From positions 1 to 37,125 of IMG/VR virus record IMGVR_UViG_3300033067_000034: a stretch of DNA of 37,125 nucleotides, one strand, 5' to 3'. Of this stretch, positions 1 to 37,125 are shown piece after piece. How positions within the stretch are numbered: position 1 is the stretch's first letter; the number at the start of each line of letters is the position of its first letter. The notes under the pieces were generated by a model. It was not told where the DNA came from and made no database searches. It worked only from the letters and a program-made list of their open reading frames with translations. The translations under genes were made by a program, and so were the position numbers. Source of the DNA: a virus. Taxonomy: Duplodnaviria > Caudoviricetes.

Positions 1-296
1 CCAACACGATGGCCTACCAGCAGCTTGCCCGCAAGATGTACGGTGGTTGCCGTGTCAATGCTGCCATCAAGCCTTGGCCGCAGGACAACAAGGTTGGCCG
101 TGGCATTCGCTGCGACCTGATCGCTGTCCAGTTTGCTGGCGATGACACACCCTTCGGCGAAGGTGCCGTGGATGCATCGAACCTGTTCGCAGCTGTGGCA
201 AATGCTGCACCTGCTGGCTTTGGTGCCGTGGCCGCTGCCGCAGGTATGCCCGCTGCACCGTTCGGTGGCCTGCCATCCTTCTTGGGTGGTCAGTAA
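1..296 (+). CDS. C-terminal part of DUF2815-like ssDNA-binding protein (continues from 36744..37125 across the circular junction)
   Basis: Terminal t plus initial cc gives tcc, then aac acg atg, so the junction is in frame (…PVDP-S-NTMAYQQ…). MYGGCRVNAAI…GRGIRCDLIAVQFAGDDTPFG plus a low-complexity tail is typical of this SSB family. Confidence 0.8.
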   Translation, partial: NTMAYQQLARKMYGGCRVNAAIKPWPQDNKVGRGIRCDLIAVQFAGDDTPFGEGAVDASNLFAAVANAAPAGFGAVAAAAGMPAAPFGGLPSFLGGQ

Positions 297-303
297 GTAA
301 ATC

Positions 304-349
304 GGGGCCACTGCCTCTGGGGGTTCCTGGGGGACCGGCCAGTGGCCCC
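304..349 (+). other. Intergenic GC-rich stem-loop
   Basis: ggggccactg (304-313) pairs perfectly with cagtggcccc (340-349); no U-tract follows. Confidence 0.55.
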
Positions 350-367
350 ACCTAACTGGTAACCGTA

Positions 368-853
368 ATGAGTAATCGAAATTTCAACACTGTGACTGAT
401 GGTCACGATGAGTGGCTGACGCCAAAGTACATCACCGACACTCTTGGTCCTTTTGACCTTGACCCGTGCAGTCCTGGTACTCGTCGTCCTTGGGACACAG
501 CACAGTATCACCTTGACGAAACAGACAACGGGCTTGCTGCCCCTTGGTTCGGTACTGTCTGGTGCAATCCACCCTACGGTCGAGAAACATTCAAATGGCT
601 TGCCAAACTTGCGGACCATGGGAATGGTATTGCGTTGGTGTTCGCACGAACCGAAACAGTCGGGTTTTTTGAACAAGTTTGGGGACGGGCAGACGCTGTG
701 TTCTTTTTCAAAGGCCGATTGAGATTTTGTTATGTTGACGGTACTGAAGCAGATGTGGCCAACGCTCCGAGTTGCCTAATTGCTTACGGAAAATCGAATG
801 TTGAGAAGCTGCGCAATTCAGGGTTTGCTGGAAAGCTTGTGGTATTGAAATGA
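368..853 (+). CDS. Phage DNA N6-adenine methyltransferase (Dam-like family)
   Basis: DEWLTP, FDLDPC, DGL-type (DNGLAAPW) and catalytic WCNPPY motifs; ARTET…RLRF typical of phage N6-adenine MTases. Confidence 0.85.
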   Translation: MSNRNFNTVTDGHDEWLTPKYITDTLGPFDLDPCSPGTRRPWDTAQYHLDETDNGLAAPWFGTVWCNPPYGRETFKWLAKLADHGNGIALVFARTETVGFFEQVWGRADAVFFFKGRLRFCYVDGTEADVANAPSCLIAYGKSNVEKLRNSGFAGKLVVLK

Positions 854-2703
854 GTAACGACTATGTCTATGACCTGGAAACCTTCCCCAACGTCTTCACG
901 CTGGCGGTGGAGCACGCAGAAGCACCGCTTCGATGGTCTTTTGAGATCACACCCTGGCGCAACGACTCCAAAGAAATCATTGCGTTTCTCCAGTATCTCA
1001 AGGATACGGATGCCCGCATGGTCGGGTTCAATAACGTGGGGTTCGACTATCCCGTCTTGCATACGCTGATTCGCATGGGTTTCAGCGATGCCAACACGCT
1101 GTACCAAAAGGCGATGGCGATCATCAACTCACAGGATGACGACAGCAAGTGGATGCACAACGTCAACCCGAGTGACCGATTCGTGGAGCAGGTGGATCTG
1201 TTCAAGATTCACCACTTTGACAACAAGGCACGCGCCACCAGCCTCAAGATGCTGGAGTTCAATATGCGCTCGGACAACATCGAGGATCTGCCGTTCAAGG
1301 TGGGCACCGAATTGACCCGTGAGCAGGCCGAAGTGCTCAAGCGATACAACGCCCACGATGTGGCGCAGACCAAGTTGTTCCTTGGGCACACGACTGACAT
1401 GATCAAGTTCCGCGAGGAGCTGTGCCGCCTGTACCCCGGCAAGGACTGGATCAACTACAACGACACCAAGATCGGCAAAGAGTTTTTTGCCATGAAGCTC
1501 GAAGAAGCCGGTGTCACGCTGTACGACTTCGGCCCCAAAGGGCGCACCCCTCGCCAGACCCCACGCCCCCAGTTGGCGCTCAAGGACGCCATTCTGCCTT
1601 GGATCACGTTCGAGCAGCCCGAGTTCACACGAGTGCTGGGCTGGCTCAAGGACCAAGTGATAACTGAAACCAAAGGGGTTTTTGATGACGTTGTTGCTCG
1701 GGTCAATGGTTTCGATTTTGTTTTTGGGCTTGGCGGTATCCATGGATCAGTGGAGTCCGAGGTTATCGAATCTGATGCTGATCATGTCATCGTTGACTTG
1801 GACGTTAGCTCTTACTACCCAAATCTGGCAATCAGTAACCGGTTCCACCCTGCTCACTTAGGCGAGTCGTTCTGCGACATCTACAAGCACTTGTACGAGC
1901 AGCGCAAAACCTACGCCAAGAACAGCGCAGAGAACGCCATGCTGAAGCTGGCGCTCAACGGTGTGTACGGTGACAGCAACAACCCGTTCAGCGTGTTCTA
2001 CGACCCGCTGTTCACCATGAGCATCACGCTCAACGGGCAACTGCTGCTGTGCGTCTTGGCTGAAGGGATGATGCACATTGATGGGTTGAAGATCATCCAG
2101 GTGAACACGGACGGCATGACAGTACGAGTGCCCCGCGCCAACAAGTGGCTCGTGGACACGGCTCGTGCTGCGTGGGAGTCGCGCACAGGGTTGCAGCTTG
2201 AGGAAGCCATTTATTCGCACATGTTCATCCGTGATGTGAACAACTACATCGCACGGTACGAGAACGGCAAGGTCAAGCGCAAGGGTGCCTACGAGTACGA
2301 GATGCATTGGCACCAGAACGCCGGTGGACTGGTGATCCCCAAAGTGGCCGAGAAGGTGCTGATCGAGGGTGCACCGATCCGGCAGACCATTGAGCAGTGG
2401 CCCGACATCATGGACTTCATGTTGCGCACCAAGGTGCCGCGCTCTAGTTACTTGGCAATCGAGTGGCACGGCCAGCAGCCCCAGCAGTTGCAGAACACAA
2501 CACGCTACTACATTGCAGAGGGCGGTGGTCGCCTGTTCAAGTGGATGCCGCCGCTCAAGGGCAAGACCGAGTGGCGCAAGATCGGTGTCGAGTCGGGATG
2601 GGGTGTCCAGCCTTGCAATGACATCAAGGACGCCGGGAAGTTGCCGGTGGATTTTGATTACTACGTCAGAGAAGTGGAGAAGCTATGTCTGGGATTGGCA
2701 TGA
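850..2703 (+). CDS. Family B DNA polymerase with 3'-5' exonuclease
   Basis: ExoI YDLETF, ExoII GFNNVGFDY, ExoIII YNAHDV; motif A DLDVSSYYPN, motif B KLALNGVYG, motif C variant QVNTDG, then KRKG. Confidence 0.9.
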   Translation: MSNDYVYDLETFPNVFTLAVEHAEAPLRWSFEITPWRNDSKEIIAFLQYLKDTDARMVGFNNVGFDYPVLHTLIRMGFSDANTLYQKAMAIINSQDDDSKWMHNVNPSDRFVEQVDLFKIHHFDNKARATSLKMLEFNMRSDNIEDLPFKVGTELTREQAEVLKRYNAHDVAQTKLFLGHTTDMIKFREELCRLYPGKDWINYNDTKIGKEFFAMKLEEAGVTLYDFGPKGRTPRQTPRPQLALKDAILPWITFEQPEFTRVLGWLKDQVITETKGVFDDVVARVNGFDFVFGLGGIHGSVESEVIESDADHVIVDLDVSSYYPNLAISNRFHPAHLGESFCDIYKHLYEQRKTYAKNSAENAMLKLALNGVYGDSNNPFSVFYDPLFTMSITLNGQLLLCVLAEGMMHIDGLKIIQVNTDGMTVRVPRANKWLVDTARAAWESRTGLQLEEAIYSHMFIRDVNNYIARYENGKVKRKGAYEYEMHWHQNAGGLVIPKVAEKVLIEGAPIRQTIEQWPDIMDFMLRTKVPRSSYLAIEWHGQQPQQLQNTTRYYIAEGGGRLFKWMPPLKGKTEWRKIGVESGWGVQPCNDIKDAGKLPVDFDYYVREVEKLCLGLA

Positions 2704-3011
2704 AATTCGATAGTCGCAAGCCCCGTTGGAGCTTGCTGCCCAAAGGTGCAGTGTTGCAAATTATCGAAGTTCTGGAGTTTGGTGCTGCCAAGTACGCCGA
2801 GAACAACTGGCAGCATGTTGAGAATGGACGCCAGCGTTACTACGATGCCTTGATGCGTCACATGGAGGCATGGTGGCTTGGTGAAAAAACAGACCCTGAA
2901 AGTGGGCTGTCTCACTTGGCTCACGCTGGTTGCTGTCTTGTGTTTTTGCTCTGGTTGGATCGTGACATTGACAGCAAGAAACAAATGGACGAAAGGTGTG
3001 GTGATGATTGA
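2685..3011 (+). CDS. dATP/dGTP diphosphohydrolase N-terminal domain (DUF5664-like); start may be 2700
   Basis: GMKFDSRKPRWSLLP…VLEFGAAKYAENNW…YYDALMRH…DPESGLSHLAHA matches the family signature. Confidence 0.85.
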   Translation: MSGIGMKFDSRKPRWSLLPKGAVLQIIEVLEFGAAKYAENNWQHVENGRQRYYDALMRHMEAWWLGEKTDPESGLSHLAHAGCCLVFLLWLDRDIDSKKQMDERCGDD

Positions 3012-3300
3012 GAAACAAATCGAAGCCAAGGTCTGCGAATACGCCAAGACCAAAGGCGTGCTGGTCTACAAGTTCACCAGTCCCGCTCGTGCCGCTGTGC
3101 CTGATCGCCTGTTCATCTACAAGGGTCGCGTGTTCTTTATCGAGTTCAAGCGCGAGGGGCAAAAGCCCACGCCTGCACAAGAGCGTGAACACAACAGAAT
3201 GCGCCAGCACCAGATCAACGTGTTCGTGGTGGACAACGTGGAGCAAGGAAAGTCAACCATCAACCTCATGCTGCAAATGATCGAAGCGAGGTTGTGCTGA
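3004..3300 (+). CDS. VRR-NUC domain nuclease (resolvase-like)
   Basis: MIEKQIE…KFTSP…VPDRL…FIEFKREGQKPTPAQ (PD-(D/E)xK); ATG 3004 preferred over the longer track ORF. Confidence 0.85.
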   Translation: MIEKQIEAKVCEYAKTKGVLVYKFTSPARAAVPDRLFIYKGRVFFIEFKREGQKPTPAQEREHNRMRQHQINVFVVDNVEQGKSTINLMLQMIEARLC

Positions 3301-4028
3301 TGAGAGTCATTTCATGGTTTTCGTGTGGTGCCGCCAGTGCGGTAGCCACCATCCTCGCTGCCGTCAAGTACGGTGAGATTGAGGCTGTCTACTGCCGGGT
3401 GGTTGAGGAACACGAGGACAACCTTCGGTTCCTTGACGACTTCACTCGTGTGACAGGTATCCCCGTCAAGGTCATCATGGATGAACAACACGAGGGGTCA
3501 ATCTACAAGGTGTTTGCAAAGCGCGGGTTTATCAAGAATCAGTACGGCGCACCTTGCACCATGATTTTGAAGAAGGACATGCGTAAGTCGTACCAGCGTC
3601 CCGGCGACATTCAGGTGTTTGGTTACACCGCTGAAGAACAAGATCGCGCTGACCGATTCATCGACGGTAACAATGATGTCAGTGAGGACTTCATCTTGAT
3701 TGACAACAAAGTGAGCAAACAGGACTGCTACGCACACCTGACCCGACTGGGCCTGAAGTTGCCAACCATGTACCACCTCGGGTACTCCAACAACAACTGC
3801 ATTGGTTGCGTGAAGGGGGGGATGGGTTATTGGAACAAAATTCGCAAGGACTTTCCAGATCGCTTCGACAAGATGGCAAAAGTGGAAAGACTTATCGGCC
3901 ACGCTGTAAACAAGGACGAAAACGGCCCGGTGTACTTGGACGAATTAGCACCCACTCGTGGACGGTTCAAGGTAGACATGCCTGCCGATTGTGGATTTAC
4001 ATGCGAGGTGAACAATGCTGACACCTGA
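3300..4028 (+). CDS. PAPS/APS-reductase-like PP-loop (adenine nucleotide alpha-hydrolase) protein, Cys-rich
   Basis: N-terminal VISWFSCGAASAVA (PP-loop variant of SGGKDS), GAPCT…LKK, FGYTAEE, LPTMYHLGYSNNNCIGCVKGG, C-terminal CGFTC. Confidence 0.7.
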   Translation: MRVISWFSCGAASAVATILAAVKYGEIEAVYCRVVEEHEDNLRFLDDFTRVTGIPVKVIMDEQHEGSIYKVFAKRGFIKNQYGAPCTMILKKDMRKSYQRPGDIQVFGYTAEEQDRADRFIDGNNDVSEDFILIDNKVSKQDCYAHLTRLGLKLPTMYHLGYSNNNCIGCVKGGMGYWNKIRKDFPDRFDKMAKVERLIGHAVNKDENGPVYLDELAPTRGRFKVDMPADCGFTCEVNNADT

Positions 4029-5421
4029 CCTACTCCACGACTACCAGAAGAAGGCGGTCAACTTCCAATGCACCCATGCCAACTCGATGCTGTGGCTGGA
4101 CATGGGTCTGGGCAAGACCGTGATCACCTTGACCACGCTGGCCCACTTGATCCGCACCGGCTTCCTGCGAGGTGTGATCATCGTCGCCCCCATCCGAGTC
4201 ATCCGACTGGTGTGGAGACAAGAGGCTGCAAAGTGGGAGCACACCAAGCACCTGCGGTTCAGCATGGTCACGGGCACCAAGGATCAGCGCACCCGCGCTC
4301 TTTTGCGCCCTGCTGATGTCTACATGATCAACTACGAGAACCTCGGCTGGATGGCGGAAACGCTCCAGACCTACTTTGTCAAGAAGGACAAGCCGATGCC
4401 GTTCAACGGTGTCGTGTGGGACGAGATCAGCAAGTGCAAGAACTCGGCCACCAACCGAGTCAAGGCCGTCAAGAAGATCTTGGACAAGTTCGACTGGACC
4501 ACGGGCCTCACCGGCACCCCTGCGTCCAACGGCTACAAGGATTTGCATGGCCAGTTCCTTGTGGTGGACAAGGGTGAGCGCCTGGGTACCAGCAAGACCC
4601 AGTTCAAAACGCGCTTCTATCGCAAGGTGGGACCGTACAAAGAGGTGCCATATGAGGACACCGAGGACACCATCAAAAAGCTGATCGGTGACATCACGCT
4701 GGAGATGAGCGCCGAGGACTACAACCCTCTGCCCGATCTGATGGTCAACAACATCGAGATCGAGATGCCCGACGATCTGCGGGCCAAATACGAGAAGATG
4801 GAAAAAGAGTTCTTCATCCAGCTCGATAGTGGCACCACGGTGGAAGCCTTCAACCAGGCGTCGCTGACCAACAAGTGTCTCCAGTTTTCCAACGGTGCCA
4901 TGTACCCGATCCCCGGTATGCCCTTATGGGAGCCAGTGCATGACCTGAAGCTCGAAGCCCTTGAGGACATCATCGACGAAGCCAACGGTTCCCCGATCCT
5001 GTGCGCCTATGCCTACCGGTCAGACGCTGCGCGGATCATGGAGAAGTTCAAACACCTCGATCCGATCAACCTGACTGAGTGCAAGAGCGAAGCGTCATTG
5101 ACCAACGCCATGCACCGCTGGAAGACGGGCGACTGCCAACTGATGATTGGCCACCCTGCATCGATGGGCCACGGGATCGATGGGCTTCAGAAGAACGGCC
5201 ACATCCTTGTGTGGTACGGCCTCAACTGGTCATTGGACCTGTACGAGCAGTTCAACGCCCGTGTGCGCCGCCAAGGTCAAGGGGTGCCGGTGATCTGTCA
5301 CCGCATCATGTGCCAGGGCACACTGGATCAGGCGCAGGCATTGGCACTGGATGACAAGGCCACCACGCAGCAAGGTCTGCGAAACGCAATCAAAGAATAC
5401 CGCATGTCCAAGAATGTGTGA
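4015..5421 (+). CDS. SNF2-like superfamily 2 helicase
   Basis: LHDYQ, Walker A DMGLGKT, WDEIS, LTGTP, HPASMGHGIDGLQ, QFNARVRRQGQ. Confidence 0.9.
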   Translation: MLTPDLLHDYQKKAVNFQCTHANSMLWLDMGLGKTVITLTTLAHLIRTGFLRGVIIVAPIRVIRLVWRQEAAKWEHTKHLRFSMVTGTKDQRTRALLRPADVYMINYENLGWMAETLQTYFVKKDKPMPFNGVVWDEISKCKNSATNRVKAVKKILDKFDWTTGLTGTPASNGYKDLHGQFLVVDKGERLGTSKTQFKTRFYRKVGPYKEVPYEDTEDTIKKLIGDITLEMSAEDYNPLPDLMVNNIEIEMPDDLRAKYEKMEKEFFIQLDSGTTVEAFNQASLTNKCLQFSNGAMYPIPGMPLWEPVHDLKLEALEDIIDEANGSPILCAYAYRSDAARIMEKFKHLDPINLTECKSEASLTNAMHRWKTGDCQLMIGHPASMGHGIDGLQKNGHILVWYGLNWSLDLYEQFNARVRRQGQGVPVICHRIMCQGTLDQAQALALDDKATTQQGLRNAIKEYRMSKNV

Positions 5422-5434
5422 TACAATGTGCAAC
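5417..5434 (+). promoter_or_regulatory. Extended -10 promoter with TGTGCAAC box
   Basis: TGTGA-TACAAT-GTGCAAC; same motif as both halves of the 34434-34474 palindrome; followed by AAGGAG RBS. Confidence 0.55.
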
Positions 5435-5455
5435 ACCAACTAAGGAGTAACTGTG

Positions 5456-5641
5456 ATGATTGAACAACTGAAAAAACTGTGGACCACACCAAGCGCGGAA
5501 GTGCTGGCGCTGCGGGAGCTGGAGGACGCCAAGCGCAAGCTGCTTGAGTCGCAAACAACACGCGAGTACGCTGACTCGATGGTCAAGTTCCGTGAGCAGC
5601 AGATCAAGCGACTGACCGCATATTTGAAGGGCATGGAATGA
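5456..5641 (+). CDS. Hypothetical coiled-coil protein
   Basis: AAGGAG RBS at 5442-5447; ATGA overlap with the next gene. Confidence 0.7.
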   Translation: MIEQLKKLWTTPSAEVLALRELEDAKRKLLESQTTREYADSMVKFREQQIKRLTAYLKGME

Positions 5642-5871
5642 AGATCGTTGTATATACAAAATCCAGCTGTCCCAACTGTGTCAGTGCCAAACAGCTGCTC
5701 AAGTCCAAGAACCTCGACTACAAAGAGATCAACTTGGACAACGAAGCCGAGCGTGCTGCGTTCACGGTCATGTTCCCCGATGTGCGCCAGATGCCTCAGA
5801 TCTTTATCGATGGTCAGCGAGTCGGTGGATTCGCTGGACTGCAAGCAGCATTGAGTCAGGTGGGTAAATGA
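5638..5871 (+). CDS. Glutaredoxin (Grx/NrdH-like)
   Basis: VYTKSSCPNCVSAK active site; RQMPQIFIDGQRVGGF glutaredoxin signature. Confidence 0.9.
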   Translation: MKIVVYTKSSCPNCVSAKQLLKSKNLDYKEINLDNEAERAAFTVMFPDVRQMPQIFIDGQRVGGFAGLQAALSQVGK

Positions 5872-6365
5872 GCGAGTTGATTGAACGCATCCGATCCCGA
5901 ATCGTCGAGGAGGGTGACTGCTGGAACTGGACAGGTGCGATGCAAAGCTGCGGGGTGTCACCCGTGATGAACTGGAAACGCAAGATTGGCTCGGTGCGCA
6001 GGTTCATCCTGTATGAGCGCGGCGGTAATCAACCCCGACTGATTGCCACTTACAACTGCGGCAACCCGATGTGCGTGAATCCCGGGCACACGGTTTGGAC
6101 AACCCGTGGCAAAGTACAGCGTCGCACCACTGTCGAGCAAAGCTATCAGAACAATGTGATTCGTCGCAAAAAGCTGTCCGACAAGGCACGCGCCAAAGGT
6201 AAGCTGACTCTGGAGCTGGCCACCGAGATTCGCATGCTCGACGGCAACCAGCATCAGATTGCCGCGCAATACGGGATCAGCCAAGCCACCGTAAGCGCCA
6301 TCAAACGGGGCAAGACCTGGCAGAGCTACGGTGGCAACCCATTTGCCGGACTGGGGGCGCTGTGA
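5868..6365 (+). CDS. HNH-derived (Zn-binding loop) protein with C-terminal HTH
   Basis: DCWNWTG…CGNPMCVNPGH and LTLELATEIR…QHQIAAQYGISQATVSAIKRGKTW; catalytic His/Asn look altered. Confidence 0.7.
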   Translation: MSELIERIRSRIVEEGDCWNWTGAMQSCGVSPVMNWKRKIGSVRRFILYERGGNQPRLIATYNCGNPMCVNPGHTVWTTRGKVQRRTTVEQSYQNNVIRRKKLSDKARAKGKLTLELATEIRMLDGNQHQIAAQYGISQATVSAIKRGKTWQSYGGNPFAGLGAL

Positions 6366-6541
6366 GCCTCAATTGCCCCGTCTGCAATGTCTGGACACGG
6401 GTGCTCGACACCCGCACCGACAAGAATAACAATGTCCATAAGCGCCGATACGAGTGTGCCAACGGCCACCGATTCGCCACGCTTGAAACGATTACAGGAT
6501 TAAAGGAGTTTAAAGATGAACTGCTGCGACGAGTACGGTGA
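6362..6541 (+). CDS. NrdR-like Zn-ribbon protein, 59 aa (not in ORF track)
   Basis: GTG start in a GTGA overlap; MSLNCPVCNVWTRVLDTRTDKNNNVHKRRYECANGHRFATLETITGLKEFKDELLRRVR matches CPxC…V.D.R…RRxEC…RF.T.E. Confidence 0.7.
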   Translation: MSLNCPVCNVWTRVLDTRTDKNNNVHKRRYECANGHRFATLETITGLKEFKDELLRRVR

Positions 6542-6725
6542 GTGCAACCAAGGACAAGATTGCCCCATCCGTGTGGCTCGGATTGGCCGCAAAGACTACA
6601 CCCGAGAGCCATTGCCTCCTACTGTTTGGCGCAGACAACTGAAGGCGCTGGCTTATTGGGTGTTGCTTGGCTTACTCGGCTGGCTGTGCTTCGGGCTGGT
6701 TTTTGTTGCGCTTGTCATAAAGTGA
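6516..6725 (+). CDS. Hypothetical protein with Cys-rich N-terminus and C-terminal TM helix
   Basis: AAGGAG RBS; MNCCDEYGECNQGQDCP; hydrophobic C-terminus. Confidence 0.6.
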   Translation: MNCCDEYGECNQGQDCPIRVARIGRKDYTREPLPPTVWRRQLKALAYWVLLGLLGWLCFGLVFVALVIK

Positions 6726-6866
6726 CCAAGCCACACCAATCAGGGTGGACACTGCACCAACCACGGCCTCAAGCGTTGTGCCGGTGAGGCCAAACGACAT
6801 CAGGAAACCACCACCAACGGTGGTCAACAGGTGGCGGGCAACGGCTGTAACGATTGTCTGATTCAT
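6672..6866 (-). CDS. Putative holin (two TM segments)
   Basis: AVARHLLTTVGGG…VGAVSTLIGVAWSLYDK; ATGA overlap with the endolysin. Confidence 0.6.
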   Translation of the reverse strand: MNQTIVTAVARHLLTTVGGGFLMSFGLTGTTLEAVVGAVSTLIGVAWSLYDKRNKNQPEAQPAE

Positions 6867-7243
6867 GGATACTCCTTGCGGTCCAACTCGAAATGTGGAC
6901 CATCTTTGAAAGATCGCCAGGCACCGCCCCAGATGATTGGTATACCCAGTCGTTTGGCGGCGTCTTGCATGGCAGCGTTGATCTTAGCGTACAGCGGCCA
7001 GTCCCAGCGCACCTCGTCTTCAACCCATGCACCCAGATCCACGGCATGACCGGTCAGGTGGCGCGAGTTGAGCGTTTGACTGGCTCCAGCTTCCACGAGT
7101 GCCTTTTGGCGCTCTGGTGTCCGCAGACCCTCCAGCACCGTGAAGTCGGTGTCACTGATCTTGATGGCCAACTCGACCACCTTGACCAGATCAGGATGCA
7201 CACCCTTCAAGCGATTCTTGGATCGCGGACCCAGTGAAAACAC
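6863..7243 (-). CDS. Endolysin, M15 family L-Ala-D-Glu peptidase
   Basis: EGLRTPERQ, SRHLTGHAVD, WGGAW, DGPHFE Zn-peptidase motifs; GTG start. Confidence 0.9.
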   Translation of the reverse strand: MFSLGPRSKNRLKGVHPDLVKVVELAIKISDTDFTVLEGLRTPERQKALVEAGASQTLNSRHLTGHAVDLGAWVEDEVRWDWPLYAKINAAMQDAAKRLGIPIIWGGAWRSFKDGPHFELDRKEYP

Positions 7244-7244
7244 T

Positions 7245-7460
7245 TTAGCCCTTCATGTGGCTGACGATCCAGCCGATGACACTGCCGATGCCCGAGGCGA
7301 TGGTCATGCCCATCCAGAAGCCGCCTTTGGACTTGTTGGCCAGTTCGAGGAGTTCCTCGATTTGGCGCTCCATCTTGTCCATCTTTTTGTCCATCATCTG
7401 GACCCGTTCCCAGAGCACGCCGTACTTCACGGGGTCAAAGTTTGTGTCATCAAAGGCCAT
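7245..7460 (-). CDS. Lysis-associated membrane protein (coiled coil plus C-terminal TM)
   Basis: DPVKYGVL…LLELANKSKGGFWMGM plus TM helix; directly upstream of the endolysin. Confidence 0.65.
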   Translation of the reverse strand: MAFDDTNFDPVKYGVLWERVQMMDKKMDKMERQIEELLELANKSKGGFWMGMTIASGIGSVIGWIVSHMKG

Positions 7461-9862
7461 TATTTCACCAATGCGTTTTGGATTTCAGATTCTTCAGGGC
7501 GCAGCATGTTGCGCTGGAAGGCGCGGGTTTTTGGACCCTGACCACCGCGCTGCACTGGACGAGCTTTGCCAAACTGTTCTTCCAGAGTTTCCAGCAAGTC
7601 CATCATTTGTTCACGCTTCATCAGGGCATCCTGACGCAAGCGCTCGTTTTGAGCACGAGCAGCGATGTCTTGGAATGCACGGGCTTTTTCCTGAGCCTTA
7701 GCAATTGCGTCTTGTACCCAGACACGATCTTGCATCTTGGCGGCAATGGCTTTGTCGTCCAGAGCCTTCATGCCGGGCACCACATCGGCCAGATCGACAC
7801 GGGTCTTGTCCCACGCAATCTTCTGTTCGGCGCTCATCAGGGCAGGCGACTTACCTGATGCCAAGATGTCGGCAGCGCCTGACAAGTTCTTGCCGGTGCT
7901 CTCGATGATCTGGATGTCAGGGGTTGCGCCTTTCAGAGTTGAGCTGGCGGGCACCAATTTGCCGGTGACTGGATCGACATCAAACACCTGACCACCCCGA
8001 GCAGGCTGACGGGTTGCTGCGGCCTGTGCGGCTGCTTGTTCCTCAGCCTGTTGGCCCAGTGTGCGAGACATCTGGGCGCGGCGGACATCTTCTGCACGCA
8101 GGGCATTGAGGGTGCCCTCGGCGCTGGGTGCTGGCAGAGCACGCTGAATCTCGATGGGTGCTGGCGCTGGGCCAACACGAGGACCGTACTGTTCACCCAC
8201 CATCACGAAGTTTGGTGGCACAAATGCTTGTTGTGAATAGTCAAACGGCACGACGGCACGGCTCTGTGGAATCGGTGCCATTGGTTCAACAGGAGTCGTC
8301 GGCAACGGAATGCGACGATCCATTGGAACAGCCAGTCGATTTTGCACACTGGGGCGGGTCAACATGTTGGCCACACCTTCGCTGCCCAGACTGGTCAAAC
8401 CAGCACCGACCGCTGCACCTGCGGGTCCACCACCCAACACGAAGCCTGCTGTACCGCCGAAGCCGCCGCGACGGAGGCGCTGATACAGCAAAGGTTCTTT
8501 GGGCAGGTTCAGGTTGGCAATCTCGGGGAAATTGCCTGCAATTTGAGCCACATCGTTCAATGTGCCCGACAATGGTTTGCCTTTTTCCGCCAGCTTTGCG
8601 ATCTGCAACGGATCGACTTGTTTTGTGGTCACGCCTGTCGCACGTTCCCAGTCGTAAGTCTTGGCAATTGCCGTACGGGCTTTACGGAAGTCGCTCAGTG
8701 CTTTGGGGTTGCTGATGTTGCTTTCGATCAGGTTTTCCAATGCGTTGGCGATGCTCAGGTTTGTTTCAGCCACATCGATGTCGATGGGGCTGGCGTTGGG
8801 GTTCTTGAGCACCTGGTTGGCGTCTTTGCGGAACCCGCGAATCTGACCCACCACGTTTTCACCAGATAATCCGTCGGCAACCTGAGAGGTCACACGGTCC
8901 ACGACAGCGTTAACTTTGGCAGCTTTCTCAGGGTTACTGGTGGACAGTGGGTCCAGCTTCAAACCACCAAGCTCACCCAACACATCGTCGGATGCTTGCA
9001 TCACACCGATCTTACGAATGGTGTCATAAGGTGCAGAATGTGATGCGCGGGCCTTTTCAAAGGCTTCTGCGGTCAGCGGGGTATTCTCGGGCAAACCCAA
9101 ATCCTGTCGGGCCAATTCGTTCCACTTAGGCATGTTGGCCTTGGCCGCTTTGGCGTTGACGACAGCTTCACCCGTAGCACCGACCAACATTTTGGTCTTG
9201 ACGTTAGGGTTGGCCTCAGCAGGATTGACTGCGACGCCAAGACGCTGGGCAGCCTGAGCAGCCTCAATCTGAGGAGCACGCGCCCAGTCTTTCGCAGATG
9301 CCTGTTGTGCAGCGGCCTCGGCACGCTGGGCAATCTTGGCACCAGCCAAATCAGTGACAGCGCGAGTGGCTGGTGCAATGCCGCGCTGAAAATCGCCCAA
9401 CACGTTCATGGGTACGCCTTGCAGACCTGTACGGGCCAAAGCGTTACCGATGTCGCCAACATACTGTTGACCGGCTGCTGTGCGAGGTTGGTAGAACTGT
9501 TCCTGCATCCTGCGGCCAGTTTCTTCACCTGAGCGAATGCCAGATTGCGTACCGAATTGACCACTGGTCAAAGCACCGTAAATCTTAGACGCTTCGACAA
9601 CGGGTGCAGTCAGCGCACCCACGGCCAGCGCAGGCACTGTTTCAATAGCACCCATGACCTTTTGACCAAAAGTGAAATCCTTGGGGACAGGTGCCGTGGC
9701 GGCAGGAGCCTTGACGCTGGAGCCGGGGATCTGGTCAACCAATGGGTTGCCGGTAACGCGTGGAATTGACCCCGAGGCCAGATACGCGTCAGGATCAAAC
9801 GCTAAGGGTGCAAACGATGGTGCGCTTTTTGCCAAGTACGTATCGGGATCAAAGCCTGCCAT
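7460..9862 (-). CDS. Large internal virion/DNA ejection protein
   Basis: Last of three Ala/Gln-rich genes after the tail genes; ATG 9862 sits just after the previous stop; duplicated FDPDxYLA at the N-terminus. Confidence 0.6.
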   Translation of the reverse strand: MAGFDPDTYLAKSAPSFAPLAFDPDAYLASGSIPRVTGNPLVDQIPGSSVKAPAATAPVPKDFTFGQKVMGAIETVPALAVGALTAPVVEASKIYGALTSGQFGTQSGIRSGEETGRRMQEQFYQPRTAAGQQYVGDIGNALARTGLQGVPMNVLGDFQRGIAPATRAVTDLAGAKIAQRAEAAAQQASAKDWARAPQIEAAQAAQRLGVAVNPAEANPNVKTKMLVGATGEAVVNAKAAKANMPKWNELARQDLGLPENTPLTAEAFEKARASHSAPYDTIRKIGVMQASDDVLGELGGLKLDPLSTSNPEKAAKVNAVVDRVTSQVADGLSGENVVGQIRGFRKDANQVLKNPNASPIDIDVAETNLSIANALENLIESNISNPKALSDFRKARTAIAKTYDWERATGVTTKQVDPLQIAKLAEKGKPLSGTLNDVAQIAGNFPEIANLNLPKEPLLYQRLRRGGFGGTAGFVLGGGPAGAAVGAGLTSLGSEGVANMLTRPSVQNRLAVPMDRRIPLPTTPVEPMAPIPQSRAVVPFDYSQQAFVPPNFVMVGEQYGPRVGPAPAPIEIQRALPAPSAEGTLNALRAEDVRRAQMSRTLGQQAEEQAAAQAAATRQPARGGQVFDVDPVTGKLVPASSTLKGATPDIQIIESTGKNLSGAADILASGKSPALMSAEQKIAWDKTRVDLADVVPGMKALDDKAIAAKMQDRVWVQDAIAKAQEKARAFQDIAARAQNERLRQDALMKREQMMDLLETLEEQFGKARPVQRGGQGPKTRAFQRNMLRPEESEIQNALVK

Positions 9863-9863
9863 G

Positions 9864-11147
9864 TCACATCCCCAGTCGTTGCTTGATGGCTGCTGCACGA
9901 GGGTCAGCAGGGTTGGAGTTGGCCCATTTTAACGCTTCTTGGTCCATCGGCGCGAGTGGTGGTTTCTCAGGACCACCACGTTTCTTCGTAGTGCCAGCTT
10001 CCTTAGCGTTCAGGTATTTCTGGAAACCTGTCAGCTTGTCTTCGATGACTTTGGCATTGTCACCCTCAGCAGGCAAGAATCGTGCAAGAGTTGCCGCTTC
10101 GCCCGCAGACTGGGCTGTACCGGCACGCTCTTTGATGACACCGGAAACCACGTTGAACACGAAAGCACGGGCTTCGTTTTCATCGGATGACGCAAGACGT
10201 GCGCGTGCCGATTCGGGCATGTTGCCGGTAACCCACCCAAATGCATCAGGCGTAGATTTAACAGCATCGAGTGCGCCTTGCACAGTCGCTTTTTGCTGGT
10301 TAATCGACATCTGCTCTTTACCCACAGCCTCCGAGGGTTTGGCGGTCAACGGTTGGAACCCGCCGCCAGGAGCCACGGCCATGCGAGCTGTGGGCACTTC
10401 ACCCTTCTTGAGCTTGGACGGCAGTGCGATGATGTTGCCTTGACCATCTTCTTGATATACCACACCTGTGGCTTCTTGAGCAAGTCTGTCCTGAGCAACT
10501 TTGAGCTGACCTTGAGACACACCCAACTGACCCTGCGCCGTCTTCTCAGTTGACAAATTGTGACGCACGGTTTCCGAATGAGTAATGAAATCTTTCATCC
10601 CCATTGCGTTTGCCTTTTTCCAGTCTTGGAACTTCTTGGGGTCCGTGGGGATCTCACCAATCGCTTGTTCCAACGGCACATTTGACACCAAAGGTTTTAA
10701 AAAATCGTTCTGATACTGTGACGACAACCACTGAGCCGCGGCTTCTGGGGTATTCACGTTGGTCAACAGATTACGGTAGTACTCAGTCGTTTTGACAGCA
10801 CCTTCGATTTTTGTTTTTGCCAAAGTAGCTGCTGCCGAAGCACGATCAGCTTCTTTTTTCAATGCGTCTGGAATCAGACCACCTTGACCCGCTGCCGCAG
10901 CGCTTGCAACGAAACCTGACATGTCAATGCCGCCAGTTTTTGGGTCAAAATGTTTGGCGTACAGCTCATTCGCAACCGTTGCTGCTTTATCCGCACGCTG
11001 CGCTGCACCCAGTTGGTACTGGGCCAATGCGTTTTGATTCTGAGCCTGTTGAATAGCGGCAATCTTGCCGTAGTTGGCCAACGGATCTTGCATCTGCAAT
11101 TCCGTCGAGGGTTTGAAACTCAGCGCGATATTGGGATTGATTGGCAT
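9864..11147 (-). CDS. Putative DNA ejection protein
   Basis: Ala/Gln-rich helical sequence; ETVRHN motif; position in the podoviral ejectosome cluster. Confidence 0.6.
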   Translation of the reverse strand: MPINPNIALSFKPSTELQMQDPLANYGKIAAIQQAQNQNALAQYQLGAAQRADKAATVANELYAKHFDPKTGGIDMSGFVASAAAAGQGGLIPDALKKEADRASAAATLAKTKIEGAVKTTEYYRNLLTNVNTPEAAAQWLSSQYQNDFLKPLVSNVPLEQAIGEIPTDPKKFQDWKKANAMGMKDFITHSETVRHNLSTEKTAQGQLGVSQGQLKVAQDRLAQEATGVVYQEDGQGNIIALPSKLKKGEVPTARMAVAPGGGFQPLTAKPSEAVGKEQMSINQQKATVQGALDAVKSTPDAFGWVTGNMPESARARLASSDENEARAFVFNVVSGVIKERAGTAQSAGEAATLARFLPAEGDNAKVIEDKLTGFQKYLNAKEAGTTKKRGGPEKPPLAPMDQEALKWANSNPADPRAAAIKQRLGM

Positions 11148-11156
11148 ACGTGATCC

Positions 11157-12197
11157 TTACGCAGTGGCTTGTCGTTGCATCAGTGCTTGTTGAAGCAATG
11201 AGTTTTGAGCCTGCTGGTTGGAATAGTTCAAATACTGGTTGATGCCGCCGGTCAGAGCATTTGCGCCACCAATGTAACCGGACGCACGGGCATTTGCTGC
11301 ACCTGTGGCTGCTTCACCTGCGTTGGCTGCGTAATTAGCACCCAAGCTGCCCAGATTTTGCGCCGTGGTTTGACCGACACCAGCCAAAGATTGCAATGGG
11401 TTCAGTTGTGCAGCACGCTCGGTCTGGTAGCGGTTAAATGCGTTCTGGTATTCCTGCGAACCCATTTCCTGACCGTATCGTGCAGCAGCTTTCAAAGCGC
11501 CGCCCGAAATTTGACCACCTCGAATTGCAGCCATCCGATCCAATTGCTTTTGCCCTTCGGACAAACGAAACGCATAACCGGGGTCAGCTTGAAACTGAGT
11601 CATGTCGAACTTTTTATAGTCCGTCAAAGGAATCAGTTTGTTCAGTGCGGTTTGACCAGCCAGCATCCAAGGCATCTGGTCTTGTCGAGTTTGCTGATAT
11701 TGCTGGTTCAAGAGATCGGCGCTGTACCGAGCAGCGTCTGCTTGTACATCTGCTGCTCTGTTTGCGGCGTTTGCGCCAATTAGCGAATTGCCAAGCATAG
11801 CGGCAGGCGTCAAATACGACGACAAACCTTTACCGGACAACAGGGAACTTGCCGTAGTACCGCTACCAGAAGCCAGTGCTTCAAATTCAGCGCCGCTAAT
11901 CTTGCCTGCGTTAAACGCATCAACGGCTTGTTGACCGGTCATACCTGCACTGCTACCACCACCGAAAGCACCAGCAACTTTGTCGTAAGCGGTGCTGTAA
12001 TTGGCCAAGTTGCCTTCAAGCGCACCATAGCCGCCGGAGCCAAGTTGTGCAAGTTGGCCAACAGTTGAGCCCAACTGCTTTTGCGACCCCTCGCTGGTCA
12101 GTTTGGATGTGATTGCAGAGGAACCGGGCAGATAATAGTTACCTACCAGTACAGCCGCCGATTCTGCGGTATCTCGAAGTTTAGTCCACAAGCTCAT
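11157..12197 (-). CDS. Putative DNA transfer/ejection protein
   Basis: FQADPGYAFRLSEGQKQL…SGGALKAAARYGQ..GSQEY pattern typical of podoviral DNA transfer proteins. Confidence 0.7.
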   Translation of the reverse strand: MSLWTKLRDTAESAAVLVGNYYLPGSSAITSKLTSEGSQKQLGSTVGQLAQLGSGGYGALEGNLANYSTAYDKVAGAFGGGSSAGMTGQQAVDAFNAGKISGAEFEALASGSGTTASSLLSGKGLSSYLTPAAMLGNSLIGANAANRAADVQADAARYSADLLNQQYQQTRQDQMPWMLAGQTALNKLIPLTDYKKFDMTQFQADPGYAFRLSEGQKQLDRMAAIRGGQISGGALKAAARYGQEMGSQEYQNAFNRYQTERAAQLNPLQSLAGVGQTTAQNLGSLGANYAANAGEAATGAANARASGYIGGANALTGGINQYLNYSNQQAQNSLLQQALMQRQATA

Positions 12198-12207
12198 ATG
12201 CTACCCC

Positions 12208-12543
12208 TTAAGTCACTTCGCGACCAGAGACGCGAATGTTGATAGCGCTGGCCGTACCAGCAATTGTACTGATGAAGTCACCAATTCCCAAGACCTGACC
12301 CACCAGTTCAGGGAATGTGTAGACCTCGGACGGCTGAAGCGTCTTGGTCTTGGTGATCAAGTTTGTATTGCCTGCCGAACCAGCAGTTGTGACAAGGTTC
12401 ACCGAGATCGTGGCGGCTGATGCGCTGATGTTGGTGGCCGTGAACTTGTCGATGATGGCAGTCACACCGGTGGCGGTGTACTGGGTAGTTTGTGCGTTCT
12501 CGGCGTATTTCGCAGGAACGAAGACTTTGACGGTCACTGTCAT
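12208..12543 (-). CDS. Small beta-rich virion protein
   Basis: ATG 12543 with AGGAG RBS; MTVTVKVFVPAKYAENAQTTQYTA…. Confidence 0.65.
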   Translation of the reverse strand: MTVTVKVFVPAKYAENAQTTQYTATGVTAIIDKFTATNISASAATISVNLVTTAGSAGNTNLITKTKTLQPSEVYTFPELVGQVLGIGDFISTIAGTASAINIRVSGREVT

Positions 12544-12545
12544 GA

Positions 12546-13619
12546 TTAAACTCCTTGTAGTGTCGGCACAGAAGCCAGTGACACAGTTAAGATCACAGAA
12601 GGTGTTGCAGGCCGAACTGGACCAGTTTGCGCACCAAGGTATTGAATTGTAGTCGTGGCGTCTGCCGTTGACCACATCAATTCAACGTACTCGTCCGCAG
12701 CCAATTCGATGAACAAATTGAGAGCACCTATCAAGTGGCCATCAATTGCACCATGCTTACTTGGTACGGAAAATTGACTGTTGCTGTCAGCAACATCACT
12801 GCCGTTTTTACGCATCCAGACATCAATATCGTGGACACTTGAGTCTGTATTGACCATCTGAATGCTGAACTGCACGTTGTATACACCGGCAATTTCGCAT
12901 TTAATTTTGGATGCGCACGTCCCCGTAATCGTAGTTGACGCCACGGTTTGCGAAATGCTGACCTCATACGTACCCGTGCTGCCGTCAGTGCCAGTCAACT
13001 GAGACACGATGCGGGTGCCTGCGGTGACGCCTGTGCCTGTGATGGTCATGCCGGGATAGATTGGCCCCGACGTAATTGCCGTCACCGTCATCGTAGTCGT
13101 GGTAATTGAAGCTGTAAATTCGGCTGTGCGATTTTCCAGCGTCACGTTCTTACTGAACTGCGTGGTGTCATACAGAATGGGATACGCTGTGGTTGTTGAA
13201 CCATCAGGTTGGTTGGCGGTGCTGTAAAACGAACCGTAAACATATTGAGGCAATTGCGGCGTTGCAATAGGTTGCAATTCCAACGCTTCAATTTGCTTTC
13301 CCATTTCAGCAACTTGTGACACCAACGACGAGGTGTTGTCTGACAGACCAAAGGCTTCGAGCTGCTTTTGCTGCTCGGCAACCTGGGAAACTAGATCGTT
13401 TACTGAAGGTTGGATGCCCACATCCTGAGCCAGCATCTGAAGCGCGGCGTCGTAAGACGCAATCAGCGACTCGGCGCTAGGTCCAAGATCACCGTCATCC
13501 ACCACCGTAGCAGCGTTCACCAGTGACAGGAAAAACATGTACCACGCCCTGTCGATCAACTTTGTGCGAGGGTCGATCAGCGGCACCCGTGGGGGCGTGA
13601 TAGGCGTGATGTTAGGCAT
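12546..13619 (-). CDS. Tail needle/fibre-like structural protein
   Basis: Follows the gp10-like gene; N-terminal [10 protein letters not shown]…RAWYMFF, coiled coil, C-terminal beta domain. Confidence 0.55.
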
Positions 13620-15051
13620 TGGTCGGACTCAGGATGAGTTCAGCGCCCATGATGGCGATCTTCACAGGATCTGTGCCCGACACCTCATACACACGGTCGC
13701 GCAGCTTCAGGGTCATGCCCATGCGACGCCAGAACACCCGGCGGTAGTATTCGCCGATCTTGCCCATCTTGGCCCAATGCTCATTGGACCATGTGTGGCC
13801 ACCATCGTCCGACCAGCGCAGCATAAGTTCAGGGTCGCTGCCCTGACCATCGTTCAAGCCTGTGCCTGATTCAATGTCGAGTTGCAGGCTGTGCTGCGAA
13901 GTGCGCTTGAGGTTGTTCTGATCGGTGGGCAACGCTCTCCAAGAGCGCAGCCACTTCTGGATGCTACCGTTGTCCGAGTAGTCTTCCAGATCAAAAGCGT
14001 AGATGTTGCCGTTTTCAAAGTCGCCCACGACAACTTTGCCGTTGAACGCCATTTGGCAGTTGCTGCGGTGGCGAGTGAATGCGCCGTTCACAAAACCAGC
14101 ACGTTCATGCCAAGCCTGAGTCGCTGCGTCATAGACCCACGTTGTGTTGGCGGACGGGAAGATCAGGACATAAAAACTGTGGCCGTCTTGCTGGTACGTG
14201 TACGCCACCGCATCCGACATGTCAGCGTATTGCTGGATCTGCCACTCGACAGCGTGAGTCGAAATGCGCACACCAGAATAGCCGTTGGCGCGATACACAA
14301 TACCCTGTCCACGGCGGTCACGACCCAGCCAGAACAGACCGTTGTCCATTTTGGCCACCGAGTACGGCGCGGCAAGGCCCAACTCGTTGAACGCACCCTG
14401 GATGCGCTGGAGAGGGAAATCGGTGGCTCCACTGTCGTACCAGACCTCAATCGAATTGGTGCCAAAAGCCCAAACTTCGCGGAAGTTGGACGCCACGGCC
14501 ACCAGACCGTCAGGAGATGCGGCTGTTTGCTCAAACTCCAGCGGGTCAATCGACGTGCCATCCAAAAAGGCCGTGATCCACATGTGTTGGCTGTTCGGCT
14601 CGTTGAACACAAAGTAGCCGTCCAAATAGCACACAGTCACAGCACCATGGAAGTCGGGGTCAGTGATCTGACCGAACCCGCCTGTGCTGTTGTTGTAAAT
14701 GTAGCTGGGTCCGTTGCAGGCAATGAACAGCTGGGTACCGTTGTCAGCCATGCTGACAGGACCAGTGCCGCTTACGTTGCCGATTTTGGTGGCCACGTAC
14801 GATGTGTTGATCTTGTACAGCTCGGTGCCCGACACCACGAATGCCACGCTGTCATTGGACGAGAACGCCCACAGGCCGCGCACTGGACCATTCCCCACAG
14901 TGTTGAGCAACTTGAGGCCAGGAGCGCGGTTCAAGAACGCAGGCTCTTTGCCAGCTTCCGGCACGATCTCGGGAAACAAGTTGACCATCCTGGCGTCCGC
15001 AGCATTGACGCTGCGTGCCACGTAGCTGGAGCCAAGGATCGGAGATTTCAT
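13612..15051 (-). CDS. P22 gp10-like tail/packaged-DNA stabilisation protein
   Basis: [49 protein letters not shown]. Confidence 0.85.
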
Positions 15052-15767
15052 CAGTAGTTACCGGCGTAAATGTTGAAACGCTGGCGGTTGGCAACCAGTG
15101 CGTATGGCAAAGCCATCACGTCATCTGGGTTGTTGATGCGCTTGAGGTCGCGCTTGCTGGTCATGGCGATGCGCTGCACCTGCGGGCTTGGCTCCACGCC
15201 AAATTCGGGGGCGATCTCCATCGCCAGGTTGTACGTGAAGGCACGCAGATAACCAGGTGGAAAGTGCAACTCTGTCGCCAGTGTTGCAGGCTGGTCCAGT
15301 TCTTGCACTGACACAAAGTGCCACTCCAAATCCCGTGTGGGGCGGGGATAGATGGACATCGTGACATCGGGATACCCCATGTTCACGAAGATCACTTGAG
15401 GGTAAGTGCTGGTGACGGTCTTGACCGCGATCCCGTCATACTGCTGCTGGTTGATGAACTTGATACCGTAGGACACATTGGTGCCGGGATCACGGTAATA
15501 CGTGGCGTCATCAAACAGCACAGGACGCAGGCCCACGAAATCACCAGATGGTCCCAACGTGCGAACGTACTCACCAGAGGGCCATGTGAAAACTTGATCT
15601 TGGGTGCAGAAGATTGACAGACGCTCGGTGTTCCAGCTGTCAATCATCTGGTTGAGCGCCATCAGGGCGTCTTGGGACATTGCGGCAGACGGCGTTTCAC
15701 CTTCGGCAAGAATGCCGAGCAGTCGGAATGCTCGATTGATTTGATCGCCTGCGGTGTACGTCGTCAT
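15051..15767 (-). CDS. P22 gp4-like head-tail adaptor
   Basis: TAGDQINRAFRLLGILAEGETPS…DALMALNQMIDSW…YNLAMEIAPEFG. Confidence 0.75.
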   Translation of the reverse strand: MTTYTAGDQINRAFRLLGILAEGETPSAAMSQDALMALNQMIDSWNTERLSIFCTQDQVFTWPSGEYVRTLGPSGDFVGLRPVLFDDATYYRDPGTNVSYGIKFINQQQYDGIAVKTVTSTYPQVIFVNMGYPDVTMSIYPRPTRDLEWHFVSVQELDQPATLATELHFPPGYLRAFTYNLAMEIAPEFGVEPSPQVQRIAMTSKRDLKRINNPDDVMALPYALVANRQRFNIYAGNY

Positions 15768-15769
15768 GC

Positions 15770-15961
15770 TCAGACTCCTTCAGATTCAGCTTTGCGCGTG
15801 TATTTGCGCTTCACAACGAGTGTGTTGGCCGCTTCTTCGGGAGCCGAAGGCGTGTCTGGATTGTAGCGCGTCCAGCCATTTTTTTCATCAGCTGCTGCCT
15901 CAAGTTCCATTGTGGCAACTTTGGCACCGTGCTGAGGGTGAATCAGATAAATAACTGCCAT
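15770..15961 (-). CDS. Hypothetical protein
   Basis: IYLIHPQHGAKVA…GW, basic tail; fits the operon. Confidence 0.65.
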   Translation of the reverse strand: MAVIYLIHPQHGAKVATMELEAAADEKNGWTRYNPDTPSAPEEAANTLVVKRKYTRKAESEGV

Positions 15962-15972
15962 GAGGTTCTCTC

Positions 15973-15999
15973 AAAAATGGGGGCCGAAGCCCCCATTTT
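15973..15999 (-). terminator. Rho-independent terminator with C(UUCG)G loop
   Basis: Minus strand aaaatggggg-cttcgg-cccccatttt(t). Confidence 0.75.
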
Positions 16000-16001
16000 A
16001 C

Positions 16002-16412
16002 TTAGGCCAAGCGGTACAGGGTCCAAGTACCATCGCCGGTTTTACGGGCGCGGAAGGAACCAGTTGTACCAGCGGTGGCGGCAATAGTTGCCAAACCAAC
16101 GATAGTCCAGCCAGTACCGGCAGTCATGGTGATGACGCCAGAGCTAGAGCCGTCCACGTTGGTCACGCTGAAGTCGAACGAGCTGTTCACTTTTGCGCTC
16201 GACACGGTTGCGTCCAGGCTGGTGCCTGTGGGCAAAGTGTAAGCAGCAGCGGAGCTACCGGGCGAACCCAGCAAGATGCCACCAGTGATTTGAGCGACTG
16301 TCAGAGTAGCAGTAGCAGTTGCGGTTTGGGGTGCGGGTTGAACGCCGAGAATAACTTCGTTCAGGTTGCCGTCACCGACTTGGTAACCGCCTGCGCCGTT
16401 AGGGAGAGCCAT
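16002..16412 (-). CDS. Putative capsid decoration/minor head protein
   Basis: Directly downstream of coat; Thr/Ala/Gly-rich beta protein; AAGGA RBS. Confidence 0.6.
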   Translation of the reverse strand: MALPNGAGGYQVGDGNLNEVILGVQPAPQTATATATLTVAQITGGILLGSPGSSAAAYTLPTGTSLDATVSSAKVNSSFDFSVTNVDGSSSGVITMTAGTGWTIVGLATIAATAGTTGSFRARKTGDGTWTLYRLA

Positions 16413-16442
16413 GATAATTTCCTTTCAGAGATGAAAACGCTT

Positions 16443-16467
16443 GAAAGGGGGCCGAAGCCCCCGTTTC
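16443..16467 (-). terminator. UUCG hairpin after coat gene (weak terminator or stabiliser)
   Basis: Minus strand gaaac-ggggg-cttcgg-ccccc-tttc; short U tract. Confidence 0.6.
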
Positions 16468-16470
16468 AGT

Positions 16471-17679
16471 TTAGCCCCACAGACGAACGCCCATTTGAGG
16501 ACGGATCGTGCTGTAACCGTACAGAACGTCGATACGGCAAGGCATACGATCGTTGTTGATGTCGTACTGGCGCACAACACGCAGGCTGATGCCATTGTGG
16601 ACAGCGCGAGCGGCCATGTCAACGCCTTGAGGCAGCAACAGGTCGGCAGTAGCGAAGGTGATGGCATCTTTGTGGTACACCAAGTTTTGAGCGTACTGAG
16701 TAGATGCGGCACCCACGAACACGACGGCTTTGCCGGAGGCAGGCAGGCTGTCCACGGTTGCCAGAGCGTTGCCGGACGAGTAGATCGGAGCAACGGTGAT
16801 GTTGCCAGCGCCAGAGCTGTTCAGAGTCACGTCGGCAGTAGCCACGAACTGGAACAAGGAGCCGGTAGATTCACGAGTCTGTGGGTTCACAGCGTAGCAG
16901 TCAGCCACGGTAAACACGTCGCCGATCTTGATGGTGCCAGCATTACCAGCGCCGGTGATGGCGATGGTAGTAGCACCTTCGGAGGTCACAGCAGCCGACA
17001 AGGTACCGCCGGTGGCAGTGCGCGAGCCAGTGGTGAACTGCTTGATCGACTGAGACATGTTGATCTCATCAAAGCCCAACACGCCAGTGCCCATCATGCC
17101 GTTCTTGAACTGCTTGCTGATGGTGTCGGTGGGGTTGAACAGACCCTTCATGCCCTCAACCAGACCAGCGTTGGCGGCAGGGTTGACGGTGGCGTAACGT
17201 GGGGACATCACGGCAGCGTTCTCGTTCAGCTTCTGCTGGGCTTGCAACAGCACCAAAGAAGTCGAAGGAGTGGTGCCAGGGGTGCCGACCGAGTTACCGA
17301 TGGACTTGTATGCGTTGGCAACGTCAGCGTCGATGCTGGAGGCCAGCTGGCTGATACGAGGCTTCAACACACGCTCTGCAAAGTCGTCCAATTGCATGGT
17401 CAATTCAGCAGATGTGAAGTTGACGCCGATGTGCTTTTGGCTGGCCACAGTCAGAGTGGTGTACTGTTCGTTGTCGTCCTGAACTTGCAGGGCGGCACCG
17501 TCAGTCACCAGAGCGCGGTCGGGCAGGCGGATACGCAAAGTAGAACCGATCTTGGCACCTTCAACAGCAAAGCTGTCGTCGTACTGGCGGTTCACGTTGC
17601 GGGTCAACACGAGGTTGTTTTCCAAGATCTCCAGCGATTTGCGGGTGATCATGTCAATGGTCAGAATACTGTTAGACAT
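16471..17679 (-). CDS. Major capsid protein (P22 gp5-like)
   Basis: MSNSILTIDMITRKSLEILENNL…KIGSTLRIRLP…RIDVLYGY; follows scaffold. Confidence 0.9.
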   Translation of the reverse strand: MSNSILTIDMITRKSLEILENNLVLTRNVNRQYDDSFAVEGAKIGSTLRIRLPDRALVTDGAALQVQDDNEQYTTLTVASQKHIGVNFTSAELTMQLDDFAERVLKPRISQLASSIDADVANAYKSIGNSVGTPGTTPSTSLVLLQAQQKLNENAAVMSPRYATVNPAANAGLVEGMKGLFNPTDTISKQFKNGMMGTGVLGFDEINMSQSIKQFTTGSRTATGGTLSAAVTSEGATTIAITGAGNAGTIKIGDVFTVADCYAVNPQTRESTGSLFQFVATADVTLNSSGAGNITVAPIYSSGNALATVDSLPASGKAVVFVGAASTQYAQNLVYHKDAITFATADLLLPQGVDMAARAVHNGISLRVVRQYDINNDRMPCRIDVLYGYSTIRPQMGVRLWG

Positions 17680-17697
17680 GTGAGTCCTTTCAAAAAT

Positions 17698-18489
17698 TTA
17701 GCGGGTCATCTGCGCTTGCAGTTTCTTAATCTGACGGGCACGTTCAGCTTCAATCCACTGCGAATCCGTCATGGTCTTGATAGACCGAGGGTCCGTAGTG
17801 TCAAGTGCTGGCGCTCCAGTGGAGCGTGCCGCGACAGGCTTAATCGGTGCAGGTGCGGATGTGGTTCTTTTTACGGGAGGGTCAGCTGCCAGTTTGGCTT
17901 CGATCTTCCCGATTTCTTTCGCCTGTGCGAGTGGTGACATGCGTGAGATACGTTCTGCATCTTTGGGGTTGGAGCCGAGGTAGTAAGCCAACTCGGGGCC
18001 AATGTCCGAAGACTGGATCGTTTCGGCCATCACGTTCGTGATTGGGAGCTTGGGGTTGTAGGCGACTTGCTCGAAGTCATCATACTTGTCCCGTGCTGCT
18101 TCTTCACGTTCCTGATAGCTTTCAAGGACGGCAGACTGCTGCTTGGCGGCTTCACGCTTGGCGATCAGTTCTTCGGCTTTCTGATATGCCAGTGCTTCCG
18201 CATAGGCTTCAGGGCTTTCAAACTGGTCAGCGGTAGTTGCCGAAGGAGCTTTTACGATTTGCGTTTCCGCAGCTCGCTGTTGCTGTTCCCGTTCCCACTT
18301 ACGTTGCTCTCTTGCGAGGCGCTTGCCGATCATCGCATCGATTTCAGCCTGGGAGTATTTCTTCTCCTCGACTTGTTCGTTTTGAGTCTCGACGACTTCC
18401 GGCGCGTTTTCAGCATTCTCAGGAGTGGCCGTCACTTCTGGTGCAGGCGCGGAGTCAACTTCCGCTAAGGATTGGACTTCTTCAGTCAT
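17698..18489 (-). CDS. Scaffolding protein
   Basis: Acidic N-terminus, coiled coils, GPELAYYLGSNP…AKEIGKIEAKL; directly upstream of coat. Confidence 0.8.
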   Translation of the reverse strand: MTEEVQSLAEVDSAPAPEVTATPENAENAPEVVETQNEQVEEKKYSQAEIDAMIGKRLAREQRKWEREQQQRAAETQIVKAPSATTADQFESPEAYAEALAYQKAEELIAKREAAKQQSAVLESYQEREEAARDKYDDFEQVAYNPKLPITNVMAETIQSSDIGPELAYYLGSNPKDAERISRMSPLAQAKEIGKIEAKLAADPPVKRTTSAPAPIKPVAARSTGAPALDTTDPRSIKTMTDSQWIEAERARQIKKLQAQMTR

Positions 18490-18537
18490 TTAAATGAACC
18501 TTTCGATTCCCCGGTCTACTGGGCCGGTACAGTCCTT

Positions 18538-18566
18538 AGATTATGCGCTAAGAAATCGCTTGTCAA
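18538..18566 (-). promoter_or_regulatory. Sigma70-like promoter for scaffold/coat
   Basis: TTGACA (18566-18561), 17-bp spacer, TAATCT (18543-18538). Confidence 0.65.
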
Positions 18567-18572
18567 GATGGG

Positions 18573-19832
18573 TTATTTGGAAAACGCTTGCGCTTCTGCG
18601 TCAGTGATTCGCTGAGGCCAATATCTAACAGATTGAAGCCAGCCATCTAAATAATTTGTACCATCGCAACCAAGTCGAGCTTGAGTAACAGTTGGCATTG
18701 TGGCCGTGGTATCTGTAACAGCAGCACCCCCATTTACTGCGGCAGCGCAACTATTTGTAGCCCATGCGCCTGTCAAGTTGTACGCAGTGTTTGCTGCAAT
18801 CGTACCTGCGTCAATTTGTGCTTGCGCCACACCGCCATCAACAATATACAACTCAGGGTTTGTCGTATTTCCGCGCAAAACAATCAGTTCGTTGGCGGTT
18901 GTGTCATCAAATTGAATTGACGGTCTTGTGCCTGAAACGGTGGAAGGAACTGCGCGAACAGACAAACCGCCAACTCCTGCACTGTACCAATTGCTGAAGT
19001 TTGATCCCGTCATCGTAGCCACATCAGCATTGCGGGTCAAAGATGCGCTGGTCGTGGGAATGTAGCTGGTGGCAAACGCTCCAGCTTCCACTTGAGCACC
19101 CCAAGGATAACCATAGGTGACACCCGCAGTGCAGCTTACGTTTCCATCTGCTGGACACGATGGGAAAACTGTGGCTTTAGCCGTTGTTCCGGTAGTTGAA
19201 ACAGTCAAAACCACTCGATACCAACCATTAGCATAGGCAGAAACAGACGCGCTGACTTTTGCCCATCCCGTACCAAAAACGCTACTTGAACCAAGAACTC
19301 CAGTATTGATGTTTACGTATTGACGAACACCATTTGATACAGCCCCATCTGAAACAATCAACAAGGCAAAATTATCGTAGCCTTTTTTTAAAAAAATAGA
19401 TGCCGTAGTTGTTGCGCCGCTGCCGATAGTGCATTGCGGCCCTGAAGCGTTCATGCCACCGCCGGTGGTGTCACAATCTAATCTAGGTGCAGTTGTTGTT
19501 CCTAAAGGTGATGTAATAGAGTTGTCGGTAATAGTGCAACGCACCCTTGACCAATTAGCGTTGGTTATTGTGCTGTACGTTTGCAGATTAGCGCGTGATT
19601 CTTCAATCAACAAACCCTTGCAAGTTAGCGCGACAGGATCGTAATCAAATCTCGGTTGATTGTCTGAAGCAGACGCAATCACACCCGAGCTATTGACATA
19701 AGTGGCCGGATGCGTTGCGTCAGTTGTGCGAGCAAAGGTAACGCGAGAATCAAGACTTGCCGTAGTGAAATCAAGGGCAAGTTTTGGAAGGATGCGTTCT
19801 GTTGCGGTAACTGAAAAAGCTGGCGTGATCAT
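18573..19832 (-). CDS. Virion carbohydrate-binding/LamG-like fibre protein
   Basis: LDF…RFDYDP…GLLIEESRAN…WGAQVEAGAFATSYIPT…TRNAD; C-terminal YLDGWLQSVRYWPQRIT. Confidence 0.65.
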   Translation of the reverse strand: MITPAFSVTATERILPKLALDFTTASLDSRVTFARTTDATHPATYVNSSGVIASASDNQPRFDYDPVALTCKGLLIEESRANLQTYSTITNANWSRVRCTITDNSITSPLGTTTAPRLDCDTTGGGMNASGPQCTIGSGATTTASIFLKKGYDNFALLIVSDGAVSNGVRQYVNINTGVLGSSSVFGTGWAKVSASVSAYANGWYRVVLTVSTTGTTAKATVFPSCPADGNVSCTAGVTYGYPWGAQVEAGAFATSYIPTTSASLTRNADVATMTGSNFSNWYSAGVGGLSVRAVPSTVSGTRPSIQFDDTTANELIVLRGNTTNPELYIVDGGVAQAQIDAGTIAANTAYNLTGAWATNSCAAAVNGGAAVTDTTATMPTVTQARLGCDGTNYLDGWLQSVRYWPQRITDAEAQAFSK

Positions 19833-19841
19833 TTCAATTCC

Positions 19842-21962
19842 TTAAGTGGTCAAATACCAACCCTGTGGAGTAGAAAGCAAAACCGCCGTCCAACCCGATC
19901 CAGTCAAATTCACATTTGCACCTGTGGAAGTAATGATGCGAGTTGTTGTTGTTTCCCCGCCATCATTGTAAACAAACGTGACGTTTGATCCAACGCTGTT
20001 TGAAGTCAATCGAACAGTCGTGTTTTGAGTGCCGTTCAAAACACCAGTGATGGATTTAGTCAAAACAGGAACGGTGTACAAAGTACGTTTGTCTGCATCC
20101 AGTTGCGATGTTGACACATTGGTCAAGTCTTCGATCAAAGTGTCAGGTTGACCAGACAGACCGTAATAGGCATATCCAGTTTTAACCAAACCTTGGTCAG
20201 GCGGGAAATTGTTTGCGCCAAGAGTTTCAGCACTTAATTCCAACGGAGGAGTGCTACCAGTGTCAGAAAATAAACATTTATCAATGGTGTTTAACACGCA
20301 GCCGGAATCAACCACGATGTATGCAACGTCTGTCGCAAGGCCAGAAAAGTAACAGTTTTTGAATTCGTTGTAAATTGCACTTGATTCCAATTTCACAGGA
20401 TTCAAAGTTCCGTCTTGATCCAAAAACTTGCAATGGTCAAACACAACACCACGAATGGTGGTCAATCGCACATCACGTGAGTTGTTCTTAAACACGCAAT
20501 CATTGAACCGCAGCGAATACAAAGATGTGTAGCTTGGGTTGACAGAAGGGCCAGCGCGAACACCAAAATATGAGTCCTGGAACAGGCACGAGTTAAACAC
20601 CGTGCTGCCCTGCGATCCATAGAAGCGGAACACCGCGCTGTCAGTTTCCTTGTTGTTTTGAAACTGGCAGTTGTTGAACGTAAACAAGTGATCTTGGTTT
20701 GTCCAAGATGGCAATGGCACACCAGTAGAGCCATTTTTGTCAGGTGAAAGAACTTGAACAACGTAATTGATTACGCCAGTCAAAAAGCTCGCGCCAGCAT
20801 AGTGTGTGCAGTTTTCAAACACCACGTTCTCAGACACGCGTTGAATGCTGGTGTCGCCAGTCCATGCGTAAATAAAACTCTTGACGTTTTCACCGTAGCA
20901 ATTCAAAAACTTGATGTTGTACGCGCCAGCAACTCGCAGGAAACCGACTGACGTAGCGTTGTCGTATCCGTTGAAATGATCCACTGTGACGTTGTACGGA
21001 TACATTCCGTAGTTGTCAGGCGGATTCGGGCCAGTGGCTGCTTCACCATATTCGACATTAATACCGTAATCGCAGTCGCCCTGAATGTCGATGTTGCGCA
21101 CGACAAGATCGTAAGCGTTGCCAACGATAGCTACAAACAGCGTGTAGTCAGCGCAGTTGCTGGCCTGAATGTTGGTAATTTCAATATCGTGAGTTGGGCC
21201 GCTACCTGTCGTGCTGTTGTCACCAATCCAGATGATGCCGGTAGGTACAGAACTGCTGACAGTAGCTCGAGTTGGCGTGGACTCATACATCAAGTTTTTG
21301 ATCTTGATGTTGTTTACACCGTACATGTAAAACAATGGTTTTGCACGACTCGCTTGTGCCGGTGGTCGATACGTTTGCACATCATCAATGATGGTCGCAC
21401 CTTGCCAGTCGATGGTGATATTGCTTGGAATGGTCAGTTGATCTTGAATGAGATACGTTTGACCTTTCACACCAAGAAGCGTTCTGCCTTCACCTGCGTC
21501 AATAGCTGCTTGAATTGCAGCAGTGTCGTCAGTTACGCCATCACCAGCAGCACCAAAATCTTTGACGCTGATAATTCGGCTGTTGTATTCTTCCTGATTT
21601 GTGGCAACACCGCCCGTAAATGGCGGATCGTATTGCACATTTTCAGCGTTAACCGCAATACCTGTACCGTTAATGCCAGTGATGTTGTCCCATGTCGCCA
21701 ATGTCACATCTGCGCTGGTTTTAAGGACAAATTTGTAATTTGAGCCAGCAGTCAGCCAAATTTCACCAGTGGATACACGCCCAGCAGAATCCAAAACAAT
21801 CGGGTTTGCGTGTGCAACATTACCCGCAGCGGTGGTGTATGTCGCTTGTGGGGTTGTGGTACCAGCTTCGTAAGAATACAGTTTTCCGCCTGATAACGGT
21901 ACGCCGTTGTTGTCAAAAAATTGCTGACCAGCACCAGCCAATGCAGAAAGGTTGACCGTCAT
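19842..21962 (-). CDS. Tailspike/receptor-binding protein with beta-helix (pectate-lyase-3-like)
   Basis: N-terminal QFFDNNGVPLSGGKLYSYEAGTTTP…NPIVLDSAGR anchor; SVKDFGAAGDGVTDDTAAIQAAI; repeated F.NC.F beta-helix rungs. Confidence 0.85.
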   Translation of the reverse strand: MTVNLSALAGAGQQFFDNNGVPLSGGKLYSYEAGTTTPQATYTTAAGNVAHANPIVLDSAGRVSTGEIWLTAGSNYKFVLKTSADVTLATWDNITGINGTGIAVNAENVQYDPPFTGGVATNQEEYNSRIISVKDFGAAGDGVTDDTAAIQAAIDAGEGRTLLGVKGQTYLIQDQLTIPSNITIDWQGATIIDDVQTYRPPAQASRAKPLFYMYGVNNIKIKNLMYESTPTRATVSSSVPTGIIWIGDNSTTGSGPTHDIEITNIQASNCADYTLFVAIVGNAYDLVVRNIDIQGDCDYGINVEYGEAATGPNPPDNYGMYPYNVTVDHFNGYDNATSVGFLRVAGAYNIKFLNCYGENVKSFIYAWTGDTSIQRVSENVVFENCTHYAGASFLTGVINYVVQVLSPDKNGSTGVPLPSWTNQDHLFTFNNCQFQNNKETDSAVFRFYGSQGSTVFNSCLFQDSYFGVRAGPSVNPSYTSLYSLRFNDCVFKNNSRDVRLTTIRGVVFDHCKFLDQDGTLNPVKLESSAIYNEFKNCYFSGLATDVAYIVVDSGCVLNTIDKCLFSDTGSTPPLELSAETLGANNFPPDQGLVKTGYAYYGLSGQPDTLIEDLTNVSTSQLDADKRTLYTVPVLTKSITGVLNGTQNTTVRLTSNSVGSNVTFVYNDGGETTTTRIITSTGANVNLTGSGWTAVLLSTPQGWYLTT

Positions 21963-21963
21963 A

Positions 21964-22377
21964 TTAGACTCCCAGGTTGCCAGCAGCCACGAATGTGTTT
22001 GCGACAGGTGCGATCAGTGAGATCACGGCATATTGACCCATTGTGCTAAACAGGCTGGAGTACGACACCAGCGTAGCGGCACCCGCAGCCACAGTCACTT
22101 TGCCTGCGCCGCCTTGGATGATCGTGCAGTTGAAACCAGCACCCAATCCGGTAGCACAAGTGATCGTCACTGCGCTTGCAGAAGTGCAATAAATAATCTG
22201 GGCATTGTCAGTTGCGGTCAGCGTGCGACTGGTGCCGGACTCGGTGATGATCATGCCGGTCATGATCTGGCTGACGCTGACCTTTTCCGTTGCACCGCTT
22301 TTGACAACTGGCAAAACCTCAACGCCTGTTAGCGGAGGTGTGATTGCGGTCAGTTGGGAAATTTTCTTATCAGCCAT
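21964..22377 (-). CDS. Small tail-fibre-like structural protein
   Basis: MADKKISQL N-terminus; GFNCTIIQGGAGKVTVAAG…VAAGNL. Confidence 0.6.
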   Translation of the reverse strand: MADKKISQLTAITPPLTGVEVLPVVKSGATEKVSVSQIMTGMIITESGTSRTLTATDNAQIIYCTSASAVTITCATGLGAGFNCTIIQGGAGKVTVAAGAATLVSYSSLFSTMGQYAVISLIAPVANTFVAAGNLGV

Positions 22378-22380
22378 TTT

Positions 22381-22542
22381 TTACTCCAAGAGAATCAGAC
22401 CACCGTCCTCTTGGACGAGGTTGTCGCCATTTTCGCACAGCAGGTTGCTCTGAGCCTGTTCATCGGCGCGGCCAGAAAACAGCGAAGCAATCCCGCCCAA
22501 ACCAAGAGCGAGGCTGTTGCGAAGGGCTACACCGAAGCTCAT
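22381..22542 (-). CDS. Small virion protein (53 aa)
   Basis: ATGA overlap at 22542; ends LLCENGDNLVQEDGGLILLE, a common phage structural motif. Confidence 0.6.
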   Translation of the reverse strand: MSFGVALRNSLALGLGGIASLFSGRADEQAQSNLLCENGDNLVQEDGGLILLE

Positions 22543-22841
22543 TGCTTGTTGATTGGTTTGCAATACACAGTGCCGCCAGTGGACACTTGGATCGCACTCA
22601 CGCGCCATGTACCGCTGACGGTGATTGGCACTGCAAATGGGATGGGGGTGTATGCAGGAATGGGGGTGCTGGCAGTTGTGGCCACAGCACCTTCACCGAC
22701 TTCCACGTAGCAGGGCTGGTCAGACCAAACCACCACGCCTTGAGGACCGGCGTTCCAAGTAGAAGTGTTGCCAGCAGTGCCGGTATACGCCACAGAGTAG
22801 GCGGGGAAATCAGCTTTGCTGAGAGGTTTCAAGAGTTCCAT
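22539..22841 (-). CDS. Hypothetical beta-rich structural protein
   Basis: AAGGAG RBS; fits the operon. Confidence 0.65.
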   Translation of the reverse strand: MELLKPLSKADFPAYSVAYTGTAGNTSTWNAGPQGVVVWSDQPCYVEVGEGAVATTASTPIPAYTPIPFAVPITVSGTWRVSAIQVSTGGTVYCKPINKQ

Positions 22842-22850
22842 GATGGCTCC

Positions 22851-23213
22851 TTATGCGAGGAATTGTAGCTTGTACAGGGTAGAAAGGTAAAGCCCAACGA
22901 TTTCGTCAATGATGTTTTGCATAGCAGTGTCAGACTTGTCACAGACCTCGTACCGGCAATCCTCAATGTCCTTGAGCGAATCTTTCAAAAACTCGATGAT
23001 GTTGCCAGTTTTCTTGGCAGACATCAAGCTCACTGGGCCGATCAGCCCGTGACGGCCTTGGTAGGCTTCGGCAAACTTGTCGGCCAAATCAACCACCTCG
23101 TCATAAAACGAGTTGAGCGCCATGTGCTTGGAGAAGCTGCGGGTGTTCAGATGCACGGAGTGCGCGACATCTCGCGCCAAGAACAGTGTGCCTACAAAAT
23201 CAGCGGCTTTCAT
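22851..23213 (-). CDS. Ferritin/Dps-like four-helix protein (DUF5856-like)
   Basis: HSVHLNT…HMALNSFYD…DKFAEAYQG…NIIDEI…LYKL. Confidence 0.7.
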   Translation of the reverse strand: MKAADFVGTLFLARDVAHSVHLNTRSFSKHMALNSFYDEVVDLADKFAEAYQGRHGLIGPVSLMSAKKTGNIIEFLKDSLKDIEDCRYEVCDKSDTAMQNIIDEIVGLYLSTLYKLQFLA

Positions 23214-25390
23214 TGCTGCATTCCTTCCATTGGTTGCTCAGGTGGCATTTCTTCAAATTCCAGCGGTTGACGTTCTTCGTCAATCCCCATCACCAGATCA
23301 TTGCTCTCCATTGCAGCGGCCACAACACCCATTGCGATGTCTTGGATTTGCTGCTCGGTCATACCGGCCTGAACTGCGGCGATCCGTTGTGTCTCAGCTT
23401 GGTATGCCTTGACTTCTGCCTCAAAGTCCTTGCGCTCCAGATCCCGCATTTCGATGGACTTGCCCACGTTTTGAATCATCTGGTGCATGTTTTCCATCTC
23501 TGCACCCATCGCTTGGATCTGCTGTTCGGCAGCTTGCAGGGCTGGAGACTTATCGTCGTCAGACAGAATTTTCGGATCGATGGTCTTGGCGAACCGCTTG
23601 GACATCTCCTGAGCGCCTGGCCAATCCATGTTCTTGACGAACAAGTCACCTGCCACTTGCCACAGCTGCGGGTTGCCTTGCAACAACTGAGCCATTGCTT
23701 CCAGAGCCTCTTGGCGCTTGGTAGCGTAACCTGGACCAGTGACAGCCACTACGTCGTACTTGCCGACGCCGGGGTTGTAGATCTTCTCGATCACGATGCC
23801 CTGCTCGTCACGAATCTCGTTGACTGGTTGAGGCTGGTCAGGATTGATCTTGACCATCTTTGTCTCACCATCTTCGCCAATGATTCGAGCGATACGTTGG
23901 GTATCGTAAATCTTGGGAATCAGGTCGATCAGTTGACGGGCAATGTGACGCACACCACGGGCCAAGTTGTCGCCGTAGTGGTACGTGCCCACGTCGCCTT
24001 CACGCTGGCGGGCCAAAATGGCTTTGCCGGACCGCTCATTGGAGCCCATGCCCAGCGATGCGTTGTACTGACCGGTGGTTGCTTTGATGTCTTCAGCAGC
24101 GCCCGATTTGGCTTGCAGAAGGCCGCTGGAGGCCATTGGAGGCTGCGCACGCTGTGGCAGGGGCAACACGCTGCCTTGGCCGTCTGTGACGTCAGGATTA
24201 ACCTCCAGATAGGGCCAGTTGTTCGTGTTGGCGGTTTTCCACTTGTCCTCGTAACCCTCAAACTGCCCACCGTAACCGATAAACGGCGCTTTAGGGGCCA
24301 AAGCCAGCATCTCGGCTTCTTGCGAAACCCAGTAGTTGTACATGCGCTGGGCATCTTTGGCGTTACGCACCAAGCCCGACACATACAAACGGCCATCAAC
24401 CTCGAACTCGTTGCCGACAATACGGATCACGGGAATCCATTTGCCTGCCCACTCGCGTTCCTCGAGGATTTCGTAACCGTTGATCTTGCAATACTTGACC
24501 TTCGGACGCTCGGACACACGGTTGCGCTTGGGTTTGCCGTACACAGCACGCAGTTCTTTGTCCTCGGGCGTGCCTTCAAAGGCTGTCGCGTTGCCAGGGT
24601 ACAAGTTCAGCGTGGCTTTGTCGTAGTCGATGTAGTAGTAGTCCGCGATGCGAACGGTGTCTTCGTTTAGCCAGTTGCTGATCGACTGATCACCCACACC
24701 CAGCGACTGAAGGGTCGAGATGGGCGCTGCATCGGGGTACATACGCTCATATTCAGCCTTGGTCACGTCCTCGGTGATAAAACACCACTTGGCGTCTGCG
24801 CCAGTGGGGTCTTGGATCAACGGGTCCATGTAAACCGAGAAGCTGTTGCGGATACGACCAATCTTGATGTCCTGATCGAACGTGTTGTCGTCGCAATACT
24901 CGGTCAGCAGGCGAATGTAGCCCTCGCCGTAGGCCACTTGGTTCTCGCAGGCGGTGTCATAGGCCACGTCAGCATCCGAGATGTACTCAATGTGACGGAT
25001 CATGCCGTTGAACACCTCGGCCACCTGCACATCAGCGTTGTCATCCACAGGGATAACCTTGGCACCGGGCCGATTTTGACGCTGGTCGTTGGTGACTTGA
25101 CGAACGTGCTGAGGCAGCTTGTTGATCGTCAGGGTGGGGCGGGCGTTGATGGTCTGGCCCTGAACCGCACCACGGGTTGCCAGCACGTCGGCTGGCCACT
25201 GCCAATGGTTGTCGGGCGAACCGGCGTAGAACCGCAGATCGTCGATCTCGTCTTCACGGGATTCGGCAAGCGCCGAAACCGCCATATCAAGGCGGGCACG
25301 GGCGACGGTCAGAATGTCTGAGTCGGATTTCAGGGGTTTGCCACCGGCTGCTACGTTCGCCGCAGCAACCATGCCAGTTGGGTCAGCCAT
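23210..25390 (-). CDS. Portal protein (P22-like)
   Basis: DLRFYAG…QW, RPTLTINKL, GLVRNAKDAQRMYNY, SGKAILARQ, YDVVAVTGPGYATKRQEA; 726 aa. Confidence 0.92.
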   Translation of the reverse strand: MADPTGMVAAANVAAGGKPLKSDSDILTVARARLDMAVSALAESREDEIDDLRFYAGSPDNHWQWPADVLATRGAVQGQTINARPTLTINKLPQHVRQVTNDQRQNRPGAKVIPVDDNADVQVAEVFNGMIRHIEYISDADVAYDTACENQVAYGEGYIRLLTEYCDDNTFDQDIKIGRIRNSFSVYMDPLIQDPTGADAKWCFITEDVTKAEYERMYPDAAPISTLQSLGVGDQSISNWLNEDTVRIADYYYIDYDKATLNLYPGNATAFEGTPEDKELRAVYGKPKRNRVSERPKVKYCKINGYEILEEREWAGKWIPVIRIVGNEFEVDGRLYVSGLVRNAKDAQRMYNYWVSQEAEMLALAPKAPFIGYGGQFEGYEDKWKTANTNNWPYLEVNPDVTDGQGSVLPLPQRAQPPMASSGLLQAKSGAAEDIKATTGQYNASLGMGSNERSGKAILARQREGDVGTYHYGDNLARGVRHIARQLIDLIPKIYDTQRIARIIGEDGETKMVKINPDQPQPVNEIRDEQGIVIEKIYNPGVGKYDVVAVTGPGYATKRQEALEAMAQLLQGNPQLWQVAGDLFVKNMDWPGAQEMSKRFAKTIDPKILSDDDKSPALQAAEQQIQAMGAEMENMHQMIQNVGKSIEMRDLERKDFEAEVKAYQAETQRIAAVQAGMTEQQIQDIAMGVVAAAMESNDLVMGIDEERQPLEFEEMPPEQPMEGMQQ

Positions 25391-25625
25391 TCAAGACTCC
25401 TAGTACGTGAGGCTCGCGCATGACGACATAGTCCTTGCCTTCATGCTTAAATTCTTGCCCTACGCCGAAATACAGATGGTCACCGACCTTCAGCTCTTTG
25501 CAGTCAGGGCCTGCGGACACGACTATACCCGTTTCCTGCTTTTCTGTCGAAAGTAGCTCAAACATCGCATGTTTTTCGACATCGCGCTCAATAATGAGGC
25601 AGTTTTGCATGGCTTTCAGGGTCAT
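25383..25625 (-). CDS. groES: GroES-like co-chaperonin
   Basis: LKAMQNCLIIE…GIVVSAGPD..ELKVGD.LYF…EGKDYVVMREPHVLGV. Confidence 0.75.
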   Translation of the reverse strand: MTLKAMQNCLIIERDVEKHAMFELLSTEKQETGIVVSAGPDCKELKVGDHLYFGVGQEFKHEGKDYVVMREPHVLGVLNG

Positions 25626-25762
25626 TTTTTGGACTTCATCGGGGCTTTTGTCGGAGCCTTTTTAGGTGTAATCGTGGCACCTTTCGGGTACATACGCTCC
25701 ATTTCCTTTACGAAGGCTTTGGACGGCTTGGGCGGCTTAGCAGGTGTGGATTTGGATTTCAT
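25622..25762 (-). CDS. Lys/Pro-rich 46-aa protein (not in ORF track)
   Basis: MKSKSTPAKPPKPSKAFVKEMERMYPKGATITPKKAPTKAPMKSKK; ATGA overlaps on both sides. Confidence 0.65.
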   Translation of the reverse strand: MKSKSTPAKPPKPSKAFVKEMERMYPKGATITPKKAPTKAPMKSKK

Positions 25763-25911
25763 TTTTTACCTTTCGGGGTGGATTTTTTGGCAGCTTCACG
25801 CTTGACGGAATAGGCGGTGGCCACGGCCTGTTTGACCGGTTTTCCGGCTTTCACCTCGGCTTTGACGTTGGCGCGGAAGGCCGCAGGTGATGCAGATTTT
25901 TTCAGTGGCAT
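25759..25911 (-). CDS. Basic 50-aa protein
   Basis: MPLKKSASPAAFRANVKAEVKAGKPVKQAVATAYSVKR…; starts 1 nt after the TerL stop. Confidence 0.7.
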   Translation of the reverse strand: MPLKKSASPAAFRANVKAEVKAGKPVKQAVATAYSVKREAAKKSTPKGKK

Positions 25912-25912
25912 T

Positions 25913-27445
25913 TTATGACCCCATCCATCCAGTTGATGCCGCGCTGCGGTCATATGTGACCTTGCGCGTTGTGTTACGAGAATTGTACTCCCCACGGCTG
26001 GCCACGGGGAATGCAAACGTCACGGCCAGTGCGTCAGCCGCATCAGGAGAGGCCAGCCCACGGGCTTTCATCTCCTTTTTCCCTTCCAAAAAGATCGTCC
26101 CAGCCGAGTTGGGCTTCTTCATAGGGCCGACCAGGTCGTTTCGCAGGGATCTGTCGTTGGGAATCGATGCAGTCCTGAGCCAGTCGCGCATCGCACCCCA
26201 AATCTCGGCCCTTTTGTTGCCCCACATCACGGGGTTTTTCGCCTTCCATGCAAAGTTGACCCCGCGCACTTTGTAACGCTGCTCGGTCAATCTGTCAAGA
26301 ATCCCATACCCGAGACCACCTTCGTCGATCACGGTCAGCGCAGGCTTGTATTCCTCGATGGCGTCGATGACGTGCCCCACGACGCTCATGGTGTCCTCAC
26401 CCTTGAGGCGTTTGATGGCCACAATGTCACGCCCTTGGCGCACGAGGATCACCGTGCTGTCCATGCCACCACGGGCCGGGTCCACGCCGATCACGATTGG
26501 AGCCGTGGCGTCCTTATATGGAGGCCGTTTCATGGCGTCCTCGACCACCACGGGCGAGATGAACTGGTCTTCACCGGCTGCGGGGAACTCGCCGTAGACC
26601 TCGACACGGGCCTGGATCGAGTCTTCACCGTATTCAGCGATGATCTGGTCGTAGACGGCCTTGTCGGTGCCCTCGACTGTGCGGGCATCAATGATCTGCC
26701 CTTTCCAAAAGTCCCGTTTACCGTGGAAAGTCTCGAAAAAGTACCCCGTGTTACGCCGTGGGTTACTGAACGCGAACCAGTAGCGATCCAGGATCTTCTC
26801 CGTAAAGAAGCCCGCAGCCACTGACCAAATGCCGTCCGGGATACCACTGGCTTCGTCAAAGATCACCATCATGCCGTCGTGGTTGTGCACACCGGCATAG
26901 CTGTCCGGGTTCTCCTCGCTCCACAGCTTCCCCTCAGCAGACCAGTAACGGGTGCCCTTCTTCAGATCCCGCTCGACCAGCTCGGTCAGCCACTGCGCAG
27001 GGGTCAGCTTCGTGGCCGACGGCTCCCACCAGTGTGAGTTGATGGCCATCGTGGCCCACTTAGTCAGTTCGCCCCAGGTGACGGTGCGCAGCTGGTTCTC
27101 GCTGTTAGCCGACACGATGACTGAGCTGCCGATCCGGGTGGACAGCATCCACAGGATGAGCCAGCTCACCAGTGCGCTCTTACCGATACCCCGGCCCGAA
27201 GACACCGCGACGCGCAGTGCGTCCATGTCGAGTTGGCCTTGGTTCTGCTTGATGTGCGCCGTGATCTCACGCAGCACCCTGCGCTGCCACGCACGGGGTC
27301 CACTGAACTTCTCCAGTGGTGTGTTCTTCTGCCCCCACGGGAACGCAAACAGGACGAAGGTCTCTGGGTTGTCCTTGATCTGGGGCGACCACAGCTGGGT
27401 CATGAGCGTTTGCTCGTCTTCTGGGCTGTACCGGGGTTTTTGCAT
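25913..27445 (-). CDS. terL: Terminase large subunit
   Basis: PRAWQ, Walker A SGRGIGKS, Walker B VIFDEA, SNP, nuclease GVDPAR…SPDAADAL. Confidence 0.95.
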   Translation of the reverse strand: MQKPRYSPEDEQTLMTQLWSPQIKDNPETFVLFAFPWGQKNTPLEKFSGPRAWQRRVLREITAHIKQNQGQLDMDALRVAVSSGRGIGKSALVSWLILWMLSTRIGSSVIVSANSENQLRTVTWGELTKWATMAINSHWWEPSATKLTPAQWLTELVERDLKKGTRYWSAEGKLWSEENPDSYAGVHNHDGMMVIFDEASGIPDGIWSVAAGFFTEKILDRYWFAFSNPRRNTGYFFETFHGKRDFWKGQIIDARTVEGTDKAVYDQIIAEYGEDSIQARVEVYGEFPAAGEDQFISPVVVEDAMKRPPYKDATAPIVIGVDPARGGMDSTVILVRQGRDIVAIKRLKGEDTMSVVGHVIDAIEEYKPALTVIDEGGLGYGILDRLTEQRYKVRGVNFAWKAKNPVMWGNKRAEIWGAMRDWLRTASIPNDRSLRNDLVGPMKKPNSAGTIFLEGKKEMKARGLASPDAADALAVTFAFPVASRGEYNSRNTTRKVTYDRSAASTGWMGS

Positions 27446-27510
27446 TACCAGAACCTTTCAGCCACGTAGGCCACAAACAGCACGATGGCCGCGCCAATGA
27501 TTACGGTCAT
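27445..27510 (-). CDS. 21-aa hydrophobic peptide (not in ORF track)
   Basis: MTVIIGAAIVLFVAYVAERFW; ATGA overlap upstream, TAATG overlap with TerL. Confidence 0.5.
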   Translation of the reverse strand: MTVIIGAAIVLFVAYVAERFW

Positions 27511-27890
27511 GACTCCATCCTTTTGGCAAACTCGGCCATCAGTTCCTGCGCGACACTTTGAATCCCATACGCTTCTTGTTCGCGTCCGGGTGTGATCTCA
27601 CCGTAGTAGTCGCACCATTCTTGCCATGCGTGAACGGCCTCGTGCACCAGCAGTCCGGCAACTTCGATGGGGTTTCTGTTCTCCCACCCAGCCAAGCACA
27701 CGATGCAAGCCAACCCCTTGGGTGATGCAATGTGGTGTGCTGTTGCGTTGGCGTGTGGGGTCTTGATCCAGTTGTCCACCGCACCAACACCCATGTCTTT
27801 GAGCGCGGCCTTGTACTCGTCCTCAGACAAGCACAGGCAAAGAAAAGGACCGGGTGCGCTGATTCGCCGGTCAAGCCAGTTGATCTTCAT
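27507..27890 (-). CDS. Hypothetical protein with HExxH (zincin-like) motif
   Basis: LLVHEAVHAW…EQEAY. Confidence 0.65.
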   Translation of the reverse strand: MKINWLDRRISAPGPFLCLCLSEDEYKAALKDMGVGAVDNWIKTPHANATAHHIASPKGLACIVCLAGWENRNPIEVAGLLVHEAVHAWQEWCDYYGEITPGREQEAYGIQSVAQELMAEFAKRMES

Positions 27891-27985
27891 TTGGGTTTCT
27901 TTCCAAAGATCGCGTCCCAGTTGTCGCGGAACTTCTGGGGGTCGGGGATCGGTCTTGGCGCGGAGCCTTTACCACCATCACTCAT
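27887..27985 (-). CDS. 32-aa protein (not in ORF track)
   Basis: MSDGGKGSAPRPIPDPQKFRDNWDAIFGKKPK; GGAG RBS; ATGA overlap. Confidence 0.6.
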   Translation of the reverse strand: MSDGGKGSAPRPIPDPQKFRDNWDAIFGKKPK

Positions 27986-27987
27986 AG

Positions 27988-28542
27988 TCAGTTCTCCAAT
28001 CTAGGGGTCACATCAATCACTTCAGCTTCAATGATCCGAGCCTGGGCCGCAGCCAGCGCATCGGTGATCGAGATCGTCCCGCCAAGCTCCACGGTCTTGG
28101 TCTCGCCGTACTTCTTGCGATTGTGTGCGCCCATGAGCCATTTACGAGTGTCGATCTTCAATCGGGAACGCTGGACGTCCTCCAGCGAGTCATCGGCGTC
28201 GGCAATCTCGATGATCTCGCCAGCCATGAACTCGGTGCGCATTTCTTGGGCTTCATCAAACAACTGCTTGCGCTGCGGATCTTTCTTGATCCACCGGTAG
28301 AAGTCGTTGTAGTCGATGTCCCGCTGATCGTCCCGCAGCACCTGGGACAGGGATTTGCCGTGGGCAATCGAGTCGATGGCTCGCATGAACACCTGCTCGT
28401 ACTGCACGAGGGTGAGTGCTTTGACCTCTGCGGGCATTTTGGCCAGCGGGGTGTCGGATCGTGGCGCAGGGTCGAGCCAGTCTGGTAGTTCGAGTTGATG
28501 TGCGACATCTGCGCCTACGGGATTGGGGTTCAATGTGTCCAT
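27988..28542 (-). CDS. terS: Terminase small subunit (Sf6 gp1-like)
   Basis: IAHGKSLSQV…FYRWI…EIIEIAD…RSRLKIDTRKWLM…KKYGE. Confidence 0.85.
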   Translation of the reverse strand: MDTLNPNPVGADVAHQLELPDWLDPAPRSDTPLAKMPAEVKALTLVQYEQVFMRAIDSIAHGKSLSQVLRDDQRDIDYNDFYRWIKKDPQRKQLFDEAQEMRTEFMAGEIIEIADADDSLEDVQRSRLKIDTRKWLMGAHNRKKYGETKTVELGGTISITDALAAAQARIIEAEVIDVTPRLEN

Positions 28543-28555
28543 AGTGGTACTGAGT

Positions 28556-29038
28556 CTAGCACTGTGTGGGGATCAGCAACTGTTCAGCAAATTTTCTTGC
28601 AGCCGCTGCTTCCTCAATTGTCTTGTAGGTTCCTAGTCGATATGTCACACCAGCCACTTTGATACTGGTCTGCCAATTGTTTTCTTTGGTGCGGTACACA
28701 CCTTTGATCTTTGATGCGGGGTTTCGGTGAGAACTGTTGTGCAGATTGGTGGAATGTGAAACCGAACGCAGGTTTGCGATCCTGTCATCGGTGGGGTCGC
28801 GATTGATGTGGTCGATATCACCATCGGGAAACTCCCCATACACATACAACCACGCCAACCGATAAGCGGTGTAGCCTTTTCCATCAACCCCAATGTACCG
28901 GTATCCAAATTTTGATTTGCATCCTGGCTCATCGCCAATTTGCTGACGACCCCACTTAGTCAAGCGGGTGAACTTACCAGTGTCAGGGTTGTAGTGCAGC
29001 AACTGCTTTAGACGCTCTTGTGTGATGTTTGGTTTCAT
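28556..29038 (-). CDS. HNH endonuclease with AP2-like C-terminus
   Basis: LLHYNPDTG…YRLAWLYVYGE…IDHINRDPTDDRIANLR…LGTYKTIEEAAAAR. Confidence 0.85.
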   Translation of the reverse strand: MKPNITQERLKQLLHYNPDTGKFTRLTKWGRQQIGDEPGCKSKFGYRYIGVDGKGYTAYRLAWLYVYGEFPDGDIDHINRDPTDDRIANLRSVSHSTNLHNSSHRNPASKIKGVYRTKENNWQTSIKVAGVTYRLGTYKTIEEAAAARKFAEQLLIPTQC

Positions 29039-29056
29039 TGAAGCAGTGTACCACGG

Positions 29057-29097
29057 ATTTAAAAAATTAAATAAAAATTTTAAATCAAATCAAATTG
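29057..29097. other. AT-rich tract (unwinding element or UP element)
   Basis: atttaaaaaattaaataaaaattttaaatcaaatcaaattg in a GC-rich genome; minus-strand TGG-TACACT extended -10 at 29046-29054. Confidence 0.5.
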
Positions 29098-29211
29098 TTC
29101 GCGGTACCGCCGTAACCGTGACCCTTAGTCCGTCGGCCCTACCCCCTCCCCCTCGGGCACCCAGGGCATCGCGGCACCCGTGCTCCACGGCGTGAGCCCA
29201 TGAGCCCATGG

Positions 29212-29358
29212 ATCAAGTGACCCAGTGGGTCAAATGGCCATCAAGTGACCCAGTGGGTCAAACGGCCATCAATGCACCCAGTGGGTCAAGGAATCGCGGC
29301 CACCATGGGTCAACCCAGCGGGTCACGTGAACCCAGCGGGTTATGACCCAGCGGGTCA
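29212..29358. repeat. Array of palindromic (TG)ACCCAG(T/C)GGGT(CA) motifs
   Basis: Copies at 29218, 29246, 29274 (28-bp period), 29312, 29331 and 29344, plus a half site near 29307. Confidence 0.9.
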
Positions 29359-29370
29359 CGGGTGCGGGTT

Positions 29371-29543
29371 TGTTGCCATGTTGCCGTTGATTCCGCAACG
29401 CAGTGACCGTGTGACTTCGCGCCCAGGAAGGGGTGATAGACGAGTTTTTTAAAACACCCTTTTAATCTCTTTTCCCTGAATCCTTTTCCCCTTCCACAAG
29501 TCACAATGTGCGGATCATGTATAATTGCGGCAACATGGCAACA
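29371..29543. repeat. Long nested imperfect inverted repeat
   Basis: 16-bp perfect arms 29371-29386/29528-29543, with three inner stems in nested order. Confidence 0.8.
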
Positions 29544-29560
29544 TTGATGAAAGGCACCCC

Positions 29561-30052
29561 ATGAATCGCGAATCCCTTGAAGAACTTGCTTTCCAGCGCA
29601 CCACACTCGACGCCGATGTAATTGAATCCCTGAGCTATGAACAATTGCGCGAGCTATTGCACATGCGCCCCACTGATCCCATTAATCCAGCGAAGTCCAG
29701 GAAGCAACGCCCCATCAAACAGCGAGCCATTGCGATCAAACTTGATCGAGCCGACTTTGTGGAAAGCAAGAGCGGCCAACTCGTGCGCCGTGAGACTTAC
29801 ACCGATGGATCACTTGTCTATGTTCGCTGCGGTGAGCGTGTCCAATTCGAAGGGCGCACAGTGAGCGCGTCTATCGTTCTTCACTGGGTGCGCACTGGTG
29901 AACGCGTAACCCGTGCGCCGCGAGCCGTGAAGCCTTTTCGCGCCGTGGTGCGCGAAGGTGATAAGGTCAGACACCTGGGTCGATTTGCAACCCGTGAAGA
30001 ACGGGACGCGGCTGTCTTAATGTATCGCTTAGGGAAATCACCTAGTAATTAA
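29561..30052 (+). CDS. Putative DNA-binding protein, degenerate HNH-AP2 type
   Basis: TATAAT at 29520-29525; AAAGG RBS; C-terminal FRAVVR…RHLGRFATREERDAA; no HNH catalytic segment. Confidence 0.6.
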   Translation: MNRESLEELAFQRTTLDADVIESLSYEQLRELLHMRPTDPINPAKSRKQRPIKQRAIAIKLDRADFVESKSGQLVRRETYTDGSLVYVRCGERVQFEGRTVSASIVLHWVRTGERVTRAPRAVKPFRAVVREGDKVRHLGRFATREERDAAVLMYRLGKSPSN

Positions 30053-30055
30053 ATG

Positions 30056-30103
30056 TTGACCCGCTGGGTTGTAGTTGTGATACAATCTAACCCAGTGGGT
30101 CAA
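30056..30103 (+). promoter_or_regulatory. Early promoter flanked by inverted operator copies
   Basis: TTGACC (30056-61), TGTGA-TACAAT (30076-86); ttgacccgctgggtt and aacccagtgggtcaa are inverted copies of the 29.2-kb motif. Confidence 0.65.
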
Positions 30104-30111
30104 CTGATCCA

Positions 30112-30262
30112 CTTGTAACCCGTAACCACTGTAAGGACTGAACCATGAACCGCGAAACCTTGAAAGATGTCACCCTGGCCGTTCTTATCGGCTTGGCACT
30201 CGCTGCCCTGCTGCTGCACTCGCTGGGTGCTCTGTTCCCCTTGTAACCCGTAACCACTGTAA
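30112..30262 (+). repeat. 23-bp perfect direct repeat cttgtaacccgtaaccactgtaa
   Basis: At 30112-30134 and 30240-30262, each just upstream of an AAGGA RBS and ATG. Confidence 0.9.
30145..30246 (+). CDS. 33-aa membrane peptide (not in ORF track)
   Basis: MNRETLKDVTLAVLIGLALAALLLHSLGALFPL; AAGGA RBS. Confidence 0.6.
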   Translation: MNRETLKDVTLAVLIGLALAALLLHSLGALFPL

Positions 30263-30273
30263 AAGGATCAATC

Positions 30274-30528
30274 ATGCAAGCCATTCAAACCCGATATTTT
30301 GCCCCCACGAATTCGCGTGGCTCACGGATCAAAGCCTGGGCCGCCGCCGGATCGATAACGATCCCTTACCCGTACGAACTGAGCGGTCAAGCGTGCCACC
30401 GCGCCGCCGCTGAAGCCTTGGTTAAAAAGCTGGGATGGGATGACCCCCATTACGGCGGGCTGCTGGGCGGATGCTTGCCCAATGGCGACCACTCGTTTGT
30501 CTTTAACTCTGACTTGTCCAAGGAGTGA
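30274..30528 (+). CDS. Hypothetical early protein
   Basis: MQAIQTRYFAPTNSRGSRIKA…; AAGGA RBS. Confidence 0.75.
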   Translation: MQAIQTRYFAPTNSRGSRIKAWAAAGSITIPYPYELSGQACHRAAAEALVKKLGWDDPHYGGLLGGCLPNGDHSFVFNSDLSKE

Positions 30529-30530
30529 CC

Positions 30531-30734
30531 ATGAACCGCGCCCCAATGACCGCCGCGCAGCTGGAAAAATCCATCTTTTGGCAAAACCATGTAATCCGCG
30601 AATCTCGCGATCCCGTACAGATCGCCCGATGCCGCGAAGCCGTCAAACGGCTAACCGCCCAGCTCGACGAGCTCTACGGTGCCGAAGACGAACCCGATTA
30701 CTCCACCTCTGACCGTTTCCAATTAGGAGAATGA
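30531..30734 (+). CDS. Hypothetical early protein
   Basis: AAGGAG RBS before ATG 30531. Confidence 0.65.
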   Translation: MNRAPMTAAQLEKSIFWQNHVIRESRDPVQIARCREAVKRLTAQLDELYGAEDEPDYSTSDRFQLGE

Positions 30735-30738
30735 CATC

Positions 30739-31062
30739 ATGATTGATCTATTGACACTTGAACCCAGCGAAGCCGAGCGCATCGCATACGCTGAAGGCTT
30801 CACCATGGCCGCCGAGCTTTTCGCACGGATTGACGAACTAACAGCCGAGCGTGACGCGCTGCAAGAGGAGCTGGAGACTCTCAAGGATGAACAGCCAGAC
30901 CCGCACCAGGTGCAGCAAGACGCGCAAGACCTTGAACACTTGAAGCGGTTTTTCTACGACTGCTTCGAGCGTCTCGCTGGCCATTACCCGTGCCCCGATT
31001 TCTCCAGTGACTACGACAAAAACGTAATTTTTGAGGCCATTGAGCGCGGAGAGGAACAATGA
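30739..31062 (+). CDS. Hypothetical acidic protein
   Basis: AGGAG RBS; coiled-coil centre. Confidence 0.7.
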   Translation: MIDLLTLEPSEAERIAYAEGFTMAAELFARIDELTAERDALQEELETLKDEQPDPHQVQQDAQDLEHLKRFFYDCFERLAGHYPCPDFSSDYDKNVIFEAIERGEEQ

Positions 31063-31118
31063 CCGCCATTGTTATATCGGCCATTGTCGCCCTGATCCTG
31101 GCCGCTTGGGGTAGCTAA
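31059..31118 (+). CDS. 19-aa hydrophobic peptide (not in ORF track)
   Basis: MTAIVISAIVALILAAWGS; GAGG RBS; ATGA overlap. Confidence 0.45.
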   Translation: MTAIVISAIVALILAAWGS

Positions 31119-31141
31119 CCCATCGTCACCCCGTAACCCAT

Positions 31142-31171
31142 CCCCTGATTTAACGGTCAGGGGCATTTTTT
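31142..31171 (+). terminator. Rho-independent terminator
   Basis: cccctga…tcagggg followed by ca-tttttt. Confidence 0.6.
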
Positions 31172-31194
31172 GACCCTTGAACAGGCAAACCCCT

Positions 31195-31488
31195 ATGACC
31201 GATAAAAAACCCGCTCAAAACCCCGATTTTGCCCCCGCACTGGTGGCCTTGATCGCCAGGCACCAATTGACCGAAGCCCAGGCCGCTGGCCTGCTGGGCG
31301 TGCCCGTGTTCACCCTTCGTAAGTGGCAAGCGGGCACCCGTGCACCCAGCGCCGCCGCCGTGCGCTTGGTGGACGTCCTGCTGACCCTTGAGACAATGGC
31401 ACCGGCGCTGCTGGCCGCGCTGATCCCCGCGGCAACTGCACCAGCCAAGCGCGGACGCAAACCCTCTGGGGCAAAAAAGCCCTTATAA
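31195..31488 (+). CDS. XRE/Cro-like HTH protein
   Basis: HQLTEAQAAGLLGVPVFTLRKWQAGTRAPS; AT-hook-like KRGRKP tail. Confidence 0.75.
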   Translation: MTDKKPAQNPDFAPALVALIARHQLTEAQAAGLLGVPVFTLRKWQAGTRAPSAAAVRLVDVLLTLETMAPALLAALIPAATAPAKRGRKPSGAKKPL

Positions 31489-31525
31489 GGCGTTTGAAAC
31501 TTTTCTGAAATTGAATGGAGTAAAA

Positions 31526-31705
31526 ATGAATCACACTGAATCCGAATACATCAGCGAGGGCGCACGGTACGAACGCGCCCACTCGACCGAGAGCGCACGG
31601 GCCATCGCCTACAAGCTGCGGGCCATGCTGTCCAGCGAGAGGCCAGAGGACCAGTCCTATGCACGAGAACTGATCGAAAAGGGTCGCAAGGAGGCACGAG
31701 TATGA
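31526..31705 (+). CDS. Hypothetical protein
   Basis: GGAG RBS before ATG 31526. Confidence 0.65.
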   Translation: MNHTESEYISEGARYERAHSTESARAIAYKLRAMLSSERPEDQSYARELIEKGRKEARV

Positions 31706-31821
31706 GCACCCCAAAACCCTGGCCGTTCCCGCCCATCACGGGTCCCGTACCTTGGACCAAAAAGCAGATCGAAGATTACGCACGTCAGCAGCGTGAACAA
31801 CTACCGGAGGCACCCATGTGA
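31702..31821 (+). CDS. 39-aa Pro-rich protein (not in ORF track)
   Basis: MSTPKPWPFPPITGPVPWTKKQIEDYARQQREQLPEAPM; AGGAGG RBS; ATGA overlap. Confidence 0.6.
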   Translation: MSTPKPWPFPPITGPVPWTKKQIEDYARQQREQLPEAPM

Positions 31822-31841
31822 AAAAGCCCCTTGCGGGGCTT
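31821..31841 (-). terminator. Terminator for primase gene (GCAA loop)
   Basis: Minus strand aagcccc-gcaa-ggggc-ttttt, just after the stop. Confidence 0.75.
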
Positions 31842-31843
31842 GA

Positions 31844-34321
31844 TCAATCCAGCAACTCAGCCCCGTGTACTCGGGGCTTTTCTTTTCTGGACAGCCTGTA
31901 AATCTCATCGAGCTGGCGCTGCTTCGCATCGATCACGGCCTTGCGGTGATCCTTGAACTGCACAGCCAATGCTGGGTTGATGGCCCACTGGGCGTGATGC
32001 TGGTTCTCTTTCGAGCCATCGTCCATGCGCATGACCCACCTGCCCTGCTCCAGCGGGTACATGGCCCCGTAGATCATTTGATCCTGCTGCCACACGTTCA
32101 CCTTCTCGATCTGTCTGCGGGCTGACCGCTTGATCTCGGCCATCGTGATGGTGGACTCATCGGCGTGCTGGATGATGTAGTCACGCAGCCACGTGTCGAA
32201 GTTGGACGCACCGGACAATTCGGACAGGGCATATCGGTAAGCTGGGACCACGTAGGACTTGACCAACTCAATCACCCGGTTGGCGATGTCTGCGGACACC
32301 ATCATGCTGAAAGGCGACTCGATCAGGTGGAACATGAGCATGATGCGCCCAGCTAGACCTTCGATCTTGCCAAACGCGGTCATGAATGTGTCGTCTGATT
32401 GCAACAGTCGTTCATCGTTGCGCTTGGCGTCGTACCAGTCTTGGAACTCCTGATACACGGCCTTGGCCTCTGGGGACAGCTGGTAGGTCATGGGAGGCAG
32501 GGCGAACACGATGCGCAGCGTTTGCTCCCACTGCTGCTTGTTGAGCAGGTAGTCGGGGATCTCGACGGGCTTGCGAGTCAGGTCACCGTTCAAAATGCAG
32601 GGCACGAATCGCTGCACCAGACCATCAGCGCTCAAGTTGTGCAGGCTCTCACGAAACACGCGAGGTTGGATGTTCCCGTAGATCGACACAGCCAGGTTCT
32701 CAGCGAAGATCGAGCCACTGCCCACACGGTCCATCTCATAACTACTCGACTCGTATGCCTTGACCCATGCCGAACGGTCCTCGCCGCTGGCCTTGTCGGT
32801 CAGCTTACGCACCCAGCTGTTCATCTCGTCAAGGGCGCACAGCAGACCCCGTGGGCGATCAGCTGCCAGGCGCACCAGTTTCTGGCTGGTCACGTCATCG
32901 ACGGTGATGCGCAGGGGCACGGGCTGCGGTGGCAGGTCATGCACCACTGGCGCTTGGTCAGCCCCGAGCATCGCATCAGGGCTGGCCGAGAACTCAAGGA
33001 ATGCCTTTTTGCTGGAGGCAAACATGGCCTCTTGACCCTCCCAGTCCAGCAGCTCCTTCTTGAACCGTGGACGGTCCTCCAGCTCCAAGTTCTTCAGTGG
33101 GGCCAGCATCGGGGCCGAGCCTGGTGTCTTCTTGTCCGCTGGTGCGCCGATGGTCATGAGCCACAGCACCGGGGGCACCTTGAAGTCCTTGATCAGCTCC
33201 AGTCGGGTGCGGGCATCGACGACACCGCAGACAGCGGCCAGCCCTGCGAACAGGGGCACCAAGGGGTCACAGCCCACGGTCTGGCCGATCTCCTCGGCAC
33301 GGCGGGCGATGACAGCAGGCCACAGAGATACGTCCATCATCGGTGGCCGTGGCCGCAGGTCAACGATGACAGACTTTGGGTCGGCTGGGGCCTCCACTGC
33401 GGCAAACATCGAGGAGATGTCGGGCAGGGGCTTGACCCACCCGTGCTGCTTGGCGATATGGAACAGACTGCCCAGCTTGACCGCTGTGGCCTTGTCGTTC
33501 CTGAAGCTGATCCACTGGGTGACGATTTCCTTTTCGCCGGGGTACTTGTCAACCGACTGCTGGCTCCAGTCGTGCCAGAGCGTCAAACCCTGATCCAGCT
33601 GGTCCGTCTGATCGCCCGCCCACTTGAGCGCCATGCCCACGGTGACCCACTCCTCACGGGAGCAGTTAGCAGGGATGGACTCAAGGGCTGACCGAATGTC
33701 GGACCACGATGCGTCAATCGCCTCACCGGTGCCGATGGTGCGCTCTTTGTCCTGCGCCAGCAGACCTTGCCACAGATCAAGCAGGGGTTGAGGGATCGTG
33801 GGCAGACGGGTCCAGTGGCCCTTACCGGCCCAGCGGTAGGGTTGGAGCGTGTCGGGGTGGATCGATGGGGGCATGACATCCTGCACCGTCAGGCCGTTGG
33901 CCGTGGCGCAGCGCAGCTCGTAGGCTGTGACGCTGTTGATCAGGATCTTTTTGGACGGCAGCGCCAGGCCAAAGGGCATCTGGTACAGCAGCTTGCCGTG
34001 ACCAGCCCTGCCCGAGTCCACGATGACAGCATCGTTGGCATCATATAGCGCTTGCAGATCGATACCGTGTTGCTTGAGCGCCACAGCTGTGGACTCCCAC
34101 TCGTCAATGTCCAAGGCCATCGTGCCGCTGTACGCATGGGCCAAACCGATGCCGTAACCCGATGGCAGATCGAGTTGGGACTTCAAAGCGTTGGTCTTGA
34201 GGTTCCAGCCTGGTGTGCGTGGCCCCTTGGTGCCTGCGGGGATGGGCACAAGTGACCAGCCGTGACGGATATACGCATCAATCGATGCAGGGTGTGCTTG
34301 TATTGATGGTATTGCTGTCAT
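31844..34321 (-). CDS. Bifunctional primase-polymerase + PriCT-2 + DUF3987/YfjI-like helicase
   Basis: GWSLVPIPAGTKGP…MALDID…GHG…VMPPSIHP (PrimPol); WVTVGMALK…WHDWS (PriCT-2); GAPADKKTP, DEM, DGLVQRF. ATG 34321 has a GAGG RBS. Confidence 0.85.
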   Translation of the reverse strand: MTAIPSIQAHPASIDAYIRHGWSLVPIPAGTKGPRTPGWNLKTNALKSQLDLPSGYGIGLAHAYSGTMALDIDEWESTAVALKQHGIDLQALYDANDAVIVDSGRAGHGKLLYQMPFGLALPSKKILINSVTAYELRCATANGLTVQDVMPPSIHPDTLQPYRWAGKGHWTRLPTIPQPLLDLWQGLLAQDKERTIGTGEAIDASWSDIRSALESIPANCSREEWVTVGMALKWAGDQTDQLDQGLTLWHDWSQQSVDKYPGEKEIVTQWISFRNDKATAVKLGSLFHIAKQHGWVKPLPDISSMFAAVEAPADPKSVIVDLRPRPPMMDVSLWPAVIARRAEEIGQTVGCDPLVPLFAGLAAVCGVVDARTRLELIKDFKVPPVLWLMTIGAPADKKTPGSAPMLAPLKNLELEDRPRFKKELLDWEGQEAMFASSKKAFLEFSASPDAMLGADQAPVVHDLPPQPVPLRITVDDVTSQKLVRLAADRPRGLLCALDEMNSWVRKLTDKASGEDRSAWVKAYESSSYEMDRVGSGSIFAENLAVSIYGNIQPRVFRESLHNLSADGLVQRFVPCILNGDLTRKPVEIPDYLLNKQQWEQTLRIVFALPPMTYQLSPEAKAVYQEFQDWYDAKRNDERLLQSDDTFMTAFGKIEGLAGRIMLMFHLIESPFSMMVSADIANRVIELVKSYVVPAYRYALSELSGASNFDTWLRDYIIQHADESTITMAEIKRSARRQIEKVNVWQQDQMIYGAMYPLEQGRWVMRMDDGSKENQHHAQWAINPALAVQFKDHRKAVIDAKQRQLDEIYRLSRKEKPRVHGAELLD
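31859..31888 (+). terminator. Terminator for the early plus-strand unit, inside the primase 3' end
   Basis: agccccg-tgtact-cggggct-tttcttttct. Confidence 0.6.
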
Positions 34322-34362
34322 AAAATCCTCTTGCTGGTGATCGCAGTTGCCAGTCGTTTCAT
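34318..34362 (-). CDS. 14-aa upstream ORF coupled to primase
   Basis: AAGGAG RBS; MKRLATAITSKRIL; stop overlaps the primase ATG (ATGA). Confidence 0.4.
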   Translation of the reverse strand: MKRLATAITSKRIL

Positions 34363-34376
34363 GGTGTTTCTCCTTT

Positions 34377-34413
34377 AAAAGCCCCGGTCTAACCACTGGG
34401 GCTTTTTCTTTTT
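34377..34413. terminator. Bidirectional terminator-like hairpin in the primase leader
   Basis: aaaagcccc-ggtctaaccact-ggggcttttt. Confidence 0.6.
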
Positions 34414-34433
34414 CCAAAAATATTTTTGAGTCT

Positions 34434-34474
34434 GTTGCACAATCGTATCACAGCTGTGCTACAATTTGTGCAAC
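34434..34474. promoter_or_regulatory. Palindromic divergent promoter pair with TGTGCAAC boxes
   Basis: Plus strand TGTGC-TACAAT (34455-65); minus strand TGTGA-TACGAT (34452-42); ends gttgcacaa/ttgtgcaac; centre cacagctgtg. Confidence 0.7.
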
Positions 34475-34490
34475 CGATCAGGAAATATTT

Positions 34491-34688
34491 ATGGCAACTC
34501 TTAAATCCAAATCAAAGTTTCTGACTGTACGGGTGTCCCCCGACAGTCACAAGAAATTTCACAGCAAGGTCAAGAATTTCGGGCAACCGTCTGAGATCTT
34601 GCGTGAAATCATCGAGGCGTTCATTGAAGACCGCCTTGTCATTCAACCCCCCGTAACTCGTAAAGAAAGTCTCTACCATGTCTCTTGA
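34491..34688 (+). CDS. Ribbon-helix-helix (Arc/CopG-like) regulator, 65 aa
   Basis: AGGA RBS; KFLTVRVS strand, helix A, GQPSEILREIIEAFIE helix B. Confidence 0.7.
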   Translation: MATLKSKSKFLTVRVSPDSHKKFHSKVKNFGQPSEILREIIEAFIEDRLVIQPPVTRKESLYHVS

Positions 34689-35100
34689 ATCCAAAATCGA
34701 AGCCCTGACCCAAGCCATTGTCGCCTTGACTAACAAGATCGAAGGCGTCAATGTACCAGTCTCTGCACCCGTTGCACCAGCACCTGCACCCGTGGTACAA
34801 GCTGCTCCCGTGGTTGTGTCTGTCGTTGACACCCCTGCGCCCGTGGTGACCGCCCCTGCGATGCCAGCGCCCCCTGCATTCGTGGCACCTGTTGCTGTTG
34901 CTGCCCCTGTGGCCACTGGTGCACCGTTCACCGACGGTAAGGGTCTGATCGACTACGTGATGGGTGCCTACAAGGCTCTCGGCCCGCAGAAAGGTGCTCA
35001 GATTCAGAACGTGCTGGTCGGTCTGGGTTACCAGAACATCAACGATGTCAAGCCTGAGCACTACGGCCAACTGTACGCTGGCGTTGAGGCACTCAAATGA
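34678..35100 (+). CDS. Hypothetical Pro/Ala-linker protein typical upstream of DUF2800
   Basis: MSLESKIEALTQAI…PA-rich linker…INDVKPEHYGQL. Confidence 0.75.
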   Translation: MSLESKIEALTQAIVALTNKIEGVNVPVSAPVAPAPAPVVQAAPVVVSVVDTPAPVVTAPAMPAPPAFVAPVAVAAPVATGAPFTDGKGLIDYVMGAYKALGPQKGAQIQNVLVGLGYQNINDVKPEHYGQLYAGVEALK

Positions 35101-35231
35101 GCACCGAGAACACGCAGCAACCCGAAGTCGAGCAGCAGCCTGCGCCAGCACCGGCTCAGGACGACAACGACTTCCCACTGGGTCAAGCCTGTGACCTGTC
35201 GGATGACGGCACCTGCGAGGCTTGCCAATGA
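35097..35231 (+). CDS. 44-aa acidic peptide ending CxxCQ, resembling an RNR alpha C-terminal tail (not in ORF track)
   Basis: MSTENTQQPEVEQQPAPAPAQDDNDFPLGQACDLSDDGTCEACQ; ATGA overlaps at both ends; GAGG RBS. Confidence 0.75.
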   Translation: MSTENTQQPEVEQQPAPAPAQDDNDFPLGQACDLSDDGTCEACQ

Positions 35232-36532
35232 GCACCCACGCCCAACTGTCGCCCTCCAAACGGCACCGCTGGGCCTTGTGCCCCGGCAGCATCCGTGAGG
35301 AGGCCAAGTACCCCGATGAACGCAGCGGTGCTGCCGCCATCGACGGAACCCACAGCCACACGCTGCTGGAGCACTGCATCAAAAATGGTGTTCAGGGTAG
35401 TGCTTCCACCATGATCGGCATCAAGATGAAGGACGACGATGGTGAGTTCGTCATCGACGCAGATCGTGCATCACGAGTTGATGTCGCTCTCGATTACATT
35501 CGTGAGCGGTCCATGAACGGCATGTTCAAGGTGATCTCCGAGCAGCGCGTTGACCCCCAGCACCTGCTGGGTCGTGACGATCTCAGCGGTACCGTGGACT
35601 GCCAGATCATCGGCCCTGACTGGATCGAGATCATCGACTACAAGGACGGCATGGGCGTGGTGAGCGCCGAGGGCAACATGCAGCTTGAGCAGTACGCCTA
35701 CGGGGTGCTGGCAGGCTACAAGCTGCCCATCAACGTCGAGTATCCGGTCAAGCGGATCATCATGACCATCATTCAGCCCAAGCTGGCGCTGCGCGGGATG
35801 CCTGCAATCACATCGCACGATGTGGCTGTAAGCGAACTGTTAGCTGGTATGGGTACAATCGTGGCTCAAGCTGCTGCAACTGACAAACCAGATGCACCAC
35901 TTGTACCGGGTGACAGTCAATGTAAATTCTGCCGCGCCAAGGGCTCCTGCTCTGCACTGGCAAACAACGTAATGAAAGAGGTCGGAATCATGTTCCAACC
36001 AGTCGTAACACAACCACTCGATGTCGCACAGCAAAGTGCCGACAAAGATCCATCCACGATGGACGATGCCCAGATCGCTCAGATCATGGAAGCTGCTCCC
36101 CTGATGCGCCAACTCCTCGAAGGTGTTGAAGCCGAAGCGCTGCGCCGTATGCAGGCTGGCCAAACCATCCCCGGCCTCAAGCTGGTCAATGGTCGTGGCT
36201 CCCGTGCATGGGCACTGCCCGAAGCCGAGATCGCCGAGAAGCTGGTCAAGATGGGCATCCCCAAAGGCTCTGTCTACGAGACTAAGCTGGTGTCCCCTGC
36301 CAAAGCTGAGAAGCTGACCTGGACTAAGAAGGACGGCACAGCCAAGCAGCTGTCCGAGCGCCAGCTCAAAACTCTCGACCAAGAGTACGTGGTCAAGATG
36401 GCCGGCAAGCTCACCGTCGTCCCTGAATCTGACAGCCGTCCTGCTGTCATCACCAATGCTGCGCCGCTGTTCAGCGCAGTAGAGGCAGCACCCGCTGCCG
36501 AATCCCTGCCCTCGTGGCTCATGGGAGCGTGA
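35228..36532 (+). CDS. DUF2800-like PD-(D/E)xK (Cas4-like) exonuclease
   Basis: HAQLSPSKRHRWALCPGS, GTHSH, GTVDC, IIDYKDG, QLEQYA, CKFCRAKGSC, GLKLVNGRGSRAW. Confidence 0.85.
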   Translation: MSTHAQLSPSKRHRWALCPGSIREEAKYPDERSGAAAIDGTHSHTLLEHCIKNGVQGSASTMIGIKMKDDDGEFVIDADRASRVDVALDYIRERSMNGMFKVISEQRVDPQHLLGRDDLSGTVDCQIIGPDWIEIIDYKDGMGVVSAEGNMQLEQYAYGVLAGYKLPINVEYPVKRIIMTIIQPKLALRGMPAITSHDVAVSELLAGMGTIVAQAAATDKPDAPLVPGDSQCKFCRAKGSCSALANNVMKEVGIMFQPVVTQPLDVAQQSADKDPSTMDDAQIAQIMEAAPLMRQLLEGVEAEALRRMQAGQTIPGLKLVNGRGSRAWALPEAEIAEKLVKMGIPKGSVYETKLVSPAKAEKLTWTKKDGTAKQLSERQLKTLDQEYVVKMAGKLTVVPESDSRPAVITNAAPLFSAVEAAPAAESLPSWLMGA

Positions 36533-36534
36533 TC

Positions 36535-36738
36535 ATGTGGGTCGTTGTCAATATTGGCTGCATCGAATGCGGGGTCAGTTCCAACATTGTTGGGATGTTT
36601 TCCGACTTCGTGAAAGCGGAACAAGTGGCAAAGCAATGCGATGCCGACTTTAACTGGCGAGAAGGAGGCCAGAATCACTTTGAAGTGTTTGAACTACCTC
36701 AACCTGAAACCATCCATCCCGAGTACCACAAGGAGTAA
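36535..36738 (+). CDS. Hypothetical protein with CxxC
   Basis: GGAG RBS; MWVVVNIGCIECGVSS…. Confidence 0.65.
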   Translation: MWVVVNIGCIECGVSSNIVGMFSDFVKAEQVAKQCDADFNWREGGQNHFEVFELPQPETIHPEYHKE

Positions 36739-36743
36739 CTGTA

Positions 36744-37125
36744 ATGTCTGAAATCATTTTCCTGTCCAATGTCCGTTTGTCCTTTCCCCGCCTCGCTGAA
36801 CCCCAGCGTCAGGTGAACGAGGCCACCGGCAAAGAGCGCATCAGCTACAACTGTGAGTTCCTGATGCCGCAAGACCACCCCGGCTTCCAACAATTCATGC
36901 AACGCTACGGCGCTATCGCACTGGAGAAGTGGAAAGAACACGCCCAAGCTGTCATGCAGATGATCCAAAACGATCGCAAGACCCGCTGCTACGGTCGTGG
37001 CGAGGAGAAGGTTAGCCGCAAAACCATGCAGCCCTATGATGGCTACGCTGGCAACGTCTACATCACTGCTGGCCGCGACACCGCACCGCAGATGATCCAA
37101 GCTGACGGCACCCCCGTGGACCCGT
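36744..37125 (+). CDS. N-terminal part of DUF2815-like ssDNA-binding protein
   Basis: AAGGAG RBS; MSEIIFLSNVRLSFPRLAEP… is open to the end of the window and continues at position 1. Confidence 0.8.
   Translation, partial: MSEIIFLSNVRLSFPRLAEPQRQVNEATGKERISYNCEFLMPQDHPGFQQFMQRYGAIALEKWKEHAQAVMQMIQNDRKTRCYGRGEEKVSRKTMQPYDGYAGNVYITAGRDTAPQMIQADGTPVDP

Follow-up and report, generated by a model that had tools for sequence, protein, structure and literature searches.

The window, that is, the whole stretch of DNA analysed here, is a virus record of 37,125 bp with a CheckV completeness of 98%. Since an SSB gene is continuous across both record ends, the genome is taken to be circularly permuted and essentially whole. 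Pfam matches identified P22-like portal, coat and tail genes, a primase-helicase, an SNF2 helicase, a DUF2800 exonuclease and a glutaredoxin. Between 368-4028, Dam methylase, dATP/dGTP diphosphohydrolase-like and PAPS-reductase-like genes are grouped around a polymerase-like ORF, a gene set that suggests DNA or nucleotide modification. The features of the locus under study, with the glutaredoxin gene added, are as follows.

34678..35100, plus strand: upstream core gene of 140 aa, left border of an accessory slot
35086..35105, plus strand: imperfect direct repeat of 20 nt, copy 1 (GAGG and start context), at the 5' junction
35097..35231, plus strand: 44-aa gene, a variable linker plus an NrdA-tail-like module, phrog_9555-like (homologs, codon adaptation, profile match)
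35097..35159, plus strand: linker, residues 1-21, Q/P/A/E-rich, variable and predicted to be disordered; relatives carry other domains instead
35160..35186, plus strand: acid-plus-aromatic motif DDNDFPLGQ, residues 22-30, typical of the phage module and rare in NrdA tails; putative docking element
35187..35228, plus strand: AC-x7-CEACQ, residues 31-44, with a free C-terminus; matches class Ia NrdA ends
35190-92, plus strand: Cys32
35214-25, plus strand: Cys40/Cys43 pair
35217..35236, plus strand: repeat copy 2, 80% identical, with GAGG and the start of the DUF2800 gene
35228..36532, plus strand: DUF2800 / PD-(D/E)XK exonuclease gene, right border of the accessory slot
5638-5871: glutaredoxin gene with a CPNC motif, in a phage lacking ribonucleotide reductase (RNR)

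The 44-codon ORF fills the gap between its neighbours with ATGA overlaps at both ends, and in this respect, as in its translation, it is as an earlier note on this DNA had described. Its ATG (35097-99) lies over the upstream stop (35098-35100), its stop (35229-31) lies over the ATG of the DUF2800 gene (35228-30), and GAGG precedes the start by 7 nt; a promoter scan gave one site versus 0.5 expected. The same note had placed the ORF between two replication genes, which stands for the DUF2800 gene downstream but not for the 140-aa gene upstream, which is not recognisable as such: it has no Pfam match, and its sole PHROG match is a family of unknown function. Nor was the ORF wholly uncalled, as had been stated. 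It is present letter for letter in the ESM Atlas, where only unnamed clusters were found at 0.88-0.90, and its residues 19-44 match positions 29-53 of the phrog_9555 profile (E 2.9e-4).

Judged from its sequence, the 44-codon ORF is a real and conserved gene, and is presumably translated. Its codon adaptation is 0.83 versus 0.51-0.73 in the five other frames, 14 other genes of the genome ranging from 0.61 to 0.83 (13 of these 14 served as the reference). Across 38 distinct related tails, third codon positions hold 347 of the 509 base differences, and the 17 invariant columns of 15 near-length homologs are all within residues 22-44. A second run of the same study yielded a contig that covers the whole ORF and differs from it at 0 positions. 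A profile of the module retrieved 181 clusters at 50% identity, their N-termini being very diverse, and relatives occur in cultured phages (Acidovorax, Variovorax and 41 Pseudomonas phage records). A contig from an RNA library of a different study (X17, covering 35098-35383; 8 differences, 3 gap letters) was considered as proof of expression and set aside, since contigs cannot show transcription. For the peptide alone, structure prediction returned a pLDDT of 55.8 and a pTM of 0.13, so that it is predicted to be disordered; the variable residues 1-21 fit the disordered Q/P/A/E linker recognised earlier. PDB sequence searches with the peptide and with the phage-module profile gave 0 matches.

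The terminal module and the ends of NrdA

The last 23 residues form a portable module that ends in C-x7-CEACQ-stop. Three cysteines are kept in 272 of the 273 stored module proteins, and in 267 of the 273 the module ends one residue past the last Cys, which bears out the cysteine conservation that the earlier note had proposed to check. For comparison, CxxC is reported in 1737 of 2022 class I RNR sequences (PMC9531940).

Bacterial genomes were reached through the assemblies carrying the module. Of 251 Burkholderiales genomes, 217 contained the pattern CE-x-CQ-stop, usually a single time, against 16 matches for a reversed-pattern control (hand count). Thirty Burkholderiales loci listed with this ending comprised 27 NrdA ends, one Tad2-tail fusion and two that were neither, and among these loci a CEACQ-type ending thus belongs almost only to NrdA. 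Of the long ORFs ending in C[ED]xCQ-stop in bacterial loci, 44 of 45 were NrdA, with a spacing of C-x6 or C-x11; the exact AC-x7-CEACQ end was found in NrdA of 3 of 301 Pseudomonadota genomes. The likeness to proteobacterial NrdA ends that the earlier note had drawn is upheld by these counts. A profile built from NrdA tails matched PDB entry 5im3 (E 3e-5), which we take to be the Pseudomonas aeruginosa enzyme, and weakly yeast Rnr1 (E 2.7-2.8). Aligned with hhalign, the phage module and the NrdA-tail profile scored 95.6% over 16 columns, but this match, like the ranking of NrdA ends, is partly circular because both sets share the CE[AS]CQ used in their selection, and both results are given little weight here. 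With a free relative as tblastn query, two of three matches were annotated nrdA (E 0.3), and a 26-aa free relative gave one chance match by tblastn in cultured phages. H42 was rejected as a relative of the module, the motif being absent.

The stretch before the first Cys separates the phage modules from NrdA tails. Among the matches listed, an acid-plus-F/W motif is present there in 137 of 171 phage modules versus 3 of 78 NrdA tails, counts from which 16 loci judged by eye to be chance or doubtful, together with every ORF no longer than 30 aa, were left out. The motif resembles the NrdB ends of E. coli and some viruses, not the Burkholderiales NrdB end.

Close relatives are located in Limnohabitans and Acidovorax assemblies, where NrdA ends in CEACQ, and the host is presumably a member of the Burkholderiales. 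In an Aquiluna MAG, one of the three bacterial assemblies with the module, no CEACQ-ended RNR was seen among the ends read; mis-binning may have occurred. One Limnohabitans assembly (G001) encodes an NrdA tail with Thr in place of the first of the three Cys (L067), and the same assembly holds a Tad2-tail fusion. In seven of the 251 Burkholderiales genomes the final ~30 nt of nrdA recur in degenerate form 93-186 bp further downstream (L106-L112, e.g. L110:3442-3544), perhaps as a small repeat element or as a structure with a regulatory role in the nrdA-nrdB interval. Second CE-x-CQ matches behind nrdA were rejected as chromosomal spare tails, being degenerate repeat- or hairpin-rich DNA without a proper ORF.

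Fusion partners, genomic neighbours and related detached tails

Longer relatives were surveyed as the best 120 of 206 matches, all of at least 131 aa. The module stands at the end of 118 of these 120, and 108 (hand count) carry an anti-signalling domain: Acb4 (PF13876) in 54, Tad2-like in 19, Sequestin (PF21825) in 18, RyR in 17 and Tad3 in one, with one Sequestin fusion also containing Tad2. The assignment of PF13876 to Acb4 and of PF21825 to Sequestin follows a published study (10.1101/2025.07.12.664507). The fusion, within this subfamily, of the module to members of five anti-signalling families (Acb4, Tad2, Sequestin, RyR-Tad and Tad3) is new. When no length filter was applied, 28 of 150 clusters had a Pfam match, 26 of the 28 to anti-signalling families, and 122 of the 150 were without a Pfam domain. 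Among 50 distinct close-family ORFs from IMG/VR, 24 are fused to an anti-signalling gene, in six such a gene lies within 2 kb and the remaining 20 are without; far-off segments of these contigs, taken as control, gave 0 of 54, a comparison in which the loci are not independent lineages and the control is not matched for accessory hot spots. In the window analysed here, no match to anti-signalling reference proteins was found. The earlier note had described a single free peptide; beyond that, the module is portable, is fused to or lies beside anti-signalling proteins in this subfamily, and carries the acid-plus-aromatic motif.

In a modelled Acb4 fusion the tail had a pLDDT of 45-54 versus 87-95 elsewhere, as expected of an independent appendage, and fusion to the tail was seen at only 2 of 80 Acb4 loci. 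One Tad2 fusion (P0018) contains DDNDFPLG twice, once before the Tad2 domain without the cysteine part, which suggests that Tad2 was inserted into a free tail gene.

The position of the gene was compared in 80 relatives found through DUF2800, in 77 of which the slot between the 140-aa gene and the DUF2800 gene (the 34678-35231 junction; L520-L597) could be measured. Counted by hand, 33 relatives had one or more genes in the slot and 44 had none. The known anti-defence genes among the fillers numbered 6 of 33, namely three Tad2-like genes (two of them scanned), two Acb2/Tad1 genes and one Tad3-tail fusion; most fillers have no known function. The tail itself is present in only 2 of the 80 close phage relatives.

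Co-occurrence with RNR was assessed in 50 larger-contig records out of 65 module-bearing virus records. NrdA was found in none of the 50, including 0 of 36 at 90% completeness or above, and NrdB in one (L600 of G303, 57% complete), which had no NrdA match. The absence of RNR from the present phage, claimed previously, was confirmed: its genome has no match to PF02867 in a search whose control was positive in 12 of 14 genomes and no NrdA or NrdB match by tblastn under E 0.7, and no remnant of nrdA was found in the window. As specific evidence this absence is weakened, however, by the relatives of the phage that are tail-less, RNR being found in 0 of 18. The phage glutaredoxin had also been proposed as the partner of the tail, and this did not hold up. 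Glutaredoxin occurs in one of the 50 module-bearing records, and of 80 relative loci 14 have a glutaredoxin match, at different positions, none of the 14 with the tail; glutaredoxin assorts independently of the tail and is no obligate partner.

Detached tails form a wider family. Four IMG/VR pattern scans gave at least 394 matches, seven of them with an internal stop, and among the matches listed at least 310 distinct ORFs comprised 48 NrdA, 152 short (110 aa or less from stop to stop), 73 longer and 37 open-ended ones. Some short viral ORFs are near-copies of NrdA ends, and the free peptides grade into such copies. The E. coli-type end (C-x4-C) is free-standing in 5 of 40 distinct viral ORFs (L694, L706, L723, L688 and L746), in 0 of 5 cases in a record with PF02867; the records of L694, L706 and L723 are 265-268 kb long and 100% complete. 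Such tails occur in addition to those of the CEACQ type, so that two different NrdA tail types are found detached, and fusion to sponges or proximity to them was seen in 0 of 5 of the E. coli type. Nucleotide metabolism is represented repeatedly among partners and neighbours. MazG-like pyrophosphatases with an NrdA-like tail end form a large subfamily (L282, L313, L325 and ~40 similar loci), in which a dCMP deaminase lies within 2 kb of the module in 36 loci; a thymidylate-synthase-like enzyme of ~440 aa has the tail at its C-terminus (L199:3004-4335, minus strand), and in phage ACPWH ThyX is directly 3' of the module gene. Free tail peptides of 26-60 aa are often near terminase-like genes (L401-L519 group, e.g. 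L458:2528-2767), and 12 loci of this group have a 4Fe-4S ferredoxin gene within 1 kb.

A possible trans-acting tail and its alternatives

Yeast Rnr1 is said to perform re-reduction in trans. The native tail of the RNR alpha subunit is described as re-reducing the active-site disulfide and as being reduced in turn by thioredoxin (PMC11903788). Taken together, the NrdA-like tail and its fusions to immune-signal blockers indicate that the peptide likely acts on the host enzyme, protecting the supply of DNA precursors. The best reading, to which we assign a probability of roughly 0.45, is that the 44-aa gene encodes a trans-acting mimic of the NrdA tail that keeps host RNR turning over, probably as a counter-defence. 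The detached tail would likely enter the active site of host NrdA in trans, perhaps docking through the acid-plus-aromatic motif, and the terminal CxxC, re-reduced by host redoxins, would likely sustain dNTP synthesis. The net effect would be stimulatory or protective, either by adding re-reduction capacity or by providing a stand-in or decoy when the host tail is blocked, and a link to nucleotide-level immunity may exist. Against this reading stand the 122 of 150 clusters without a Pfam domain, as well as the 20 of 50 close-family loci and the present window, which are without an anti-signalling gene. Moreover, the gain from a free tail is not obvious because host NrdA already has a tethered one, and a free tail could even inhibit, given that the alpha tail and the substrate are reported to compete for one pocket in a mutually exclusive manner (PMC11903788). 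It is doubtful whether the module can be generalised to a widespread, portable anti-defence module, which would imply an undescribed immune step attacking or guarding the recharging of RNR, at the tail or at its redoxin; no less tentative is the corollary that RNR-less phages neutralise such a step with the detached tail, alone or fused to a sponge.

If the sponge fusions merely reflected shared hot spots, with any upstream gene serving as a linker, the peptide could be a plain metabolic booster of host RNR with no immune role. The very diverse N-termini of the 181 clusters (50% identity), the large proportion without Pfam domains (122/150), the large subfamilies fused to MazG or adjoining dCMP deaminase or terminase genes and the small share of known anti-defence genes in the slot of relatives (6/33) would all fit. 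We nevertheless consider it rather unlikely, as 26 of the 28 recognisable partners in this subfamily are anti-signalling proteins, from five Pfam families, and as a new anti-defence family has already been predicted from its fusion to sponges (10.1101/2025.07.12.664507). NrdA might also be left untouched by an optimised thioredoxin or glutaredoxin substrate that sequesters host redoxins or recruits them for defence or for the fused partner. The NrdA tail is a natural thioredoxin substrate, and an aromatic residue of the B. subtilis alpha subunit is described as docking in the TrxA pocket (PMC11903788), which could explain the phage acid-plus-aromatic motif; a TrxA-dependent nuclease, Cas12p, has been reported (PMC13728456), most fusion partners are decoy-type sponges, and in another subfamily a ferredoxin gene is within 2 kb in 12 loci. 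Such a bait, however, would not obviously need an exact NrdA end at the very C-terminus (267/273) or two different NrdA tail types, and among the papers listed for TrxA-requiring anti-phage systems none names such a decoy in its title or the opening of its abstract, so that this explanation is judged unlikely.

The opposite effect on the host enzyme, namely a damper in which the acid-plus-aromatic part imitates the docking tail of the beta subunit, the Cys end plugs the active site and the lowered dNTPs evade dNTP-sensing immunity, is quite unlikely. Peptides of the beta tail do inhibit RNR (PMC9221315), the E. coli NrdB end is an acidic F-x-L, one viral NrdB end resembles the start of one free peptide, phage-raised dNTPs are reported to trigger Clover and DRT4, and the mutually exclusive binding of tail and substrate (PMC11903788) would suit a plug. 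But phages with the module are without RNR and would be expected to depend on that of the host, the inhibitory peptides are described as needing a terminal carboxylate (PMC9221315) whereas the phage motif sits inside the chain, at residues 22-28 of 44, and Burkholderiales NrdB ends in GGAL-S/N-W-D/E rather than D-F-P-L; mimicry of the beta tail of the likely host was rejected for this poor match. Binding of a metal or Fe-S cluster by the three Cys and the acids, the likeness to NrdA being incidental, would agree with the retention of three Cys in 272 of 273 proteins and with the 12 ferredoxin neighbours. It appears improbable in view of the loss of the first Cys with CxxC kept in one Acb4 fusion (L664) and in one NrdA, the lack of a predicted metal-binding fold (pLDDT 55.8) and the copying of two distinct NrdA tail types. 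If the gene were a remnant without function, left by a lost phage nrdA or by a sponge fusion, its presence in only 2 of 80 close relatives would be accounted for, yet this is highly improbable considering the third-position bias, the high codon adaptation, the 181 clusters and a window free of nrdA remnants.

Comparison with known systems places the peptide close to the alpha tail of class Ia RNR (Burkholderiales NrdA; PDB 5im3 chain A; yeast Rnr1, PDB 1zyz), with which it shares a linker, predicted here to be disordered, C-x6/7-CxxC and, for NrdA, the CE[AS]CQ end with its Cys pair at the extreme C-terminus. By sequence it is like such a tail without being one, as it has no barrel and its redox activity is putative; it differs in being detached from the catalytic barrel and portable onto unrelated proteins, and in the added acid-plus-aromatic motif. 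With Acb4 (PF13876), Tad2 (PF11195), Sequestin (PF21825), RyR-Tad (PF02026), Tad3 (PF25185) and Acb2/Tad1 (PF24729) it has in common a small, modular build, occurrence alone or fused, and the same accessory slots, but it has no folded domain or Pfam match and mimics the end of a host protein. The fusions and neighbourhood by which anti-defence modules have been recognised (10.1101/2025.07.12.664507) are seen for the tail, their folds are not, and the E. coli-type tails lack even the former. The same terminal module is found in phrog_9555, a 53-aa hypothetical protein of Bruynoghevirus such as PaP4 (gp35), with a Cys spacing of 6 instead of 7 and an unrelated N-terminus. Inhibitors derived from the RNR beta tail (P7, HSV R2 nonapeptide) are likewise short acidic/aromatic peptides, described as binding alpha (PMC9221315), although they end in their motif and are without a Cys pair, while the phage motif is internal. 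Cyanophage CP12 is likewise a small phage protein that is redox-sensitive and mimics a regulator of host metabolism, but it represents an entire family of host proteins with the Calvin cycle as target, whereas the phage tail is an enzyme fragment (10.64898/2026.09.10.750766). No description of a free RNR-tail peptide was found in the literature searched, outside which lay subscription papers and supplements; the supplementary tables of the sponge papers, among the latter, may list tail-bearing fusions.

Phages raise the dNTP supply by bringing their own RNR. If the trans-acting reading is true, a detached tail of 14-25 residues would be a far cheaper way of steering the host enzyme. Since viral loci with the tail number in the hundreds, some of them in cultured phages of Pseudomonas, Acidovorax and Variovorax, direct tests are feasible. 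That five anti-signalling families carry it as a fusion points towards a step of defence in which RNR re-reduction or thioredoxin is central. Enzymologists would gain in the tail a natural tool to ask whether, in bacterial class I RNR, re-reduction is possible in trans. The accessory slot also holds other genes: phrog_2201, with the motif LRDYFAAKAM, is a recurrent filler, and further ones are DUF7303-like genes, a VG64 lipoprotein and unknown genes of 50-80 aa, all of these being candidate anti-defence genes by position.
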